Shown piece by piece: positions 1 to 64,000 of a stretch of DNA of 64,000 nucleotides. The notes under the pieces are model-generated. The model was not told the DNA's origin. It did no database searches and saw only the letters and a program-made list of their open reading frames with translations. Position 1 is the stretch's first letter. The number at the start of each line of letters is the position of its first letter. Where the stretch lies: assembly GCA_041173845.1 (NCBI GenBank), contig JBEDHZ010000001.1:425-64424 (forward strand). Reading direction: 5' to 3'. Source of the DNA: Pseudomonadota bacterium. GTDB lineage: Bacteria; Pseudomonadota; Gammaproteobacteria; Burkholderiales; Burkholderiaceae_D. The translations under genes and the position numbers were made by a program.

Positions 1-207
1 CGCAGCGATGTCAGCGCCTGCAGCAAATGCTTTTTCATTACCCGTCAAAATAATGCAGGCAATTTTTTCATCTGCATCAAAAGCCATCAAAGCCTCACCC
101 AACTCATTCATCAGCTGGTCATTTAATGCATTCAGGGCTTTCGGACGATTCAATCGGACCAATCCTACTTTTCCGTGTGTTTCGATCAGAATATTTTCAA
201 AATTCAT
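1..207 (-). CDS. Enoyl-CoA hydratase/isomerase (crotonase family), N-terminal part; runs off the window start
   Basis: Not in the ORF track. Manual translation from ATG at 207 gives [28 protein letters not shown]...[18 protein letters not shown], with the crotonase motifs LNRP..LNAL and FAAGADI. Confidence 0.92.
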
Positions 208-291
208 ACGTGGCTCCGCATTGTCCGCAGTGATTGCTAAAGGGGGAATTGTAACTTCAAGACAATGACGTGATAGCTTATTCAAAGCACC

Positions 292-305
292 TTGAGATAG
301 ATCAT
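292..305. promoter_or_regulatory. Candidate FNR/Anr-type box upstream of the hemerythrin-like gene
   Basis: TTGAG-ATAG-ATCAT matches 8/10 positions of TTGAT-N4-ATCAA and lies ~65 nt upstream of the ATG at 370. Confidence 0.35.
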
Positions 306-369
306 TTACTTAGCGCAGCTGCATTGCCACTGCAATGACTACACTACCTACTTTGGAATAAATATCTCC

Positions 370-816
370 ATGCCCACCGAAATTTCACAATTAGATGCGC
401 TGCACGACTCATTGCGCCAACTCACGCAACAACTTCACGACTGCGCTCGAGATGAGATCTGCTCTGCTTATGAGGAATTACTGGTTACAGCGGAAAAAGC
501 CTTCGCGGCTGAGCAGTTGATGATGGAAAGACATGACTTCCCAGCGACTCGATCTCATCTGGAACAGCACGCTCGTGTGCTCTGCGCATTGCATCAAGCA
601 CATCCGTCCGTTATGACCGGGGATCACCATCTGGCCATGCACGTTGGAGGCCACCTTCTGCCGGAGTGGTTTGAGTTGCACAACTCCACATTAGATGCCG
701 CCGTTTCGGTTTGGGCCAGCTACAAGATTGATCCCGATAAGCTAGCTGCGAATTACGGAGGGCAAATGATCAATTTTGCGGCAACGCCAACGAACGAGGC
801 AGCAAGACCCACATAA
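370..816 (+). CDS. Hemerythrin-like (bacteriohemerythrin HHE) protein
   Basis: Ligand spacing H12, E48 (xF..EQ..M....FP), H63-x3-H67, W-F-x2-H104-x4-D109 matches hemerythrins; the second His ligand is Ala44. Confidence 0.75.
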   Translation: MPTEISQLDALHDSLRQLTQQLHDCARDEICSAYEELLVTAEKAFAAEQLMMERHDFPATRSHLEQHARVLCALHQAHPSVMTGDHHLAMHVGGHLLPEWFELHNSTLDAAVSVWASYKIDPDKLAANYGGQMINFAATPTNEAARPT

Positions 817-2038
817 ACAATACTTGCTTCATTCGTCCGGCTAATTCGCCTGCCTCATCACCAAAACCCCAAAAAAAATCTGCCCTGACAGGATTGCGGA
901 TTGCACCCCCGGTGTCCTGAGCAAGCATTAAGCGACGTAGCGGAATCGCAGAGTTTGGCTGAGTCGTCGACACAAACACTGGAGCGCCCAAAGGTATGAA
1001 CTGCGGATCAACCGCAATCGATCGCTGCGGTGTGAGTGGCACGCCAAGAGAACCTTTTGGCCCTTTCGACGGATCAAGAATTTTTTCTTCTTTAAAAAAT
1101 ACGAAGCTGGGATTTGCATTTAAAAGTTCTTGCTGACGAGTGGGATTTGCGAGATACCACGCTTTAATTCCCTGCATTGAAGCTTGTTCTAAGCTCAGCT
1201 CACCGCGATCAACCAGATAGCGGCCAACGGATTTATAAGGGTGACCATTTTGATCTGCATAGGCCACGCGAATGATTTCACCACCCGGTTCAATCACTAC
1301 TCTTCCAGAGCCTTGCACCTGCAAGAAAAAAGCATCGATGGGGTTGTCAACCCAAACAAACTCCTTACCAGCCAAGAGATTTTTTGACACCAGCTCGGCA
1401 CGACTGTAATACGGCACCACTTTGTTTCCTGCGACTCTTCCACGCAAACGCATGTTCTTTAGTTCTGGATAAAGAACACTCATATCGATCGTTAGTAAAT
1501 CATCCGGCACGCGATAAAGCGCTGTCTGATACGGTCCATTGCGCAAACGCGCGCCTCGTAACAACGGTTCGTAGTAGCCCGTTGCCATGCCTTGCACATT
1601 ACCATCGAGATTGCGCAATTGATGCGGAATAAATTGCGATTCATAGTAGCGCCGGACCATGGCTTCATCGGAGGGATTCACCTCAGAAGTTGAACGACAA
1701 ACCTCTTGCCATTCGATTCGCTTAGCCAGCGCCTGGCAAGTTGCCAACATCGCCGGCCAAGTCAGACGCAAGTCATCCTCAGTCCAGCCAGGCAAATCAG
1801 AAAAGCTCGCGCTACGAAGATAGTCCGCAGGTTTAGCTAATGAGGGTGGCGCTACCGGTGGCGTTGTAACTGGCACGGCCACTGGCGCTGGTAACGGCTC
1901 CGACGATTTTTGCGGTGGCGACGTCACGCAGGCCGATAGCAGTAGTATGGTTGCCATCGCCGCGAGCGTTAAACTAAAACGTTGATTCAGACAGGACACC
2001 TTGTATGTGGCTATTATTTTTGGAAGCAGGTCTCGCAT
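770..2038 (-). CDS. mltA: Membrane-bound lytic murein transglycosylase A (lipoprotein)
   Basis: Lipobox LSAC, TGYYEP motif, FFLQVQGSG, 3D-domain QDTGGAI...RADFFWG. Exact start uncertain. Confidence 0.95.
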   Translation of the reverse strand: MRDLLPKIIATYKVSCLNQRFSLTLAAMATILLLSACVTSPPQKSSEPLPAPVAVPVTTPPVAPPSLAKPADYLRSASFSDLPGWTEDDLRLTWPAMLATCQALAKRIEWQEVCRSTSEVNPSDEAMVRRYYESQFIPHQLRNLDGNVQGMATGYYEPLLRGARLRNGPYQTALYRVPDDLLTIDMSVLYPELKNMRLRGRVAGNKVVPYYSRAELVSKNLLAGKEFVWVDNPIDAFFLQVQGSGRVVIEPGGEIIRVAYADQNGHPYKSVGRYLVDRGELSLEQASMQGIKAWYLANPTRQQELLNANPSFVFFKEEKILDPSKGPKGSLGVPLTPQRSIAVDPQFIPLGAPVFVSTTQPNSAIPLRRLMLAQDTGGAIRNPVRADFFWGFGDEAGELAGRMKQVLFMWVLLPRSLALPQN

Positions 2039-2122
2039 TCGGCCTGTTAGCTTTTATCGTTTGGTGGACTATGTTCTCCGGCAGAGAAGATGACGACTAA
2101 TCCACGCAACTACTTTTCACTG

Positions 2123-2497
2123 TCAGTGCAATGTTCGAGGCAGGGAAAGTACAAACTCTGGAATTGGCGACTCGAATTGCTCACCATCCTCGGCTACGCA
2201 AAAGTACTCACCGTGCATCGTCCCCTGCGGCGTTGCCAAGGTCGTGCCACTGGTATATTCAAACTGTTCGCCGGGTTGTAGCAAAGGCTGATGCCCCACC
2301 ACACCCAAGCCACGAACTTCTTGCACGTGATTGTTTGCATCGGTAATGACCCAATGCCGCGAAATCAACTGAGCTGCTACGTTGCCGCTGTTTTTTATCG
2401 TGACTGCGTAGGCAAACACGTACTGTGAGCGGTCAGGATCGGATTGATCCTCGAGATACTGAGTTTTAACCGTCACCGTCATTTGGTAAGCCGCCAT
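2123..2497 (-). CDS. apaG: ApaG protein
   Basis: YVFAYAVTIKN, QLISRHWVITD, VRGLGVVGHQP and EYTSG motifs. Confidence 0.96.
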   Translation of the reverse strand: MAAYQMTVTVKTQYLEDQSDPDRSQYVFAYAVTIKNSGNVAAQLISRHWVITDANNHVQEVRGLGVVGHQPLLQPGEQFEYTSGTTLATPQGTMHGEYFCVAEDGEQFESPIPEFVLSLPRTLH

Positions 2498-2640
2498 ACG
2501 TAATCGCAGTTCCTGTAATTTTGTTTTTCAAAGAAAGCTAAATCTAGCTAGCCTTCGATTGCACACGAAATCCAGCCAGCTGGCAAGCTCATCATTAGCT
2601 ACAGGTTAAAATTCGAAGCTCGTTCAAAGGGAACTATTCC

Positions 2641-3306
2641 ATGTCCAAATATCTCATCGCTCCCAGCATCTTGTCTGCCGACTTCGCCCGATTGGGGGAA
2701 GAGGTAAGAAATGTTGTTGCCGCAGGAGCCGACATCATTCACTTCGATGTAATGGATAATCACTATGTTCCCAATTTGACAATTGGTCCGCTGGTATGCG
2801 AAGCCATACGCCCGCATGTCAATGTGCCAATCGATGTACATCTGATGGTTAAACCCGTCGACCGCATCATCCCCGACTTTGCCAAGGCAGGCGCCAATAT
2901 CATTAGCTTTCACCCGGAAGCCTCTGATCACATAGACCGCACACTCAGCTTAATTCGTGACCAGGGCTGTAAAGCTGGACTCGTCTTCAATCCGGCGACA
3001 CCTTTACATTACCTTGAGCACGTGATGGATAAAATTGACCTGATTCTGATCATGTCAGTCAATCCAGGCTTCGGTGGGCAGTCTTTTATCGGTGAAGCCC
3101 TGAAAAAAGTCAGCCTTGTACGTGAACTCATCAATGCTAGCGGGCGCGACATCATGCTTGAGGTCGATGGCGGCATCAAAGTAGAAAACATAGCCGCTGT
3201 CGCTAAGGCGGGCGCTGACACCTTTGTTGCAGGCTCCGCCATATTTGGCAAGCCCGACTACAAAGCCATTATTGATGCCATGCGTAACCAACTTGCCACT
3301 GCATGA
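2641..3306 (+). CDS. rpe: Ribulose-phosphate 3-epimerase
   Basis: [42 protein letters not shown]. Confidence 0.98.
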
Positions 3307-3995
3307 ACAGCTCAGTCAAAGACTCATTTAAAGGTATTCGCGCGGCCATTGTTGATCTGGATGGAACGATGGTTGATACAGCGCCCGATTTCCAAGTAGC
3401 CATTAACCGTATGCGCGACGAATTAAATTTAGCGCCACTTGCGTTAGATACCATTGTCGACTTTGTGGGAAAAGGCTCTGAAAATCTAATGCGTCGAGTG
3501 CTCGGTGTCGACTTTGAGAAAAGCGAAGTCGAAAGTCGATTTGACCACGCTCTCGAACGCTACCAACATCATTACCTGCAAATTAACGGTGATCACAGCG
3601 AGCTGTATGTAGGCGTACATGAAGGCCTGTCGGCAATGAAACAGAGCGGCGTGCGGCTCGCTTGCGTCACCAATAAACCGATTGCCTTTGCGCGCCCATT
3701 GCTCGAGAAAAAAGGGCTGATTGATTTTTTTGAAGTGATTTACGGTGGCGATTCTCTCGCGCATAAAAAGCCTCATCCGCTGCCAATGCTCACCGTCTGT
3801 AAAGATTTTGATCTGCAGCCAGACCAAGTCGTTGCCATTGGCGATTCCTCCAACGACTCCGAGGCAGCGCGGGCTGCAGGATGCCGCGTACTAACCGTTC
3901 CCTATGGTTACAACCACGGCCAGCCTGTCCAGACCATAGACACGGATGGTATAGTCGAGTCTTTACTTGATGCGGCGAACCTAATCGTCCATTAA
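3303..3995 (+). CDS. gph: Phosphoglycolate phosphatase (HAD family)
   Basis: [18 protein letters not shown] and IGDS..D motifs; ATGA overlap with rpe; usual rpe-gph-trpE order. Confidence 0.93.
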
Positions 3996-4016
3996 TAGCC
4001 CTACCTAATTAACGCC

Positions 4017-4103
4017 ATGTTTCTTGTCAAAAAAATCAAGCTGATCCCACCGGGTGCCTTCGAGGCCTGGCTATGGCGACGCTGGCAAACACATATCGCC
4101 TGA
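4017..4103 (+). CDS. trpL: Putative trp operon leader peptide (28 aa, MFLVKKIKLIPPGAFEAWLWRRWQTHIA)
   Basis: Short ORF absent from the track, with three TGG codons (4068, 4074, 4083), ending 84 nt before trpE and followed by a terminator-like hairpin. Confidence 0.75.
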   Translation: MFLVKKIKLIPPGAFEAWLWRRWQTHIA

Positions 4104-4117
4104 TATCCCTGATTGCC

Positions 4118-4145
4118 GCTGTTTCAACTGGAACAGCTGTTTTTT
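4118..4145 (+). terminator. Putative attenuator terminator of the trp leader
   Basis: GCTGTTTC-AACT-GGAACAGC (8 bp with one G-U) followed by TGTTTTTT, between trpL and trpE. Confidence 0.6.
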
Positions 4146-4187
4146 GCACAAACTGCCGCCAACTATCATGGCGGCCCGGAGAGAAAC

Positions 4188-5684
4188 ATGACCGAACTCG
4201 AATTTAAGTCGCTGGCCGCGCAAGGCTATAACCGCATTCCATTGCTGGCAGAAGCCTTCGCCGATCTCGAAACACCGCTCACGCTTTACCTAAAGCTGGC
4301 CCAAACGCAAAATCAAGGAAAAAACACCTTCCTGCTTGAATCCGTTGTCGGTGGCGAGCGCTTTGGTCGCTACTCCTTCATTGGTCTTCCCGCCAACACA
4401 TTACTGCGCTCCAGCGGCCGGCATACTGAGGTCGTGCGTAATGGCGAGGTCATCGAAACATCGACTAACAATCCACTTGATTTCATCGCTGAATTTCAAT
4501 CGCGCTACAAAGTCGCTATCAGTGCAGGTATGCCGCGTTTTTGTGGTGGTTTGGCAGGCTATTTTGGATACGACGCCGTACGTCAGATAGAACATCGACT
4601 AGAGCACAGTGCACCGCCTGATGATCTGAAACTACCTGAAATTCAATTACTACTGACCGAAGAACTCGCGGTCATCGACAACTTGTCTGGGAAGCTTTAT
4701 CTCATCGTTTACTCAGACACCAGCCAGCCCGAAGCCTATACAAAAGCAAAACAACGACTGAAAGATTTGCGCGCCATGTTGCGTCGTAATGTCGATGCGC
4801 CAGTCACCTCCGGTTCAGTACGCACCGAAACCATTCGTGACTTTGATAAAAAAGAGTATCTGGCAGCCGTTCAAAAAGCCAAGGACTACATCATGGCCGG
4901 CGACCTGATGCAAGTGCAGATAGGCCAACGCATACGCAAGCCTTATGTTGATTCACCGTTGTCGCTCTATCGTGCGCTACGCTCACTGAATCCATCGCCG
5001 TATATGTATTTCTATAATTTTGGCGACATGCAAATTGTAGGAAGCTCGCCAGAAATCCTCGTGCGCAATGAAGGAATACCTGACAACAAGAAAAAAATCA
5101 CGATAAGACCACTCGCAGGCACCCGTCCTCGTGGCGCAACCCCTGAACAAGATGTCAAACTAGCGACAGAGTTATTAGCCGACCCCAAAGAAATTGCTGA
5201 GCACGTCATGCTGATTGATCTCGCACGCAACGATATTGGTCGTATTGCCGAGATAGGCAGCGTCAAAGTCACCGATAAATTCATCATCGAAAAATATTCG
5301 CACGTGCAGCACATTGTTTCTAACGTTGAAGGAACACTGAAAGACGGCATGTCCAACCTTGACGTCTTACGTGCCACCTTCCCAGCAGGCACCTTGTCCG
5401 GCGCTCCCAAAGTTCGCGCCATGGAAATCATCGATGAGCTAGAACCCGTTAAGCGCGGCATCTACGGCGGCGCGTGTGGTTATCTTTCTTTCGGTGGCGA
5501 GATGGATCTTGCCATCGCCATTCGTACCGGCGTCATCAAAGACGGCATGCTGTATGCACAAGCCGCCGCCGGCATAGTCGCCGACTCCATCCCCGAAATG
5601 GAATGGCAAGAAACGGAGAACAAGGCGCGCGCTGTATTGAGGGCCGCAGAGCAAGTGCAAGACGGATTGGACGGGGAGATCTGA
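4188..5684 (+). CDS. trpE: Anthranilate synthase component I
   Basis: [57 protein letters not shown]. Start trimmed to ATG 4188, which has GGAGAG upstream. Confidence 0.97.
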
Positions 5685-5685
5685 C

Positions 5686-6249
5686 ATGCTTTTAATGATC
5701 GATAACTATGACTCGTTTACCTATAACCTTGTTCAATATTTTGGCGAGTTAGGTGAAGACGTACAAACCTATCGCAATGACGAAATCACCCTCGAAAAAA
5801 TAACGCAGCTCAAACCTGATCGTATTTGTATTTCGCCGGGCCCATGCACACCGCATGAAGCGGGAGTCTCCGTTCCACTCCTACAGCACTTTGCTGGCAA
5901 GTTGCCCATACTCGGCGTTTGCCTTGGTCATCAAAGCATAGGCGCTGCATTCGGTGGCAAAGTCATTCGCGCACAAGAAGTCATGCATGGGAAAACATCG
6001 CCGATTGAACACACCGGCGTGGGTATTTTTAAAGATCTGCCATCACCCTTTACCGTTATTCGCTATCACTCGCTTGCCATCGATCGAGCATCGCTACCTG
6101 ATCACCTTGAAGTAACAGCATGGACAGCGGATGGTGAAATTATGGGAGTACGTCACAAAAACTTCCCGATTGAAGGAGTGCAATTTCATCCTGAATCTAT
6201 TTTGTCTGAGCACGGTCACGCGCTGTTGAAAAATTTTCTTACGATCTGA
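5686..6249 (+). CDS. trpG: Anthranilate synthase component II (glutamine amidotransferase)
   Basis: [32 protein letters not shown]. Confidence 0.97.
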
Positions 6250-6262
6250 TATCACGTCTGCC

Positions 6263-7294
6263 ATGACTCTCACTCCACAACAAGCGCTACTGCGCTGCAT
6301 TGAACATCGTGAAATTTTTCACGATGAAATGCTCATGCTGTTCCGACAAATCATGGGTGGTGAAATGTCACCCGTCATGATTGCCGCCCTCACTATGGGC
6401 TTACGCGTAAAGAAAGAAACGATCGGTGAAATCGCAGCGGCCGCTCAAGTCATGCGTGAATTTGCTACAAAAGTCGATGTACCTAACACAGACAACTTAG
6501 TCGATATCGTGGGTACAGGTGGCGATGGTGCCAACACCTTTAATATTTCAACCGCTTCCATGTTCGTCGTCGCTGCCGCTGGTGGACGCGTAGCCAAACA
6601 TGGTGGACGCAGCGTCTCATCATCATCCGGTAGCGCAGATGCATTAGAAGCACTCGGCGTGAATATTCAACTCAAGCCTGAGCAAGTCGCGCAATCTATT
6701 CAAGCAACGGGCATAGGCTTCATGTTCGCCCCCAATCATCACGCGGCGATGAAACACGCCGCACCGGTGCGCAAAGAATTAGGTGTTCGCACTATCTTTA
6801 ATATTCTCGGTCCATTAACCAATCCTGCTGGCGCACCCAACATCATGATGGGCGTGTTTCATGCTGATCTGGTCGGCATTCAAACGCGCGTATTGCAAAA
6901 ATTAGGCGCAAAACATGCACTGGTTGTTTGGGCGCGCGACAATATGGACGAAGTATCCCTAGGTGCAGCAACCATGGTGGGCGAATTGGTGAATGGCGAG
7001 ATTCGTGAATACGACATTCACCCTGAAGATTTTGGTCTGCAAATGACGTCCAGTCGCAATCTTCGCGTCGATAGCAGCGCTGAATCTATCGCAAAAATTT
7101 ATGAAGCACTCGACAACAAAATCGGTGCGGCACGTGACATCGTCATTATTAACTCGGGCACAGCCCTCTATGCATCTGGTGTAGTAGATAGCATCGCTAA
7201 AGGCGTAACCAAAGCTACCGAGAGCATTGCATCGGGAGCCGCTCGGGCCAAGCTTGAAGAGTTTGCCAAATTCACTCGACAATTCGCCGCTTAA
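6263..7294 (+). CDS. trpD: Anthranilate phosphoribosyltransferase
   Basis: [42 protein letters not shown]. Confidence 0.97.
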
Positions 7295-7309
7295 TTTTGA
7301 GATACAGCT

Positions 7310-8113
7310 ATGTCTGACATATTAAAAAAAATACTTGACGTAAAAGTCGATGAAGTCGCTGCGGCAAAGAAGTATCAGGATCTGAAAAGTTTGCGCCGAG
7401 ACGTGGAATCGAATCAGCACGCTCGTGCAGACATCCGCGGATTTGAAGATGGCCTGCGCGCAAAAATCTCAAACGGAAAAGCAGGCGTCATCGCTGAAAT
7501 TAAAAAAGCTTCGCCGTCTAAAGGTGTGTTGCGTGAAAATTTTCAGCCGGTTGAAATCGCGCAAAGCTATGCACAATTTGGCGCAGCCTGTTTATCCGTG
7601 CTGACCGATGTGAATTTTTTTCAGGGCGCGCCTGAGTATCTCAAGCAAGCACGCGCCGCTTGCAGCATTCCCGTATTACGCAAAGATTTCATCATTGATC
7701 CTTACCAGATCTATGAAGCGAGACATTGGGGTGCGGATTGCGTGTTGCTCATCGTTGCAGCTCTCGATCATGGCTTGATGGCCGAACTCGAAGCCTGCGC
7801 GCATGAGCTAGGTATGGATGTCTTAGTTGAAGTGCATGACGCTGATGAGCTGACTAAAGCGCTTGAGCTCAAGACTCGCCTGCTAGGCATTAATAATCGC
7901 AACCTTCGCACGTTCGAGACGTCTTTAAATACGACGATTGATCTACTCGACCGTATCGATACTCAAAAACTCGTTATTACCGAATCAGGCATTCTGAGTA
8001 AAGATGATGTTAAAAGAATGCGCGATGCCGATGTACATGCGTTTTTAGTCGGCGAAGCCTTTATGCGCTCACCCGATCCGGGTATGGAACTGTCTCGCTT
8101 GTTTTTGGATTAA
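7310..8113 (+). CDS. trpC: Indole-3-glycerol phosphate synthase
   Basis: [44 protein letters not shown]. Confidence 0.97.
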
Positions 8114-8139
8114 GTTTTTGGATCAAGTTTTTTGACTTA
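8101..8139. repeat. Three imperfect 13-bp tandem copies at the trpC/mnmC convergent junction
   Basis: GTTTTTGGATTAA / GTTTTTGGATCAA / GTTTTTTGACTTA. Confidence 0.6.
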
Positions 8140-8140
8140 A

Positions 8141-9964
8141 TTACTTTGAGAAACGTAGTGGATGCAAGCGCTCTATCCACTCACTGCCTATAGGCAATGG
8201 CTCGCCTAGCATCTGAGTCACCAAAAACTCCGCGCACCACGGTGCGCAGGCCACACCGCGTGAACCATGCCCAATGCTGGCATAAAGACCCTCCGCAATT
8301 TTTCCGACTAACGGCAAACGATCTTGCGTCGTTGCACGCCAAGAGACTCGACCGCTGCGTAATTCATTCGCATCACTCACAAAGTCTGGCAGCAATCGCT
8401 GCAGACGATGAAAATTTTCAAGATCATCTTCAGACCGTGGCTTAGCGTCATCATCGATTTGAATCGTCGCCCCTATCGTGTGAACACCATTAATCGCTGG
8501 CGTCACATAGCCATCGCGACAAACGATAGCTCGTAAACTCTTATCGTCACGCTCGGCCACCACAGATAATTGTCCACGCGCGCTATCAACGCCATCGACA
8601 CTCGAACTTAGATCCGCAAACGCCGAGGCAAGCACAACATATCGCGAAAGAATTTTTTCTTCAGTAGCCAACTCCACACACCACACACCAGTGGAGTCCG
8701 GAGATAGTTGTTTGACCTCAGAAGCCGACCTCAACTCAATTAGAGGATGATCAATTAACGCAGCAATTAACGCGGTCGGATCAACCCAACCCGCTTGCGG
8801 TAAAAAAAATCCCTCTGTGGCCACCGACTGCCCACACAACATTGTCGCCTCACTAACGCTGACTTCATGCAGCCATTCATCCGGAACTGTTTGCGCATAA
8901 GCGGCCAATTTGTCATGCCGACGCTGATCACGCAGTAACCTCACAGCACCACAAAAATCATGCGGCACCGATTTACCATGAGTGGTTAACCAACGCTGTA
9001 GCCAGCCAACCCCAGCAGCAGAAAATTCAGCAATCACATTCGTCGCGCCGCCTGGCTCTGGGCGCACGACTGCCACCGGATTACCCGATGCTCCCGACGC
9101 AGGCTGATCACGCTCAATTAAGGTGACTGAGATACCGCGCGTCGCAAGTTGTCGTGCGATGCTGGCGCCCGCAATACCAGCTCCGATCACCACCACTGAT
9201 TCAACTCTCGTTGCTGAATCAAGAAATTTTTCAGTGCATTTTGCCGACAAGCTTTCGGGCTTTTCACCAAAGCATTCTCGTTTACTCACTTCGAAACCTA
9301 CTGATTGAAGCGTACGCTTCACCGAATCTTCTCCACACCCACTCGATGCAATCGCACCATCAGCAGCCAATCTAGCAAGGTGCTGCATCGTTTGAAGTGA
9401 CCACATAGCCGGATTACGATCAGGTGCAAAACCATCCAGATAAAAAGCATCAAAGCGCCCGTGAATGGAAGGCAGCACAGAGTCAACATCACCGAATACA
9501 AGCGTCAATGTCGTTTGATCATCTAGTGGCAAGGAATGAAAGCCAGGAATTAATGGTGGCCATTGTGCAATCAGTTGTTCAACCAACCCTTCTAACACTG
9601 GCGTAATTGAAGCAGGTGCGGTTGCTACGCTTGCCTGCAAAGCAGAGCGCAAATCCTGCGCAGTAAACGGATGCTTTTCTATGGCGACATACTGCAATCG
9701 AGCAATGCTATCGCTAGCCTTAATCGATGCCCACGTGGTGAGAAAATTAATGCCTAGACCAAATCCCGTCTCAAGCAATCGAATACAACGATCTCTCTGC
9801 CAACGTGAAGGTAATTCACAACCTTCTACAAAGACTGATTGCGCCCGACCCCACACACCGCTTAGGTTAGCGTAGACAGCGTCATACAACGGTGCGTAAA
9901 GTTCACCCTCATCACCTACCTGCCAACGCGCAGGTTCGATAGACAGAGTTTTCGTGGTGGTCAT
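8141..9964 (-). CDS. mnmC: Bifunctional tRNA mnm5s2U34 biosynthesis protein (methyltransferase plus FAD-dependent oxidoreductase)
   Basis: N-terminal ETGFGLGINF and FYLDGFAPDRNPAMW; C-terminal GAGIAG, ASGN, R..T.DRLP, GSRG. Start trimmed to ATG 9964. Confidence 0.9.
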   Translation of the reverse strand: MTTTKTLSIEPARWQVGDEGELYAPLYDAVYANLSGVWGRAQSVFVEGCELPSRWQRDRCIRLLETGFGLGINFLTTWASIKASDSIARLQYVAIEKHPFTAQDLRSALQASVATAPASITPVLEGLVEQLIAQWPPLIPGFHSLPLDDQTTLTLVFGDVDSVLPSIHGRFDAFYLDGFAPDRNPAMWSLQTMQHLARLAADGAIASSGCGEDSVKRTLQSVGFEVSKRECFGEKPESLSAKCTEKFLDSATRVESVVVIGAGIAGASIARQLATRGISVTLIERDQPASGASGNPVAVVRPEPGGATNVIAEFSAAGVGWLQRWLTTHGKSVPHDFCGAVRLLRDQRRHDKLAAYAQTVPDEWLHEVSVSEATMLCGQSVATEGFFLPQAGWVDPTALIAALIDHPLIELRSASEVKQLSPDSTGVWCVELATEEKILSRYVVLASAFADLSSSVDGVDSARGQLSVVAERDDKSLRAIVCRDGYVTPAINGVHTIGATIQIDDDAKPRSEDDLENFHRLQRLLPDFVSDANELRSGRVSWRATTQDRLPLVGKIAEGLYASIGHGSRGVACAPWCAEFLVTQMLGEPLPIGSEWIERLHPLRFSK

Positions 9965-10293
9965 TTTGCGGGTTGACACTGACCTTCAAAAATCAGCAGC
10001 GATGTAGGCAATTCCAATGTGTCAGTAACAGATAACAGCACAGGATCAATCAATAGCTTACGCATAGCTTGTTGCGGCGTTAATCCCATACAGGCAATCT
10101 GCGCCTCATTTTGCTCGCACTGAAGTCCATCGATCTGATTCGCCCGCAAACGGTAACGGCGCTTTTCTGCGGCCGGCACCGTCGACGGTGCTCCGCGATG
10201 AATAAAGCGCGTATGACCCGCACACTCAACCGATAAGTCTTGAGCAGCAACCAGCAAGGGGGATAAATAAAATAGTGCGATGAGCGATTTCAT
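9961..10293 (-). CDS. Hypothetical secreted protein (110 aa, 4 Cys)
   Basis: Signal-peptide-like MKSLIALFYLSPLLVAA; fills the gap between two same-strand genes; its stop overlaps the mnmC start (ATGA). Confidence 0.65.
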   Translation of the reverse strand: MKSLIALFYLSPLLVAAQDLSVECAGHTRFIHRGAPSTVPAAEKRRYRLRANQIDGLQCEQNEAQIACMGLTPQQAMRKLLIDPVLLSVTDTLELPTSLLIFEGQCQPAK

Positions 10294-10327
10294 CCGACTT
10301 GCTTAGTCTGTTTTATTAAACAAACGC

Positions 10328-10630
10328 TCAATCAGATTTAGACAACAACTCAAAATGCTCAACCTTAGGCGGTACCGCAAAAAACGGGCCGACGATACCG
10401 CGCCACTGGGTAAATAATTCCGAGCCACGAAAATCAACGGTGTGATTTTCCAGCGTATCCCAAAAAACCATCAATACGTAGCGATCAGGTGATTCGATAC
10501 CCTTATTGATTTTGTAGCCGCGAAAGCCCTTGGCTTTGCTAATGACGTTTTGTACGCCATTCACGATAGCGCTATCGAATTCGGTTTGTTTACCCGGAAG
10601 GATTTGAATATCGGCGAGTTCGAGGATCAT
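10328..10630 (-). CDS. Antibiotic biosynthesis monooxygenase (ABM) family protein
   Basis: MILELADIQI.PG...F, GFRG, P.RY.L.V.W.TLE.H..DFRGS..F..WR pattern. Confidence 0.9.
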   Translation of the reverse strand: MILELADIQILPGKQTEFDSAIVNGVQNVISKAKGFRGYKINKGIESPDRYVLMVFWDTLENHTVDFRGSELFTQWRGIVGPFFAVPPKVEHFELLSKSD

Positions 10631-10729
10631 AATAAGTAAAAACTTTCTATTGAAGTCTGAATAAAAAAGCTATTGTAAGCTGGCCTATTGCATTATCTCA
10701 CCATGATTGTCCCTGCCGAACCGCAACCT

Positions 10730-11413
10730 ATGCTTGTGACCCTGCTTGATTACGATAAAGAACAGCGCTCTTCGCTTGAAGCGATCTTGAGCGGTGCTGG
10801 TTATCAATGGACGACCCTTGTTAACAGTAAGTCACTCATCGATAGCTTCAGCACGGCTGAACCCGATCTGTTAATTGCTCACTTTCGATCCGATCAAGAA
10901 GCCCTGACCACCTTGACCACTGCAAAGAATCTCTGGCCAAAGCTACCTGTTTTACTTATTGCGGGACGAACCCCAGAAAATCCCTTGGCCCAGTTTCTAG
11001 CCGAAAGCCCCACAGATTTTCTTATCAAGCCCATTCGCGCTGCCGAATTTCGGCTCAGGATAAATAGTCTGGCGACGCGCCATCGTCCCGAAGCCGTAAA
11101 GGACGATAGTGTGAAGTTGGGTAATTTCATTTTTAATAAGCGATTGACACAAATAATGCTAAATGGGCAATCAATCTCTTTAACCCAAAAAGAATTCGAG
11201 CTCGCCTTATTTTTTTTCGAAAACCTAGATCGCCCGCTGTCGAGAGCCTTTATCCATGAAGCGATCTGGTCGCAAGATGCTGAATTTTCATCGCGCACGC
11301 TTGATACTCATGTGTCCAGAGTGCGGAATAAGTTGGGTCTCAAGCCCGCAGCGGGCTATCGGCTGGCGCCGGTTTACAGCTTTGGCTACAAATTGGAACT
11401 ACTTAAAGACTAG
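10730..11413 (+). CDS. OmpR/PhoB-family response regulator with atypical receiver domain
   Basis: C-terminal winged helix LTQKEFELA...LSRAFIHEAIW...SRTLDTHVSRVRNKL...VYSFGYKL; receiver residues degenerate. Start 10730 or 10703. Confidence 0.88.
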   Translation: MLVTLLDYDKEQRSSLEAILSGAGYQWTTLVNSKSLIDSFSTAEPDLLIAHFRSDQEALTTLTTAKNLWPKLPVLLIAGRTPENPLAQFLAESPTDFLIKPIRAAEFRLRINSLATRHRPEAVKDDSVKLGNFIFNKRLTQIMLNGQSISLTQKEFELALFFFENLDRPLSRAFIHEAIWSQDAEFSSRTLDTHVSRVRNKLGLKPAAGYRLAPVYSFGYKLELLKD

Positions 11414-11470
11414 TCAGATCGCAACCAACGTCTATAATAGAAAGTGTCAACTTTTTCTGACTATTCCAGC

Positions 11471-12760
11471 ATGCACCTGCTAGCTGTCGGACTCAACCAC
11501 ACCACTGCCCCTGTCTCGCTGCGCGAGAAGGTAGCCTTCCCCGCTGACCAGCTCGGTCAGGCGGTGGCATCGGCGTGTGCTTGGTTTGACAACGTAGGCA
11601 CGCATCCGCAAGCCCAAGAAGCAGCCATCCTCTCGACGTGTAATCGAACCGAGATCTATGGCGCCAGCGCCAATGACGGCAATATTGAAACAGCCTTGGA
11701 CGCCACCGCGCGCTTTGTCGCGGATTATCACAAGCTGCCTTACTCAGAACTGCGTCCCTATCTTTATGCATTGCCTCAGGATGAGGCAGTGAGACATGCG
11801 TTTCGCGTCGCCTCGGGCCTAGATTCTATGGTGCTGGGCGAGCCGCAAATTCTCGGTCAAATGAAAGATGCCGTTCGTCAGGCCGAAGCAGCTGGCGGAC
11901 TGGGCACCTATCTGCATCAAATGTTTCAGCGGACCTTTGCCGTGGCCAAGGAAGTGCGCTCTACCACTGAAATTGGCGCCCAAAGTGTGTCGATGGCAGC
12001 GGCGGCCGTACGTTTATCCGAAAGAATTTTCGACAAGCTGAGTGAACAACATGTGTTGTTCATCGGTGCCGGCGAAATGATCGAGCTGTGCGCAACACAC
12101 TTCGCCGCTCGTCATCCCAAAAGTCTGACCATCGCAAACCGCACTATTGAGCGCGCTGAACAACTCGCTGAACGTTTTGGCGGTAAGGCTATGCGCCTCG
12201 GAGAACTGCCGGATCAACTCGCGAATTTCGATGTGGTCGTATCTTGCACCGCGTCTTCTTTACCCATCATTGGTTTAGGCATGGTAGAGCGCGCTATCAA
12301 GGCGCGTCGCCGCAAGCCTATCTTCATGGTAGATCTTGCTGTGCCGCGCGATATCGAAACCGAAGTATCACGACTCAATGACGTGTTCTTATACACCGTT
12401 GATGATCTCGGAACAGCAGTGCAGATCGGTTTAGAAAATCGCCAATCAGCGGTTGCACAAGCTGAATCTATTATCGATACGCGTGTGCAGTCCTTCATGC
12501 ACTGGATTGATAGCCGCGCCGTTGTACCACTCATTCAAAACCTGCATGAAAGCAGCGAGCAAATGCGCCAAGTCGAACTTGAGCGCGCCCGCAAGCTACT
12601 CGCTAAAGGTGAAGATATCGAAGTCGTGTTGGAAGCACTCTCCAAAGGCTTAACCGCTAAATTTTTGCATGGCCCGCAACAAGCGCTACACGCAGCTGAT
12701 GCTGACGAACGTGCGCGCCTCGCGCAACTATTACCTCAGTTGTTCCGCACCAAACGCTAG
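11471..12760 (+). CDS. hemA: Glutamyl-tRNA reductase
   Basis: [43 protein letters not shown]. Start trimmed to ATG 11471. Confidence 0.97.
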
Positions 12761-12833
12761 CTAGACTAGCCATCCATGTATTGCCTCCTGCGCTTGTACA
12801 ATCAGCGCCCACACCGACTTACCTTTGCCATTG

Positions 12834-13910
12834 ATGAAACCATCGCTGCTACTGAAGCTGGAGCAACTCGCCCAACGCCTTGAAGAAGTTGGCGCTCTTC
12901 TGAATCAAGAAGGCGCTACGGCTGATATGGATCAGTACCGCAAGCTCACGCGTGAACACTCAGAGCTCGAACCATTGATCGCTTTGCACGCACAGTGGAA
13001 TCAAGCCAACGATGATCTGCGCGCAGCGCGTGACATGCTCTCTGACCCAGAGATGAAAGCCTTCGCACAAGAAGAAATCGATGCAGCACAAATGCGCGCC
13101 GAACAGCTTGAAATCGAGCTGCAAAAAATGATGCTGCCGAAAGATCCGAATGATGAGCGCAATATCTTTCTGGAAATTCGTGCCGGCACAGGAGGTGACG
13201 AATCCGCACTATTTGCGGGTGACTTACTGCGTATGTACTCACGTTACGCTGAGCGTCAGCGCTGGCAAGTAGAGATGGTGTCGGAATCCGCCTCTGAACT
13301 CGGTGGCTATAAAGAAGTGATTGTGCGTCTTGTTGGTAATGGTGTTTATTCACGCATGAAATTTGAATCAGGTGGTCACCGCGTACAACGCGTACCAGAA
13401 ACTGAAGCACAAGGGCGAATTCATACATCCGCCTGCACCGTCGCCGTTATGCCTGAAGCCGACGAAATCGGCGAAGTCGATATCAACCCAGCAGATATTC
13501 GCATCGATACGTATCGCGCATCTGGCGCTGGCGGACAGCACATCAACAAAACTGATTCTGCCGTTCGAATCACGCATCTACCAACAGGTATCGTGGTGGA
13601 GTGCCAAGATGACCGCAGCCAACACAAAAATAAAGCGCAGGCGATGAAGGTACTCGCCACTCGCATTAAGGATGTGCAATTACGTGCACAACAAAGTAGT
13701 GAAGCGGCGACTCGAAAATCACTCGTTGGATCCGGTGATCGCAGCGAGCGCATACGCACCTATAATTTCCCGCAAGGGCGTATTACTGATCATCGCATCA
13801 ACCTGACGTTGTATAAATTAGAAGCCATCATGGAAGGTGATTTGGATGAGCTCACGCAAGCGCTGATGTCTGAACATCAAGCCGAACAACTAGCCGCATT
13901 GGCCGACTAA
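12834..13910 (+). CDS. prfA: Peptide chain release factor 1
   Basis: [39 protein letters not shown]; follows hemA. Confidence 0.97.
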
Positions 13911-13917
13911 AGCTAAT

Positions 13918-14403
13918 ATGAATAAATTCGCAAAACCTGCACTGATCTTAGTTGCGCTGATTGCCATCAGTCTTCTTGGCGTTGGCTTATATCTACAACT
14001 AGTGAAAGAGATGTTGCCATGCCCTCTGTGCATTTTGCAGCGCTACGGTTTTGCGCTGACCGCGCTAGCGTGTTTGATAACGGTTGCGCTACCTAACCAA
14101 TACTTACGTGCTGGAGCAGCAGCAGCCTCACTCGCCTCTATCGCCGGAGCGGGTGTAGCGATTCGCCATTTATGGGTTAAAGCCCATCCCACCATCTCTT
14201 GCGGCATTGATGTGCTAGAAGTATTTCTGAACAAAATAATTTTCGCCAACTGGCTGCCAGCACTGTTTGAGGCTGATGGCTTGTGCACTACGGAGTACGA
14301 TCCAATTCTTGGATTATCGATTCCTGCATGGGCGCTGATCTGGTTCGCCCTTTTTGCAATCAGCTTATCGTTGCTTGCGCTGCGCTACCGCCGCCCAGCA
14401 TGA
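13918..14403 (+). CDS. dsbB: Disulfide bond formation protein B
   Basis: PCPLCILQR motif, second Cys pair (SCG...GLC), about four hydrophobic helices. Confidence 0.92.
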   Translation: MNKFAKPALILVALIAISLLGVGLYLQLVKEMLPCPLCILQRYGFALTALACLITVALPNQYLRAGAAAASLASIAGAGVAIRHLWVKAHPTISCGIDVLEVFLNKIIFANWLPALFEADGLCTTEYDPILGLSIPAWALIWFALFAISLSLLALRYRRPA

Positions 14404-15200
14404 GTTTGGAAGATTTGCTGAAATCAGCGCCTATAGAGATTATGGAAGCCAGGATTTTGGCCGCACACAGTCTTCAATGGTCTCGCGTGCAGTTAATCAC
14501 ACAAAGTAAACAAGCGCTTTCGACTACACAAGTTGATGATATTCGGCGCCTATTCGACCGCAGATTGCACGGGGAGCCGATTGCCTATCTGATTGGTCAG
14601 CGTGAATTTTATGGCCTCTCATTTGAAGTAACGCCCGCTGTACTGATACCCCGCCCAGAGACAGAATTATTAGTCGAGCTTGCGCTTGAACGCATGACTT
14701 CTAACGCACGCGTTCTCGATATGGGCACAGGCTCAGGAGCGATTGCCATTTCTCTGGCTCATGCGCGACCAGAATCGAAAATTTTCGCAACGGATGTCAG
14801 CCAACAAGCGCTAGCGGTTGCCCAACGGAATAATAATTTTCATAAAACCGACGTTACTTTTTTTCAAAGTGATTGGTATCAGCACGTCCATGGGCGATTT
14901 GATGTCATCGTCAGTAACCCTCCTTATATTCGTGCTGGTGACATTCACCTGAGCCAAGGCGATTTACGCTTTGAACCTGCCGATGCATTGACTGATCACA
15001 GCACGGGTTTTGCAGCCATCGAAAAAATTATTCACCGAGCACACGTGCATTTAGAACGGGGGGGTTGGCTACTGCTTGAACATGGCTATGATCAGGCCCG
15101 CACCGTACGTAATTTATTTCACACATGCATTTGGAGCGATGTGCAAAGCTGGCGTGATCTGGCCGGTATAGAACGCGTTACAGGCGCAAGACTTATTTAA
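14400..15200 (+). CDS. prmC: Release factor glutamine methyltransferase (HemK)
   Basis: GEPIAYLIG.REFYGL, LIPRPETE, DMGTGSGAIA, SNPPY. Start at ATG 14400 overlaps the dsbB stop. Confidence 0.96.
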   Translation: MSLEDLLKSAPIEIMEARILAAHSLQWSRVQLITQSKQALSTTQVDDIRRLFDRRLHGEPIAYLIGQREFYGLSFEVTPAVLIPRPETELLVELALERMTSNARVLDMGTGSGAIAISLAHARPESKIFATDVSQQALAVAQRNNNFHKTDVTFFQSDWYQHVHGRFDVIVSNPPYIRAGDIHLSQGDLRFEPADALTDHSTGFAAIEKIIHRAHVHLERGGWLLLEHGYDQARTVRNLFHTCIWSDVQSWRDLAGIERVTGARLI

Positions 15201-15261
15201 CTTTCTCTGCCGTCACTTTACATCGTGATTTTTTCTTTTATTTTTAACCATCAAAAATTTC

Positions 15262-17607
15262 ATGCTTCCATCGATTGAACAACGCCTCGCGACCGAGCTC
15301 GCTGCCCGCACAGATCAAGTCGCCGCTGCGATTGCCCTCTTAGATGAAGGTGCCACCGTACCTTTCATAGCTCGCTACCGTAAGGAAGCCACTGGCGGAC
15401 TGGATGATATTCAGCTGCGATTACTCGAAGAGCGTCTGCGTTATTTACGAGAACTAGAAAGCCGTCGCGAAGCCATTCTCGCCTCGATCGAAGAGCAAGG
15501 GAAAATGACTCCTGAGCTAAAGAAAGCGATCTTGAGTGCCGCTGATAAAACGCTGCTCGAAGATCTGTATTTGCCGTATCGCCCGAAGCGTCGCACCAAA
15601 GCACAGATTGCCGTGGAAGCGGGACTCGAACCGCTCGCCAACGCATTACTTGATGACCCGACGCTAACACCAGAAACAGAAGCAGAAAAATATTTACGCG
15701 CAGCCTTCACTACTGATCAAGGCGACAATCCGGGAGTACCCGATGCCAAGGCGGCTCTGGATGGTGCGCGTCAAATTCTCATGGAACGCTTTGCTGAAGA
15801 TGCGCACTTGCTGCAAAGTCTGCGTGAATATTTGCTGGAGCATGGCGTTGTCGATGCCAAAGTCATCGAAGGAAAGCAGGAAGCGGGAGAGAAATTTTCA
15901 GATTATTTCGACTATTCCGAAAAGCTTTCCGCAATACCTTCTCATCGTGCATTGGCTTTGTTACGCGGAAGACGAGAAGAAATTTTATCAGTATCACTTC
16001 ACCTCGACACTGAAATTGAAAAGCCCAAATGGGATGCGCCACACAATCCTTGCGAAGCAAAAATTAGTTCACGCTTTAACATTAGTCAGAAAAATCGCGC
16101 AGCCGACAAATGGTTGCTCGACACGGTGCGTTGGACTTGGCGCGTCAAAATTTTTATGCACCTCGACACGGAATTAATGACCAAGCTACGTGAAGAAGCT
16201 GAGGCAGAAGGCATACAAGTTTTTGCTCGTAACTTAAAAGCATTATTACTCGCCGCTCCTGCTGGACCTAGGGTCACGATAGGGCTCGATCCGGGTCTGC
16301 GCACCGGAGTGAAAGTAGCTGTCGTAGATGCCACTGGCAAAGTAGTGGATACCTCCACGATTTATCCACACCAACCACGCAATGATTGGGATGGGTCGTT
16401 ACACACACTTGCGCAACTAGCGAAAAAACATCAGGTATCGCTAATCGCCATCGGTAACGGCACCGCATCGCGTGAAACGGATCGTTTAGCGCAAGATCTG
16501 ATTAATCAAAATGCTGAATTAAAGCTGAACAAAATTGTCGTTTCTGAAGCGGGGGCTTCCGTGTATTCAGCCTCTGAATTTGCATCAAAAGAATTACCTG
16601 ACCTCGATGTCTCTTTACGCGGCGCTGTTTCTATCGCGCGTCGTTTGCAAGATCCACTCGCCGAGTTAGTAAAAATCGATCCGAAATCGATTGGTGTTGG
16701 TCAGTATCAGCATGATGTCTCTCAAACTCGCTTGGCGCGCGCGCTGGATGCAGTGGTGGAAGATTGCGTCAATGCGGTGGGAGTCGATGTCAACACGGCG
16801 TCAGCACCTTTACTGGCTCGCGTATCGGGACTCAGTTCAACGGTTGCGCAAAGCATTGTTAATCATCGCGATCAAAAAGGGATGTTTCGCTCCCGTGCGG
16901 CGTTGCTGGAGGTTCCGCGACTCGGCGAAAAAACCTTTGAACAAGCCGCTGGATTTTTGCGCGTAATGAATGGCGAGAATCCACTTGACTCATCTGCTGT
17001 TCATCCAGAGTCTTACCCATTGGTTGAAAAAATTCTTGCCGACATAAAGCGCGATGTGAAATCGACGATGGGTGACAGTGCGTTACTCAAATCGCTCGAC
17101 CCTAAGCGTTTCGCGGATCAGCAATTCGGATTACCTACGGTGATCGATATCTTGAAAGAACTCGATAAACCCGGACGCGATCCGCGCCCGGCCTTTGTGA
17201 CGGCAAGCTTTCGTGAAGGCGTCGAAGATCTGAAGGATCTTCAACCGGATATGATTCTTGAAGGCGTGGTAACGAATGTCGCTGCGTTCGGCGCTTTTGT
17301 GGATATCGGTGTTCATCAAGATGGCTTGGTACACATCTCTGCGCTATCGAATGAATTCGTGAAAGATCCGCATGCAGTCGTCAAGGCGGGGCAAGTGGTC
17401 AAAGTGAAAGTGCTGGAGGTTGATATCAAGCGCAAGCGAATTGCACTCACGATGCGGCTGAATGACACGGCCGCTGCGCTTGATCAGCGACGAGTGGGGT
17501 CGGATCGCCCAGACGCACGCGAACGTTCCGTAAAACACAAGCCAGCACAAGAAATGGCGACAACGGGATCGGCCATGGCCGCTGCTTTTGCCAAACTGAA
17601 AAAATAA
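15262..17607 (+). CDS. tex: Tex family RNA-binding transcriptional accessory protein
   Basis: [51 protein letters not shown]-terminal S1 domain [18 protein letters not shown]. Confidence 0.96.
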
Positions 17608-17647
17608 AACAAGCGCCCTCGGAGTGACTACAAGAAGGGCCACTCCC

Positions 17648-17706
17648 CCCGCAGACTTCCGGCGGGCGCAGCCGCTTTTACCCGCAGGCGGGCGCGTCCG
17701 CTTTTC
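17648..17706. repeat. GC-rich imperfect direct repeat in the tex-grxD spacer
   Basis: GGCGGGCGCAGCCGCTTTTA (17661-17680) and GGCGGGCGCGTCCGCTTTTC (17687-17706), each preceded by CCCGCA; TATAAT at 17709-17714. Confidence 0.6.
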
Positions 17707-17748
17707 CCTATAATGTCGTTTTACCTTAACACCCCCGAAGAGGACGCA

Positions 17749-18060
17749 ATGAGTGACGTTAAATCCTGGATCAAAGAAACCGTCGACAGCCATTCAGTCG
17801 TGCTGTTCATGAAGGGCACTGCCCAATTTCCACAATGTGGATTCTCAGGCCGTGCTATTGAGCTCCTGAAAGAAACCGGCGTGCAGGACCTAGTGACTGT
17901 CAACGTATTGGATGACGACGAAGTCCGCCAAGGGATTAAAGAATTTTCGAACTGGCCAACGATTCCCCAGCTGTATGTCAAGGGCGAATTCATTGGTGGC
18001 GCTGACATCATGAACGAAATGCACGCATCCGGCGAACTACAGACTTTGCTGAAAGCATAA
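17749..18060 (+). CDS. grxD: Monothiol glutaredoxin Grx4
   Basis: LFMKGT..FPQCGFS, WPTIPQLY, FIGGADI. Start trimmed to ATG 17749. Confidence 0.96.
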   Translation: MSDVKSWIKETVDSHSVVLFMKGTAQFPQCGFSGRAIELLKETGVQDLVTVNVLDDDEVRQGIKEFSNWPTIPQLYVKGEFIGGADIMNEMHASGELQTLLKA

Positions 18061-18065
18061 ATTTT

Positions 18066-18650
18066 ATGAAACGCTTGGTCGTTGCCATCACTGGTGCCTC
18101 GGGCGCTATGTATGGCATACGATTACTGCAGTGGCTGCGTGAAAGCGCTAAGGTTGAAACGCATTTGATGATCTCGGATGCGGGTGTTCTTAGTATGCAT
18201 TACGAGCTTGATATGAAGCGCAAAGATGTCGAAGCGCTGGCCGATGTAGTTCATAGCGTGCGCGATGTGGGGGCTTGTGTCGCCAGCGGATCGTTTCAAT
18301 CCGAAGGCATGATCATTGCCCCCTGCTCGATGAAAACCTTGGGATCTGTCGCTCACGGCCTGTCAGACAATTTGATAACCCGCGCAGCCGATGTGATGCT
18401 CAAAGAACGTCGACGTCTGGTATTAATGGTGCGGGAAACGCCGTTCAATCTCGCTCACTTGCGCAACATGACATCGGTGACCGAAATGGGCGGCATTATT
18501 TACCCTCCGCTGCCCGCTCTCTACCAAAAGCCTCAAAGCATAGAAGACATGGTTGATCACACAACCGGCCGAGTATTAGATTTATTCGGCATTCAACAAA
18601 CGCTCGCGCCGCAATGGCAGGGCATCAAATTACAGCGCGCTGAATCTTGA
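18066..18650 (+). CDS. ubiX: Flavin prenyltransferase UbiX
   Basis: AITGASGA, ASGS, PCSMKTL, RAADVMLKERR.L, RETP. Confidence 0.96.
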   Translation: MKRLVVAITGASGAMYGIRLLQWLRESAKVETHLMISDAGVLSMHYELDMKRKDVEALADVVHSVRDVGACVASGSFQSEGMIIAPCSMKTLGSVAHGLSDNLITRAADVMLKERRRLVLMVRETPFNLAHLRNMTSVTEMGGIIYPPLPALYQKPQSIEDMVDHTTGRVLDLFGIQQTLAPQWQGIKLQRAES

Positions 18651-19178
18651 TTAGGTGCGCCCTTGGCTATCGCCTGGGCTTGACTGATCTTTCTGTCTTT
18701 CTCGTTTATCTCGCAGGCCGCTGACCATACGATCCAGCGCAGCTTTAAACCCATCCATAGAAAATTTATTGACCTTGAACTTACCGTCACTCAGCGGAAA
18801 AGCAAAACCGACGACCATTGTTTTCTGAAACGCCTGATTGATAGCATCGGACTCATTGAACCAATACACCATGATGTCGCCATTGGCAGTAGAAACTGGT
18901 TCACACACTGACTCTACCGATACAGCACCGCCCTCGGTCGTAATCATCAACGGATAATTACTACTAGGCTCGCAGTTGATGCCATTCGCAAAGTAGTAGC
19001 GGCAATTTCCGTCGGCGCACAAAATACCAAAAGTGGACAAGCCATTTTCATGCGTTCCCGCTTCACCCATACCTTCAAGAAATTGAGAATACCAATCGCC
19101 ATGTTCGACCCTATCATCGGCCAGTGCACCTGAAGGTAGAAGTACTAACCACGCTAATACTATCAATGCTAACCGCAT
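18651..19178 (-). CDS. Hypothetical secreted protein, loosely IalB-like
   Basis: Signal peptide MRLALIVLAWLVLLPSGALA; HGDW near the mature N-terminus; C-terminal FSMDGFKAALD; 4 Cys. Confidence 0.75.
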   Translation of the reverse strand: MRLALIVLAWLVLLPSGALADDRVEHGDWYSQFLEGMGEAGTHENGLSTFGILCADGNCRYYFANGINCEPSSNYPLMITTEGGAVSVESVCEPVSTANGDIMVYWFNESDAINQAFQKTMVVGFAFPLSDGKFKVNKFSMDGFKAALDRMVSGLRDKRERQKDQSSPGDSQGRT

Positions 19179-19231
19179 GGAATGCTCCAAAAATTTAATG
19201 ACAACAAAACCAACTGCGCTACCGAATTAAT

Positions 19232-20029
19232 TTAATCATCCATATCTAGGCGAGCTTCGCCTAAACCAGACACCTCAATTCGAACCCTATCACCGGCATT
19301 TAGCCACTGTGTTTGAACCACGCTACCCAACAATACGAATTCACCCGCTTTAATACCTGGCAAGCCATGTTCGCCATGCGCATTAGCTAACCAAGCTAAT
19401 GCGTTCAATGGGTGGCCCATCACCAAAGAACTCACACCGCTAGCGACTTCGACATCATTAATCCAGGTGCGTCCGGTTAGCGCAGCAAGATCTAAATGAT
19501 GCCAATCGGTGACCGGATCACCCAATACACAACCGGCATTATAAAAATCATCCGCCGCTAAGGTACGCACACCCAACGCACGGTAATCTTCGTAGCGCTC
19601 GTCAACCAGCTCCATACCCACCATTACCTCGCCCACCGCGCTTTCAACACTTTCACGCGTATAAGGCGTGGAACTCGGCAGCAGATCGTGTGAGAGACGA
19701 ACGGCAATCTCACACTCAATACCAATTTTTACAAAACCATGGCGTGGCACCCGACCATGTTTGTGCATGACCGTCGTGCTAAACACGCGCCCGGTCGCTG
19801 GATGATCAATATTCACGAATGCCTGCATCACTGGCGTGGTACATCCGATTTTATGACCAACTACATCACCCAAACCAGCGGCAGTCAGCATCACATTCAA
19901 TGCGGATTGAATCGCGTAACACTCGGTCATATTTTTGGGTGCCAACTCGTCAGGCAAATGAGTTATTGGCTTCAATGCCAGACGCTGTGGCATTAATAGG
20001 GCGGCGGCTTGTTGTGCTCTTGTTTGCAA
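19232..20029 (-). CDS. 2-keto-4-pentenoate hydratase-like protein (fumarylacetoacetate hydrolase family)
   Basis: GHKIGCT, IECEIA, ELVDER, ADDFYNAG, GHPLNALAWLAN, G.FVLLGS. TTG start at 20029 with AGGGG upstream. Confidence 0.88.
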   Translation of the reverse strand: MQTRAQQAAALLMPQRLALKPITHLPDELAPKNMTECYAIQSALNVMLTAAGLGDVVGHKIGCTTPVMQAFVNIDHPATGRVFSTTVMHKHGRVPRHGFVKIGIECEIAVRLSHDLLPSSTPYTRESVESAVGEVMVGMELVDERYEDYRALGVRTLAADDFYNAGCVLGDPVTDWHHLDLAALTGRTWINDVEVASGVSSLVMGHPLNALAWLANAHGEHGLPGIKAGEFVLLGSVVQTQWLNAGDRVRIEVSGLGEARLDMDD

Positions 20030-20132
20030 GATATCCCCTGACTTGGCTATGTGATTTTTACATGCTATTGAGCAAGTCTAGCAAAAATGCAACTTCATCA
20101 CCCGCTTCTTGAACAAAGCACTTAAACGCCCC

Positions 20133-20170
20133 GACTTGATTGATAAATCGATGCATTTTTCAATCAAGTC
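20133..20170. repeat. 38-bp inverted repeat in the divergent hydratase/cstA promoter region
   Basis: GACTTGATTGA-N16-TCAATCAAGTC, perfect 11-bp arms. Confidence 0.7.
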
Positions 20171-20275
20171 ATCACAAATTTTTCATGTATGTAAAACGCT
20201 AATATTTTGGCTTTTGCGAGGGTATAATCCGCCGTTTTCTTTTACCTCGAATACTCGCACCACGGAGAATAACTA

Positions 20276-22342
20276 ATGAATTCCATCCTTAAACAAGCTG
20301 CATGGATAGCGCTTGCACTAATCGGCGCAATCTCACTGGGAACAGTGGCTCTCTCGCGTGGCGAGAGTATCAATGCGCTGTGGATCGTCGTTGCAGCTGT
20401 GGCCATCTACCTAATTGGCTATCGCTATTACGCACGCTTTATTGCCAACAGCGTTATGCAACTCGATGCCCTTCGCACGACACCTGCGGTTCGTTTGAAT
20501 GATGGATTGGATTACGTGCCCACTAACAAGCACGTACTGTTCGGACATCACTTTGCTGCTATCGCAGGTGCAGGTCCATTGGTTGGTCCAGTACTCGCAG
20601 CACAAATGGGTTACTTACCCGGCATGATGTGGATTCTGGTCGGGGCTATCTTAGCTGGCGCCGTTCAAGATTTCATGATCCTGTTTATCTCTACTCGACG
20701 CGATGGCCGATCGCTGGGTGATTTAATCAAATCAGAATTAGGATTAGTCCCCGGAGTAATTGCACTATTCGGCACATTCATGATCATGACAATTTTGCTC
20801 GCGGTGCTGGCTTTAATTGTTGTGAAGGCTTTGGCTGAAAGCCCCTGGGGTACGTTTACCGTCGCAGCCACCATACCGATTGCTCTGTTTATGGGTGTGT
20901 ATAGCCGCTATATACGACCCGGCCGAGTTGGTGAAATATCGGTCATTGGTTTTATTCTTCTAATGGCCTCGATCGTCCTTGGTGGACAGGTCGCTGCTGA
21001 TCCCATTCTTGGCCCCATGTTTACGTTCAATGGAAAGCAGTTAACCTGGATGCTATTGGCGTACGGCGTGATTGCTTCGGTACTGCCAGTTTGGTTATTG
21101 CTGGCACCGCGTGATTACTTATCGACCTTCTTGAAAATTGGCGCCATCGTCGCGCTTGCGCTGGGCATTGTGTTTGTTGCTCCTCAACTCAAAATGCCAG
21201 CCGTCACCAAATTTATTGATGGAACTGGTCCCGTTTGGGCCGGCAACATGTTCCCCTTCTTGTTTATTACCATCGCCTGTGGCGCGGTATCTGGTTTTCA
21301 TTCACTGATTTCATCTGGAACAACGCCGAAGTTACTCGAGAATGAAATGCATGCTCCCTACATTGGCTATGGCGGCATGTTGATGGAGTCCTTCGTTGCC
21401 ATCATGGCGCTGGTTGCAGCATCCATCATTGAACCGGGTGTTTACTTTGCAATGAACAGCCCCGCCGCACTGATCGGCACGACCCCCGAAAGCGCAGCAG
21501 CCGCGATCAGCCAGTGGGGATTCATGATCACTCCAGAAATGTTGCAACAAACCGCTGACAATGTGGGTGAAGCCACGATCATCTCGCGCACTGGTGGCGC
21601 GCCGACCTTAGCTGTTGGTATGGCGAGCATCTTTGCTTCCGTACTTGGTGGACCGGCACTGATGGCCTTCTGGTATCACTTTGCGATTCTGTTCGAAGCC
21701 TTATTCATTTTGACGGCTGTCGATGCGGGCACGCGTGTCGGTCGCTTCATGTTGCAAGATCTGATCGGCACCTTGGTACCTTCGTTTAAAAATATTCATG
21801 GGCTCGCGTCGAACATCATCGCTACGCTATTGTGCGTCGCCGCTTGGGGATACTTCCTCTACCAAGGTGTTATCGATCCTCTGGGAGGCATCAACACGCT
21901 CTGGCCACTGTTTGGTATTTCGAATCAAATGCTGGCCGCTATTGCGCTGATATTGGCGACAGTCGTTCTTTTCAAACTTAAGCGCGAGAAATTTGCGTGG
22001 GTGACTTTGGTACCGACAACCTGGCTTTTGATTTGCACCTTAACTGCAGGCTATCAAAAACTATTTCATGAAAATCCACGTATAGGATTTCTGGCTCACG
22101 CCAGCAAATTCAAAGCAGCTGCGGCCGAGGGGCAACTACTAGCACCGGCAAAATCGGCGGCTCAGATGCAGCAGATAATTGTGAATGACTATATCGATGC
22201 CACCCTGGCGGCTATTTTTATGGTCGTCGTGCTATCTGTACTGTTCTACGGCGTCCGCGCTTGTCTGCAAGCCCTTAGAGACCAGGAACCGAGCACCCAT
22301 GAAGCGGATGCAACTGCGCCTATTGGCTCAGCTAGTGCCTGA
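20276..22342 (+). CDS. cstA: Carbon starvation protein A family transporter (CstA/BtsT-like)
   Basis: DGLDYVPT, FGHHFAAIAGAGPLVGP, APRDYLS, ACGAVSGFH, RTGGAPTLAVG; polytopic membrane protein. Confidence 0.96.
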   Translation: MNSILKQAAWIALALIGAISLGTVALSRGESINALWIVVAAVAIYLIGYRYYARFIANSVMQLDALRTTPAVRLNDGLDYVPTNKHVLFGHHFAAIAGAGPLVGPVLAAQMGYLPGMMWILVGAILAGAVQDFMILFISTRRDGRSLGDLIKSELGLVPGVIALFGTFMIMTILLAVLALIVVKALAESPWGTFTVAATIPIALFMGVYSRYIRPGRVGEISVIGFILLMASIVLGGQVAADPILGPMFTFNGKQLTWMLLAYGVIASVLPVWLLLAPRDYLSTFLKIGAIVALALGIVFVAPQLKMPAVTKFIDGTGPVWAGNMFPFLFITIACGAVSGFHSLISSGTTPKLLENEMHAPYIGYGGMLMESFVAIMALVAASIIEPGVYFAMNSPAALIGTTPESAAAAISQWGFMITPEMLQQTADNVGEATIISRTGGAPTLAVGMASIFASVLGGPALMAFWYHFAILFEALFILTAVDAGTRVGRFMLQDLIGTLVPSFKNIHGLASNIIATLLCVAAWGYFLYQGVIDPLGGINTLWPLFGISNQMLAAIALILATVVLFKLKREKFAWVTLVPTTWLLICTLTAGYQKLFHENPRIGFLAHASKFKAAAAEGQLLAPAKSAAQMQQIIVNDYIDATLAAIFMVVVLSVLFYGVRACLQALRDQEPSTHEADATAPIGSASA

Positions 22343-22364
22343 TCCTAAGATTGCGAAAAATATC

Positions 22365-22565
22365 ATGCTAGATGAACTTGGAAAGCTAGGCTCGTATCTC
22401 GGACAGACTGCCAGACTAATGGTGGGTCTGCCTGATTACGACAATTATCTTAATCACATGGAAAATACTCATCCTGATCAAGCTGTGATGACTTACGAAG
22501 AGTTTTTCCGGGAACGACAAGACGCCCGCTACGGCGGTAATGGCCGGATTGCACGTTGTTGTTAA
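22365..22565 (+). CDS. YbdD/YjiX family small protein
   Basis: ARLMVGLPDYDNYLNHM...HPD...YEEFFRERQDARYGG..RCC; usual partner downstream of cstA. Start trimmed to ATG 22365. Confidence 0.92.
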   Translation: MLDELGKLGSYLGQTARLMVGLPDYDNYLNHMENTHPDQAVMTYEEFFRERQDARYGGNGRIARCC

Positions 22566-22646
22566 GCCAGCCTAAGGAAGCTTAGCAAGCGCTTTCAGGC
22601 GGCTTTAATGCTGCAGCCGCCTATAAATACAGCAGCCCACTAATGG

Positions 22647-22682
22647 AAAAAGCCCGAAGTCACAAAGACTCCGGGCTTTTTT
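22647..22682. terminator. Bidirectional rho-independent terminator between cstA-ybdD and tRNA-Thr
   Basis: AAAAAGCCCGaAGTC-acaaa-GACTcCGGGCTTTTTT; a second hairpin GGCGGCT...AGCCGCC lies at 22598-22621. Confidence 0.8.
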
Positions 22683-22685
22683 GTT

Positions 22686-22761
22686 TGGTGCCGACTGCAG
22701 GACTTGAACCCGCCACCCCATGATTACAAATCAAGTGCTCTACCAGATGAGCTAAGCCGGC
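22686..22761 (-). tRNA. tRNA-Thr (anticodon UGU)
   Basis: 76 nt, GCCGGCTTAGCTCATCTGGTAGAGCACTTGATTTGTAATCATGGGGTGGCGGGTTCAAGTCCTGCAGTCGGCACCA; cloverleaf folds by hand, with TTCAAGT T-loop and encoded CCA. Confidence 0.95.
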
Positions 22762-22784
22762 TAAAAATCAGACGAGATTATACG

Positions 22785-23294
22785 TTATTTAATCCGGGTA
22801 AGCTTCGGTTTGCCATGGTTCTTTGGTGGATCCGGATCAGGCTTGTCATCGTCATCTCTAGGAACTGACGCCAGCACTGAAGTCAAAACGGGCGCTCCCT
22901 GCACTCGCTCGGTATCTGAACTGAGTTTGGCTGCCTGTAATTTCTTAGCATCGGGCTTTTTTTTCCGCTCTTGCTGGTCTTCGCGCTTGACCTCAAACGC
23001 CATACCTTGGCCATTTTCTCGAGCGTAAATCGCACTCACGTTTTCCACAGGCAGTACTATTTCGCGCGCCACCCCACCAAACCGCGCCTTGAAATGGATA
23101 AAGTCATTATCCATCTTAAGATTACCGGTCGCATCAAAGCTGATGTTGAGAACAATCTCACCATTTTTCACAAACTCAGCTGGAACGATGGTTTTCGTAT
23201 CAACCGCCACCACAATATAGGGGGTGTACCCATTATCGGTACACCACTCATACAGCGCTCGCAGCAGATAGGGTTTGGTCGAAGTTTCTGACAT
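22785..23294 (-). CDS. sspB: ClpXP adaptor, stringent starvation protein B
   Basis: KPYLLRALYEWCTDNGYTPY, GEIVLNIS, ARFGG, YARENGQGM; C-terminal KPKLTRIK tail. Confidence 0.96.
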   Translation of the reverse strand: MSETSTKPYLLRALYEWCTDNGYTPYIVVAVDTKTIVPAEFVKNGEIVLNISFDATGNLKMDNDFIHFKARFGGVAREIVLPVENVSAIYARENGQGMAFEVKREDQQERKKKPDAKKLQAAKLSSDTERVQGAPVLTSVLASVPRDDDDKPDPDPPKNHGKPKLTRIK

Positions 23295-23315
23295 ACCGTG
23301 GCTCAGATATCGCTA

Positions 23316-23927
23316 TTAGCGACGCATAACCTTTTCGGATGGCGTCAGTGCTTCAATGTAGGCCGGACGAGAAAAAATACGTTCCGCATATTTCATTAAG
23401 GGTGCGGCTGTTTTTGACAACTCCACGCCATAATGATCAAGACGCCATAACAAAGGCGCGATGGCTACGTCGAGCATTGAGAACTCTTCGCCGAGCATGT
23501 ATTTATTTTTTAAGAATAAAGGCGCCAGCGTCGTTAAGCGGTCGCGAATTTCATTGCGCGCTTTTTCATGGCTTTTTTCTGCTGAGCGCGATTTTTCATT
23601 CTCGAGAGAGTGCACGTGCACAAATAATTCTTTTTCAAAGTTGAACAACATCAAACGAGCACGCGCACGCATCAACGGATCAGCTGGCATCAATTGAGGA
23701 TGTGGGAAGCGTTCATCGATGTATTCATTGATGATGTTCGACTCGTACAGAACGAGCTCACGCTCAACCAGAATCGGAACCTGGCCATACGGATTCATGG
23801 TCGAAATATCTTCTGGCTTATTAAACAAATCCACGTCGCGAATTTCAAAGTCCATTCCTTTTTCAAAAAGGACCAGACGGCAGCGTTGTGAAAATGGGCA
23901 CGTTGTACCCGAATAGAGAACCATCAT
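23316..23927 (-). CDS. sspA: Stringent starvation protein A (GST-like)
   Basis: MMVLYSGTTCPFSQRCR, NPYGQVP, LYESNIINEYIDERFPHP. Confidence 0.96.
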   Translation of the reverse strand: MMVLYSGTTCPFSQRCRLVLFEKGMDFEIRDVDLFNKPEDISTMNPYGQVPILVERELVLYESNIINEYIDERFPHPQLMPADPLMRARARLMLFNFEKELFVHVHSLENEKSRSAEKSHEKARNEIRDRLTTLAPLFLKNKYMLGEEFSMLDVAIAPLLWRLDHYGVELSKTAAPLMKYAERIFSRPAYIEALTPSEKVMRR

Positions 23928-23951
23928 TTTTGCAGTTCCTTGGAAACAAAG

Positions 23952-23980
23952 AGGGTGAGACAGCGACTGCGCCTCACCCT
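23952..23980 (-). terminator. Terminator-like hairpin between petC and sspA
   Basis: On the minus strand, AGGGTGAG-N13-CTCACCCT followed by CTTTGTTT. Confidence 0.5.
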
Positions 23981-24063
23981 GCTGACGAATATTCTGCTTT
24001 TGGCTAAGGCCTGTTTTTGTTTTTAATCAAAACATCTTGCAGGGCACGACAAAACAGAACCTG

Positions 24064-24828
24064 TTATTTGACTTCTTTCCAGAAAGACGCATTCAAACGC
24101 CAGGTCAGAAATACCAAAATAGACATGAACAACAAAACCCACACACCGAGTTGCTGACGCTTGTTTTTTACTGGCTCACTCATCCAAGCCATAAAGCCAA
24201 CCAAATCGGCGATCTGAGTGTCATAGGCTTGTGAGCTGAGTTTTCCGGGCTTGATCTGCTCAAAGCCTTCAAACTTGTGCACAGTCTTGGACTCATCGTG
24301 CGGATCCTTCTCTTCAACAAATTTCGCCTTACGAACACCCTGCAAATCCCACAACACATGCGGCATGGCGACGTTGGGATAAACCAGGTTATTCCAGCCA
24401 GTGGCACGACTTGGATCTTTGTAATAAGTGCGCAAATACGTGTAAACGTAGTCAGCACCCGAACCTTGGCCCGATGCCTTGGCTCGCACGATCACTGACA
24501 AGTCAGGAGGAACAGCTCCAAACCATGCTTTGGCATCTTTTTCGGCCAAACTGACTTTCATCAGATCACCTACTTTTTCAGAGGTGAAAAGTAAGTTAGC
24601 TCGAATTTGATCGTCTGACAAACCAATGTCACGCAAGCGGTTGTAACGTACCAATGATGCTGAGTGACAGTTCAAGCAATAGTTAACAAACAAACGCGCA
24701 CCATTTTGCAGGGCTGGCAGATCATTGCCTCGTTCTGGAGCGTGATCGAGGGGGAAGCCGCCCTCAGATGCGACAGCCAACAAAGGCACCAACGCTATCG
24801 TCGCGAGAAATTTTTTAAGCAGTTTCAT
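24064..24828 (-). CDS. petC: Cytochrome c1
   Basis: CLNCH heme motif, PPDLS, MPHVL, C-terminal TM helix. Confidence 0.96.
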   Translation of the reverse strand: MKLLKKFLATIALVPLLAVASEGGFPLDHAPERGNDLPALQNGARLFVNYCLNCHSASLVRYNRLRDIGLSDDQIRANLLFTSEKVGDLMKVSLAEKDAKAWFGAVPPDLSVIVRAKASGQGSGADYVYTYLRTYYKDPSRATGWNNLVYPNVAMPHVLWDLQGVRKAKFVEEKDPHDESKTVHKFEGFEQIKPGKLSSQAYDTQIADLVGFMAWMSEPVKNKRQQLGVWVLLFMSILVFLTWRLNASFWKEVK

Positions 24829-24848
24829 TCCTGTTTTCCTTTTGCGAC

Positions 24849-26252
24849 TTAGTGCGGATGAAATGTCACGCGACTTGGCACGGGTTTAAATTCACCCATT
24901 TGGCTCCACCAAGGCATCAGCAAGAAAAATCCAAAATAGATGAAGGTACAAACCTGCGAGACAAACGTGCCAATAGCTGTAGGTGCCTGCACACCGAGAT
25001 AGCCCAGTATCAAAAACGCGATACCAAACACGATGTAAACAATCTTGTGCCAATCAGGACGATAACGAATCGATTTGACGGGTGATAGATCTAGCCAGGG
25101 CATGCCCGCCAAAATCAATACCGATACGCCCATCAAAACCACACCCCAGAATTTTGCGTCAAATACCAGCATGGCGATGATCGCAACGCCTGCAATTCCC
25201 ATCACGGCGTTCTTTATCATCTGCGGCAATCGAGTCTTCAACACAATCAGTGCAGCATAGCCAGCCACACCCACCATCAACGCCAACATGAATTGCGAGG
25301 TGGTTGCGCGCAGAATCGAATAGTAAGGAGTGAAATACCAAACCGGTGCGATATGCGGAGGAGTCTTTAATGGATCCGCCGGGATGAAATTGTTGTATTC
25401 CAAGAAGTAGCCACCCATTTCAGGCGCAAAGAAAATGACTGCGCTGAAAATGAAGAGGAACACTGAAACACCAAAAATATCTTTGGTCGAGTAGTAAGGA
25501 TGCGATGGAATGGTATCGATACCATTTCCGTCAGGACCCAGATTATCTTTAACTTCGATGCCGTCTGGATTGTTAGAACCCACTTCATGCAAAGCAATCA
25601 AGTGCGCCACTACCAAGCCCAACAAAACCAAAGGAATAGCAATCACGTGAAACGCAAAGAAGCGATTCAACGTCGCATCAGAGACAACATAGTCACCGCG
25701 AATCCAGAGCGAAAGGTCAGGGCCAATAAAAGGAATTGCACCAAACAGGTTAACGATCACCTGTGCGCCCCAATATGACATCTGACCCCATGGCAATAGG
25801 TATCCGAAGAATGCTTCACCCATCAAACACAGGAAAATGCCCACTCCGAACAACCAAATCAATTCACGTGGCTTACGATACGAACCGTAGAGCAAGGCAC
25901 GCATCATGTGAAGATAAACCACGATAAAAAATGCCGAGGCGCCAGTGGAGTGCATGTAGCGAACCAGCCAACCCCATGGCACTTCGCGCATGATGTACTC
26001 AACTGATGCAAACGCGAGATTTGCATCTGGTTTGTAATTCATCACCAAGAAAATGCCAGTGACAATTTGAATGACTAACACCAAAGCTGCCAATGATCCA
26101 AACAGATAAAGAATATTGAAGTTCTTCGGTGCGTGATACTTGCCCCACTGATCATTCCAAAGCTTAGTTAACGGGAAGCGGGAATCAACCCAACCCAAAG
26201 CTTTCTGAGCTATCGGCGCATCTGCAGGTAGTTTTTTCTCGACAAAAGCCAT
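24849..26252 (-). CDS. petB: Cytochrome b
   Basis: RYMHSTGAS, YLLPWGQMSYWGAQV, RFFAFH, PVWYF (PEWY equivalent). Confidence 0.97.
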   Translation of the reverse strand: MAFVEKKLPADAPIAQKALGWVDSRFPLTKLWNDQWGKYHAPKNFNILYLFGSLAALVLVIQIVTGIFLVMNYKPDANLAFASVEYIMREVPWGWLVRYMHSTGASAFFIVVYLHMMRALLYGSYRKPRELIWLFGVGIFLCLMGEAFFGYLLPWGQMSYWGAQVIVNLFGAIPFIGPDLSLWIRGDYVVSDATLNRFFAFHVIAIPLVLLGLVVAHLIALHEVGSNNPDGIEVKDNLGPDGNGIDTIPSHPYYSTKDIFGVSVFLFIFSAVIFFAPEMGGYFLEYNNFIPADPLKTPPHIAPVWYFTPYYSILRATTSQFMLALMVGVAGYAALIVLKTRLPQMIKNAVMGIAGVAIIAMLVFDAKFWGVVLMGVSVLILAGMPWLDLSPVKSIRYRPDWHKIVYIVFGIAFLILGYLGVQAPTAIGTFVSQVCTFIYFGFFLLMPWWSQMGEFKPVPSRVTFHPH

Positions 26253-26254
26253 GA

Positions 26255-26863
26255 TTACGCCTCGCCTTTCTCGTCTTTACCAATCGCGATACGGGTTTCG
26301 CTCAGATACATATGGCGAGGAACCTGAAGGTTGTCTGGTGCGGGTTTGTTTTTATAAACGCGACCAGCCAAGTCAAATGTAGAGCCGTGGCATGGGCATA
26401 AAAATCCGCCCGCCCAATCATCCGGCAAGGAAGGTTGAGCGCCCGTCTGAAACTTAGTCGATGGCGAGCAGCCCAAGTGTGAACAAATACCCACCGCCAC
26501 CAGAATCTCTGGCTTGATTGAGCGATATTCGTTGCGTGCGTAGGCAGGAGTCAGATCATCGGCATTACGCTCAGATTTAGGATCAGCCACCAGTGCATCG
26601 GTTTTCTTGAGCGAAGAAACCATCTCAGGGGTGCGTTTAATCACCCAGACCGGTTTACCGCGCCATTCAACAGTTTTCATTTCGCCTGGTTTGAGATCGG
26701 CAATGTCGATCTCAACGGGCGCACCCGCGGCCTTTGCTCGCTCAGATGGTTCAAACGTCGACACGAAGGCAGCAGTCGCTGCCAAACCCGCCACGCCGCC
26801 GGCAGCACAGGTTGCGACCAACAAGCCACGACGGCTTGAGTCGACCTGATTTTCGTCACTCAT
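26255..26863 (-). CDS. petA: Rieske iron-sulfur subunit of the bc1 complex
   Basis: Tat-type SRRGLL, CSHLGC and CPCHGS. Start trimmed to ATG 26863. Confidence 0.96.
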   Translation of the reverse strand: MSDENQVDSSRRGLLVATCAAGGVAGLAATAAFVSTFEPSERAKAAGAPVEIDIADLKPGEMKTVEWRGKPVWVIKRTPEMVSSLKKTDALVADPKSERNADDLTPAYARNEYRSIKPEILVAVGICSHLGCSPSTKFQTGAQPSLPDDWAGGFLCPCHGSTFDLAGRVYKNKPAPDNLQVPRHMYLSETRIAIGKDEKGEA

Positions 26864-26918
26864 AACAACCCCAATCGATGAAATTGCAAAATTTGTACGG
26901 AACTTCCCATAACCCGCC

Positions 26919-26947
26919 ATTATAGCGGAGCGCCTTTTTTCTTTCAA
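26919..26947 (-). promoter_or_regulatory. Sigma70-type promoter of petABC
   Basis: Minus strand TTGAAA (26947-26942), 17-nt spacer, TATAAT (26924-26919), about 55 nt above the petA ATG. Confidence 0.7.
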
Positions 26948-27014
26948 AGAAACACGAGAAAACCTGCACTTTTAAGGAGGTGCAGATCAAAGGGCGGGGT
27001 TTGGGGCTGTGAGA

Positions 27015-27041
27015 TGGTATTTAATTGGCAATTAAATACCA
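27015..27041. repeat. AT-rich palindrome with 13-bp perfect arms
   Basis: TGGTATTTAATTG-G-CAATTAAATACCA. Confidence 0.75.
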
Positions 27042-27059
27042 CATCGTAGGTCAGTTATG

Positions 27060-27779
27060 TCAGTCAGCTTCGACTGGCCTATCGGAAGTCTGAGCAAAAC
27101 TATCCACTGGAAGCAGGCCCCGGCGACGCGCTTCATAAACGGCCTCCCCCCTAGAGTGAACAGAGAGCTTGCCGTAAATATGCTTGATATGGGTTTGAAC
27201 GGTACCAATAGAGAGCCCTAAGGCGCTTGCCACCTTTGCATACGAGCTACCCCGCGCAATGAGTTGCAAAATCGCCGCCTCGCGCCGCGTCAGTGAATTC
27301 CAACTTGACCGCACCGGATCGGCTAGCAAGTTGCTCTGCAAACGCATACGCGTGAGGACTTTGCGCGCAATCACAGGACTGATGGGAGAACCGCCGTTGA
27401 GTACTTCAAGTAAGGCGCGCACCACTTCTTTATGGCCCGTCTCCTTGAGTACGTAACCGGAGGCGCCCGCTTCAATGCAGGCCAACACCTGATCTTCATC
27501 GGACGACATTGTGATCACCATAATGTCAGCCTGGGGATTAAGTCGTCGACACGCATCGATAACAATCAAGCCCGAGCCATCCGGAAATCCAAGGTCAGTT
27601 AACAACAAATCACATTGATTTAACTCCAGCCAAACCAATGCATTCGCCACCGTGCTGCACGAACCTGCGAGCAACAAGGACGATTCCAGTTCAATAGCAT
27701 TACAAAGAAGACGGCGAGTAACCGCATCATCTTCTACAACCATCACTCTGGCACGATACGAAGGTGAGATACAACGCAT
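27060..27779 (-). CDS. NarL/FixJ (LuxR-HTH) family response regulator, orphan
   Basis: Canonical receiver (VEDD, LTDLGFPD, ITM, YVLK) and LuxR HTH (LTRREAAILQLIARG.S...VA..LGLS.GTVQTHIKHIYGKL.V..R.EAV). Confidence 0.93.
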   Translation of the reverse strand: MRCISPSYRARVMVVEDDAVTRRLLCNAIELESSLLLAGSCSTVANALVWLELNQCDLLLTDLGFPDGSGLIVIDACRRLNPQADIMVITMSSDEDQVLACIEAGASGYVLKETGHKEVVRALLEVLNGGSPISPVIARKVLTRMRLQSNLLADPVRSSWNSLTRREAAILQLIARGSSYAKVASALGLSIGTVQTHIKHIYGKLSVHSRGEAVYEARRRGLLPVDSFAQTSDRPVEAD

Positions 27780-27859
27780 GATAAAAATTTAACCAAACTA
27801 GCAGGAATGTCATCGGTGGGCATTCGCTGCACTTTAGTTCCAAAAATATACGCGAGGAA

Positions 27860-27983
27860 ATGCTGATTTATTGTGAATTTTATGGCGAGCGAGCGCAGCT
27901 ATACGACGCGTAGCCAAGGGAATCAAGGGCTTAGCTTCAACTCATTACTCGAAAAATGTTTTAGTTTTATTTAATCAGCGCTT
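27860..27983. repeat. Dispersed ~124-bp MITE/ERIC-like repeat, copy A
   Basis: Ungapped match to 31652-31775; 73/89 identical over the first 89 nt (hand count); imperfect AT-rich terminal inverted repeats. Confidence 0.8.
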
Positions 27984-28085
27984 AATTAAAAATCTTTTTT
28001 GATCGCTTTTAAACAAAAATCTCGCAAGCCCGCCAAACTAACTAAAAAATAATGGCCACATCACGCGAAAAACGAATGACGATTC

Positions 28086-28111
28086 ATTTAATTGAGTAAC
28101 TACAATTAAAT
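28086..28111. repeat. Spaced palindrome with the same 9-bp arms as 27019-27037
   Basis: ATTTAATTG-AGTAACTA-CAATTAAAT. Confidence 0.7.
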
Positions 28112-28197
28112 TCGGAAAAGTGAAGAAAGTCGACAATCGACCACTCAGCTATATTTTCGGACACTGTTTTCAGCACACAAACGAAAAAATAATCGCT

Positions 28198-28962
28198 TTA
28201 AACCGGATTATGGATATCTATGAATTGGTGGCGTATACCCAATTGTTTTGCAACATGCTCACCCAATGCCTGAACACCATAGCGCTCGGTCGCATGATGG
28301 CCGCACGAAAGATAGGGCACGCCCGATTCACGTGACAAATGGACTGTCTGCTCGGAAATTTCACCGCTAATGTAAACATCAGCTCCCGCATTAATTGCAT
28401 CGGCGAACATACTTTGTGCAGCGCCGGTACACCACGCTACTTGATTCAATAATTTATCTGGATCGCCAATCAGCATGGGCTCACGCCCTAAAATTTTTTG
28501 TATGTGATTTACAAGATCGCCAGTAGTTTTTATGTTGGCCTGAGGTTGACCTATCCATCCGAGATCCTGATCACCAAAACGTGAGGCGGGTTGAAATCCT
28601 AACAAGCCACCTAGTTGTGCGTTATTACCAAGCACAGCATGCGCATCCAGCGGTAAGTGATATGCATATAAATTCACCTCGTGTGCCAGCAAAAGTTGTA
28701 GACGACGTTTTAGTGGACCCACTACTCGCGCATCTTCTCCGCGCCAAAAATAACCATGATGTACGATCACCGCATCCGCACCCGCCTCAATCGCAGCCTC
28801 CAATAAAGCGATACTCGCTGTTACACCGCTGACGATCAAACCAACACGGTCTTTACCTTCAACTTGAAGACCGTTTGGGCAATAGTCACGAAAACGGGTA
28901 ATATCGAGCTCACTGGCAAGAAAATTTGTCAGCTCGTCGCGTGGCACGATCTTCGAATTCAT
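28198..28962 (-). CDS. Nif3-like dinuclear metal centre protein (YbgI family)
   Basis: [36 protein letters not shown]. Start trimmed to ATG 28962. Confidence 0.95.
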
Positions 28963-28981
28963 CTCTTTCCCTTTTTCTAGT

Positions 28982-30151
28982 ATGCGTCGTCTCTGGTTGC
29001 TGTTTGCGCAGGCTGTCACAATTGCCCTTGCATTGTGGTTCATTGTAGCGACCCTAAAGCCTGAATGGCTCGCTAAAAATACGGCGGCGGCGGGGATAGC
29101 ATCCACTCATGTGCCAGTGCTGGAAGCCTCCAGTCCGATCACATCACAGGCCACCTACCGCGAATCAGCGCAACGCGCGATGCCTGCGGTTGTCAATATT
29201 TTTACCACCAAAGAAGCAAAGCAGACAGCACACCCTTTTAACAATGACCCGCTGTTTCGACGTTTTTTTGGTGACGGCTTTGGGCAGGACGAGCGCCAAT
29301 TCAGCTTGGGATCCGGTGTCATCATCAGCCCCGAAGGCTACATACTCACCAATAATCATGTCGTCGAGGCGGCCGATGAAATTGAAGTCGCCCTGGCCGA
29401 TGGACGCAAGGTGTCAGCAAAACTCGTCGGAACCGATCCCGACACGGACTTAGCAGTAATTAAGGTCAACCTAACGGGTTTGCCATCGATAACCTTAGGG
29501 CGCATCGAAGGTACCAAAGTCGGTGATGTAGTTCTAGCTATTGGCAATCCTTTCGGCGTCGGTCAGACCGTCACCATGGGTATTGTGTCTGCCTTGGGGC
29601 GCAATCATCTGGGTATCAACACTTTCGAAAATTTCATCCAGACCGATGCTGCTATTAACCCGGGTAATTCCGGCGGTGCGCTGGTGGATACACAAGGTCA
29701 TCTGCTCGGCATTAATACGGCGATCTATTCACGCAGTGGCGGCTCGCTGGGAATTGGTTTTGCGATTCCTGTGACCACCGTAAAAACGGTGATGGATGCG
29801 ATTATCAAAAACGGTCAGGTAGTACGCGGATGGATCGGAGTTGAACCACAAGACATCACCCCTGAGCTAGCAGAAAGTTTTAGTTTGCAAAAATCCTCAG
29901 GCACCATCATCGCGGGCGTGTTAAAAGGCGGCCCGGCTGACAAAGCAGGCGTTAAACCAGGAGATATTTTGATCTCTGTCGCTGGTAAACCAGTCTCCGA
30001 TACGGTGTCTATGCTCAATCTGGTAGCCCAGCTCAGCCCCGGGGAAACCGTCAAGGTGACGGTATTGCGCAAGTCGCGCGAAACGGTATTCGATTTGACC
30101 GTAGGTCGTCGTCCCCGCATGAAACAACCCCGCTTGCCTCAAGGTGAATAA
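28982..30151 (+). CDS. HtrA/DegS-type serine protease with one PDZ domain
   Basis: N-terminal TM anchor, [22 protein letters not shown]-terminal PDZ. Confidence 0.95.
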
Positions 30152-30153
30152 CC

Positions 30154-30834
30154 ATGCACTTGCGCGACTTGGTTCAGTTTTTGGGTGAATTAGAAGAGAA
30201 CAATAATCGCGCATGGTTTGTGATGAACAAACCGCGTTATGACATTCTGCGCGCAGAATTACTCGAGCTAGTGACTGGATTGATTCATGAGATTACACTT
30301 TTCGATCCAGCGATAGCCGGTTGTAATCCTAAAAAAGCGCTGTTTAGAATTAATCGCGATTTGCGATTTGCTCGGGGCCGTCCACCTTACAAAACCACCT
30401 TTTCTGCAGCGATCACAGCCAGTGGCTTAAAAAAACCCAGCCAAGGTGGTGGGCCTGCCTATTATTTTCATATTGATGCACGCGGCAAAATGTTGATTGC
30501 CGGCGGTGAGTATCGCCCACCCGCCGACAGGCTTCGTGCAATACGTAACCATATCGTGAATGACCCGAATGGATTTCGTAAGTTGATGAAAAATGCGAAA
30601 TTAAATTCAGTGTTTGGTGGACTGCAACAAGAAGACAAAACCATACGTATGCCAAAAGGGTTTGATGTCGACTCGCCGAACGCCGATGCTTTGAAGCTAA
30701 AGAGCTATATCGCCTGGCATGAAATCAGCGTACGCACGATGGCGCCTTCGACCTTACCAAAACGATTGTTAGATGATTTCAAAGCGGCCGAAGCACTGGT
30801 GAAATGGCTACGCAGCGCCGGACCAACGTTGTAA
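30154..30834 (+). CDS. DUF2461 family protein
   Basis: L..NNNRAWF...K.RY, FRINRD.RF...R.PYKT, PKGF motifs. Confidence 0.88.
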   Translation: MHLRDLVQFLGELEENNNRAWFVMNKPRYDILRAELLELVTGLIHEITLFDPAIAGCNPKKALFRINRDLRFARGRPPYKTTFSAAITASGLKKPSQGGGPAYYFHIDARGKMLIAGGEYRPPADRLRAIRNHIVNDPNGFRKLMKNAKLNSVFGGLQQEDKTIRMPKGFDVDSPNADALKLKSYIAWHEISVRTMAPSTLPKRLLDDFKAAEALVKWLRSAGPTL

Positions 30835-30870
30835 TTACAGCTGATTAAAGATCTGCCGATGCGGAAGGTA

Positions 30871-31644
30871 TCAGACGGTATCAGACGTATCTTCGGGAGC
30901 CCTGGTGACTCGCTCAAACAGTGGCGCTAACAACAAGCCCACTTCGTACAACAAGCACAATGGCACGGCGAGAAATAGCTGACTCATGATGTCGGGCGGC
31001 GTCACCACTGCAGCAATGACAAACGCGCCAACAATAACGTAGGGTCGTATCGCCTTGAGTTTTTCTACAGTGACCAGACCCATACGAACCAAAACAATAA
31101 CCACCACTGGCACTTCAAAGGTAATGCCAAATGCCAGGCACATGGTTAGTACAAAATCCAAATAATTTTCGATATCGGGCGCTACCGAAATCGACTTGGG
31201 AGCAAAGTCATTAATAAACTTAAAGACTGTCCCAAAAACGAAGTAATAACAAAACCCTACACCGAGCAAAAAGAGCAAAGACGATGAAATAATCAACGGT
31301 GCAACGAGTCGCTTTTCATGCATATAGAGACCAGGCGCTACAAACGCCCACGCTTGATACAACACCCATGGCAGAGAGATCATCAACGCCATCATCATCG
31401 TGACTTTCATAGGCACCATGAAGGGGGTAATCACACCGGTGGCGATCATCTTCGAACCTTCCGGCAAGGAATTCATCATTGGTTGAGCAACGATGTCGTA
31501 CATAGCGGCAGCACCTGGCCATATCGCAAACAAAACGATGAACACCGCCAAAACTACGGCGGAGGCGCGCACCAATCGGGTCCTCAATTCAACCAGATGG
31601 GATATGAAGTTATCTTTGAGACCCGAGAAATTATCGTCAGACAT
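30871..31644 (-). CDS. tatC: Twin-arginine translocase subunit TatC
   Basis: SHLVELRTRL, APGLY..E, FGITFEVP, VTPPDIMSQ. Confidence 0.97.
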   Translation of the reverse strand: MSDDNFSGLKDNFISHLVELRTRLVRASAVVLAVFIVLFAIWPGAAAMYDIVAQPMMNSLPEGSKMIATGVITPFMVPMKVTMMMALMISLPWVLYQAWAFVAPGLYMHEKRLVAPLIISSSLLFLLGVGFCYYFVFGTVFKFINDFAPKSISVAPDIENYLDFVLTMCLAFGITFEVPVVVIVLVRMGLVTVEKLKAIRPYVIVGAFVIAAVVTPPDIMSQLFLAVPLCLLYEVGLLLAPLFERVTRAPEDTSDTV

Positions 31645-31651
31645 TAGGGAG

Positions 31652-31775
31652 ATGCTAATTTATTGTGAATTTTATGGCGAGCCAGCACAGCTGTGCGACG
31701 CAGGGCCAAGTGAATCGAGGGCGAAGCTTCGATCAATTACGGACGAAACATCGCGTTTTTATTCAATAATTGCTT
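31652..31775. repeat. Dispersed ~124-bp MITE/ERIC-like repeat, copy B, filling the tatB-tatC spacer
   Basis: Homologous to 27860-27983; occupies almost the whole 133-nt spacer; TA dinucleotides at 31645-46 and 31779-80 bracket the extended inverted ends. Confidence 0.8.
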
Positions 31776-31777
31776 CC

Positions 31778-32284
31778 TTAACTAAAGAACCTTGCAGGTT
31801 TGCTGCGGCCAGGGCTATAACGAAGTACGCGAGCAGCCGCTGAGATAACGCGCGTACGACGTCCCGTTTTACGCTTGAACCACATCGGCAGTGAAGAATT
31901 CTGAGTCAATTTCTTTTTACGGAAATCACGCTGCTTAGCTGCGATTTCACTTTCACTCGGAACTCGCAAACCTTCATTGACGCCAACAAAGGCCTGATTA
32001 GCTTCGGCAATCGCTTTGCTGAAATCGTGCTCTGCTTCCGCGATATCGTCGGCGACTGACTTATTCAAATCATTGGCTGAGCTGACAATGTTGTCCTGCA
32101 TCTTGCGCAGCTCTTCCATTTGCATTTCGCGATTGACTTCGGCTTTCACCGTGCTGATGTAGCGCTGCGCACGTCCAAACAGAGTCCCGGCCATACGTGC
32201 AACCGCAGGCAATCTCTCAGGACCGATCACCACCAGAGCGACCGCGCCGATCAGGGCAATTTTGGTGAGGCCTAGGTCAATCAT
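31778..32284 (-). CDS. tatB: Twin-arginine translocase subunit TatB
   Basis: MIDLGLTKIALIGAVALVVIGPERLP. Confidence 0.95.
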   Translation of the reverse strand: MIDLGLTKIALIGAVALVVIGPERLPAVARMAGTLFGRAQRYISTVKAEVNREMQMEELRKMQDNIVSSANDLNKSVADDIAEAEHDFSKAIAEANQAFVGVNEGLRVPSESEIAAKQRDFRKKKLTQNSSLPMWFKRKTGRRTRVISAAARVLRYSPGRSKPARFFS

Positions 32285-32354
32285 GGGGATGGAAGCTCAA
32301 AGAATGGCACATCAAACGGTCGCGGTCGACGCGACCGTTGCATAGGCAAGCATC

Positions 32355-32579
32355 TCAGCTCTTGGTTTTTTCGCGTGCTTCGACGTCGATAGTCGATTTA
32401 TCAGCCACATGCGCAGCAGGAGCGGCTGGCTTTTCCTCTTCACCGCCCTTAACCCCATCCTTAAAACCTTTGACCGCCTTGCCCAGGTCCGACCCAATAT
32501 TGCCGAGCTTCTTGGTGCCAAATACCAGCATCACGATGACTAGCACGATGACCCAGTGCCAAATACTGAACGAACCCAT
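32355..32579 (-). CDS. tatA: Twin-arginine translocase subunit TatA
   Basis: [25 protein letters not shown]...[12 protein letters not shown]. Confidence 0.96.
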
Positions 32580-32616
32580 TCTTATCTCCTAGGAATACTT
32601 TGCAAAACCAAGCAAA

Positions 32617-32985
32617 TCAATGCTGACCCTTCCACGGACGCTGACCGCCCATGACATGTAGATGCAGATGGTACACCTCCTGACCACCATCAGGACCAGT
32701 ATTGATGAGCGCCTTAAAGCCACCAGAAGGGCCGTTTGCTGCATCGTCATAACCAGCGCCTAACTGCTGCGCCAACTTTGGTGCCAGCAACATCATTTTA
32801 CCCAACAATGCCTGATGCTTATCGCTGCCATCGGCTAGCGTCGGCAGATGCTCTCTGGGCACAATCAAAAAATGGACTGGGGCCGCTGGGTTGATATCGT
32901 GAAAGGCAATGACTTGCTCGTCTTGGTAGACCATTTTTGCAGGAATAGTACCTGCGGCAATCTTGCAAAAAATGCAGCTATCCAC
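32617..32985 (-). CDS. hinT: HIT family nucleotide-binding protein
   Basis: CIFCKI, FHDINP.AP.H.L, GQEVYHLHLH triad. Confidence 0.93.
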   Translation of the reverse strand: MDSCIFCKIAAGTIPAKMVYQDEQVIAFHDINPAAPVHFLIVPREHLPTLADGSDKHQALLGKMMLLAPKLAQQLGAGYDDAANGPSGGFKALINTGPDGGQEVYHLHLHVMGGQRPWKGQH

Positions 32986-33065
32986 GTTCTAGCTCCTTTT
33001 AATCTTTGTTTTTATCGGTGACTAGCCAACAACTAGCTCAATGCTCAGAAAAATCCGGTTCGAGT

Positions 33066-33434
33066 TTATTTTTGGCGCTCAGCGGCTTCGCGCTGCTGAA
33101 GTTTTCGGTTGGCCATTTCCTCAATGCCGGACAAACCTTCGCGTCTCGCTAACTCATCGAGCACTTGCTGTGGTGTGAGATTGAATTGGGACAGCATGAT
33201 CAAGGAATGAAACCACAAGTCAGCGCATTCATAAACCAGCTTGCTGGCTTCGCTACCATTTCGGACATCCTTAGCCGCCATCACCGTCTCGGTGGCCTCT
33301 TCGCCAATTTTTTTCAGTATCGCGTCATCGCCTTTTTGAAACAGGCGTGAGACATACGATTTCTCGGGATCGCCGCCCGCTTCAAGCTTGCGTGACTCGA
33401 TCACCTCTGACAGACGTTGCAGAATATCGCTCAT
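33066..33434 (-). CDS. hisE: Phosphoribosyl-ATP pyrophosphatase
   Basis: SYV..LF.KG...[18 protein letters not shown]. Confidence 0.96.
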
Positions 33435-33844
33435 TTTTGTTTGTCGTAAATGTCTTCCGGTGCTTTAAGAACAGGGTCTGTCGCTACCCATTCGATCTGC
33501 CCAGCAGTATTTTCAAATTTCTGAAAAAAACAGGAATGCCTTCCTGTATGGCAGGCCAGATCACCCACCTGGGTTACTTTTAACAGCAACACGTCCTCAT
33601 CGCAATCCAGGCGCATCTCATGCACCTGTTGAAAGTGACCTGATTCTTCGCCTTTGTGCCACAACTTTTTGCGCGAGCGGCTCCAGTAAACAGCCTGTCC
33701 AAGCTCGACTGTGCGAGCTAGCGCGTCGCGATTCATCCACGCAAACATCAACACATCATTCGAACCTATTTCCTGAGCAATCACTGGCACCAAACCATTT
33801 TCATCCCACTTGATTCGGTTTAGCCATTTAGCACTTGCAATCAT
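33431..33844 (-). CDS. hisI: Phosphoribosyl-AMP cyclohydrolase
   Basis: [35 protein letters not shown]. Confidence 0.96.
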
Positions 33845-34605
33845 ACCAACCTCATCGGAATACCTTGCGCGGCCATGAATTGTTTAGCCTCTCCAACACT
33901 GTGATGCTGATAGTGAAAAATACTAGCGGCAAGTACCGCATCGGCATGGCCCTTGACAATGCCATCGGCCAGATCTTGCAAACCACCGACACCGCCTGAA
34001 GCGATCACTGGTATTGATACCGCATCCGACACCGCACTCGTCAGCGCAAGATCAAATCCTGATCGGGTACCGTCACGATCCATGCTGGTTAAAAGAATTT
34101 CGCCCGCGCCTAAGGCCTGCATTTTGCGCGCCCATTCAACAACATCGAGTCCCGTCGCATTACGTCCGCCGTGGGTAAATACTTCCCAGTGGCCGGCATG
34201 ACTGCGCTTGGCATCAATCGCCACGACGATACATTGCGAGCCATATTTTTTCGCGGCGTCCTGTACCAACTGGGGATTTGTGACCGCCGAAGTATTGATG
34301 CTGACTTTGTCTGCGCCTGCATTCAGTAATCGTCGCACGTCATCGACGACGCGTACACCACCACCAACGGTGAGCGGAATAAATACTTGAGAGGCTACTG
34401 CCTCGATGATGTGGAGTATTAAATCTCGGTCGTCAGATGACGCGGTGATATCCAAAAAGGTGATTTCATCGGCGCCCTGCTCATCGTAGCGACGCGCGAT
34501 CTCTACCGGGTCACCCGCATCGCGCAGTTCAACGAAATTCACACCCTTAACCACCCGCCCGGCAGTGACGTCCAGGCAGGGGATGATACGTTTGGCGAGT
34601 GTCAT
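33841..34605 (-). CDS. hisF: Imidazole glycerol phosphate synthase, cyclase subunit
   Basis: [39 protein letters not shown]-type tail. Start trimmed to ATG 34605. Confidence 0.97.
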
Positions 34606-34606
34606 C

Positions 34607-35389
34607 TTAGTCTTCTTCGTCGATCTCGCCGGTGAGAAGATCAGCACGGTCTTGCGCCTTTTGCAGATCAAGCGTTCCTTCGTAAATCGAACGACCACAG
34701 ATCACGCCCTCAATACCTTCATCCTGAACTGCACAAAGCGCTTCGACATCCTTGATGTCGTGCACACCACCCGAAGCAATCACGGGAATGGTCATGCTCT
34801 GCGCCAGTTTGACGGTGGCCTCAATATTTACGCCCTTCATCATGCCGTCGCGGCCAATGTCGGTGTAGACAATCGCCTCACAACCATAGTCTTCAAATTT
34901 TTTCGCTAGATCGATGACTTCGTGGCCGGATAATTTACTCCAGCCATCAGTCGCCACTTTTCCATCTTTCGCATCCAGCCCGACGATGATTTGGCCCGGA
35001 AAGGCGCTACAGGCATCGTGAAGAAATCCAGGGTTTTTCACCGCCGCGGTGCCAATGATGATGTAGGAAAGACCACCATCAAGATAGCGTTCGATGGTGT
35101 CTAAATCGCGTATGCCACCGCCCAGTTGTACGGGAATTTCGTCTATTCCGTACTCATCAGCATACTCACGCACGGCGGCAATAATGGCTTTGATGGCCGG
35201 CTCGTTTTTGGGCTTACCCGCAAACGCTCCATTTAAATCCACCAGATGCAGGCGTCGGGCACCCTGCTGTAACCAGTGGCGCGCCATGTCGGCTGGGTTT
35301 TCAGAGAATACGGTGACCTGGTCCATATCGCCTTGTTTGAGGCGAACGCACTGGCCGTCCTTGAGATCGATTGCGGGTATGAGCAGCAT
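34607..35389 (-). CDS. hisA: ProFAR isomerase
   Basis: [45 protein letters not shown]. Confidence 0.97.
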
Positions 35390-35451
35390 GGCTACTGTGA
35401 GATCACTGAGAGGATGGTTGGGTTAGTGAGATCAGCGTTAGTCGCCGCGGC

Positions 35452-36090
35452 TCATGGATTCCAATGTACAAAATTTTTATAAAGCTGCAAACCAGCAGAC
35501 GCACTTTTTTCGGGGTGAAACTGGGTAGCAAAAATATTATCCCTTCCCGCGGCACAGCAAAATGGCAAACCATAAACAGTTTCGCCTAGCGCATGGTCCA
35601 TTTGGTCGGGAACCGCATAATAACTGTGAACGAAATAAAAATAACTACCATCGGCAACTCCATCCCAAATCGGATGGGGTTTACGTTGCCGAACTTGATT
35701 CCAGCCCATCTGCGGCACTTTGAATCTGGAGCCATCCGGTTGGATCTGGCCGTCCAGCTGGAACTTCACCACTTTACCGGGCAACAGACCCAGACAACGG
35801 GCATCGCCTTCCTCGCTGGAATCGAACAGCATCTGTTCACCGACGCACACGCCAAAAAGGGGCTTATTGCGCACTGCCTCCATTAAAGCTTCAAGCAGAC
35901 CAGAATCTCGTAATGATTGCATACAATCCGGCATCGCTCCCTGCCCGGGCAAGACGATGCGATCTGCAGCGCGAATCGCGTCCGCCTCAGCAGAGACAGT
36001 CACCTCAGCCTCTGGCGCGACATGCATTAGGGCCTGCGCTACCGATCGCAGATTGCCCATGCCGTAATCAACCACCACAATCTTATTCAT
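35452..36090 (-). CDS. hisH: Imidazole glycerol phosphate synthase, amidotransferase subunit
   Basis: [34 protein letters not shown]. Confidence 0.96.
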
Positions 36091-36139
36091 GAAATCGCTT
36101 AACGCTTGCGCGGTTCAGTAGGCCCGTTGAACAACGTGT

Positions 36140-36730
36140 TTAGAGGCTGCCCTTGGTCGAGGGAATAGTTCCAGCAGCACGCGAATCAAGCTCAGCGGCC
36201 ATGCGCAATGCACGACCAAACGCCTTGAATACAGTTTCACACTGGTGATGAGCGTTTTCACCACGCAAATTATCAATATGCAGCGTCATCAGCGCATGGT
36301 TAACGAAGCCCTGAAAAAATTCATGCGTGAGATCAACATCAAAGCTGCCAATCATAGAGCGCTTGAATGGAACGTGAAATTCCAAACCTGGACGACCCGA
36401 AAAATCAATCACCACACGCGACAAAGCTTCGTCTAACGGCACATAAGCATGCCCGTAGCGACGAATACCTTTTTTGTCACCCATAGCCTTCGCAAAAGCT
36501 TGACCGAGAGTGATACCCACATCTTCCACCGTGTGGTGAGCATCAATATGTAAGTCACCTTTGGCACTGATATCGAGATCGATCAACCCATGGCGCGCAA
36601 TTTGATCGAGCATGTGATCAAGAAAAGGCACACCCGTATTGAGTTTCTGCTGACCGGTGCCATCGATATTAATGGCCACCCGAATCTGGGTTTCGTTGGT
36701 ATCGCGAACCACTTCTGCTGTACGTGCCAT
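36140..36730 (-). CDS. hisB: Imidazoleglycerol-phosphate dehydratase
   Basis: [34 protein letters not shown]. Confidence 0.97.
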
Positions 36731-36743
36731 GGCTAGAATAATG

Positions 36744-37832
36744 TCAGGAATTCAGACTAGATTTAAGGGCCGCCAAAAAGACAGCGTTCTCGGCGGGCGT
36801 GCTCACGGTCACCCGTAAGCAGTTCTCGAGTAAAGAATGCATTTTACCGACATTTTTTACCAACACCTTTTGGGCTAGCAGGCGCTCGAATATCTGAGTG
36901 CCCGTCAAACCATTTTTAGTAACGCGGAAAAGAATGAAATTGGCCGCTGAAGGAAACGCCTCAACTCCCTCCATCTCAGACAAACTTGATAGCATCACCT
37001 CGCGCTCAGCGCGAATCGCTGATGCCTGCGCATCCAACACGTCTGTATGCTCCAACATGAAACCTGCCGTGACTTCGGTCAGCACATTCACGTTATAAGG
37101 CGGACGCACTTTATCGAATTCATTTAACAACGCCTGCGAAGCGGACATGTAGCCAAGCCGTATACCTGCCAAGCCCAGCTTTGAAACGGTACGCATGACA
37201 ATTAAATTATCGAACTCTGGCAATTTCGACATAAAACTATCGCCAGCAAACGGTTGATACGCTTCGTCAACAATCACCAATCCAGTATCACCCACTTCGC
37301 GAATAATCTCCAACATGGCTTGCGTATCAAAAAGATTGCCCGTCGGGTTATTCGGATACGCTAGATACGTAATCGCCGGACGATGCTCACGTATCGCAGC
37401 AAGCATCGCTTGCAAATCGAGAGTGAGATCTTTTTTCAGCGGTACGCCTATGAATTCAAGGCCAGCGAATTGCGCTGACATCGCATACATCACAAAACCA
37501 GGTACAGGCGCGAGCACTTTCGCGCCCGGTTTTGCACACGCTACTGAAACGATACTAATTAATTCATCCGAGCCATTGCCTAGCACCACATCCCAACCCG
37601 CAGGCACGCCCTGCTTGGCGCAAATGGCTGCCTTTAATTTTGCATAGGTCGGTACAGGATAACGATTGAGTGCTGCCGATCCCAGTCGACGACCCAGCTC
37701 CTGTTGAAGCTCAGGCGTTAGCGTGTAGGGATTTTCCATGGCATCCAGTTTTACAAAACCAGAGGCATCGGGTACGTGATAAGCGGAGAGTGCGCGCACA
37801 TCGGCGCGAATAATATTTTTGCTGACTGTCAT
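36744..37832 (-). CDS. hisC: Histidinol-phosphate aminotransferase
   Basis: [40 protein letters not shown]. Confidence 0.96.
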
Positions 37833-37839
37833 GTGAAAC

Positions 37840-39153
37840 TCATTTCAACCGTAGTTCGGCAGAGCGTGCGTGCGCTGGCAATCCTTCGCCATACGCGAGT
37901 TCAGCTGCGATAACGCCTAAGGTCTGCGCACCGGATTGGCTCACATGAATAATCGATGAGCGCTTTTGAAAATCATACACGCCCAGTGGTGATGAAAAAC
38001 GTGCAGTGCGCGACGTTGGCAGCACGTGATTCGGACCCGCGCAATAATCTCCGAGCGACTCCGATGAAAATTTACCCAAAAACATAGCACCTGCATGGCG
38101 AATCTTATCGGCCCATTGCTGTGGCTGCTCAGCTGAAATTTCCAAATGCTCTGCTGCTATCGTATTGGCGATGTCACAGGCTTCATTCATGTCGCGCACT
38201 TTGACTAAAGCGCCTCGATCCGTGAGTGACACACGAATCACATCGCGTCTAGGCATATCAGCCAGCAACTTATTCACACTCGCTTGAACGCGCTTTAAAT
38301 AATCAGCGTCCGGACACACAAGTATGGATTGCGCCAACTCGTCATGCTCAGCTTGTGAAAACAAATCCATCGCCACCCAATCCGGATCGGTACTACCATC
38401 AGCAAGAATTAGAATTTCAGATGGGCCGGCAATCATATCGATGCCCACCACACCAAATACGCGACGCTTAGCAGCAGCCACGTAGGCGTTACCCGGCCCG
38501 ACAATTTTATCGACCTGCGGTATGGTCGCTGTGCCATACGCAAGAGCAGCGACTGCCTGCGCCCCACCAATAGTAAACACGCGATCAACTCCGGCAATCT
38601 CCGCAGCAGCCAACACTAAAGAATTTTTTACACCATCGGGCGTCGGCACCACCATGATGATTTCGCCCACGCCAGCCACTTTCGCCGGAATCGCATTCAT
38701 CAAGACTGATGATGGATAGGCGGCCTTACCGCCGGGGACATAGATACCGACCTTGTCGAGCGCTGTCACTTTTTGTCCCAACACCGTGCCATCCGCTTCG
38801 GTGAAAAGAAATCCATCCGAGCCGCATTCTTTTTTTTGCCGCTCATGATAGGCACGCACTCGATCGGCCGCCTGCTGCAACGCATGACGACGTGCTTCAG
38901 GCAATCCAGCTAATGCTGCTTGTCTTTCAGCGCGTGGGATTTCAAGTACCTGAACGCTGGATGCATTAAGCCGATCAAACTTATTGGTGTAATCAAGTAA
39001 GGCAGCATCACCCCGCTGACGAACTTGGGCAATGATATCGGCTGCGACGCGATCAATCGCCTCATCTTCAGAAGCCTCAAAGGCCAGCACAGCCATTAGC
39101 TTCTGGTGAAAATCGCGCTCTGTAGAATCAAGTTGACGTATAACGACGGACAT
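37840..39153 (-). CDS. hisD: Histidinol dehydrogenase
   Basis: [42 protein letters not shown]. Confidence 0.97.
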
Positions 39154-39156
39154 AAA

Positions 39157-39813
39157 TTATTTTTCGCTGCGTGATGCACGATCAAACGCATCAATGATCG
39201 ACTGCAGTTTTTCTCGTTTAAGTTTTAATGCGGCTCGGTTGACGACTAAGCGTGCTGAGATATCCATGATGTGCTCAACTTCAACCAAGTTATTCGCACG
39301 CAAGGTACTGCCCGTCGACACTAAATCAACAATCGCATCGGATAAACCCACCAATGGACCTAACTCCATCGAACCATACAACTTAATCAAATCAACGTGC
39401 ACACCTTTTTCGGCGAAGTGTTCACGTGCGACCTGAACGTACTTAGTCGCCACTCGCAAGCGCGCACCCTGACGCACCGCGTTGGCATAATCAAAACCTG
39501 CATGCACTGCGACTGACATTCGGCATTTAGCGATGTTTAAATCAATCGGCTGATACAAGCCTTCGCCGCCATGTTCGAGCAGCACGTCTTTGCCAGCAAC
39601 ACCGAAATCAGCGGCGCCGTATTGCACATACGTGGGCACATCGGAAGCACGAACGATCACCACGCGTATCTGCGGATCGCTAGTGGGCAAAATTAATTTG
39701 CGAGATTTTTCCGGATCTTCAGTCACCTCAATGCCGGCTGCTTTAAGCAAAGGCAGGGTCTCTTCAAAGATGCGGCCCTTGGATAGCGCAAGTGTGATGG
39801 TCTGGTCCGTCAT
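39157..39813 (-). CDS. hisG: ATP phosphoribosyltransferase, short form (needs HisZ, which is not in the window)
   Basis: ALSKGR, R..DVPTYV..G.AD.G..GKD.L.E, ATKY, GSME; 218 aa with no C-terminal regulatory domain. Confidence 0.96.
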
Positions 39814-41060
39814 TTGATTCTCTGTATGTCTGCACCAACGGCTGATAGTTTGGCTTCCATCCTATCGTAACCACGATCCAGATGATAAATGCGGTCTACC
39901 AGTGTCTGCCCTTCAGCAGCGAGGCCGGCAATCACCAAGGAAGCAGAAGCTCGCAAATCGGTTGCCATTACCGGCGCTCCAACCAATCTCGGTACACCGT
40001 TGATGATGGCAGTATGTCCATCGATGTCAATTAATGCGCCCAGGCGGTTGAGTTCCTGAACATGCATGTAACGGTTTTCGAAAATAGTCTCTGTCACTCG
40101 ACTCGTACCCTCGGCCACACAATTAAGCGCCATGACCTGAGCTTGCATATCGGTGGGGAATCCGGGGTATTCGGTGGTGCGGAAATTGACAGCTTTGGGG
40201 CGAGTCGACATTTGAACTCGAATCCAATCGTCGCCACTGGTCATAACGACACCCGCCTCGCGCAGTTTATCAACCACCGCATCCAGCAAATCGGCGCGCG
40301 TATGCCTGAGTGTTACATCACCACCGGCCGCTGCAACCGCACACAAAAACGTACCCGTTTCGATACGGTCCGCAATCACGGCATGTGAAGCACCATGCAA
40401 CGCTGGAACGCCCATCACACGCAAACAATCAGTACCGATACCTTCAATGCGCGCACCCATAGCAACCAACAAATTAGCTAAATCAGTGACCTCAGGTTCA
40501 CGCGCAGCGTTTTCAAGTACCGTCTCACCTTCAGCAAGCGTGGCAGCCATCAGCAAATTTTCGGTGCCGGTGACGGTAATCATGTCAGTAACTATGCGCG
40601 TACCTTTGAGCTTTTTAGCGCGCGCATGAATGTAACCGGCTTCGATACGTATTTCGGCACCCATCGCCTGCAAGCCTTTGATGTGCTGATCGACAGGACG
40701 CGAACCAATCGCACAACCGCCCGGCAATGAAACCTTCGCTTCACCAAAACGTGCCAGCAACGGGCCCAGTACAAGAATCGATGCGCGCATCGTCTTCACC
40801 ATCTCATACGGCGCCTCGAGACGATTGATATCGCGACCACACAACTCCGTCACGCCCTCTTTTGCTTGTACTGATAGTCCCATTTGCACTAGCAGTTTCT
40901 GCATAGTGGCTACGTCTTGAAGCTTGGGCACATTCGATAAAGCCAGCGTATCCGCTGTGAGCAAACCCGCGCACAAGATAGGCAGTGCGGCATTCTTTGC
41001 ACCAGAAACGGTAATCTCCCCCGAGAGACGCTTACCGCCGGTAATAACAAGTTTGTCCAT
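39810..41060 (-). CDS. murA: UDP-N-acetylglucosamine 1-carboxyvinyltransferase
   Basis: [45 protein letters not shown]. Confidence 0.98.
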
Positions 41061-41296
41061 TACGACTGATGCTCTTCCGGTGTGAGAGTTTTCATAGACA
41101 GCGCATGGATCTCTTCGCGCATACGATCACCCAACGCTGCATACACCAATTGATGGCGTTGAATTAATCGCTTACCAGCAAATGCGGGCGATACGATGAG
41201 TGCAGTGAAATGCTGACCATCACCGTCGACTTCTAAATGCGTGCACTCGAGTCCGTTAGCGATGTAGTCTTTAATTCGTTCAGGTGTAGGCAACAC
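41060..41296 (-). CDS. BolA/IbaG family protein
   Basis: [26 protein letters not shown]. Start is GTG 41296 or TTG 41293; usual position upstream of murA. Confidence 0.92.
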
Positions 41297-41348
41297 GGTG
41301 TACCTTTGTAAAAATCCGAAAAATAAATTTTGCAGCGGTAAATACAGA

Positions 41349-42104
41349 TCAATGCCGTAATTTATAACCGCGCTTGAGCAGCCGCACTGCAATCCCCGCC
41401 AATACTGCAAAAAATACCGACACGATCAGTAAGCTAGTCGCTGGCGGCACATCGGAGTGGCCAAAGAAACCGTAGCGAAAGCCATCAATCATATAAAAAA
41501 ATGGATTGGCATGCGAAACAGCTAGCCAAAACGGTGGCAGCGAGTGCACTGAATAAAAAACACCCGCTAAAAAGGTCGCCGGCACAATCAAGAAATTTTG
41601 AAATGCAGCGAGCTGATCAAATTTCTCTGCCCATATTCCAGCTAACAAACCCATCGTGCCTAAGATAGCCGCACCAATCAGCGCAAACAAAAGTATCCAA
41701 AGCGGTGCAACGAATGAGAGCTTGGCAAACCAAACGGTGATAAAAAATACACCTGCCCCGACTGCCAGACCGCGAACCATCGCTGCTAAAACATACGCAC
41801 CAAACATTTCCCAATGAGAGAGTGGTGCAAGCAAAACAAACACCAGATTGCCGGTAATCTTTGATTGAATTAATGATGATGACGAATTTGCGAAGGCATT
41901 TTGCAGCACACTCATCATCACCAATCCCGGCACCAGAAACGCGGTGTACGACACGCCAGGGAAAACCTGCACATGCTCTTCCAGCACATGACCAAAGATG
42001 AGTAAGTACAACATCGCTGTGACGATAGGTGCGGTCAGCGTTTGAGTCGCCACCTTCCAAAAGCGCAGCAATTCTTTACGAAATAAGGTCTGAAATCCGG
42101 TCAT
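41349..42104 (-). CDS. ABC-2 type transporter permease (YadH-like)
   Basis: KELLRFWKV..QT, Y..F.VPGL.MM, NAFANSSSS, P.TFLAGVFYS, NPFFYMIDGFRYG. Confidence 0.92.
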   Translation of the reverse strand: MTGFQTLFRKELLRFWKVATQTLTAPIVTAMLYLLIFGHVLEEHVQVFPGVSYTAFLVPGLVMMSVLQNAFANSSSSLIQSKITGNLVFVLLAPLSHWEMFGAYVLAAMVRGLAVGAGVFFITVWFAKLSFVAPLWILLFALIGAAILGTMGLLAGIWAEKFDQLAAFQNFLIVPATFLAGVFYSVHSLPPFWLAVSHANPFFYMIDGFRYGFFGHSDVPPATSLLIVSVFFAVLAGIAVRLLKRGYKLRH

Positions 42105-43012
42105 TTATCACCACCCATGACCTGCATGAACACATCTTCTAAATCTGCCTGATGCAGTTGTAGATCCTCTAAAGTCGCACCCGAATCTCTAATCGTTGCG
42201 AGTATTCCTTCAACTTCATCGTGATGGTTAACTCGCAAAGTGTACTTATCACCAGCCAGCAATTCGTCAGGATGAGACACCAGTGCATGTAATGAAGAAG
42301 GTAGCTTGCCACCCGAAAGTTTGACGACCAATTGAGAACCAGAAATACGTCCAATCAATGCCGCGGTCGAATCTAGCGCTACCACTCGACCCGCTTTAAG
42401 CATTGCTATCCGACTGCACAGAGCTTGTGCCTCTTCAAGGTAATGAGTGGTCAGTACCACGGTGTGACCTTCGCGATTCAACCTCCCAATGAAATTCCAC
42501 AAGGTCTGACGCAATTCCACATCAACGCCCGCGGTGGGCTCGTCCAACATGATGACCGGTGGCTTGTGTACCAGCGCCTGAGCGACCAACACACGCCGCT
42601 TCATACCACCGGATAGCGAGCGCATATTGCTATCTGCCTTAGCAGTGAGGTCCAGATGATGCATGACCTCGTCAATCCAAGCATCATTATTGCGAATGCC
42701 AAAATAACCCGACTGCATGCGCAATGTTTCGCGAACGGTAAAGAAGGGATCAAACACCAACTCTTGAGGCACCACGCCCAAGCACTGGCGCGCGCTTCGG
42801 TAATCCGTCACAACATCGTGACCTTGAATCGCGACAGTACCTTCATCGGCGCGCGCTAACCCCGCAATGATGGAAATTAAGGTGGTTTTACCCGCGCCAT
42901 TCGGGCCTAACAGACCGAAAAATTCGCCCGCACCAATTTTTAGCGAAACACCACCCAAGGCTTGCAAGGAGCCGTAGCGCTTTTTAACGTTATCTATGTG
43001 AATGGCGGTCAT
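42101..43012 (-). CDS. ABC transporter ATP-binding protein (YadG-like)
   Basis: [30 protein letters not shown]. Start trimmed to ATG 43012. Confidence 0.93.
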   Translation of the reverse strand: MTAIHIDNVKKRYGSLQALGGVSLKIGAGEFFGLLGPNGAGKTTLISIIAGLARADEGTVAIQGHDVVTDYRSARQCLGVVPQELVFDPFFTVRETLRMQSGYFGIRNNDAWIDEVMHHLDLTAKADSNMRSLSGGMKRRVLVAQALVHKPPVIMLDEPTAGVDVELRQTLWNFIGRLNREGHTVVLTTHYLEEAQALCSRIAMLKAGRVVALDSTAALIGRISGSQLVVKLSGGKLPSSLHALVSHPDELLAGDKYTLRVNHHDEVEGILATIRDSGATLEDLQLHQADLEDVFMQVMGGDK

Positions 43013-43150
43013 GAAGGGAGAAACAAGGCCAATGCTGCTCGCGCGCCCAAGCGCGCGCAAAGTCCTTGATTATAGGGGATTTGAGGCCTGACACTTGCCC
43101 CAGCGAACATGCCCGCCGGGCTTATTTGAAGAAAGCGCTAGAACAAAGCC

Positions 43151-43402
43151 TTAGAGCAGTGTATCCACGCTGTATAACTCGGCCAAACTGAGCAAACCTG
43201 GGGGCAAACCTACGAGCTTCAGACTTACACTTTTTTCGTTCGCAGCACGCTGCCAAGCCAAGAGCGCCGAAACGGCTGAGGAATCAAAATGGGTCAGACC
43301 GGAAAGATCAATCGTAGTCGCGCCCTGCACTATGGCCTCCATGCCCTCGCGCAGCACATCGGCGGCATCCGTCATGGTGATGGAGGTTGGGGCAAAACTC
43401 AT
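43151..43402 (-). CDS. mlaB: STAS-domain protein of the Mla system
   Basis: DLSGL..FDSSAV..LL, L..LA.LY; last gene of the mla cluster. Confidence 0.88.
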   Translation of the reverse strand: MSFAPTSITMTDAADVLREGMEAIVQGATTIDLSGLTHFDSSAVSALLAWQRAANEKSVSLKLVGLPPGLLSLAELYSVDTLL

Positions 43403-43403
43403 A

Positions 43404-44045
43404 TTAGCTCTTAGTTTGTTTGGTGGGGGTAGCTGCTAGCCGCTTGTTGCGTTCGGCCAGCGCCTTGATCAGGCCATCGATCCCACTCTTGCCAATTTCA
43501 GCTGAAAAGGTCCCTTTATAGGTTTCGACCAGCCAGGCACCAAGAATATTAACGTCATAAATTTTCCAGCCTGCTGCCGTTTTTTCAAGGCGATAGTTCA
43601 GCTGTATCGGCTCTCCGCGAGGCTGTAACACCATGGATCGCACCTCGACCTCGGTATCATCCGCCGCTGCTCGCATGGGCTTAAATTCCAAGACTTGATT
43701 GCGTACCTGCGCGATAGCACCTGAATAGGTGTAAATCAACAAAGTACGAAACTCAGCCGTCAGAGCAGCTTGCTGCTCAGGAGTCGCATCACGCCAGAAC
43801 CGACCGGATGCCAAGGCTGTCATGCGCTGAAAATTTACATGCGGGATGACCTTGGTCTGAACAACTTCGATGATGCGCTGCTGGTTGCCAGCCTGAATCT
43901 GCTTATCGGTCTTAGCTAGGTCCAGAATTTCCTGGCTCACCCGCTTGATAAGAACGTCGGGGGCTTCTTGTTGCGCACTGACTTCTCCGGCTGAAAATAG
44001 AAAAGCCGAAAATAAGACGGTACAAAAAATTCGTGAAGTAAACAT
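43404..44045 (-). CDS. mlaC: Periplasmic phospholipid-binding protein
   Basis: Signal peptide; F.RMT.LA.G..WR, F..LL..TY, WKIYDVNILG.WLV..Y. Confidence 0.93.
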   Translation of the reverse strand: MFTSRIFCTVLFSAFLFSAGEVSAQQEAPDVLIKRVSQEILDLAKTDKQIQAGNQQRIIEVVQTKVIPHVNFQRMTALASGRFWRDATPEQQAALTAEFRTLLIYTYSGAIAQVRNQVLEFKPMRAAADDTEVEVRSMVLQPRGEPIQLNYRLEKTAAGWKIYDVNILGAWLVETYKGTFSAEIGKSGIDGLIKALAERNKRLAATPTKQTKS

Positions 44046-44070
44046 AAAAAGCCCGCGTCTGTGAATGGAC

Positions 44071-44094
44071 TAGGCCGCTGATTTATGCGGCCTA
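44071..44094. repeat. Palindrome in the mlaA-mlaC spacer
   Basis: TAGGCCGC-N8-GCGGCCTA. Confidence 0.6.
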
Positions 44095-44168
44095 AGGACC
44101 TGATGATACAGAAGGCCGAGCCGCCTCAACAAAAGCAAAGTGACAAACCGTGCTGCAGCAGCAACAGA

Positions 44169-44879
44169 TTAGTCTTTACCATCACGCACACGGCTCTCTC
44201 TGCGCTGGAGATACGCATCCCGATAGAACTGGTAGGGATCGAGCGCCGCACCTTCCATAATATTTGTGGTGTCCAGCACTGACGCACGATCATCCACAAT
44301 CCGAAGTGCTCGCCCTGAATTTTTGGCACGAACGGGGACATCACTTGAAGCTGTTAATGGGTCAGCATATAAATCGACCGGTTTGGCTAAGGCATCGCGC
44401 ACAGTGCTGGGGCCTAACAAGGGCAAAACAAAATAAGGGCCGGACTTTGCACCCCATACCGCGAGGGTCTGACCGAAATCTTCTTCATGCTTAGGCAATC
44501 CCATGGGGGTGGCCACGTCAATTAAGCCAGCGATACCAATGGTCGAATTAAAAATAACCCGCACCAAATCGGTGGTGCCATCTTTAGGCTTACCCTGCAA
44601 ATAATTATTTGCAGCGGTCCACACATCACCTATGTTGGCAAAGAAATTTCCTATCGCTTCCCGAACTACTTCGGGAACCACTTTCACATATCCCGTAGCG
44701 ACAGGCTTGAGCACGTTATCGTCGACGGACTTGTTGAAAGTGAACATCGACCGGTTATAGTTCTCATAAGGATCGCGTGGATCGCTGCCCGCACCCGGTA
44801 CGGTGGTCGCGCAGGCGGTCAGCAGAAACGCCGCCATCACGATGGCGCTCCATCGTATCAATCGTTGTGGGCCTGTCAT
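44169..44879 (-). CDS. mlaA: VacJ/MlaA lipoprotein
   Basis: Lipobox LTAC; DPYE..NR.MF.FN, N.TIG.AGL.D, EDFGQTL..WG, PLLGPST.RD. Confidence 0.95.
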   Translation of the reverse strand: MTGPQRLIRWSAIVMAAFLLTACATTVPGAGSDPRDPYENYNRSMFTFNKSVDDNVLKPVATGYVKVVPEVVREAIGNFFANIGDVWTAANNYLQGKPKDGTTDLVRVIFNSTIGIAGLIDVATPMGLPKHEEDFGQTLAVWGAKSGPYFVLPLLGPSTVRDALAKPVDLYADPLTASSDVPVRAKNSGRALRIVDDRASVLDTTNIMEGAALDPYQFYRDAYLQRRESRVRDGKD

Positions 44880-45352
44880 TTTTTCTCCCCGCCGCTTCCT
44901 TCGGCTGCCTTACTAAATAAAAACTGGCTAATCAAATTCTCAAGAACGATCGCCGACTGTGTACTCTTAATTCGTTCGCCCTCAGCAAAATTCTTTGCAT
45001 CGCCGCCAGGCTCTAAACCTATGTACTGCTCACCCAGCAAGCCCGACGTCAGGATTTTAGCTGAGCTATCGCGCGGGAACTGAAATTCCGACTGTATACG
45101 CATCGTGACCTGTGCCTGAAATGTTTTATCGTCGAATGTAATACGTTCTACCCGACCGACCACCACACCAGCACTCTTAACTGGAGCGCGAGGCTTTAAA
45201 CCACCAATGTTGTCAAAACGCGCAGCCAACGCGTAGCTGGGGCCAAAACTCATTGAGCTCATATTGCCTGCCTTCAGGGCCAGGAACATGATGGCTATCG
45301 CGCCTAGTAGCACGAATAGTCCAACCCACACATCCAAAGATTTTCGTTGCAT
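44876..45352 (-). CDS. mlaD: MCE-domain protein
   Basis: FDNIGGLK.RAPVKSAGVVVGRV, I.TSGLLGEQYI.L.PG. Confidence 0.95.
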   Translation of the reverse strand: MQRKSLDVWVGLFVLLGAIAIMFLALKAGNMSSMSFGPSYALAARFDNIGGLKPRAPVKSAGVVVGRVERITFDDKTFQAQVTMRIQSEFQFPRDSSAKILTSGLLGEQYIGLEPGGDAKNFAEGERIKSTQSAIVLENLISQFLFSKAAEGSGGEKK

Positions 45353-45359
45353 GTCTTCC

Positions 45360-46145
45360 TCAGCTAAACATGAGTGCGGTGAGCAGAAAGTCCAGCCACA
45401 ACACCATCAATGAACCAATCACGACGGTGCGCGTAGTGGCTCGTGCGACACCTTCAGGCGTCGGTGCTGCGCAAAAACCTTCGTAGAGCGCGATAAACGT
45501 AACCGCCACACCGAACACAAAACTTTTAATGACACCATTCAACACATCGGCCCAGACATCGACGCCGGCTTGCATCTGCGACCAGAATGCACCTTCATCA
45601 ACACCGATCAACTGAACACCAACAATATAACCGCCCAACACACCGACCGCGCTGAAAATAGCTGCCAGCACGGGCATAGAAATGACCCCAGCCCAAAACC
45701 GTGGAGCCAGCACTCGTTTCATCGGATCAACGGCCATCATTTCCATCGCCGCTAGTTGTTCGCCCGCTTTCATCAAACCAATTTCTGCGGTTAACGATGT
45801 GCCAGCACGTCCTGCAAACAGCAATGCCGTAACTACCGGGCCTAGCTCACGTATCAACGACAACGCTACCAACAAACCCAGCGCTTGCTCTGAACCATAT
45901 TTATTGAGTGTGTAATAGCCCTGCAGCCCCAAGACGAAACCAACAAATAAACCAGATACCGCAATGATGACTAGCGAATAATTACCTATAAAATGGACTT
46001 GGTCTGTCACCAATCTCGGCCTACGAAATACACTTGGCGAAGCCACTATTAAGGCGAGAAAAGTTCGTGATGCGGCTCCCAGACCTTCAAGTCTCGTTCG
46101 AACAGTTGCGCCTAACTGAGCCAGCAGATCAAGAATTAAATTCAT
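45360..46145 (-). CDS. mlaE: Mla ABC permease
   Basis: RELGPVVTALLFAGRAG..LTAEIGLMK..EQ..A, TTRTVV. Confidence 0.96.
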   Translation of the reverse strand: MNLILDLLAQLGATVRTRLEGLGAASRTFLALIVASPSVFRRPRLVTDQVHFIGNYSLVIIAVSGLFVGFVLGLQGYYTLNKYGSEQALGLLVALSLIRELGPVVTALLFAGRAGTSLTAEIGLMKAGEQLAAMEMMAVDPMKRVLAPRFWAGVISMPVLAAIFSAVGVLGGYIVGVQLIGVDEGAFWSQMQAGVDVWADVLNGVIKSFVFGVAVTFIALYEGFCAAPTPEGVARATTRTVVIGSLMVLWLDFLLTALMFS

Positions 46146-46945
46146 CAGCGCGCTTTCATACCCAGCTGCTCAGCGATAGTTTTTCCAGGATAGTGGAAAG
46201 GTACAGGACCATCCGGTTCGGCGTTCACAAACTGCTTTACATAGGGATCGTGGGATTCGCGCATCTGTGTTGGCGTTCCGTGTGCGACAATTTTTCCCTG
46301 TGAAAGAAAATACACATAATCTGCAATGCTGAATGATTCATGCACATCATGTGACACCACAATCGATGTCGAACCCAGCGCATCATTCAATTTACGAATT
46401 AAATTCGCAGTCACGCCCATAGAAATTGGATCAAGACCGGCAAAAGGTTCGTCATACATAATCAATTGAGGATCCAGCGCAATCGCGCGCGCCAAAGCAA
46501 CGCGGCGTGCCATTCCTCCGGAAATTTCAGCAGGCTTCAATGCGGCGGCGTTCGATAAACCAACTGCCTGTAACTTCATCAAGACTAAATCGTGAACCAT
46601 GCTCTCGGGCAAACGAGTATTTTCTCTGAGAGGAAACGCGACGTTATCGAAAACGGTCAGATCAGTGAAGAGCGCCCCATGCTGAAACAACATGCCCATC
46701 CGTCGGCGCATTGCATATAAGTCAGAGACGTTCAAACCACTAACCTCTTGACCATCAACGGCCAGACTCCCTGATTGCGCGCGTATCTGACCACCGATTA
46801 ATCTCAGGACCGTCGTCTTGCCCGATCCCGAGCCACCCATAACAGCGATCACGCCGCCTTTGGGAAACTGCATATTCAACCCAGAGAGAATAGGCCTCTC
46901 GTTATAGCCGAAGTGCAAGTCACGAATGTCTACAAGATTGGGCAC
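46145..46945 (-). CDS. mlaF: Mla ABC ATP-binding protein
   Basis: GGSGSGKTT, FQHGALFTD, ISGGM.RRVALARA, YDEPFAGLDP; GTG start. Confidence 0.95.
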   Translation of the reverse strand: MPNLVDIRDLHFGYNERPILSGLNMQFPKGGVIAVMGGSGSGKTTVLRLIGGQIRAQSGSLAVDGQEVSGLNVSDLYAMRRRMGMLFQHGALFTDLTVFDNVAFPLRENTRLPESMVHDLVLMKLQAVGLSNAAALKPAEISGGMARRVALARAIALDPQLIMYDEPFAGLDPISMGVTANLIRKLNDALGSTSIVVSHDVHESFSIADYVYFLSQGKIVAHGTPTQMRESHDPYVKQFVNAEPDGPVPFHYPGKTIAEQLGMKAR

Positions 46946-47045
46946 AAGGAGTTAGATTCGTTATCGATTAAAAGAGTAATTGTAATTCACGAGACCTACC
47001 GATCAGAGCATAACCACGAAAGGATCACGATAAATCACCGGTAAA

Positions 47046-47082
47046 AATAAAAACGCCCGCCAACCATGCGGGCATTTTTATT
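47046..47082. terminator. Rho-independent terminator downstream of gltD
   Basis: AATAAAAAcGCCCGC-caaccat-GCGGGCaTTTTTATT, with A/T tails on both sides. Confidence 0.8.
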
Positions 47083-47101
47083 GAATCAATACTGCGCCTG
47101 T

Positions 47102-48565
47102 TTAACGAGGCAATACCGAAGAACCCATTAAGAATTCATCGACTGCGCGCGCACATTGCCGACCTTCGCGTATAGCCCATACTACCAGTGACTGGCCGCG
47201 ACGCATGTCGCCTGCAGCAAACACTTTCGGTACCGATGTCTGGTAACAGCCCTCACCATCCGTCGTCGCCTTGGCATTACCACGCGCATCTTTATCCACC
47301 CCAAACGCTTCCAACACAGAATTAACCGGCGAAACAAAACCCATAGCCAGCAACACCAGATCTGCTTTAAGTTCGAATTCGGAACCGGCAATCTCAACCA
47401 TCTTTCCATCTTTCCACTCAACACGCGCAGCGATCAGTTTCTCAACCTTGCCGTTCTTGCCCTCAAGGCGTTTAGTAGCAACCGCCCAATCGCGTTCGCA
47501 ACCTTCTTCGTGCGAAGATGATGTGCGCATCTTGGTCGGCCAGTAAGGCCATACCAATGGCTTATTTTCAACTTCCGGCGGCTGCGGTAAAAGTTCAAAT
47601 TGAGTCACTGAGGCAGCGCCATGACGGTTCGATGTACCTACGCAGTCAGAACCCGTATCGCCACCACCAATAACTACCACGTGCTTACCAGTAGCCAACA
47701 ATTGATCCTTGAGCTTGTCACCCGCATTGACGCGATTTTGTTGCGGCAAAAATTCCATCGCATAATGCACGCCACCTAATTCACGACCAGGCACTGGCAA
47801 GTCACGCGGCCACTCAGCGCCACCGGCTACGATCACGGCATCAAACTCTTTATTCAGCTGCTCAGGTGAAATGGTTTCTTTCGATAAGCTCAGTATCTCT
47901 TTCGGAAAATCTTTACCGACAAATACGCCCGTCCGAAACTTCACACCTTCCGCCTGCATTTGCTGCACACGGCGATCGATGTGCGATTTTTCCATCTTGA
48001 AATCTGGAATGCCATAGCGCAGCAGGCCTCCAACACGATCGTTTTTCTCAAACACGGTTACGTCATGTCCAACGCGCGCCAGTTGTTGAGCCGCAGCCAT
48101 ACCCGCCGGGCCAGAACCTATGATCGCTATTTTTTTACCTGTCTTACTGCTCGGAGGTTGTGGCACGACCCAACCATTTTCCCAGCCTTTATCGATAATG
48201 AAATGCTCGATCGATTTAATACCTACCGGATCATCATTGATACCTAGAGTACAAGCAGACTCACATGGAGCGGGACAGATGCGACCCGTGAATTCCGGAA
48301 AATTATTCGTCGAATGTAAATTTTCCAAAGCCTCAAGATAGTGGCCGTTGAAAACCAAATCATTCCAGTCTGGGATGATGTTATTGACAGGACATCCGTT
48401 ATTACAAAACGGAATACCGCAATCCATACAACGCGCGCCCTGAATTTTGGCATCGGCGTCGGACAGATGCATCATAAATTCTTTGTAATGCTTGGTACGT
48501 GCCTGCGGCGCTTCGCTCGCCTCTTGAAGGCGCTGATATTCCATGAAGCCAGTAACTTTACCCAT
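47102..48565 (-). CDS. gltD: Glutamate synthase small subunit
   Basis: [55 protein letters not shown]. Confidence 0.98.
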
Positions 48566-48625
48566 GTTTATTCTCTTTTCTTTTCTACGAATGTGACTGA
48601 GATTGAGCGTTTTCTAACGTCACTC

Positions 48626-51600
48626 TCAGGTCGTCACTTTTTCCTTAACTTTGCCAGTCTTCGCCGCAAACATCTCACCCAAAGCACGCTTGTACTCAGT
48701 AGGGAAAACTTTGACGAATTTAGCCCGCGCATTATTCCAATCATCCAGCAAGTTGCGTGCGCGCGTGCTGCCTGTATGTTTGAAATGGCGCTCAATCAAT
48801 CCCTTGAGAATGACTTCATCCGTCAATCTCTCACCATTCCGACTTAAGCTGTGCCAACTCGAGGGATTAACGGTTGATTCTTGTTCAGCTGCTGAGAGCA
48901 CAGAATCAAGCGCTACCATAGCAAGGTTACATTTCTGCGCGAAGCTGCCGTCTTCATCAAACACATACGCCAATCCGCCAGACATACCTGCTGCAAAGTT
49001 TCGGCCGGTTTCACCAAGCACAACCACGGTGCCACCCGTCATGTATTCACAACCATGATCGCCTGTACCCTCAACCACCGTAACGGCACCTGAGTTACGC
49101 ACCGCAAAACGTTCACCTGCGACGCCATTAAAGAAGGCTTCGCCAGCGATCGCGCCATACAACACGGTGTTACCAATAATGATGTTGTCGACTGCTCTGC
49201 CGCGAAACTCTGTATTCGGGCGCACAATGATCCGTCCACCTGAGAGTCCTTTGCCGACATAGTCATTACCTTCACCGACTAAATCTAATGTCACACCGTG
49301 CGCGAGAAACGCGCCGCACGATTGACCCGCCGTACCTTGCAGCTGAATATGAATTGTGTCGTCAGGCAAACCTTCATGACCATACTTCTTGGCGACCACA
49401 CCTGAAAGCATCGCACCAACCGTACGATTCAAATTCTTGACTGGCGAAATAAAGGACACTTTTTCACCACGTTCAATCGCTGGCTTAGCCTGTTCAATTA
49501 ATTTGTGATCCAACGCCTTGCCCAAGCCATGATCTTGCGTCAACACGTGATGACGCGGCTGATCTGCGGAGACATATGGCAAGTAAAAGATCTTGCTGAA
49601 GTCCAGACCCTTGGCCTTCCAGTGATTCACTGCACGCGATTTATCGAGAAGATCAGCACGACCGATCAAATCTTCAAATTTGCGGATACCTAGCTGAGCC
49701 ATGATTTGACGAGCCTCTTCTGCTACAAAGAAGAAGTAGTTCACGACATGCTCTGGTTTACCTTGGAACTTCGCACGCAGCACAGGGTCTTGCGTGGCCA
49801 CCCCGACTGGGCACGTGTTGAGGTGACACTTACGCATCATGATGCAACCTTCAACAACAAGCGGCGCCGTTGCAAAACCAAACTCATCAGCACCTAGTAA
49901 GCCACCAATAACAACATCGCGACCGGTCTTGATCTGACCATCCGTTTGCACGCGAATACGACTGCGCAGTTGGTTCAACACCAGCGTTTGCTGTGTCTCA
50001 GCCAAACCCAACTCCCATGGCGTACCCGCATGCTTAATCGATGATAGTGGCGACGCACCGGTGCCGCCATCATGACCGGCAATCACCACGTGATCCGCCT
50101 TAGCTTTTGCAACACCCGCGGCTACTGTGCCAACGCCTACTTCAGAAACTAACTTGACAGAGATATCAGCGGCAGGATTCACGTTTTTCAAGTCATGAAT
50201 TAGCTGCGCTAAATCTTCAATCGAATAAATATCATGATGCGGCGGTGGCGAAATCAAACCCACTCCAGGCACTGAAAAGCGCAGCTTGGCGATGTAATCA
50301 GACACTTTATGACCTGGCAGCTGACCACCTTCACCTGGCTTAGCACCTTGGGCCATTTTGATTTGAATCTGTTCAGCCGAGGTTAAGTATTCTGCTGTCA
50401 CACCGAAACGACCCGAGGCGACTTGTTTAATTTTGGAACGCAATGAATCGCCATCTAATAATGGAAGATCCACTTCAACGCGTTCTTCTCCAATAATGGA
50501 AGCCAGCGTATCGCCCTTCTTAATCGGAATGCCACGCAACTCATTGCGATAACGGTTTTCGTCCTCACCACCTTCACCGGTATTCGACTTGCCACCGATG
50601 CGATTCATCGCAATAGCCAGCGTGGCGTGAGCTTCGGTGGAAATTGAACCGAGGGACATCGCACCCGTTGCAAATCGTTTGACGATTTCTTTGGCTGATT
50701 CCACTTCATCCAGAGGAATCGCTTTTGAAGGGTCGATCTTAAATTCAAACAATCCACGCAACGTCATGTGACGCTTAGATTGATCATTAATGATCTGCGC
50801 GTATTCTTTATAGGTATTGAAATTATTTGAGCGCGTCGAGTGCTGTAATTTAGCGATCGCATCGGGCGTCCACATATGATCTTCACCACGCACGCGGAAT
50901 GCATATTCACCACCGGCATCGAGGGCATTTTGAAGTATTGGATCACTACCGAAAGCCTGTTGATGTAAACGCAAAGCCTCTTCTGCCACTTCAAAGACGC
51001 CTATACCTTCTACATTCGATGCTGTGCCTTTGAAATACTTGTCGACCAAGCTTTTGTTTAAGCCAATCGCTTCAAAAATTTGCGCACCACAGTAGGACAT
51101 GTACGTCGATATGCCCATCTTAGAAAATACTTTGAGTAATCCTTTACCCACCGCTTTTTGGAAGTTATAGATTGCTTTTTCCGGGGCTAGATCGCCAGGC
51201 AATCCTTTCGCCATGTCGGTCAGCGTATCCATCGCCAGGTAAGGGTGGATCGCTTCAGCACCATAACCAGCGAGCAAAGCAAAATGATGCGTTTCGCGTG
51301 CAGAACCCGTCTCAACTACCAAGCCTGCCGAGGTACGCAATCCTTTGCTCACCAAGTGCTGATGAATCGCTGAAGTCGCTAACAAGGCTGGAATGGCGAC
51401 ATTGTTTTTGTCGACATGACGGTCGGAGATAATCAAAATATTGTGGCCCGACTTAACTGCGTCGACCGCTTGCGCGCACAATGATGCGAGTCGCGCTTCA
51501 ACACCCTCTTTACCCCATGCAGCTGGATAGCAAATGTCTAGTTCAGATGAACGGAATTTACCGCCTGTGAATTTGCTGATGGCACGCAGACGAGTAATGT

Positions 51601-53311
51601 CTTTGTAATCAAGAATCGGCTGCGACACTTCCAGTCGCATCGGTGGATTAATGTTGTTGGTATCGAGCAGATTAGGCTTAGGGCCAATGAACGAAACTAG
51701 CGACATCACCATCGCTTCGCGTATCGGATCGATAGGGGGATTCGTCACCTGCGCAAACAGCTGCTTAAAGTAATTAAAGAGCGGCTTGTTTTTATTGGAC
51801 ATGACGGCCAATGGAGAATCATTTCCCATTGAACCCGTGGCCTCTTCTGCGTTCACCGCCATCGGCGACATCAAAAATTTAATGTCTTCTTGCGTGTAAC
51901 CAAATGCTTGTTGACGGTCGAGCAGCGTCGCTGTTTCTTTACGCGACTCAGCCTCGACTTTCAGATCGTCTAACTTAATACGAACGGAATCAATCCATTG
52001 CTTGTAAGGCTTAGCATTGGCGAAGGTGTCTTTAAGTTCTTTGTCGTCAATAATGCGTCCAGCATCCAGATCGATCAAAAACATTTTGCCTGGTTGGAGA
52101 CGCCATTTGTTGATGATCTTTGATTCTGGTATCGGCAAGACACCTGATTCAGACGCCATGACTACCAGATCATCATCCGTGACTATGTAACGAGCAGGAC
52201 GCAAACCATTACGGTCTAGCGTTCCACCAATATGACGACCGTCAGTAAACGCCATAGCAGCGGGGCCATCCCATGGCTCCATCATCGCTGCATGGTATTC
52301 GTAAAATGCACGACGATTTTCATCCATCAAAGTGTGGTTTTCCCAGGCTTCTGGAATCATCATCATCATGGCTTGAGCTATCGGATAACCTGCCATCACC
52401 AATAATTCAAGCGCATTATCAAAACAGGCTGTGTCCGATTGACCTTCATAAATCAATGGAAATAACTTTTGTAAATCTTCGTTCAACACAGCGGATTTCA
52501 TCACGCCTTCACGCGCACGCATCCAGTTGAAGTTGCCTTTAACAGTGTTGATCTCACCGTTGTGTGCAAGCAGACGATACGGGTGGGCAAGCGGCCACTC
52601 AGGGAAGGTGTTCGTCGAGAAGCGTTGATGCACCAAAGCCAGCGCGGACACGCAACGCGGATCTTGCAAATCTTTGTAGTAGACGCCGACCTGATCGGCC
52701 AGTAATAAACCTTTGTAAACCACGGTTCGAGCAGACATCGATGGCACAAAAAATTCTTTACCATGCAGAAGATTTAATGCTTGGATGGCGTGACCTGAAG
52801 ATTTACGAATGACATAGAGTTTTCGCTCTAGTGCATCAGTCACCATGATGTCTTGACCGCGACCAATAAAAATTTGGCGAATCACTGGCTCTTTGTCGCG
52901 CACGGTAGGCGACATCGGCATCTCGCGATTGACGGGCACATCGCGCCACCCCAATACCACTTGCGCTTCAGCGTGAACCGCTCTTTCGATTTCTTGCTCG
53001 CAAGCTATGCGCGATGCATTTTCTTTGGGAAGAAACACCATACCCACACCGTACTCACCGGGAGGAGGCAGGGCCACACCCTGCTTCGCCATTTCTTCGC
53101 GGTAAAACTGATCGGGCACTTGAATCAATATGCCCGCGCCATCACCCATCAAAGGATCCGCGCCCACTGCACCGCGATGATCGAGGTTGTGCAGAATTTT
53201 CAAGCCTTGCTCAACTATCGAGTGACTTTTCTGACCTTTGATATGAGCGATGAATCCGACACCGCAGGCGTCGTGTTCGTTAGTCGGATCGTATAAACCT
53301 TGGGCTTTCAT
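48626..53311 (-). CDS. gltB: Glutamate synthase large subunit
   Basis: EHDACGVGF (N-terminal Cys amidotransferase), [35 protein letters not shown]. Start at ATG 53311 with GGAG 7 nt upstream. Confidence 0.98.
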
Positions 53312-53345
53312 CGCGGGACTCCACGGCATTAATAAAGAGCGTGAA

Positions 53346-53374
53346 AGGATAGTGCAATGCAATAAACAGGGCAA
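53346..53374 (-). promoter_or_regulatory. Candidate sigma70 promoter of gltBD
   Basis: Minus strand TTGCCC (53374-53369), 17-nt spacer, TATCCT (53351-53346). Confidence 0.4.
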
Positions 53375-53380
53375 CGAGAA

Positions 53381-53444
53381 AAATTAGGGTCGGATAGTTA
53401 TTTTTTAGGCGCACCAGCGCGGGGAAAATAAAATAGGGTCAGAT
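53381..53444. promoter_or_regulatory. Two direct-repeat AAAT(T)AGGGTCRGAT motifs flanking an imperfect palindrome upstream of gltB
   Basis: AAATTAGGGTCGGAT (53381-53395) and AAATAGGGTCAGAT (53431-53444), with TTATTTT..GCGC-acca-GCGC..AAAATAA between them. Confidence 0.55.
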
Positions 53445-53560
53445 TAAATTTGGTGAGGGTTTTGGCCTGAATTGATGCCAGCACAGTCATCGCTTGTGGA
53501 TTTTGGCTAGCCTTGGCCCTGCTTGAAAACATTACCCATCCCGTAAAATGCGAACGCTGA

Positions 53561-54265
53561 CTAGGAATTCTCAGCAATCGGCTGTTTACGAGGGCGACCG
53601 CGCCGCGCCGGCTCTAATCGACGATCAGTTAATTTACCCAGCCGCCGGCGAAATTCTTCCGAACCCAAAGGCCATGCCTTGCGAGTTGCAGCCTCAATTT
53701 CGGCCATTAGCTCAGATGAGCCTGACGCTTTAGCCAGCTGTTGGTAGGCAGCCTCGCGTTCAAAAGGCGTATTTCCCAGCGCCCAATAGGCAGGATGATC
53801 AGCAAGCCACACTTCCCGCCGCGCCCCAGAATGATGCGCATAACTAGACCAAGCATAGGACAGAGGGTCGGAAACTACTCCTGCAGCCACTGGCTGTTGC
53901 TCAATAAGCTGGGCACACGCCAAAAAGTAAGTATCGGCCTCCATCACGGTAGCGCGGAAGCGGCCTTCCCACAAATTACCGCTACGACCGTGACGCGCAT
54001 TGAAATACGGAACGTAATGGCGCCCTATGGCCTGCATGAGCTTTCCCAGACCTTCAGCATCGGTAGGAGTCGCCATCAATTGAACACGACTAGCCATCAA
54101 CACATAGGCATGAATAGCGACGCCCGATCTCTGCGCAGAATCGCGCAGAGAGGAAAGAAAGTATTGGCAGTCAGCGTCGTCTAAAACGATGGATTGATCG
54201 TTATTGCCGCGGGCGACGATGTGGTGAAGATGGTTGGGCACTACCAGTCTGGGCAGGCGGGCCAT
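53561..54265 (-). CDS. RAYT/Y1_Tnp (IS200-like) transposase homologue with degenerate catalytic residues and C-terminal AT-hook-like RGRPRK
   Basis: RAYT scaffold MARLPRL, HI..RGNN, HAYVLM, Y.P.FN.R..RSG.LWEGRF, Y.WSSY..H; the HUH position reads R60-V61-Q62, and the catalytic YI..NP position reads L120-I-E-Q-Q124-P. Confidence 0.88.
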   Translation of the reverse strand: MARLPRLVVPNHLHHIVARGNNDQSIVLDDADCQYFLSSLRDSAQRSGVAIHAYVLMASRVQLMATPTDAEGLGKLMQAIGRHYVPYFNARHGRSGNLWEGRFRATVMEADTYFLACAQLIEQQPVAAGVVSDPLSYAWSSYAHHSGARREVWLADHPAYWALGNTPFEREAAYQQLAKASGSSELMAEIEAATRKAWPLGSEEFRRRLGKLTDRRLEPARRGRPRKQPIAENS

Positions 54266-54328
54266 AAAATTTCAACTGATACTAGTTAGCACTATGGACA
54301 ACGTCTGCAGATCCTAGCGCGCAAAAGT

Positions 54329-54802
54329 TTAGAAAGGAAGAACGTCATCCATATCGCTCATGCTCGGTGCCTGCTTGGCGGGAGCGCGCGCGCCGGCTGA
54401 TGCAGCCTTCGCCGGGGCCGAACCATAACCCCCATCATCCATTGATGCACTGCCACCACCCATACCTTGACGACTACCTAGCATTTGCATGGTATCTGCA
54501 ATAATTTCTGTGGAATATTTTTCGATACCGTCTTTGTCGGTCCACTTACGCGTACGCAGTTTGCCCTCGACGTAGACCTGAGAGCCTTTTTTCAAGTACT
54601 GCCCAGCGATTTCAGCCAATTTGCCAAAAAACGCTATGCGATGCCATTCGGTCGCTTCTTTCTGCTCGCCTGAGGCTTTGTCTTTCCACTTATCCGTGGT
54701 TGCTACAGCAATGTTTGTCATTGCATCGCCACTAGGCATATAGCGCGTCTCAGGATCACGACCTAAATTGCCAACGATGATGACTTTATTGACCGACGCC
54801 AT
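54329..54802 (-). CDS. ssb: Single-stranded DNA-binding protein
   Basis: [38 protein letters not shown], acidic tail ending in PF. Confidence 0.98.
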
Positions 54803-55227
54803 AGCTTTCTCCTGTGATTGCGTTGATTTCAGCGAGAGGGGGAAACAGATAATCAGTGAGTGCTTGTCTGATGCTTAATACACATCATGCAAACCTCGTA
54901 GAGAGACGCATTATAAGGCACGCGACTAAAACAACGCGGCAGCTTAAGCGCAATTAGTCAGTCAAAAGCGAATTCAGCCACACGCAGCACAATGAAAACA
55001 TTGTCGAAATGCCGAATATCGAAACGCTTACACAAAACCTGAACACATTCACGCAGCCACTCTTGGCAAATGAAATAAACGCCCCACACCCAGCATAAAT
55101 AGCAAGCGGCATGGAACTAGAAGCGAACCGTGAAAACCCGTTATAGTAGCAGGCTGACTCGCATTCATTTGTCAAAAAATTTGGCAAAAAGACATTCACG
55201 CGAGAGTAAATCGATCTGGACATCCGC

Positions 55228-58098
55228 ATGGAAGAAATTCGTATTCGTGGTGCACGCACTCACAACCTGAAAAACATCAGTCTTGATCTGCCACGTAACA
55301 AACTCATCGTTATCACCGGTTTATCCGGCTCGGGAAAATCGTCACTCGCGTTCGACACGCTGTATGCCGAAGGCCAGCGTCGCTACGTAGAATCGTTGTC
55401 GGCATACGCACGTCAATTTCTTCAGCTAATGGAAAAACCCGACGTCGACATGATCGAAGGTTTATCGCCTGCCATTTCGATAGAACAAAAAGCGACTTCG
55501 CATAACCCACGCTCTACAGTGGGCACAGTCACCGAAATTCATGATTACCTGCGCTTGTTATTTGCGCGCGTAGGCACACCCTATTGTCCGGACCATCCAG
55601 AAAATCCGCTCGCTGCGCAATCGGTTTCGCAAATGGTAGATACGGCCATGGCTATGCCGGAAGACACCAAGCTGATGATTATGGCCCCCGTGGTGGCTAA
55701 CCGCAAAGGTGAGCACAGCGATTTATTTCAAGCGATGCAAGCGCAAGGCTTCGTTCGCTTTCGTATACAAAGCGGCACCTTAGCGGCGAAAATCTATGAA
55801 GTTGATGATCTGCCTAAACTCAAAAAAACAGAAAAGCACACGATTGATGTCGTCATTGATCGCGTAAAAGTTCGCAGCGATATCAAACAACGTCTAGCAG
55901 AGAGTTTTGAAACAGCTTTACGTATAGCTGAAGGACGCGCCATCGCACTGGAGATGGACACAGGTCATGAGCATATTTTTTCGAATAAGTTTGCGTGCCC
56001 CGTTTGCGGCTATTCACTACAAGAACTCGAGCCGCGACTATTTTCATTCAATAACCCGATGGGTGCGTGCCCAGAATGTGATGGACTGGGACATATAGAA
56101 TTTTTTGATCCAAAACGCATCGTCGCGTTTCCCAATCTTTCACTCGCTTCAGGTGCAGTCAAGGGATGGGATAGACGCAATCAGTTTTATTTTCAAATGC
56201 TGTCATCATTAGCCAAGCATTATGAATTTGATCTTGATCTGCCCTTCGAACAGTTGCCGGAAAAAGCGCAACAAGCTGTTCTATTTGGCTCCGGCAAAGA
56301 AAAAATTCCCTTCGCTTATGTTAACGAGCGCGGCCGCACCGTCATCAAAGAACACACTTTTGAAGGCGTCGTCCCCAATCTGCAACGCCGCTATCACGAA
56401 ACTGATTCGATGGCGGTCAAAGAAGAATTGGCGAAATTCATCAATGAAAAAGAATGTCCGGAATGTCATGGTGCACGCTTACGAGTTGAAGCGCGCTTTG
56501 TCAAAGTGGGCGAAGGCTCGCAGCAACGTGCCATATTTCAGGTGGCCGAAATGCCACTGCGCGATACATTAGATTTTTTTGAGAAATTGAAATTGCGCGG
56601 CGCAAAAAAAGAAATCGCCGACAGAATCATCAAAGAAATTATCTCGCGCCTTAAATTTCTTAACAATGTCGGACTAGATTATTTATCACTGCACCGCAGT
56701 GCTGACACCTTATCTGGTGGAGAAGCTCAACGTATACGACTGGCGTCACAAATTGGTTCTGGTTTGACCGGCGTGATGTACGTTCTTGATGAACCCTCCA
56801 TCGGTTTGCACCAGCGCGACAATGATCGCCTCATCACTACTCTCAAACACTTACGCGATATTGGTAACACCGTACTCGTCGTTGAACATGATGAAGATGC
56901 TATTCGTAGCGCTGATTACATTGTCGACATGGGCATGGGTGCTGGCGTGCATGGTGGCGAGGTCGTTGCTCAGGGCGGTATTAGTGACATACTTAAAAAT
57001 AAAAAATCACTCACAGCTCAATACCTAAATGGCAATCTCGCTATTGAAGTCCCTCAGCAGCGCACGATTGCCGACAGTAAAAAACTGCTGGTAATCAACG
57101 GCGCCGAAGGTAACAACCTTAAGTCTGTGAATCTTGAAATACCTGTTGGTTTGCTGACGTGCGTAACCGGCGTATCGGGCTCAGGCAAATCAACGCTGAT
57201 TAACGATACGCTGCATCATGTGCTGGCGCGCCATTTGTATGGCTCACAAGCAGAACCTGCGCCGCACGAAAGCGTCACGGGCTTAGAGCATTTTGATAAA
57301 GTCATTTCAGTTGATCAGGCGCCTATTGGTCGAACACCTCGCTCGAATCCGGCGACTTACACGGGCCTTTTCACCCCTATCCGTGAATTATTTTCGACCG
57401 TTCCTCAAGCCAAAGAACGTGGCTACTCGGCTGGTCGCTTCTCGTTCAACGTCAAAGGTGGTCGCTGCGAAGCCTGTCAAGGTGATGGTGTCATCAAAGT
57501 TGAAATGCATTTTCTACCCGATGTGTATGTACCTTGCGACGTTTGTCACGGCAAACGGTATAACCGCGAGACCTTAGAAATTCAGTACAAGGGTAAAAAT
57601 ATTTCCGAAGTATTGGGCATGACCGTTGAGGATGCCCATGTATTTTTCAAGCCGGTTCCACTGATTGCTCGCAAACTACAAACCTTGCTTGATGTTGGTC
57701 TGGGCTACATACGTTTGGGTCAGAGTGCTACAACGCTTTCGGGTGGCGAAGCACAGCGCGTTAAGCTATCTCTGGAATTATCCAAACGCGATACCGGTCG
57801 CACGCTCTACATTCTTGATGAGCCCACCACTGGTTTACATTTTCACGACATTGCTCTGTTATTGAAAGTCATACATCGCTTGCGCGATCAAGGTAACACC
57901 TTAGTGACCATTGAGCACAATCTGGATGTCATCAAAACAGCCGATTGGATTGTCGATCTGGGTCCGGAAGGTGGCGCGGGCGGCGGTCAAATCATCGCCT
58001 CAGGAACACCCGAGCAAGTGGCTAAAAATCCCGCTAGCGTGACCGGTAAATATCTTGCGCCATTACTAGTGACCAAAAAAGAGAAAAAGCGCGCTTAA
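55228..58098 (+). CDS. uvrA: Excinuclease ABC subunit A
   Basis: [46 protein letters not shown], zinc-finger CxxC pairs. Confidence 0.98.
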
Positions 58099-58120
58099 GC
58101 AGACGCACTGAACCTCACTC

Positions 58121-58160
58121 TGCACTGTCTTGAAGTCATTCAAGCAGTGCATTTATTTTT
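58121..58160 (+). terminator. Rho-independent terminator after uvrA
   Basis: TGCACTG-t-CTTGAA-gtca-TTCAAG-CAGTGCA followed by TTTATTTTT. Confidence 0.7.
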
Positions 58161-60141
58161 GCAGCAAACGTTTTTCTGAGCGCTCTAATGCTGCGGCAGC
58201 ACCACGTAAGACCACTACGTCGCCTGCCTCAAGAACTGTATCCGGAGCAAATGGGATGCGACTTTTGCCGCGTCGAACAGCGGTAATCTCCGCCCCCAGC
58301 GCTTCGATATTTAATGCCGACAGTGTTAAACCAATCGCTGAAGCCTTATCGTGCAAGGGCACAGAATGAAGTCGTACTTGCAGATGCTCGTCGTCGTCAG
58401 CCACATCTCCTAATCCATGAAAGTAGCCGCGTAAGGAAGCGTATCGTTCGCTACGAGCTGCTTGGACCCGCTGAATAACACGTCGTAACGGCACACCTTT
58501 AAGTAGTAACGCATGCGATGCGAGCATCAAGCTACCTTCTATCGCTTCAGGCACCACTTCATCAGCGCCGCCGGCTCTAAGCACATCCAGATCATCATCA
58601 CCCACACTACGCACAATGGCGGGAAGGTTGGGTGCAAGTTCATTCGCAAAATGCAGGGTCTTTAAAGCAGCTTGTGTATCGGCATATGTAATAACTAATG
58701 CAGCGGCGCGATGTATACCTGCAGCGATCAAACTTTCACGACGAGTAGCATCACCATAAGACACTTCAGCACCGGCATTTTGTGCTTCGATGACTCGCTC
58801 AGGATCAAGATCAAGTGCGTGATACGGAATGTTTTCTTCCTCGAGTAATTTCGCGAGACTTTGACCACTGCGACCAAAACCAGCAATGATCACTTGCCCT
58901 TCTTCTTTCATCGCTCGACTGGCAATGCGCGTGAGATTCAAGGATTGCTCCATCCATTCATTGGATGAGAGTTTCATCGCAATACGATCAAAATTGGCAA
59001 AAATAAATGGTGTAGCCAACATAGACAGCACCATGGCAGCCAAAATCAACTGCACTAACGCAGGATCGACCAAGCCTAGTCCACCCGCCTGATTTAACAA
59101 AACAAAACCAAACTCTCCGCCTTGCGCCAGACCCAAACCTGTACGTAATGCTACGCCGGGTTTGGCGCCGAATACCCTAGCGAGCAGCGCGATTAAACCA
59201 AACTTAAGAAACAAGGGTATGACTAACAAAAGAAGCACTAACAAGAAATGATCAACCACCAGCCTCAAGTCAAGCAACATGCCAACGCTGATGAAAAAAA
59301 GACCGAGCAGCACATCACGAAACGGCTTGATATCTTCTTCAACTTGAATCCGAAACTCAGTTTCAGAAATCAACATACCAGCGACAAATGCACCCAACGC
59401 AAGCGACAAGCCCGCCGTTTCAGTGATCCACGCCGCGCCCAATGTAACTAGCAACAGATTGAGCATGAATAGTTCGTGCGAACGACGCTGAACGACTACT
59501 TGAAACCATCGCCGCAATAAAATTTGGCCAAGAAACAGCAGTAGGAACAATACGAAACAGGCTTTGATACCCGCGATGACGAGATCTTCAACTAGATCAG
59601 GGCCGGGATGAGCCAGCGAAGGCAGCACGATGATGAGAGGTACTACGGCCAAATCCTGAAACAGCAAGATGCTGGTTATTCGGCGACCATGCTCACTTTC
59701 CAGCTCTAGCTTTTCGGTTAGCAGCTTCAGTACGATGGCGGTGGACGACATAGATAGTGCAGCACCTAGCGCAAAAGAAGCGCCCCAGCTAATTCCCATT
59801 ACTGATGGCAGCAGCTTGGCCATCAAGCTTGAGCATAAAACCGTCACAACGATCGTCAAAACGACCTGCGCCATCCCTAGGCCAAAAACGTTTCGCCGCA
59901 TTGACTTCAGTTTGGGCAGCGAGAATTCAAGCCCAATGGAAAACATCAGAAAAACGATGCCGAACTCCGCCAGCATATGGGTGGCATTACTATTAGCAGC
60001 GAGCGCCAGCGCATGCGGGCCAATCAGAATGCCGACCGTGAGATAGCCCAGCATAGGCGGCAGATTCATCATTCGGAATGCCACCACGCCCAAAACAGCG
60101 GCGACCAGCAAGATGAGCGTCAGTTCCAGCGGTGAATTCAT
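58153..60141 (-). CDS. CPA2-family monovalent cation:proton antiporter with TrkA-N and TrkA-C domains (Kef-like)
   Basis: LAEFG.VFLMFSIGLEFS, SSTAIV, LLFQDL, LGAFVAG, D..PF, GFGRSGQ Rossmann motif, C-terminal RCK_C. Confidence 0.93.
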   Translation of the reverse strand: MNSPLELTLILLVAAVLGVVAFRMMNLPPMLGYLTVGILIGPHALALAANSNATHMLAEFGIVFLMFSIGLEFSLPKLKSMRRNVFGLGMAQVVLTIVVTVLCSSLMAKLLPSVMGISWGASFALGAALSMSSTAIVLKLLTEKLELESEHGRRITSILLFQDLAVVPLIIVLPSLAHPGPDLVEDLVIAGIKACFVLFLLLFLGQILLRRWFQVVVQRRSHELFMLNLLLVTLGAAWITETAGLSLALGAFVAGMLISETEFRIQVEEDIKPFRDVLLGLFFISVGMLLDLRLVVDHFLLVLLLLVIPLFLKFGLIALLARVFGAKPGVALRTGLGLAQGGEFGFVLLNQAGGLGLVDPALVQLILAAMVLSMLATPFIFANFDRIAMKLSSNEWMEQSLNLTRIASRAMKEEGQVIIAGFGRSGQSLAKLLEEENIPYHALDLDPERVIEAQNAGAEVSYGDATRRESLIAAGIHRAAALVITYADTQAALKTLHFANELAPNLPAIVRSVGDDDLDVLRAGGADEVVPEAIEGSLMLASHALLLKGVPLRRVIQRVQAARSERYASLRGYFHGLGDVADDDEHLQVRLHSVPLHDKASAIGLTLSALNIEALGAEITAVRRGKSRIPFAPDTVLEAGDVVVLRGAAAALERSEKRLLQK

Positions 60142-60259
60142 GGGCCAATTTAATAGTTAAAGGGCTTCGCAACTAGCTGACGTCGAGAATTACTCTGTGT
60201 GGCAGGATCTTTTACCACTGGCAGGTTTTTTGCTTTAAATCTTGGGCTATACTCTACGC

Positions 60260-61288
60260 ATGAGTGTAACCCATGAAAAAAGGTTCTCGCAGCAATTTGA
60301 CAACAGCGTTGCTAGTCGCGCGCTGGAGTTGGCACGCGACACACTTCAAATTGAGGCCGACGCCATACTGGCATTGAAGGCGCGTCTCTCAGCTGATACC
60401 CATCACGACTTTGCGCGCGCGACTGCTTTACTGCTCAGCTGTAGTGGCCGCGTCGTTGTTTCCGGAATGGGAAAGTCGGGCCACATCGCTAGAAAAATTG
60501 CTGCCACCTTAGCCTCCACTGGCACGCCTGCCATGTTCGTCCATCCAGGCGAAGCAGCGCATGGAGATCTGGGCATGGTTACCAAAGCCGATGCAATGAT
60601 CGCGATTTCTTATTCAGGTGAGTCGGACGAATTACTCGCTATCACCCCCGTTATCAAACGTCTGGGTGCAAAACTTATTTCCATGACGGGCAATCCAGAT
60701 TCATCCCTCGCCCGACTAGCTGATGTACACCTAAACATCGCCGTAGAAAAAGAAGCCTGCCCACTTAATTTGGCACCCACAGCAAGTACCACCGTAACGC
60801 TTGCACTCGGCGATGCCTTAGCGGTGGCGATGCTCGATGCACGCGGATTTCGCGAAGAAGATTTTGCGCGCTCACACCCCGGCGGCTCGCTAGGACGCAA
60901 ATTACTCACGCATGTGCGCGACGTCATGCGTACCGACCACTTGATTCCCGCGGTTAAACCCGATGTGATGCTGCCCGAAGCACTACTTGAAGTCACACGC
61001 AAGGGCATGGCCATGACGGCGATCGTGAACGATGATTTCCATGTACTTGGCATATTTACCGATGGCGATCTACGTCGACTCATCGAGCAAGGTAGAGATT
61101 TTTCAAAAACGCTGATTCGCGATGTGATGCACACAAAACCACGTGTATTAGGCCCCGAACAGCTCGCGGTCGATGCCGTCGAGCTGATGGAGCAACACCG
61201 CATCAATCAAGTACTGGTGTGTGAGCCGAATGGAAAACTCGTCGGCGCCCTGCATATTCATGATCTCACCCGCGCCAAGGTGATCTGA
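60260..61288 (+). CDS. kdsD: Arabinose-5-phosphate isomerase (KpsF/GutQ family)
   Basis: GMGKSGHI..KIAATLASTGTP, EA.HGDLG, EACP.NLAPT.ST, HPGGSLG, two CBS domains. Start trimmed to ATG 60260. Confidence 0.96.
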   Translation: MSVTHEKRFSQQFDNSVASRALELARDTLQIEADAILALKARLSADTHHDFARATALLLSCSGRVVVSGMGKSGHIARKIAATLASTGTPAMFVHPGEAAHGDLGMVTKADAMIAISYSGESDELLAITPVIKRLGAKLISMTGNPDSSLARLADVHLNIAVEKEACPLNLAPTASTTVTLALGDALAVAMLDARGFREEDFARSHPGGSLGRKLLTHVRDVMRTDHLIPAVKPDVMLPEALLEVTRKGMAMTAIVNDDFHVLGIFTDGDLRRLIEQGRDFSKTLIRDVMHTKPRVLGPEQLAVDAVELMEQHRINQVLVCEPNGKLVGALHIHDLTRAKVI

Positions 61289-61290
61289 CG

Positions 61291-61824
61291 ATGATTTCAG
61301 ATTTAACGTCTACCGATCGGGCAAAGCGACTCAAACTGATGATCTTTGATGTTGATGGCGTACTGACCGATGGCGGTTTGCGCTATGGCCCCGAAGGAGA
61401 GTTGATTAAAACCTTCAACGCTCTCGATGGACATGGCATCAAGCTACTGCAAAAATCTGGTGTACGCACTGCGATCATCAGCGCTCGACAATCTACTATC
61501 GTTGCACGCCGCGCTACCGATCTTGGGATCAGTATTCTGCTGCAAGGAATCGAAGATAAACGCTCAGCATTTGAAAAAATTATCACCGACCTAAAACTCA
61601 CACCGGAAGAATGCGGTTTCATGGGCGATGACGTGATTGATCTACCAGTAATGACACGCGTAGGATTTGCTATCAGCGTACCGAATGGACATACAGAAGT
61701 TAGGAGTCGTGCGCATTATGTAGCTCAGGCCCATGGCGGCAAAGGAGCTGTGCGCGAAGTGTGTGATTTTATTTTGCACGCACAAGGCAATTACAACTCG
61801 GCGCTCGCGCCTTATCTGTCATGA
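61291..61824 (+). CDS. kdsC: KDO-8-phosphate phosphatase
   Basis: FDVDGVLTDG, F...DG.GI, GDD..DLP, G.GAVRE. Confidence 0.96.
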   Translation: MISDLTSTDRAKRLKLMIFDVDGVLTDGGLRYGPEGELIKTFNALDGHGIKLLQKSGVRTAIISARQSTIVARRATDLGISILLQGIEDKRSAFEKIITDLKLTPEECGFMGDDVIDLPVMTRVGFAISVPNGHTEVRSRAHYVAQAHGGKGAVREVCDFILHAQGNYNSALAPYLS

Positions 61825-62408
61825 GCGGAGATTTGCGCCGACGTTATCCGGCACTACTGCTGCTAGTTGCCGGATCTTTGCTAGCAGCACTTAGCTTTTG
61901 GGCATTAGAAATTGCACGTCGTTCCGCTGACGATACGCGCGAACCTACCGTTCGCACTGAACCCGATTACTTTATTGAAGATTTTACCTACACACGCATG
62001 TCTGTCAGCGGTAAGGCGCAATACGTTATCAGTGGTAAAAAATTAATCCACTACCCAGTGGATGACAGCAGCTCTATCGAACAACCATCTGTACGTAGCT
62101 ATTCGAGTTTGCGCGACCCAATGACACTACGCTCACGGACTGCAAAAATCACTGCAGACCAAAAAGAATTACATTTTTACGATGACGTCATTCTTGAGCG
62201 ACCACAGACCCGCGGCACAGATTCTTTACGAGTCGATTCAGATTACATGCTGGCCTTACCCAATCAAGACATTGTAAAAACTGACAAAAAAGTGGTGATT
62301 CAGTTGGGCACCTCCCGCATGGAAGGAACTGGCATGATTGCGGACAACGGCAAACACCAGCTCCACTTACAAAGCCAAGTCAGCGGACATTACGAACCAT
62401 CGCATTAA
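61821..62408 (+). CDS. lptC: LPS export protein LptC
   Basis: N-terminal TM helix, PDYF, H.P.D, beta-jellyroll-like remainder; usual position in the operon. Confidence 0.88.
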   Translation: MSGDLRRRYPALLLLVAGSLLAALSFWALEIARRSADDTREPTVRTEPDYFIEDFTYTRMSVSGKAQYVISGKKLIHYPVDDSSSIEQPSVRSYSSLRDPMTLRSRTAKITADQKELHFYDDVILERPQTRGTDSLRVDSDYMLALPNQDIVKTDKKVVIQLGTSRMEGTGMIADNGKHQLHLQSQVSGHYEPSH

Positions 62409-62425
62409 TAAGGGATGCGCTATTT

Positions 62426-63001
62426 ATGAAAAATTCCATCGCGATTTTAGTTAAAACGAGCTCATTATTTTTTTGTCTCGCCATGCTGAGTGCAGCACAT
62501 GCTGAAAAGGCAGATCTGAACAAGCCGACGAATGTCGAAGCGAATCAGATGTTCTATGACGAATCCAAACAAACTAATACCTTTATCGGTAATGTCGTGC
62601 TAACTCGTGGCAGTTTAGTCATGCATGCAGATAAGCTTCTGGTACGCCAAGATCAAGCAGGACATCAGTTTGCGACTTTATACGCACCACCTGGCGGCAC
62701 GACTCGGTTTCGACAAAAGCGTGATGGCGGCAAAGATTTATGGATTGAAGGTAATGCATCCGATCGTATTGAGTACGACACCAAAACTGAAATTGCCAAG
62801 CTATTCAAACAAGCTCGCGTAAAGATGCTGGATGGCTCAAAAATTACTGACGAAGTTGAAGGTGAATTTATTTCGTACGACAGCCGTGCTGAGTTCTACT
62901 CAGTCAGCAATTCTGTTTCGGGTGAAAGTAAACCTGGGAGTGGTCGAGTAAAAGCTGTCATTCAGCCACGCGGCTCGGATAAAGGTAACGATGAAAAGTA
63001 G
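62426..63001 (+). CDS. lptA: LPS export periplasmic protein LptA
   Basis: [32 protein letters not shown]. Confidence 0.93.
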
Positions 63002-63743
63002 TTTGCCCAGCATGCTGCGAGTACGCAGCCTCCAGAAAAGCTATGGCGCACGTCAGGTAGTGCATGACGTGTCTCTGGATGTCGCCAGTGGCGAAGTGGT
63101 GGGATTGCTCGGCCCAAACGGAGCTGGTAAAACAACCTCGTTTTATATGATCGTCGGTCTAGTTCCATCAGAAGGTGGAGAGATCACACTGGATGACCAG
63201 AGTATTTCAGGCTTACCCATTCATCGTCGCGCAGAACTGGGTTTGTCTTATCTTCCACAAGAAGCGTCGGTATTTCGCAAGCTCTCTGTAGAAGACAATA
63301 TTCGCGCCGTTCTGGAACTACAAAAAAAACAAGGTAAGCCATTACCTCGCGATGAAATCGAGCAGCGCCTCGATACCCTAATGGCAGACCTGCAAATTGA
63401 AAAGCTGCGAGGTAATCAAGCGTTATCGCTATCCGGCGGTGAGCGGCGGCGTGTAGAAATCGCTCGTGCTTTAGCAACTAGTCCACGCTTCATTTTGTTA
63501 GATGAACCTTTTGCGGGCGTCGATCCGATTGCAGTGATAGAAATTCAGCGCATTGTTCGCTTTCTTAAAGAGCGCGGTATCGGTGTCCTCATTACCGATC
63601 ACAGCGTGCGTGAAACGCTAGGTATTTGCGATCGCGCTTACATCATTAACCAAGGGGCCGTGCTGGCCTCGGGCAGTCCAGAAGAAATCATTGGTAATGA
63701 ATCCGTTCGCCGTGTTTATCTCGGCGAAAACTTCAGGATGTAA
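62991..63743 (+). CDS. lptB: LPS export ABC ATP-binding protein LptB
   Basis: [52 protein letters not shown]. Confidence 0.97.
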
Positions 63744-63752
63744 TCGAGGACA

Positions 63753-64000
63753 ATGAAACAGACATTACAACTCCGTGTATCACAACACCTTGCACTGACT
63801 CCTCAGCTGCAGCAATCGATACGCCTGTTGCAATTGTCTACACTCGAGCTGCATCAGGAACTCGAGCAAATGCTGACTGATAATCCGCTGCTCGAACGTT
63901 TGGATGACCCGTTAGATCATTCCATACGATTGCTGAGCGACGGCGCTATCAGCCAGGCACCACTCTCGGCACCCACTGATTCTGTTGGCGAGGGCTCAGG
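63753..64000 (+). CDS. rpoN: RNA polymerase sigma-54 factor, N-terminal part; runs off the window end
   Basis: Manual translation [48 protein letters not shown] matches RpoN region I; follows lptB. Confidence 0.96.

What the first reader, a model, noticed from the sequence alone, without database searches (positions are those of the whole stretch)
53561..54265. Catalytically dead but intact RAYT transposase homologue upstream of gltBD: candidate domesticated regulator of nitrogen assimilation
Seen: a full 234-aa ORF with no stops or frameshifts and a well-preserved RAYT scaffold, in which the metal-binding HUH is R60-V-Q62 (HAYVLMASRVQL versus typical HAYVLMxNHxHL), the nucleophile Tyr position is L120, and the following Asn is Q124 (QLIEQQPVAAG versus RYIExNPVRAG). 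A C-terminal RRGRPRK AT-hook-like tail is present. There is no tnpB and no REP array; the gene is co-oriented with gltB, 249 bp upstream, between ssb and gltB. Established: HUH histidines and the Tyr are essential for Y1 transposase chemistry. My unverified recollection is that other Burkholderiales carry a gene annotated 'transposase' at this position. Inference: selective loss of only the catalytic residues points to domestication as a DNA-hairpin, ssDNA or RNA-binding factor, plausibly regulating gltBD, that pipelines would mislabel as a transposase.
Basis: partly seen in the sequence, partly recalled or inferred. Interest (0 to 1): 0.8.

Follow-up and report, generated by a model that had tools for sequence, protein, structure and literature searches.

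The report
Dead transposase kept at gltB promoter
An intact gene descended from a single-strand-DNA transposase has lost its DNA-cutting residues yet is kept by selection, together with two of its former transposon-end sites built into the glutamate synthase (gltBD) promoter, so it most likely now works as a DNA-binding host factor rather than as a mobile element.

Summary
The 234-aa ORF at 53561-54265(-) is intact, has the TnpA-REP fold, and carries R60-V-Q62, L120 and Q124 where orthologues have H-u-H, Tyr and Asn.

It is not a lone decayed copy. The gene is a TIRYT/TIRtron-type Y1 transposase fixed directly upstream of gltB across Burkholderiales (115 of 127 loci), and 148 of 151 genomes of the family carry it. 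Most orthologues at this site keep HUH/Tyr. The window's genus forms one well-supported clade that lost them, and other lineages lost them independently.

The dead clade is under purifying selection (dN/dS 0.05-0.23). It has lost the left-end GGGGWSAS motifs. It keeps the right-end pair (TCTGACCC, 49 bp, TCCGACCC) at fixed spacing from the inferred gltB -35/-10 hexamers. That pair stays at gltB even where the gene sits 4-19 kb away, and it is the only intergenic site of its kind in this genome.

Best reading: an exapted, non-catalytic DNA-binding protein acting on its former transposon end at the gltBD promoter. Binding and regulation are inferred, not shown.

This scan reached the same reading earlier on other genomes. 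I found no published description.

The parts
53561..54265 (-). Intact 234-aa ORF: a catalytically dead TIRYT-type Y1/HUH transposase homologue
   Evidence: single copy in the own genome
54080..54088 (-). Codons 60-62, R-V-Q, in place of the metal-binding H-u-H
   Evidence: Alignment with intact orthologues. H60->R is fixed in 96% of the dead clade.
53894..53908 (-). Codons 120-124, L-I-E-Q-Q, in place of Y-I-E-L-N (nucleophile Tyr and metal-site Asn of the Y---NP signature)
   Evidence: Position 120 varies within the clade (L, M, W, F, V; Tyr in L033).
53585..53605 (-). Codons 221-227, RRGRPRK: an AT-hook-like GRP tail in a disordered C-terminus
   Evidence: Invariant R222 G223 R224 P225 K227. 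pLDDT is below 50 at residues 218-234. The tail is present in intact and mobile relatives.
53436..53443 (-). Right-end motif 1, TCTGACCC, followed by an A/T-rich tract; about -101 relative to the inferred gltB transcription start
   Evidence: conserved while the spacer varies
53387..53394 (-). Right-end motif 2, TCCGACCC, followed by TAATTTTT; 12 nt upstream of the inferred -35 (about -52)
53369..53374 (-). Inferred gltB -35 hexamer, TTGCCC (TTGAAx in most relatives)
   Evidence: Phylogenetic footprint. Not called by the strict consensus scan.
53346..53351 (-). Inferred gltB -10 hexamer, TATCCT, 17 nt after the -35 and inside the conserved TTGCATTGCACTATCC block
54266..54328 (.). 63-nt ssb-to-gene spacer. 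It has no left-end GGGGWSAS motif and no conserved promoter, which suggests co-transcription with ssb.
   Evidence: 0 of 30 dead-clade loci have a left motif
54329..54802 (-). ssb, co-oriented, directly upstream
   Evidence: PF00436, 137.8 bits
48626..53311 (-). gltB (glutamate synthase large subunit), counted from the conserved ATG (MKAQGLYD)
47102..48565 (-). gltD (glutamate synthase small subunit)
   Evidence: Fer4_20 + Pyr_redox_2

Best explanation
The gene is what remains of a TIRtron, a small transposon that encodes a RAYT-like Y1/HUH transposase (TIRYT) flanked by inverted repeats carrying GGGGWSAS. The TIRtron inserted directly upstream of gltB in an ancestor of many Burkholderiales and became fixed there.

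In the window's genus the protein lost the metal-binding HUH (now R-x-Q/H), the nucleophile Tyr and the Asn. The left end of the element was lost too, so the protein can no longer cut or move DNA. The protein scaffold, its C-terminal extension and its RGRP tail stayed under strong purifying selection. So did the two right-end motifs, which sit at fixed distances (about -101 and -52) from the inferred gltBD promoter.

Most likely mechanism: the protein is now a non-catalytic, sequence-specific DNA-binding factor, probably co-transcribed with ssb. It would occupy its former transposon end at the gltBD promoter, with the GRP tail reading the adjoining A/T tracts, and so modulate gltBD transcription.

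Shown here: descent, catalytic loss, selection, synteny, motif architecture and geometry.
Inferred: that the protein binds the pair (about 0.6), and that binding changes gltBD expression (about 0.4).
For: - Fold and descent. AF2 pLDDT is 85.8 and the top Foldseek hit is 4er8 TnpA-REP. The sub-threshold sequence matches are to Y1_Tnp and REP_Tyr_transpos.
- Same-site orthologues. 115 of 127 loci are co-oriented with gltB. The gene is present in 148 of 151 genomes of the family and 18 of 18 of the genus, mostly in one copy.
- Catalytic state. 76 of 121 unique proteins are intact. The window's clade (24 rows, SH-aLRT 100, stem branch 0.66) is all R-x-Q/H, and all but L033 are non-Tyr. Supported branches force at least 5 changes of the intact label.
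- Selection. dN/dS is 0.05-0.23 in the dead clade, including 0.05-0.06 for the window's closest pairs. 64 positions are conserved in both dead and intact groups. The only fixed switches are H60->R and Q18->A.
- Motifs belong to the element. A 6-copy mobile relative ends in a perfect 21-bp TIR, AAATGGGGTCAGACACCATTT. Relatives outside the order that are not gltB-linked carry the motif about 70 bp upstream in 21 of 27 loci, and many carry it at the 3' end. It fits the published GGGGWSAS consensus.
- Ends. A left motif is present in 47 of 69 intact loci and 0 of 30 dead-clade loci. A right motif is present in 60 of 69 and 29 of 30.
- Promoter geometry. Motif 1 to motif 2 is 48-49 bp in 59 of 59 loci. 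Motif 2 to the GCACTAT anchor is 31-32 nt in 69 of 76. The motifs are footprinted while the spacer between them varies.
- The pair follows gltB. It stays at gltB where the gene is 3.8-19 kb away or inverted.
- Specificity. The pair is the only intergenic site of its kind in this genome. The strict pair pattern hits 87 of 151 family genomes, against 1 for the reversed control.
Against: - There are no binding, expression or knockout data.
- Characterised Y1 transposases recognise single-stranded hairpins, not duplex operators. TIRYT biochemistry is unknown.
- Because the pair stays at gltB when the gene is displaced, it could be a host promoter element (UP-like A/T tracts) or the site of another factor.
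- All gltB-linked loci descend from one insertion. Co-occurrence counts are therefore not independent.
- Intact orthologues occupy the same site, so catalytic loss is not what created the linkage.
- No strong Shine-Dalgarno sequence or own promoter is seen for the gene.
- The gltB -35/-10 assignment rests on conservation only.
Confidence: 0.5

Rival explanations
1. Frozen accident with an unrelated function. The protein serves some other host role, such as the ssDNA or replication-linked role usually suspected for single-copy RAYTs, here perhaps coupled to ssb. The gltB linkage persists only because the old right end became part of the gltB promoter, where it acts as UP-like A/T elements or as the site of another regulator.
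For: The pair stays with gltB, not with the gene, when the two are separated. The gene abuts ssb with a 20-100 nt unconserved spacer in the dead clade. Intact orthologues at the same site show that the linkage does not require a binding-only protein. RAYTs in general are single-copy, vertically inherited and of unknown function (PMC5581495).
Against: The motifs are the element's own end sequences. The family sample found the gene in 148 of 151 genomes, and the 3 without it also lack glutamate synthase, although adjacent genes can be lost in a single deletion. No other intergenic copy of the site exists in this genome for the protein to act on.
Confidence: 0.27
2. Transposon immunity. A dead transposase that still binds TIRs acts as a dominant-negative repressor against incoming active TIRtrons of the same family, and the gltB site is incidental.
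For: Active multi-copy relatives with the same end motif exist in the order. The own genome has no second copy of the family. TIR recognition surfaces appear to be retained.
Against: Most lineages keep a catalytically intact copy at the same site, which would not give immunity in this way. The fixed promoter geometry is not explained. There is no direct evidence.
Confidence: 0.1
3. Still an enzyme. Other residues, such as the conserved H14/H15/H52 or Y113, replace HUH and Tyr, and the protein still cleaves DNA.
For: H14, H15, H52, Y84 and Y113 are conserved in the clade.
Against: The same residues are equally conserved in intact orthologues, so they are scaffold residues and not replacements. 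Position 120 varies freely within the clade. The left end needed for excision is gone.
Confidence: 0.04
4. Recent decay. The gene is a pseudogene in the making with no function.
For: Family scores are below curated cut-offs. The stem branch is long.
Against: dN/dS is 0.05-0.23 across a clade whose synonymous sites are near saturation. The ORF was found in all 18 genus genomes searched, with one in-frame TAA (G003) and two copies cut by contig ends. Conservation in the dead clade is as high as in the intact clade.
Confidence: 0.02

Closest known systems
TIRYT / TIRtron (Di Nocera, De Gregorio & Rocco 2013, PMC3733652); roughly TnpA-Y1 subclass 2.1/2.1.1 of Quentin et al. 2018 (PMC6006769)
   Same: It is a RAYT-like protein with a conserved C-terminal extension. 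The cognate flanking motif fits GGGGWSAS (GGGGTCAG). There is no REP/REPIN population. It is mostly proteobacterial.
   Different: All published TIRYTs keep HUH and Tyr, and this one has neither. Only the right-end motifs survive, as a direct pair. The element is fixed at one chromosomal site (the gltB promoter) across an order. The published searches did not report that linkage.
E. coli TnpA-REP / RAYT (PDB 4ER8; NCBIfam NF047646)
   Same: This is the best structural match (Foldseek E 2.7e-7, TM 0.74 on the target). Both are single-copy, vertically inherited, 'domesticated' Y1 transposases.
   Different: Identity is 14%. The NF047646 score is 46 against a cut-off of 80. There are no REP hairpins or BIMEs. 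It has an extra C-terminal region of about 70 aa with an RGRP tail. The catalytic residues are missing.
IS200/IS605 TnpA (IS608, ISDra2; Pfam PF01797)
   Same: It has the HUH/RRM-like core fold.
   Different: It scores below the Pfam gathering threshold. There is no tnpB. It has duplex-type TIRs rather than subterminal hairpins. It is not mobile here.
RAYT groups of Bertels, Gallie & Rainey 2017 (PMC5581495)
   Same: It shows the same housekeeping-like distribution: about one copy per genome, vertical descent and purifying selection.
   Different: That work stresses a catalytic centre shared with IS200. It does not describe dead members or a promoter-integrated site.
Eukaryotic transposase-derived DNA-binding factors (e.g. 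DAYSLEEPER, hAT-derived; PMC3499209)
   Same: The logic is the same: a transposase loses its catalytic function, keeps DNA recognition and becomes a host factor.
   Different: The superfamily and kingdom are different. Here the presumed operator is the element's own end, still in place. This is analogy only.

Membership tests
Y1/HUH transposases (IS200/IS605 TnpA, Pfam PF01797) | HUH/RRM-like core fold | tested here: met
   AF2 pLDDT 85.8, pTM 0.83. Foldseek hits 4er8, 2xma, 2vjv and others with probability 1.00.
Y1/HUH transposases (IS200/IS605 TnpA, Pfam PF01797) | His-hydrophobic-His metal site | tested here: not met
   R60-V-Q62 opposite HLH/HVH of the orthologues
Y1/HUH transposases (IS200/IS605 TnpA, Pfam PF01797) | Catalytic Tyr on helix alpha-D (class 2 signature Y---NP) | tested here: not met
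   L120---Q124-P125 (signature from PMC6006769)
Y1/HUH transposases (IS200/IS605 TnpA, Pfam PF01797) | Score above the Pfam gathering threshold | tested here: not met
   16.9 bits against 23
RAYT / TnpA-REP (NCBIfam NF047646) | Score above the curated equivalog cut-off | tested here: not met
   46.4 bits against 80
RAYT / TnpA-REP (NCBIfam NF047646) | Flanking REP hairpins and a genome-wide REP/REPIN population | tested here: not met
   The motif pair is unique in the 2.42-Mb genome. The extended motif has 4 hits, 2 of them here and 2 elsewhere (one checked, in coding DNA).
RAYT / TnpA-REP (NCBIfam NF047646) | Single copy, vertical inheritance | tested here: met
TIRYT / TIRtron | RAYT-like protein with a conserved C-terminal extension | tested here: met
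   Residues 128-228 are conserved in dead and intact members.
TIRYT / TIRtron | Gene flanked on both sides by inverted repeats carrying GGGGWSAS | tested here: not met
   In the window only the right-end pair is present. The left motif is absent in 0 of 30 loci of the clade. The feature is met in 47 of 69 intact orthologous loci and in the mobile relative.
TIRYT / TIRtron | HUH and Tyr conserved (reported for all described TIRYTs) | tested here: not met
AT-hook DNA-binding motif | GRP core flanked by basic residues in a disordered segment | tested here: met
   RRGRPRK at 221-227 with pLDDT below 50; invariant in the family. Minor-groove binding itself cannot be tested here.
Transcription factor of gltBD | Binds an operator at the promoter and changes transcription | not testable with these tools
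   Only the site geometry is shown.

The most novel reading that the evidence does not exclude
The former transposase is the dedicated trans-acting regulator or architectural factor of the gltBD promoter throughout Burkholerdiales-type lineages that carry it. This would be a bacterial case of a transposase exapted into a transcription factor, with the transposon's own terminal repeat still in place as the operator. Catalysis would be dispensable, which would explain why it has been lost repeatedly. Dead TIRYT-like proteins (99 of the 149 nearest 50%-identity cluster representatives lack HUH, Tyr or Asn) would then be a large unrecognised class of DNA-binding host proteins.
Probability: 0.35. 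Interest if true: 0.8.

Novelty: new variant of a known kind. Interest (0 to 1): 0.63.

Why it matters
What RAYT/TIRYT-type 'domesticated' transposases do for their hosts has been unknown since they were described.

This locus offers a concrete, testable answer for one large branch. The gene is nearly universal in a bacterial family. It has been fixed beside one central nitrogen-assimilation operon since an ancestor of many Burkholderiales. Its own end motifs are built into that operon's promoter at fixed spacing. Natural alleles that have lost catalysis remain under strong selection, which separates the selected function from transposition chemistry.

Annotation pipelines label the gene 'putative transposase'. 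That label hides a probable host DNA-binding factor.

Cultured relatives carry both dead and intact alleles. Dead or partly dead: Undibacterium baiyunense, U. amnicola, Noviherbaspirillum galbum. Intact: Collimonas, Herbaspirillum. Ordinary genetics can therefore settle the question.

Tried and rejected
- **PDB sequence searches.** phmmer of the protein against PDB sequences found nothing relevant. A profile search gave only marginal Y1 hits. The fold search was needed.
- **Terminator between the gene and gltB.** None was predicted, and the RNA fold of the spacer is no better than shuffles (z = +1.09).
- **Promoter scan.** The strict sigma-70 scan called no promoter in 53250-55300. The gltB -35/-10 assignment therefore rests on the phylogenetic footprint only.
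- **LexA box.** None was found in the uvrA-ssb spacer.
- **C-terminal region as an independent domain.** Folded alone, residues 128-234 gave pTM 0.35. The region packs on the core rather than forming a separate domain, so I did not search the model against PDB.
- **A regulon of further sites in the own genome.** The extended motif has two hits outside this locus. The one I inspected lies inside a coding region, and the other does not resemble the promoter sites.
- **A recruited replacement nucleophile.** Y113 lies on the same helix but is equally conserved in intact orthologues. Rejected.
- **gltB promoter in a genome without the gene.** G023 has only a degenerate resemblance to the motifs. 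This is a single case and no conclusion is drawn.
- **Literature.** Searches on gltB with IS200/transposase, RAYT with glutamate synthase, and inactive Y1 transposase found no description of this arrangement.

Full report
**1. Observation**

The minus-strand ORF at 53561-54265 is intact: 234 aa, ATG start, and the conserved N-terminus MARLPRLVVP.

ssb (PF00436) ends 63 nt upstream. gltB (GATase_2, Glu_syn_central, Glu_synthase, GXGXG) begins at the conserved ATG at 53311, 249 nt downstream. gltD follows. All are on the same strand.

The sequence matches to the transposase families are real but below the curated cut-offs: Pfam Y1_Tnp scores 16.9 against 23 bits, and NCBIfam REP_Tyr_transpos scores 46.4 against 80. 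The predicted structure is confident (pLDDT 85.8, pTM 0.83). Only residues 218-234, the RGRP tail, are disordered. The best PDB match is E. coli TnpA-REP bound to a REP hairpin (4er8, E 2.7e-7, TM 0.74 on the target), followed by the ISDra2 and IS608 TnpA structures.

**2. What the relatives show**

The window comes from a 2.42-Mb freshwater MAG in 291 contigs. Nearby public records are labelled Burkholderiaceae or Oxalobacteraceae bacterium. The gene is single copy there. It was found in 18 of 18 genomes of the genus and in 148 of 151 genomes sampled from the family, mostly once per genome.

I collected 127 loci from the genus, from named genomes and from an even sample of the order. In 115 of them the homologue lies co-oriented with gltB, with roughly 130-600 nt between its stop codon and the gltB start. 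Two of the exceptions are contig ends.

Most orthologues read H-u-H, Tyr and Asn (PNHLHLL ... CSRYIELNPV; 76 of 121 unique proteins). All 30 loci of the window's genus read R-x-Q or R-x-H, and all but one (L033) have a non-Tyr residue at position 120.

In a maximum-likelihood tree the genus forms one clade: 24 unique rows, SH-aLRT 100, on a long stem of 0.66 changes per site. It is nested among Undibacterium-like Oxalobacteraceae. The rest of the tree groups by genus, as expected for vertical descent. Other lineages lost HUH and/or Tyr separately. Well-supported branches force at least 5 changes of the 'intact' label, and parsimony counts 14.

Outside Burkholderiales the best homologues in 27 gammaproteobacterial genomes are intact in 26 cases and are never next to gltB. 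The gltB linkage is therefore one old insertion, inherited vertically. Loss of catalysis came later and happened repeatedly.

**3. Selection**

Within the dead clade, pairwise Nei-Gojobori dN/dS is 0.05-0.23 for pairs with dS below 1.2. For the window against its nearest relatives it is 0.05-0.06 at dS 0.57-0.82.

Intact same-site orthologues give a median of 0.30 over 109 pairs, and 0.05-0.10 for most of the closest pairs listed. Many of those comparisons are near saturation.

Per-column conservation in the dead clade is as high as in the intact group, both in the core and in the C-terminal 100 residues. 64 positions are conserved in both groups. The only cleanly fixed switches are H60->R and Q18->A. 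Position 120 drifts within the clade (L, M, W, F, V; Tyr in L033). Y113, on the same helix, is equally conserved in intact proteins, so it is not a recruited nucleophile. Decay and hidden catalysis are both unlikely.

**4. The flanks: a transposon end built into a promoter**

I tested that lead.

Across loci, the commonest 8-mers downstream of the gene are TCTGACCC and TCTGTCCC. Their reverse complement, GGGTCAGA, is the commonest upstream. This matches the GGGGWSAS motif that Di Nocera et al. reported in the inverted repeats of 'TIRtrons', RAYT-like genes (TIRYTs) flanked by TIRs instead of REPs (PMC3733652). Quentin et al. equate these with their subclass 2.1 (PMC6006769).

A relative present in six copies in one genome of the order settles the boundaries. 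The copies are identical from AAATGGGGTCAGACACCATTT to its perfect inverted complement at the 3' end of the gene.

At gltB-linked loci the architecture is as follows:
- One or two GGG[TA]C[AG]GA motifs lie 30-120 nt upstream of the gene.
- Downstream lie two direct motifs, each followed or preceded by an AATTAA-type tract.
- The motif-to-motif distance is 48-49 bp in 59 of 59 loci.
- Motif 2 ends 31-32 nt before a conserved GCACTAT block in 69 of 76 loci.

The alignment reads as motif 2, then 12 nt of A/T, then TTGAxx, then 17 nt, then TATyCT. I take TTGAxx and TATyCT to be the gltB -35 and -10 hexamers. In the window these are 53374-53369 and 53351-53346. That places the motifs near -52 and -101. 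The assignment is by conservation only, because the strict consensus scan calls nothing there.

**5. What changed in the dead clade, and what did not**

- A left-end motif is present in 47 of 69 intact loci, 0 of 30 dead-clade loci and 5 of 16 loci of the other loss lineages.
- A right-end motif is present in 60 of 69, 29 of 30 and 13 of 16 respectively.
- Within the dead clade the two right motifs and the promoter block are footprinted, while the 22-nt stretch between the A/T tracts and the 5' leader vary freely.
- Upstream, ssb is followed by 20-100 unconserved nucleotides and then the ATG. The gene is therefore probably transcribed with ssb.
- In the own genome the pair is unique. Only four matches to the extended motif exist: two are here, the one inspected lies in coding DNA, and the other is not promoter-like.
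- In the family sample the strict pair pattern hits 87 of 151 genomes, against 1 for the reversed control, and usually once per genome.

**6. Natural experiments**

In four genomes the homologue is not adjacent to gltB. In two Undibacterium species it lies 14-19 kb away on the same strand. In one genome it lies 3.8 kb away, and in one it is inverted. In all four the motif pair and promoter block remain directly upstream of gltB. The pair is therefore maintained as part of the gltB control region, and any action of the protein on it must be in trans.

The three family genomes without the gene also have no glutamate synthase. PF01645 is absent there, while the control search finds it in 14 of 14 reference genomes. 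Adjacent genes can be lost in one deletion or one assembly gap, so I give this little weight.

**7. Mechanism**

- Shown: descent from a TIRtron, loss of all three catalytic residues and of the left end, purifying selection on the protein, and selective retention of the right-end pair at fixed promoter geometry.
- Inferred: the protein still recognises its former end. The GRP tail is a candidate reader of the adjacent A/T tracts, and Arg60 possibly stands in for the metal's charge. Occupancy near -52 and -101 would modulate gltBD transcription.
- My odds: about 0.9 that it is a selected non-catalytic protein, about 0.6 that it binds the pair, and about 0.4 that this controls gltBD.

Rivals:
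- An unrelated host function, with the pair serving as a promoter element or another factor's site.
- TIRtron immunity by a dominant-negative binder.
- Residual catalysis.
- Decay.

The last two are contradicted.

**8. Comparison and novelty**

The closest known kind is TIRYT/TIRtron. The window's gene fails three of its defining features (HUH, Tyr, TIRs on both sides), so it is a derivative and not a functional member. It also fails the RAYT definition, having no REPs and a score below the cut-off.

Published surveys state that HUH and Tyr are conserved in all members they analysed. Bertels et al. describe RAYTs as domesticated but with an intact catalytic centre. I found no paper that links this family to gltB or that describes dead members.

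Among the 149 best 50%-identity cluster representatives, only 50 keep HUH, Tyr and Asn together. The query profile was built from dead sequences, which biases the ranking.

Earlier follow-ups in this scan reached the same reading on other genomes. My analysis was done independently, apart from the motif lead.

**9. Limits**

All gltB-linked loci share one origin, so counts across them are not independent. The C-terminal region folded alone gave a poor model (pTM 0.35), and I did not use it.

Noticed in passing
L134-L137 (G233:C1, four of six copies): An active-looking, multi-copy TIRtron of about 790 bp. The copies are identical between perfect 21-bp inverted repeats (AAATGGGGTCAGACACCATTT). 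The right repeat overlaps the 3' end of the transposase gene. One copy has tandem extra left ends.
   Followed up: partly
L047, L065, L067, L083, L096 (Undibacterium and relatives), about 40-60 nt upstream of the gene: This is a second, independent dead clade (RFH or RLH, with Met or Leu at the Tyr position), displaced 14-19 kb from gltB. It has a conserved CTACAATGTCCCCAATTAA upstream: a good -10 hexamer (TACAAT) fused to a motif-1-like site. This looks like a possible autoregulatory operator.
   Followed up: partly
G136, G175, G033 (family f15, genus g22) and G172, from the pattern searches: Some genomes hold many dispersed copies of TCTGACCCGGGTTT...CGTGTCTGACCC-type pairs. These are REP/MITE-like families built from the same end motif. 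Such families are absent from the window's genome.
   Followed up: no
P0121-P0269 (50%-identity cluster representatives): About two thirds of the nearest representatives of this protein family lack HUH, Tyr or Asn but keep the GRP tail. This suggests a large, diverse set of non-catalytic TIRYT-like proteins whose genomic contexts are unknown. The ranking is biased by the dead query profile.
   Followed up: partly
G209, G379 (genus g18) and G443, same family: These three near-complete genomes have neither the transposase-derived gene nor any glutamate synthase (PF01645). Either the whole region was lost or the genomes use GDH-only ammonium assimilation.
   Followed up: partly
window 53864-53872 (+): A third exact AGGGTCGGA lies inside the ORF (codons for V-S-D-P). 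It has the same orientation as the two promoter motifs. The residues are not conserved in relatives, so it is probably chance.
   Followed up: partly
window 53352-53368 (-): The block TTGCATTGCAC, between the inferred -35 and -10 of gltB, is nearly invariant across genera. It may be the site of a further, conventional regulator.
   Followed up: no
I did not examine it.
   Followed up: no
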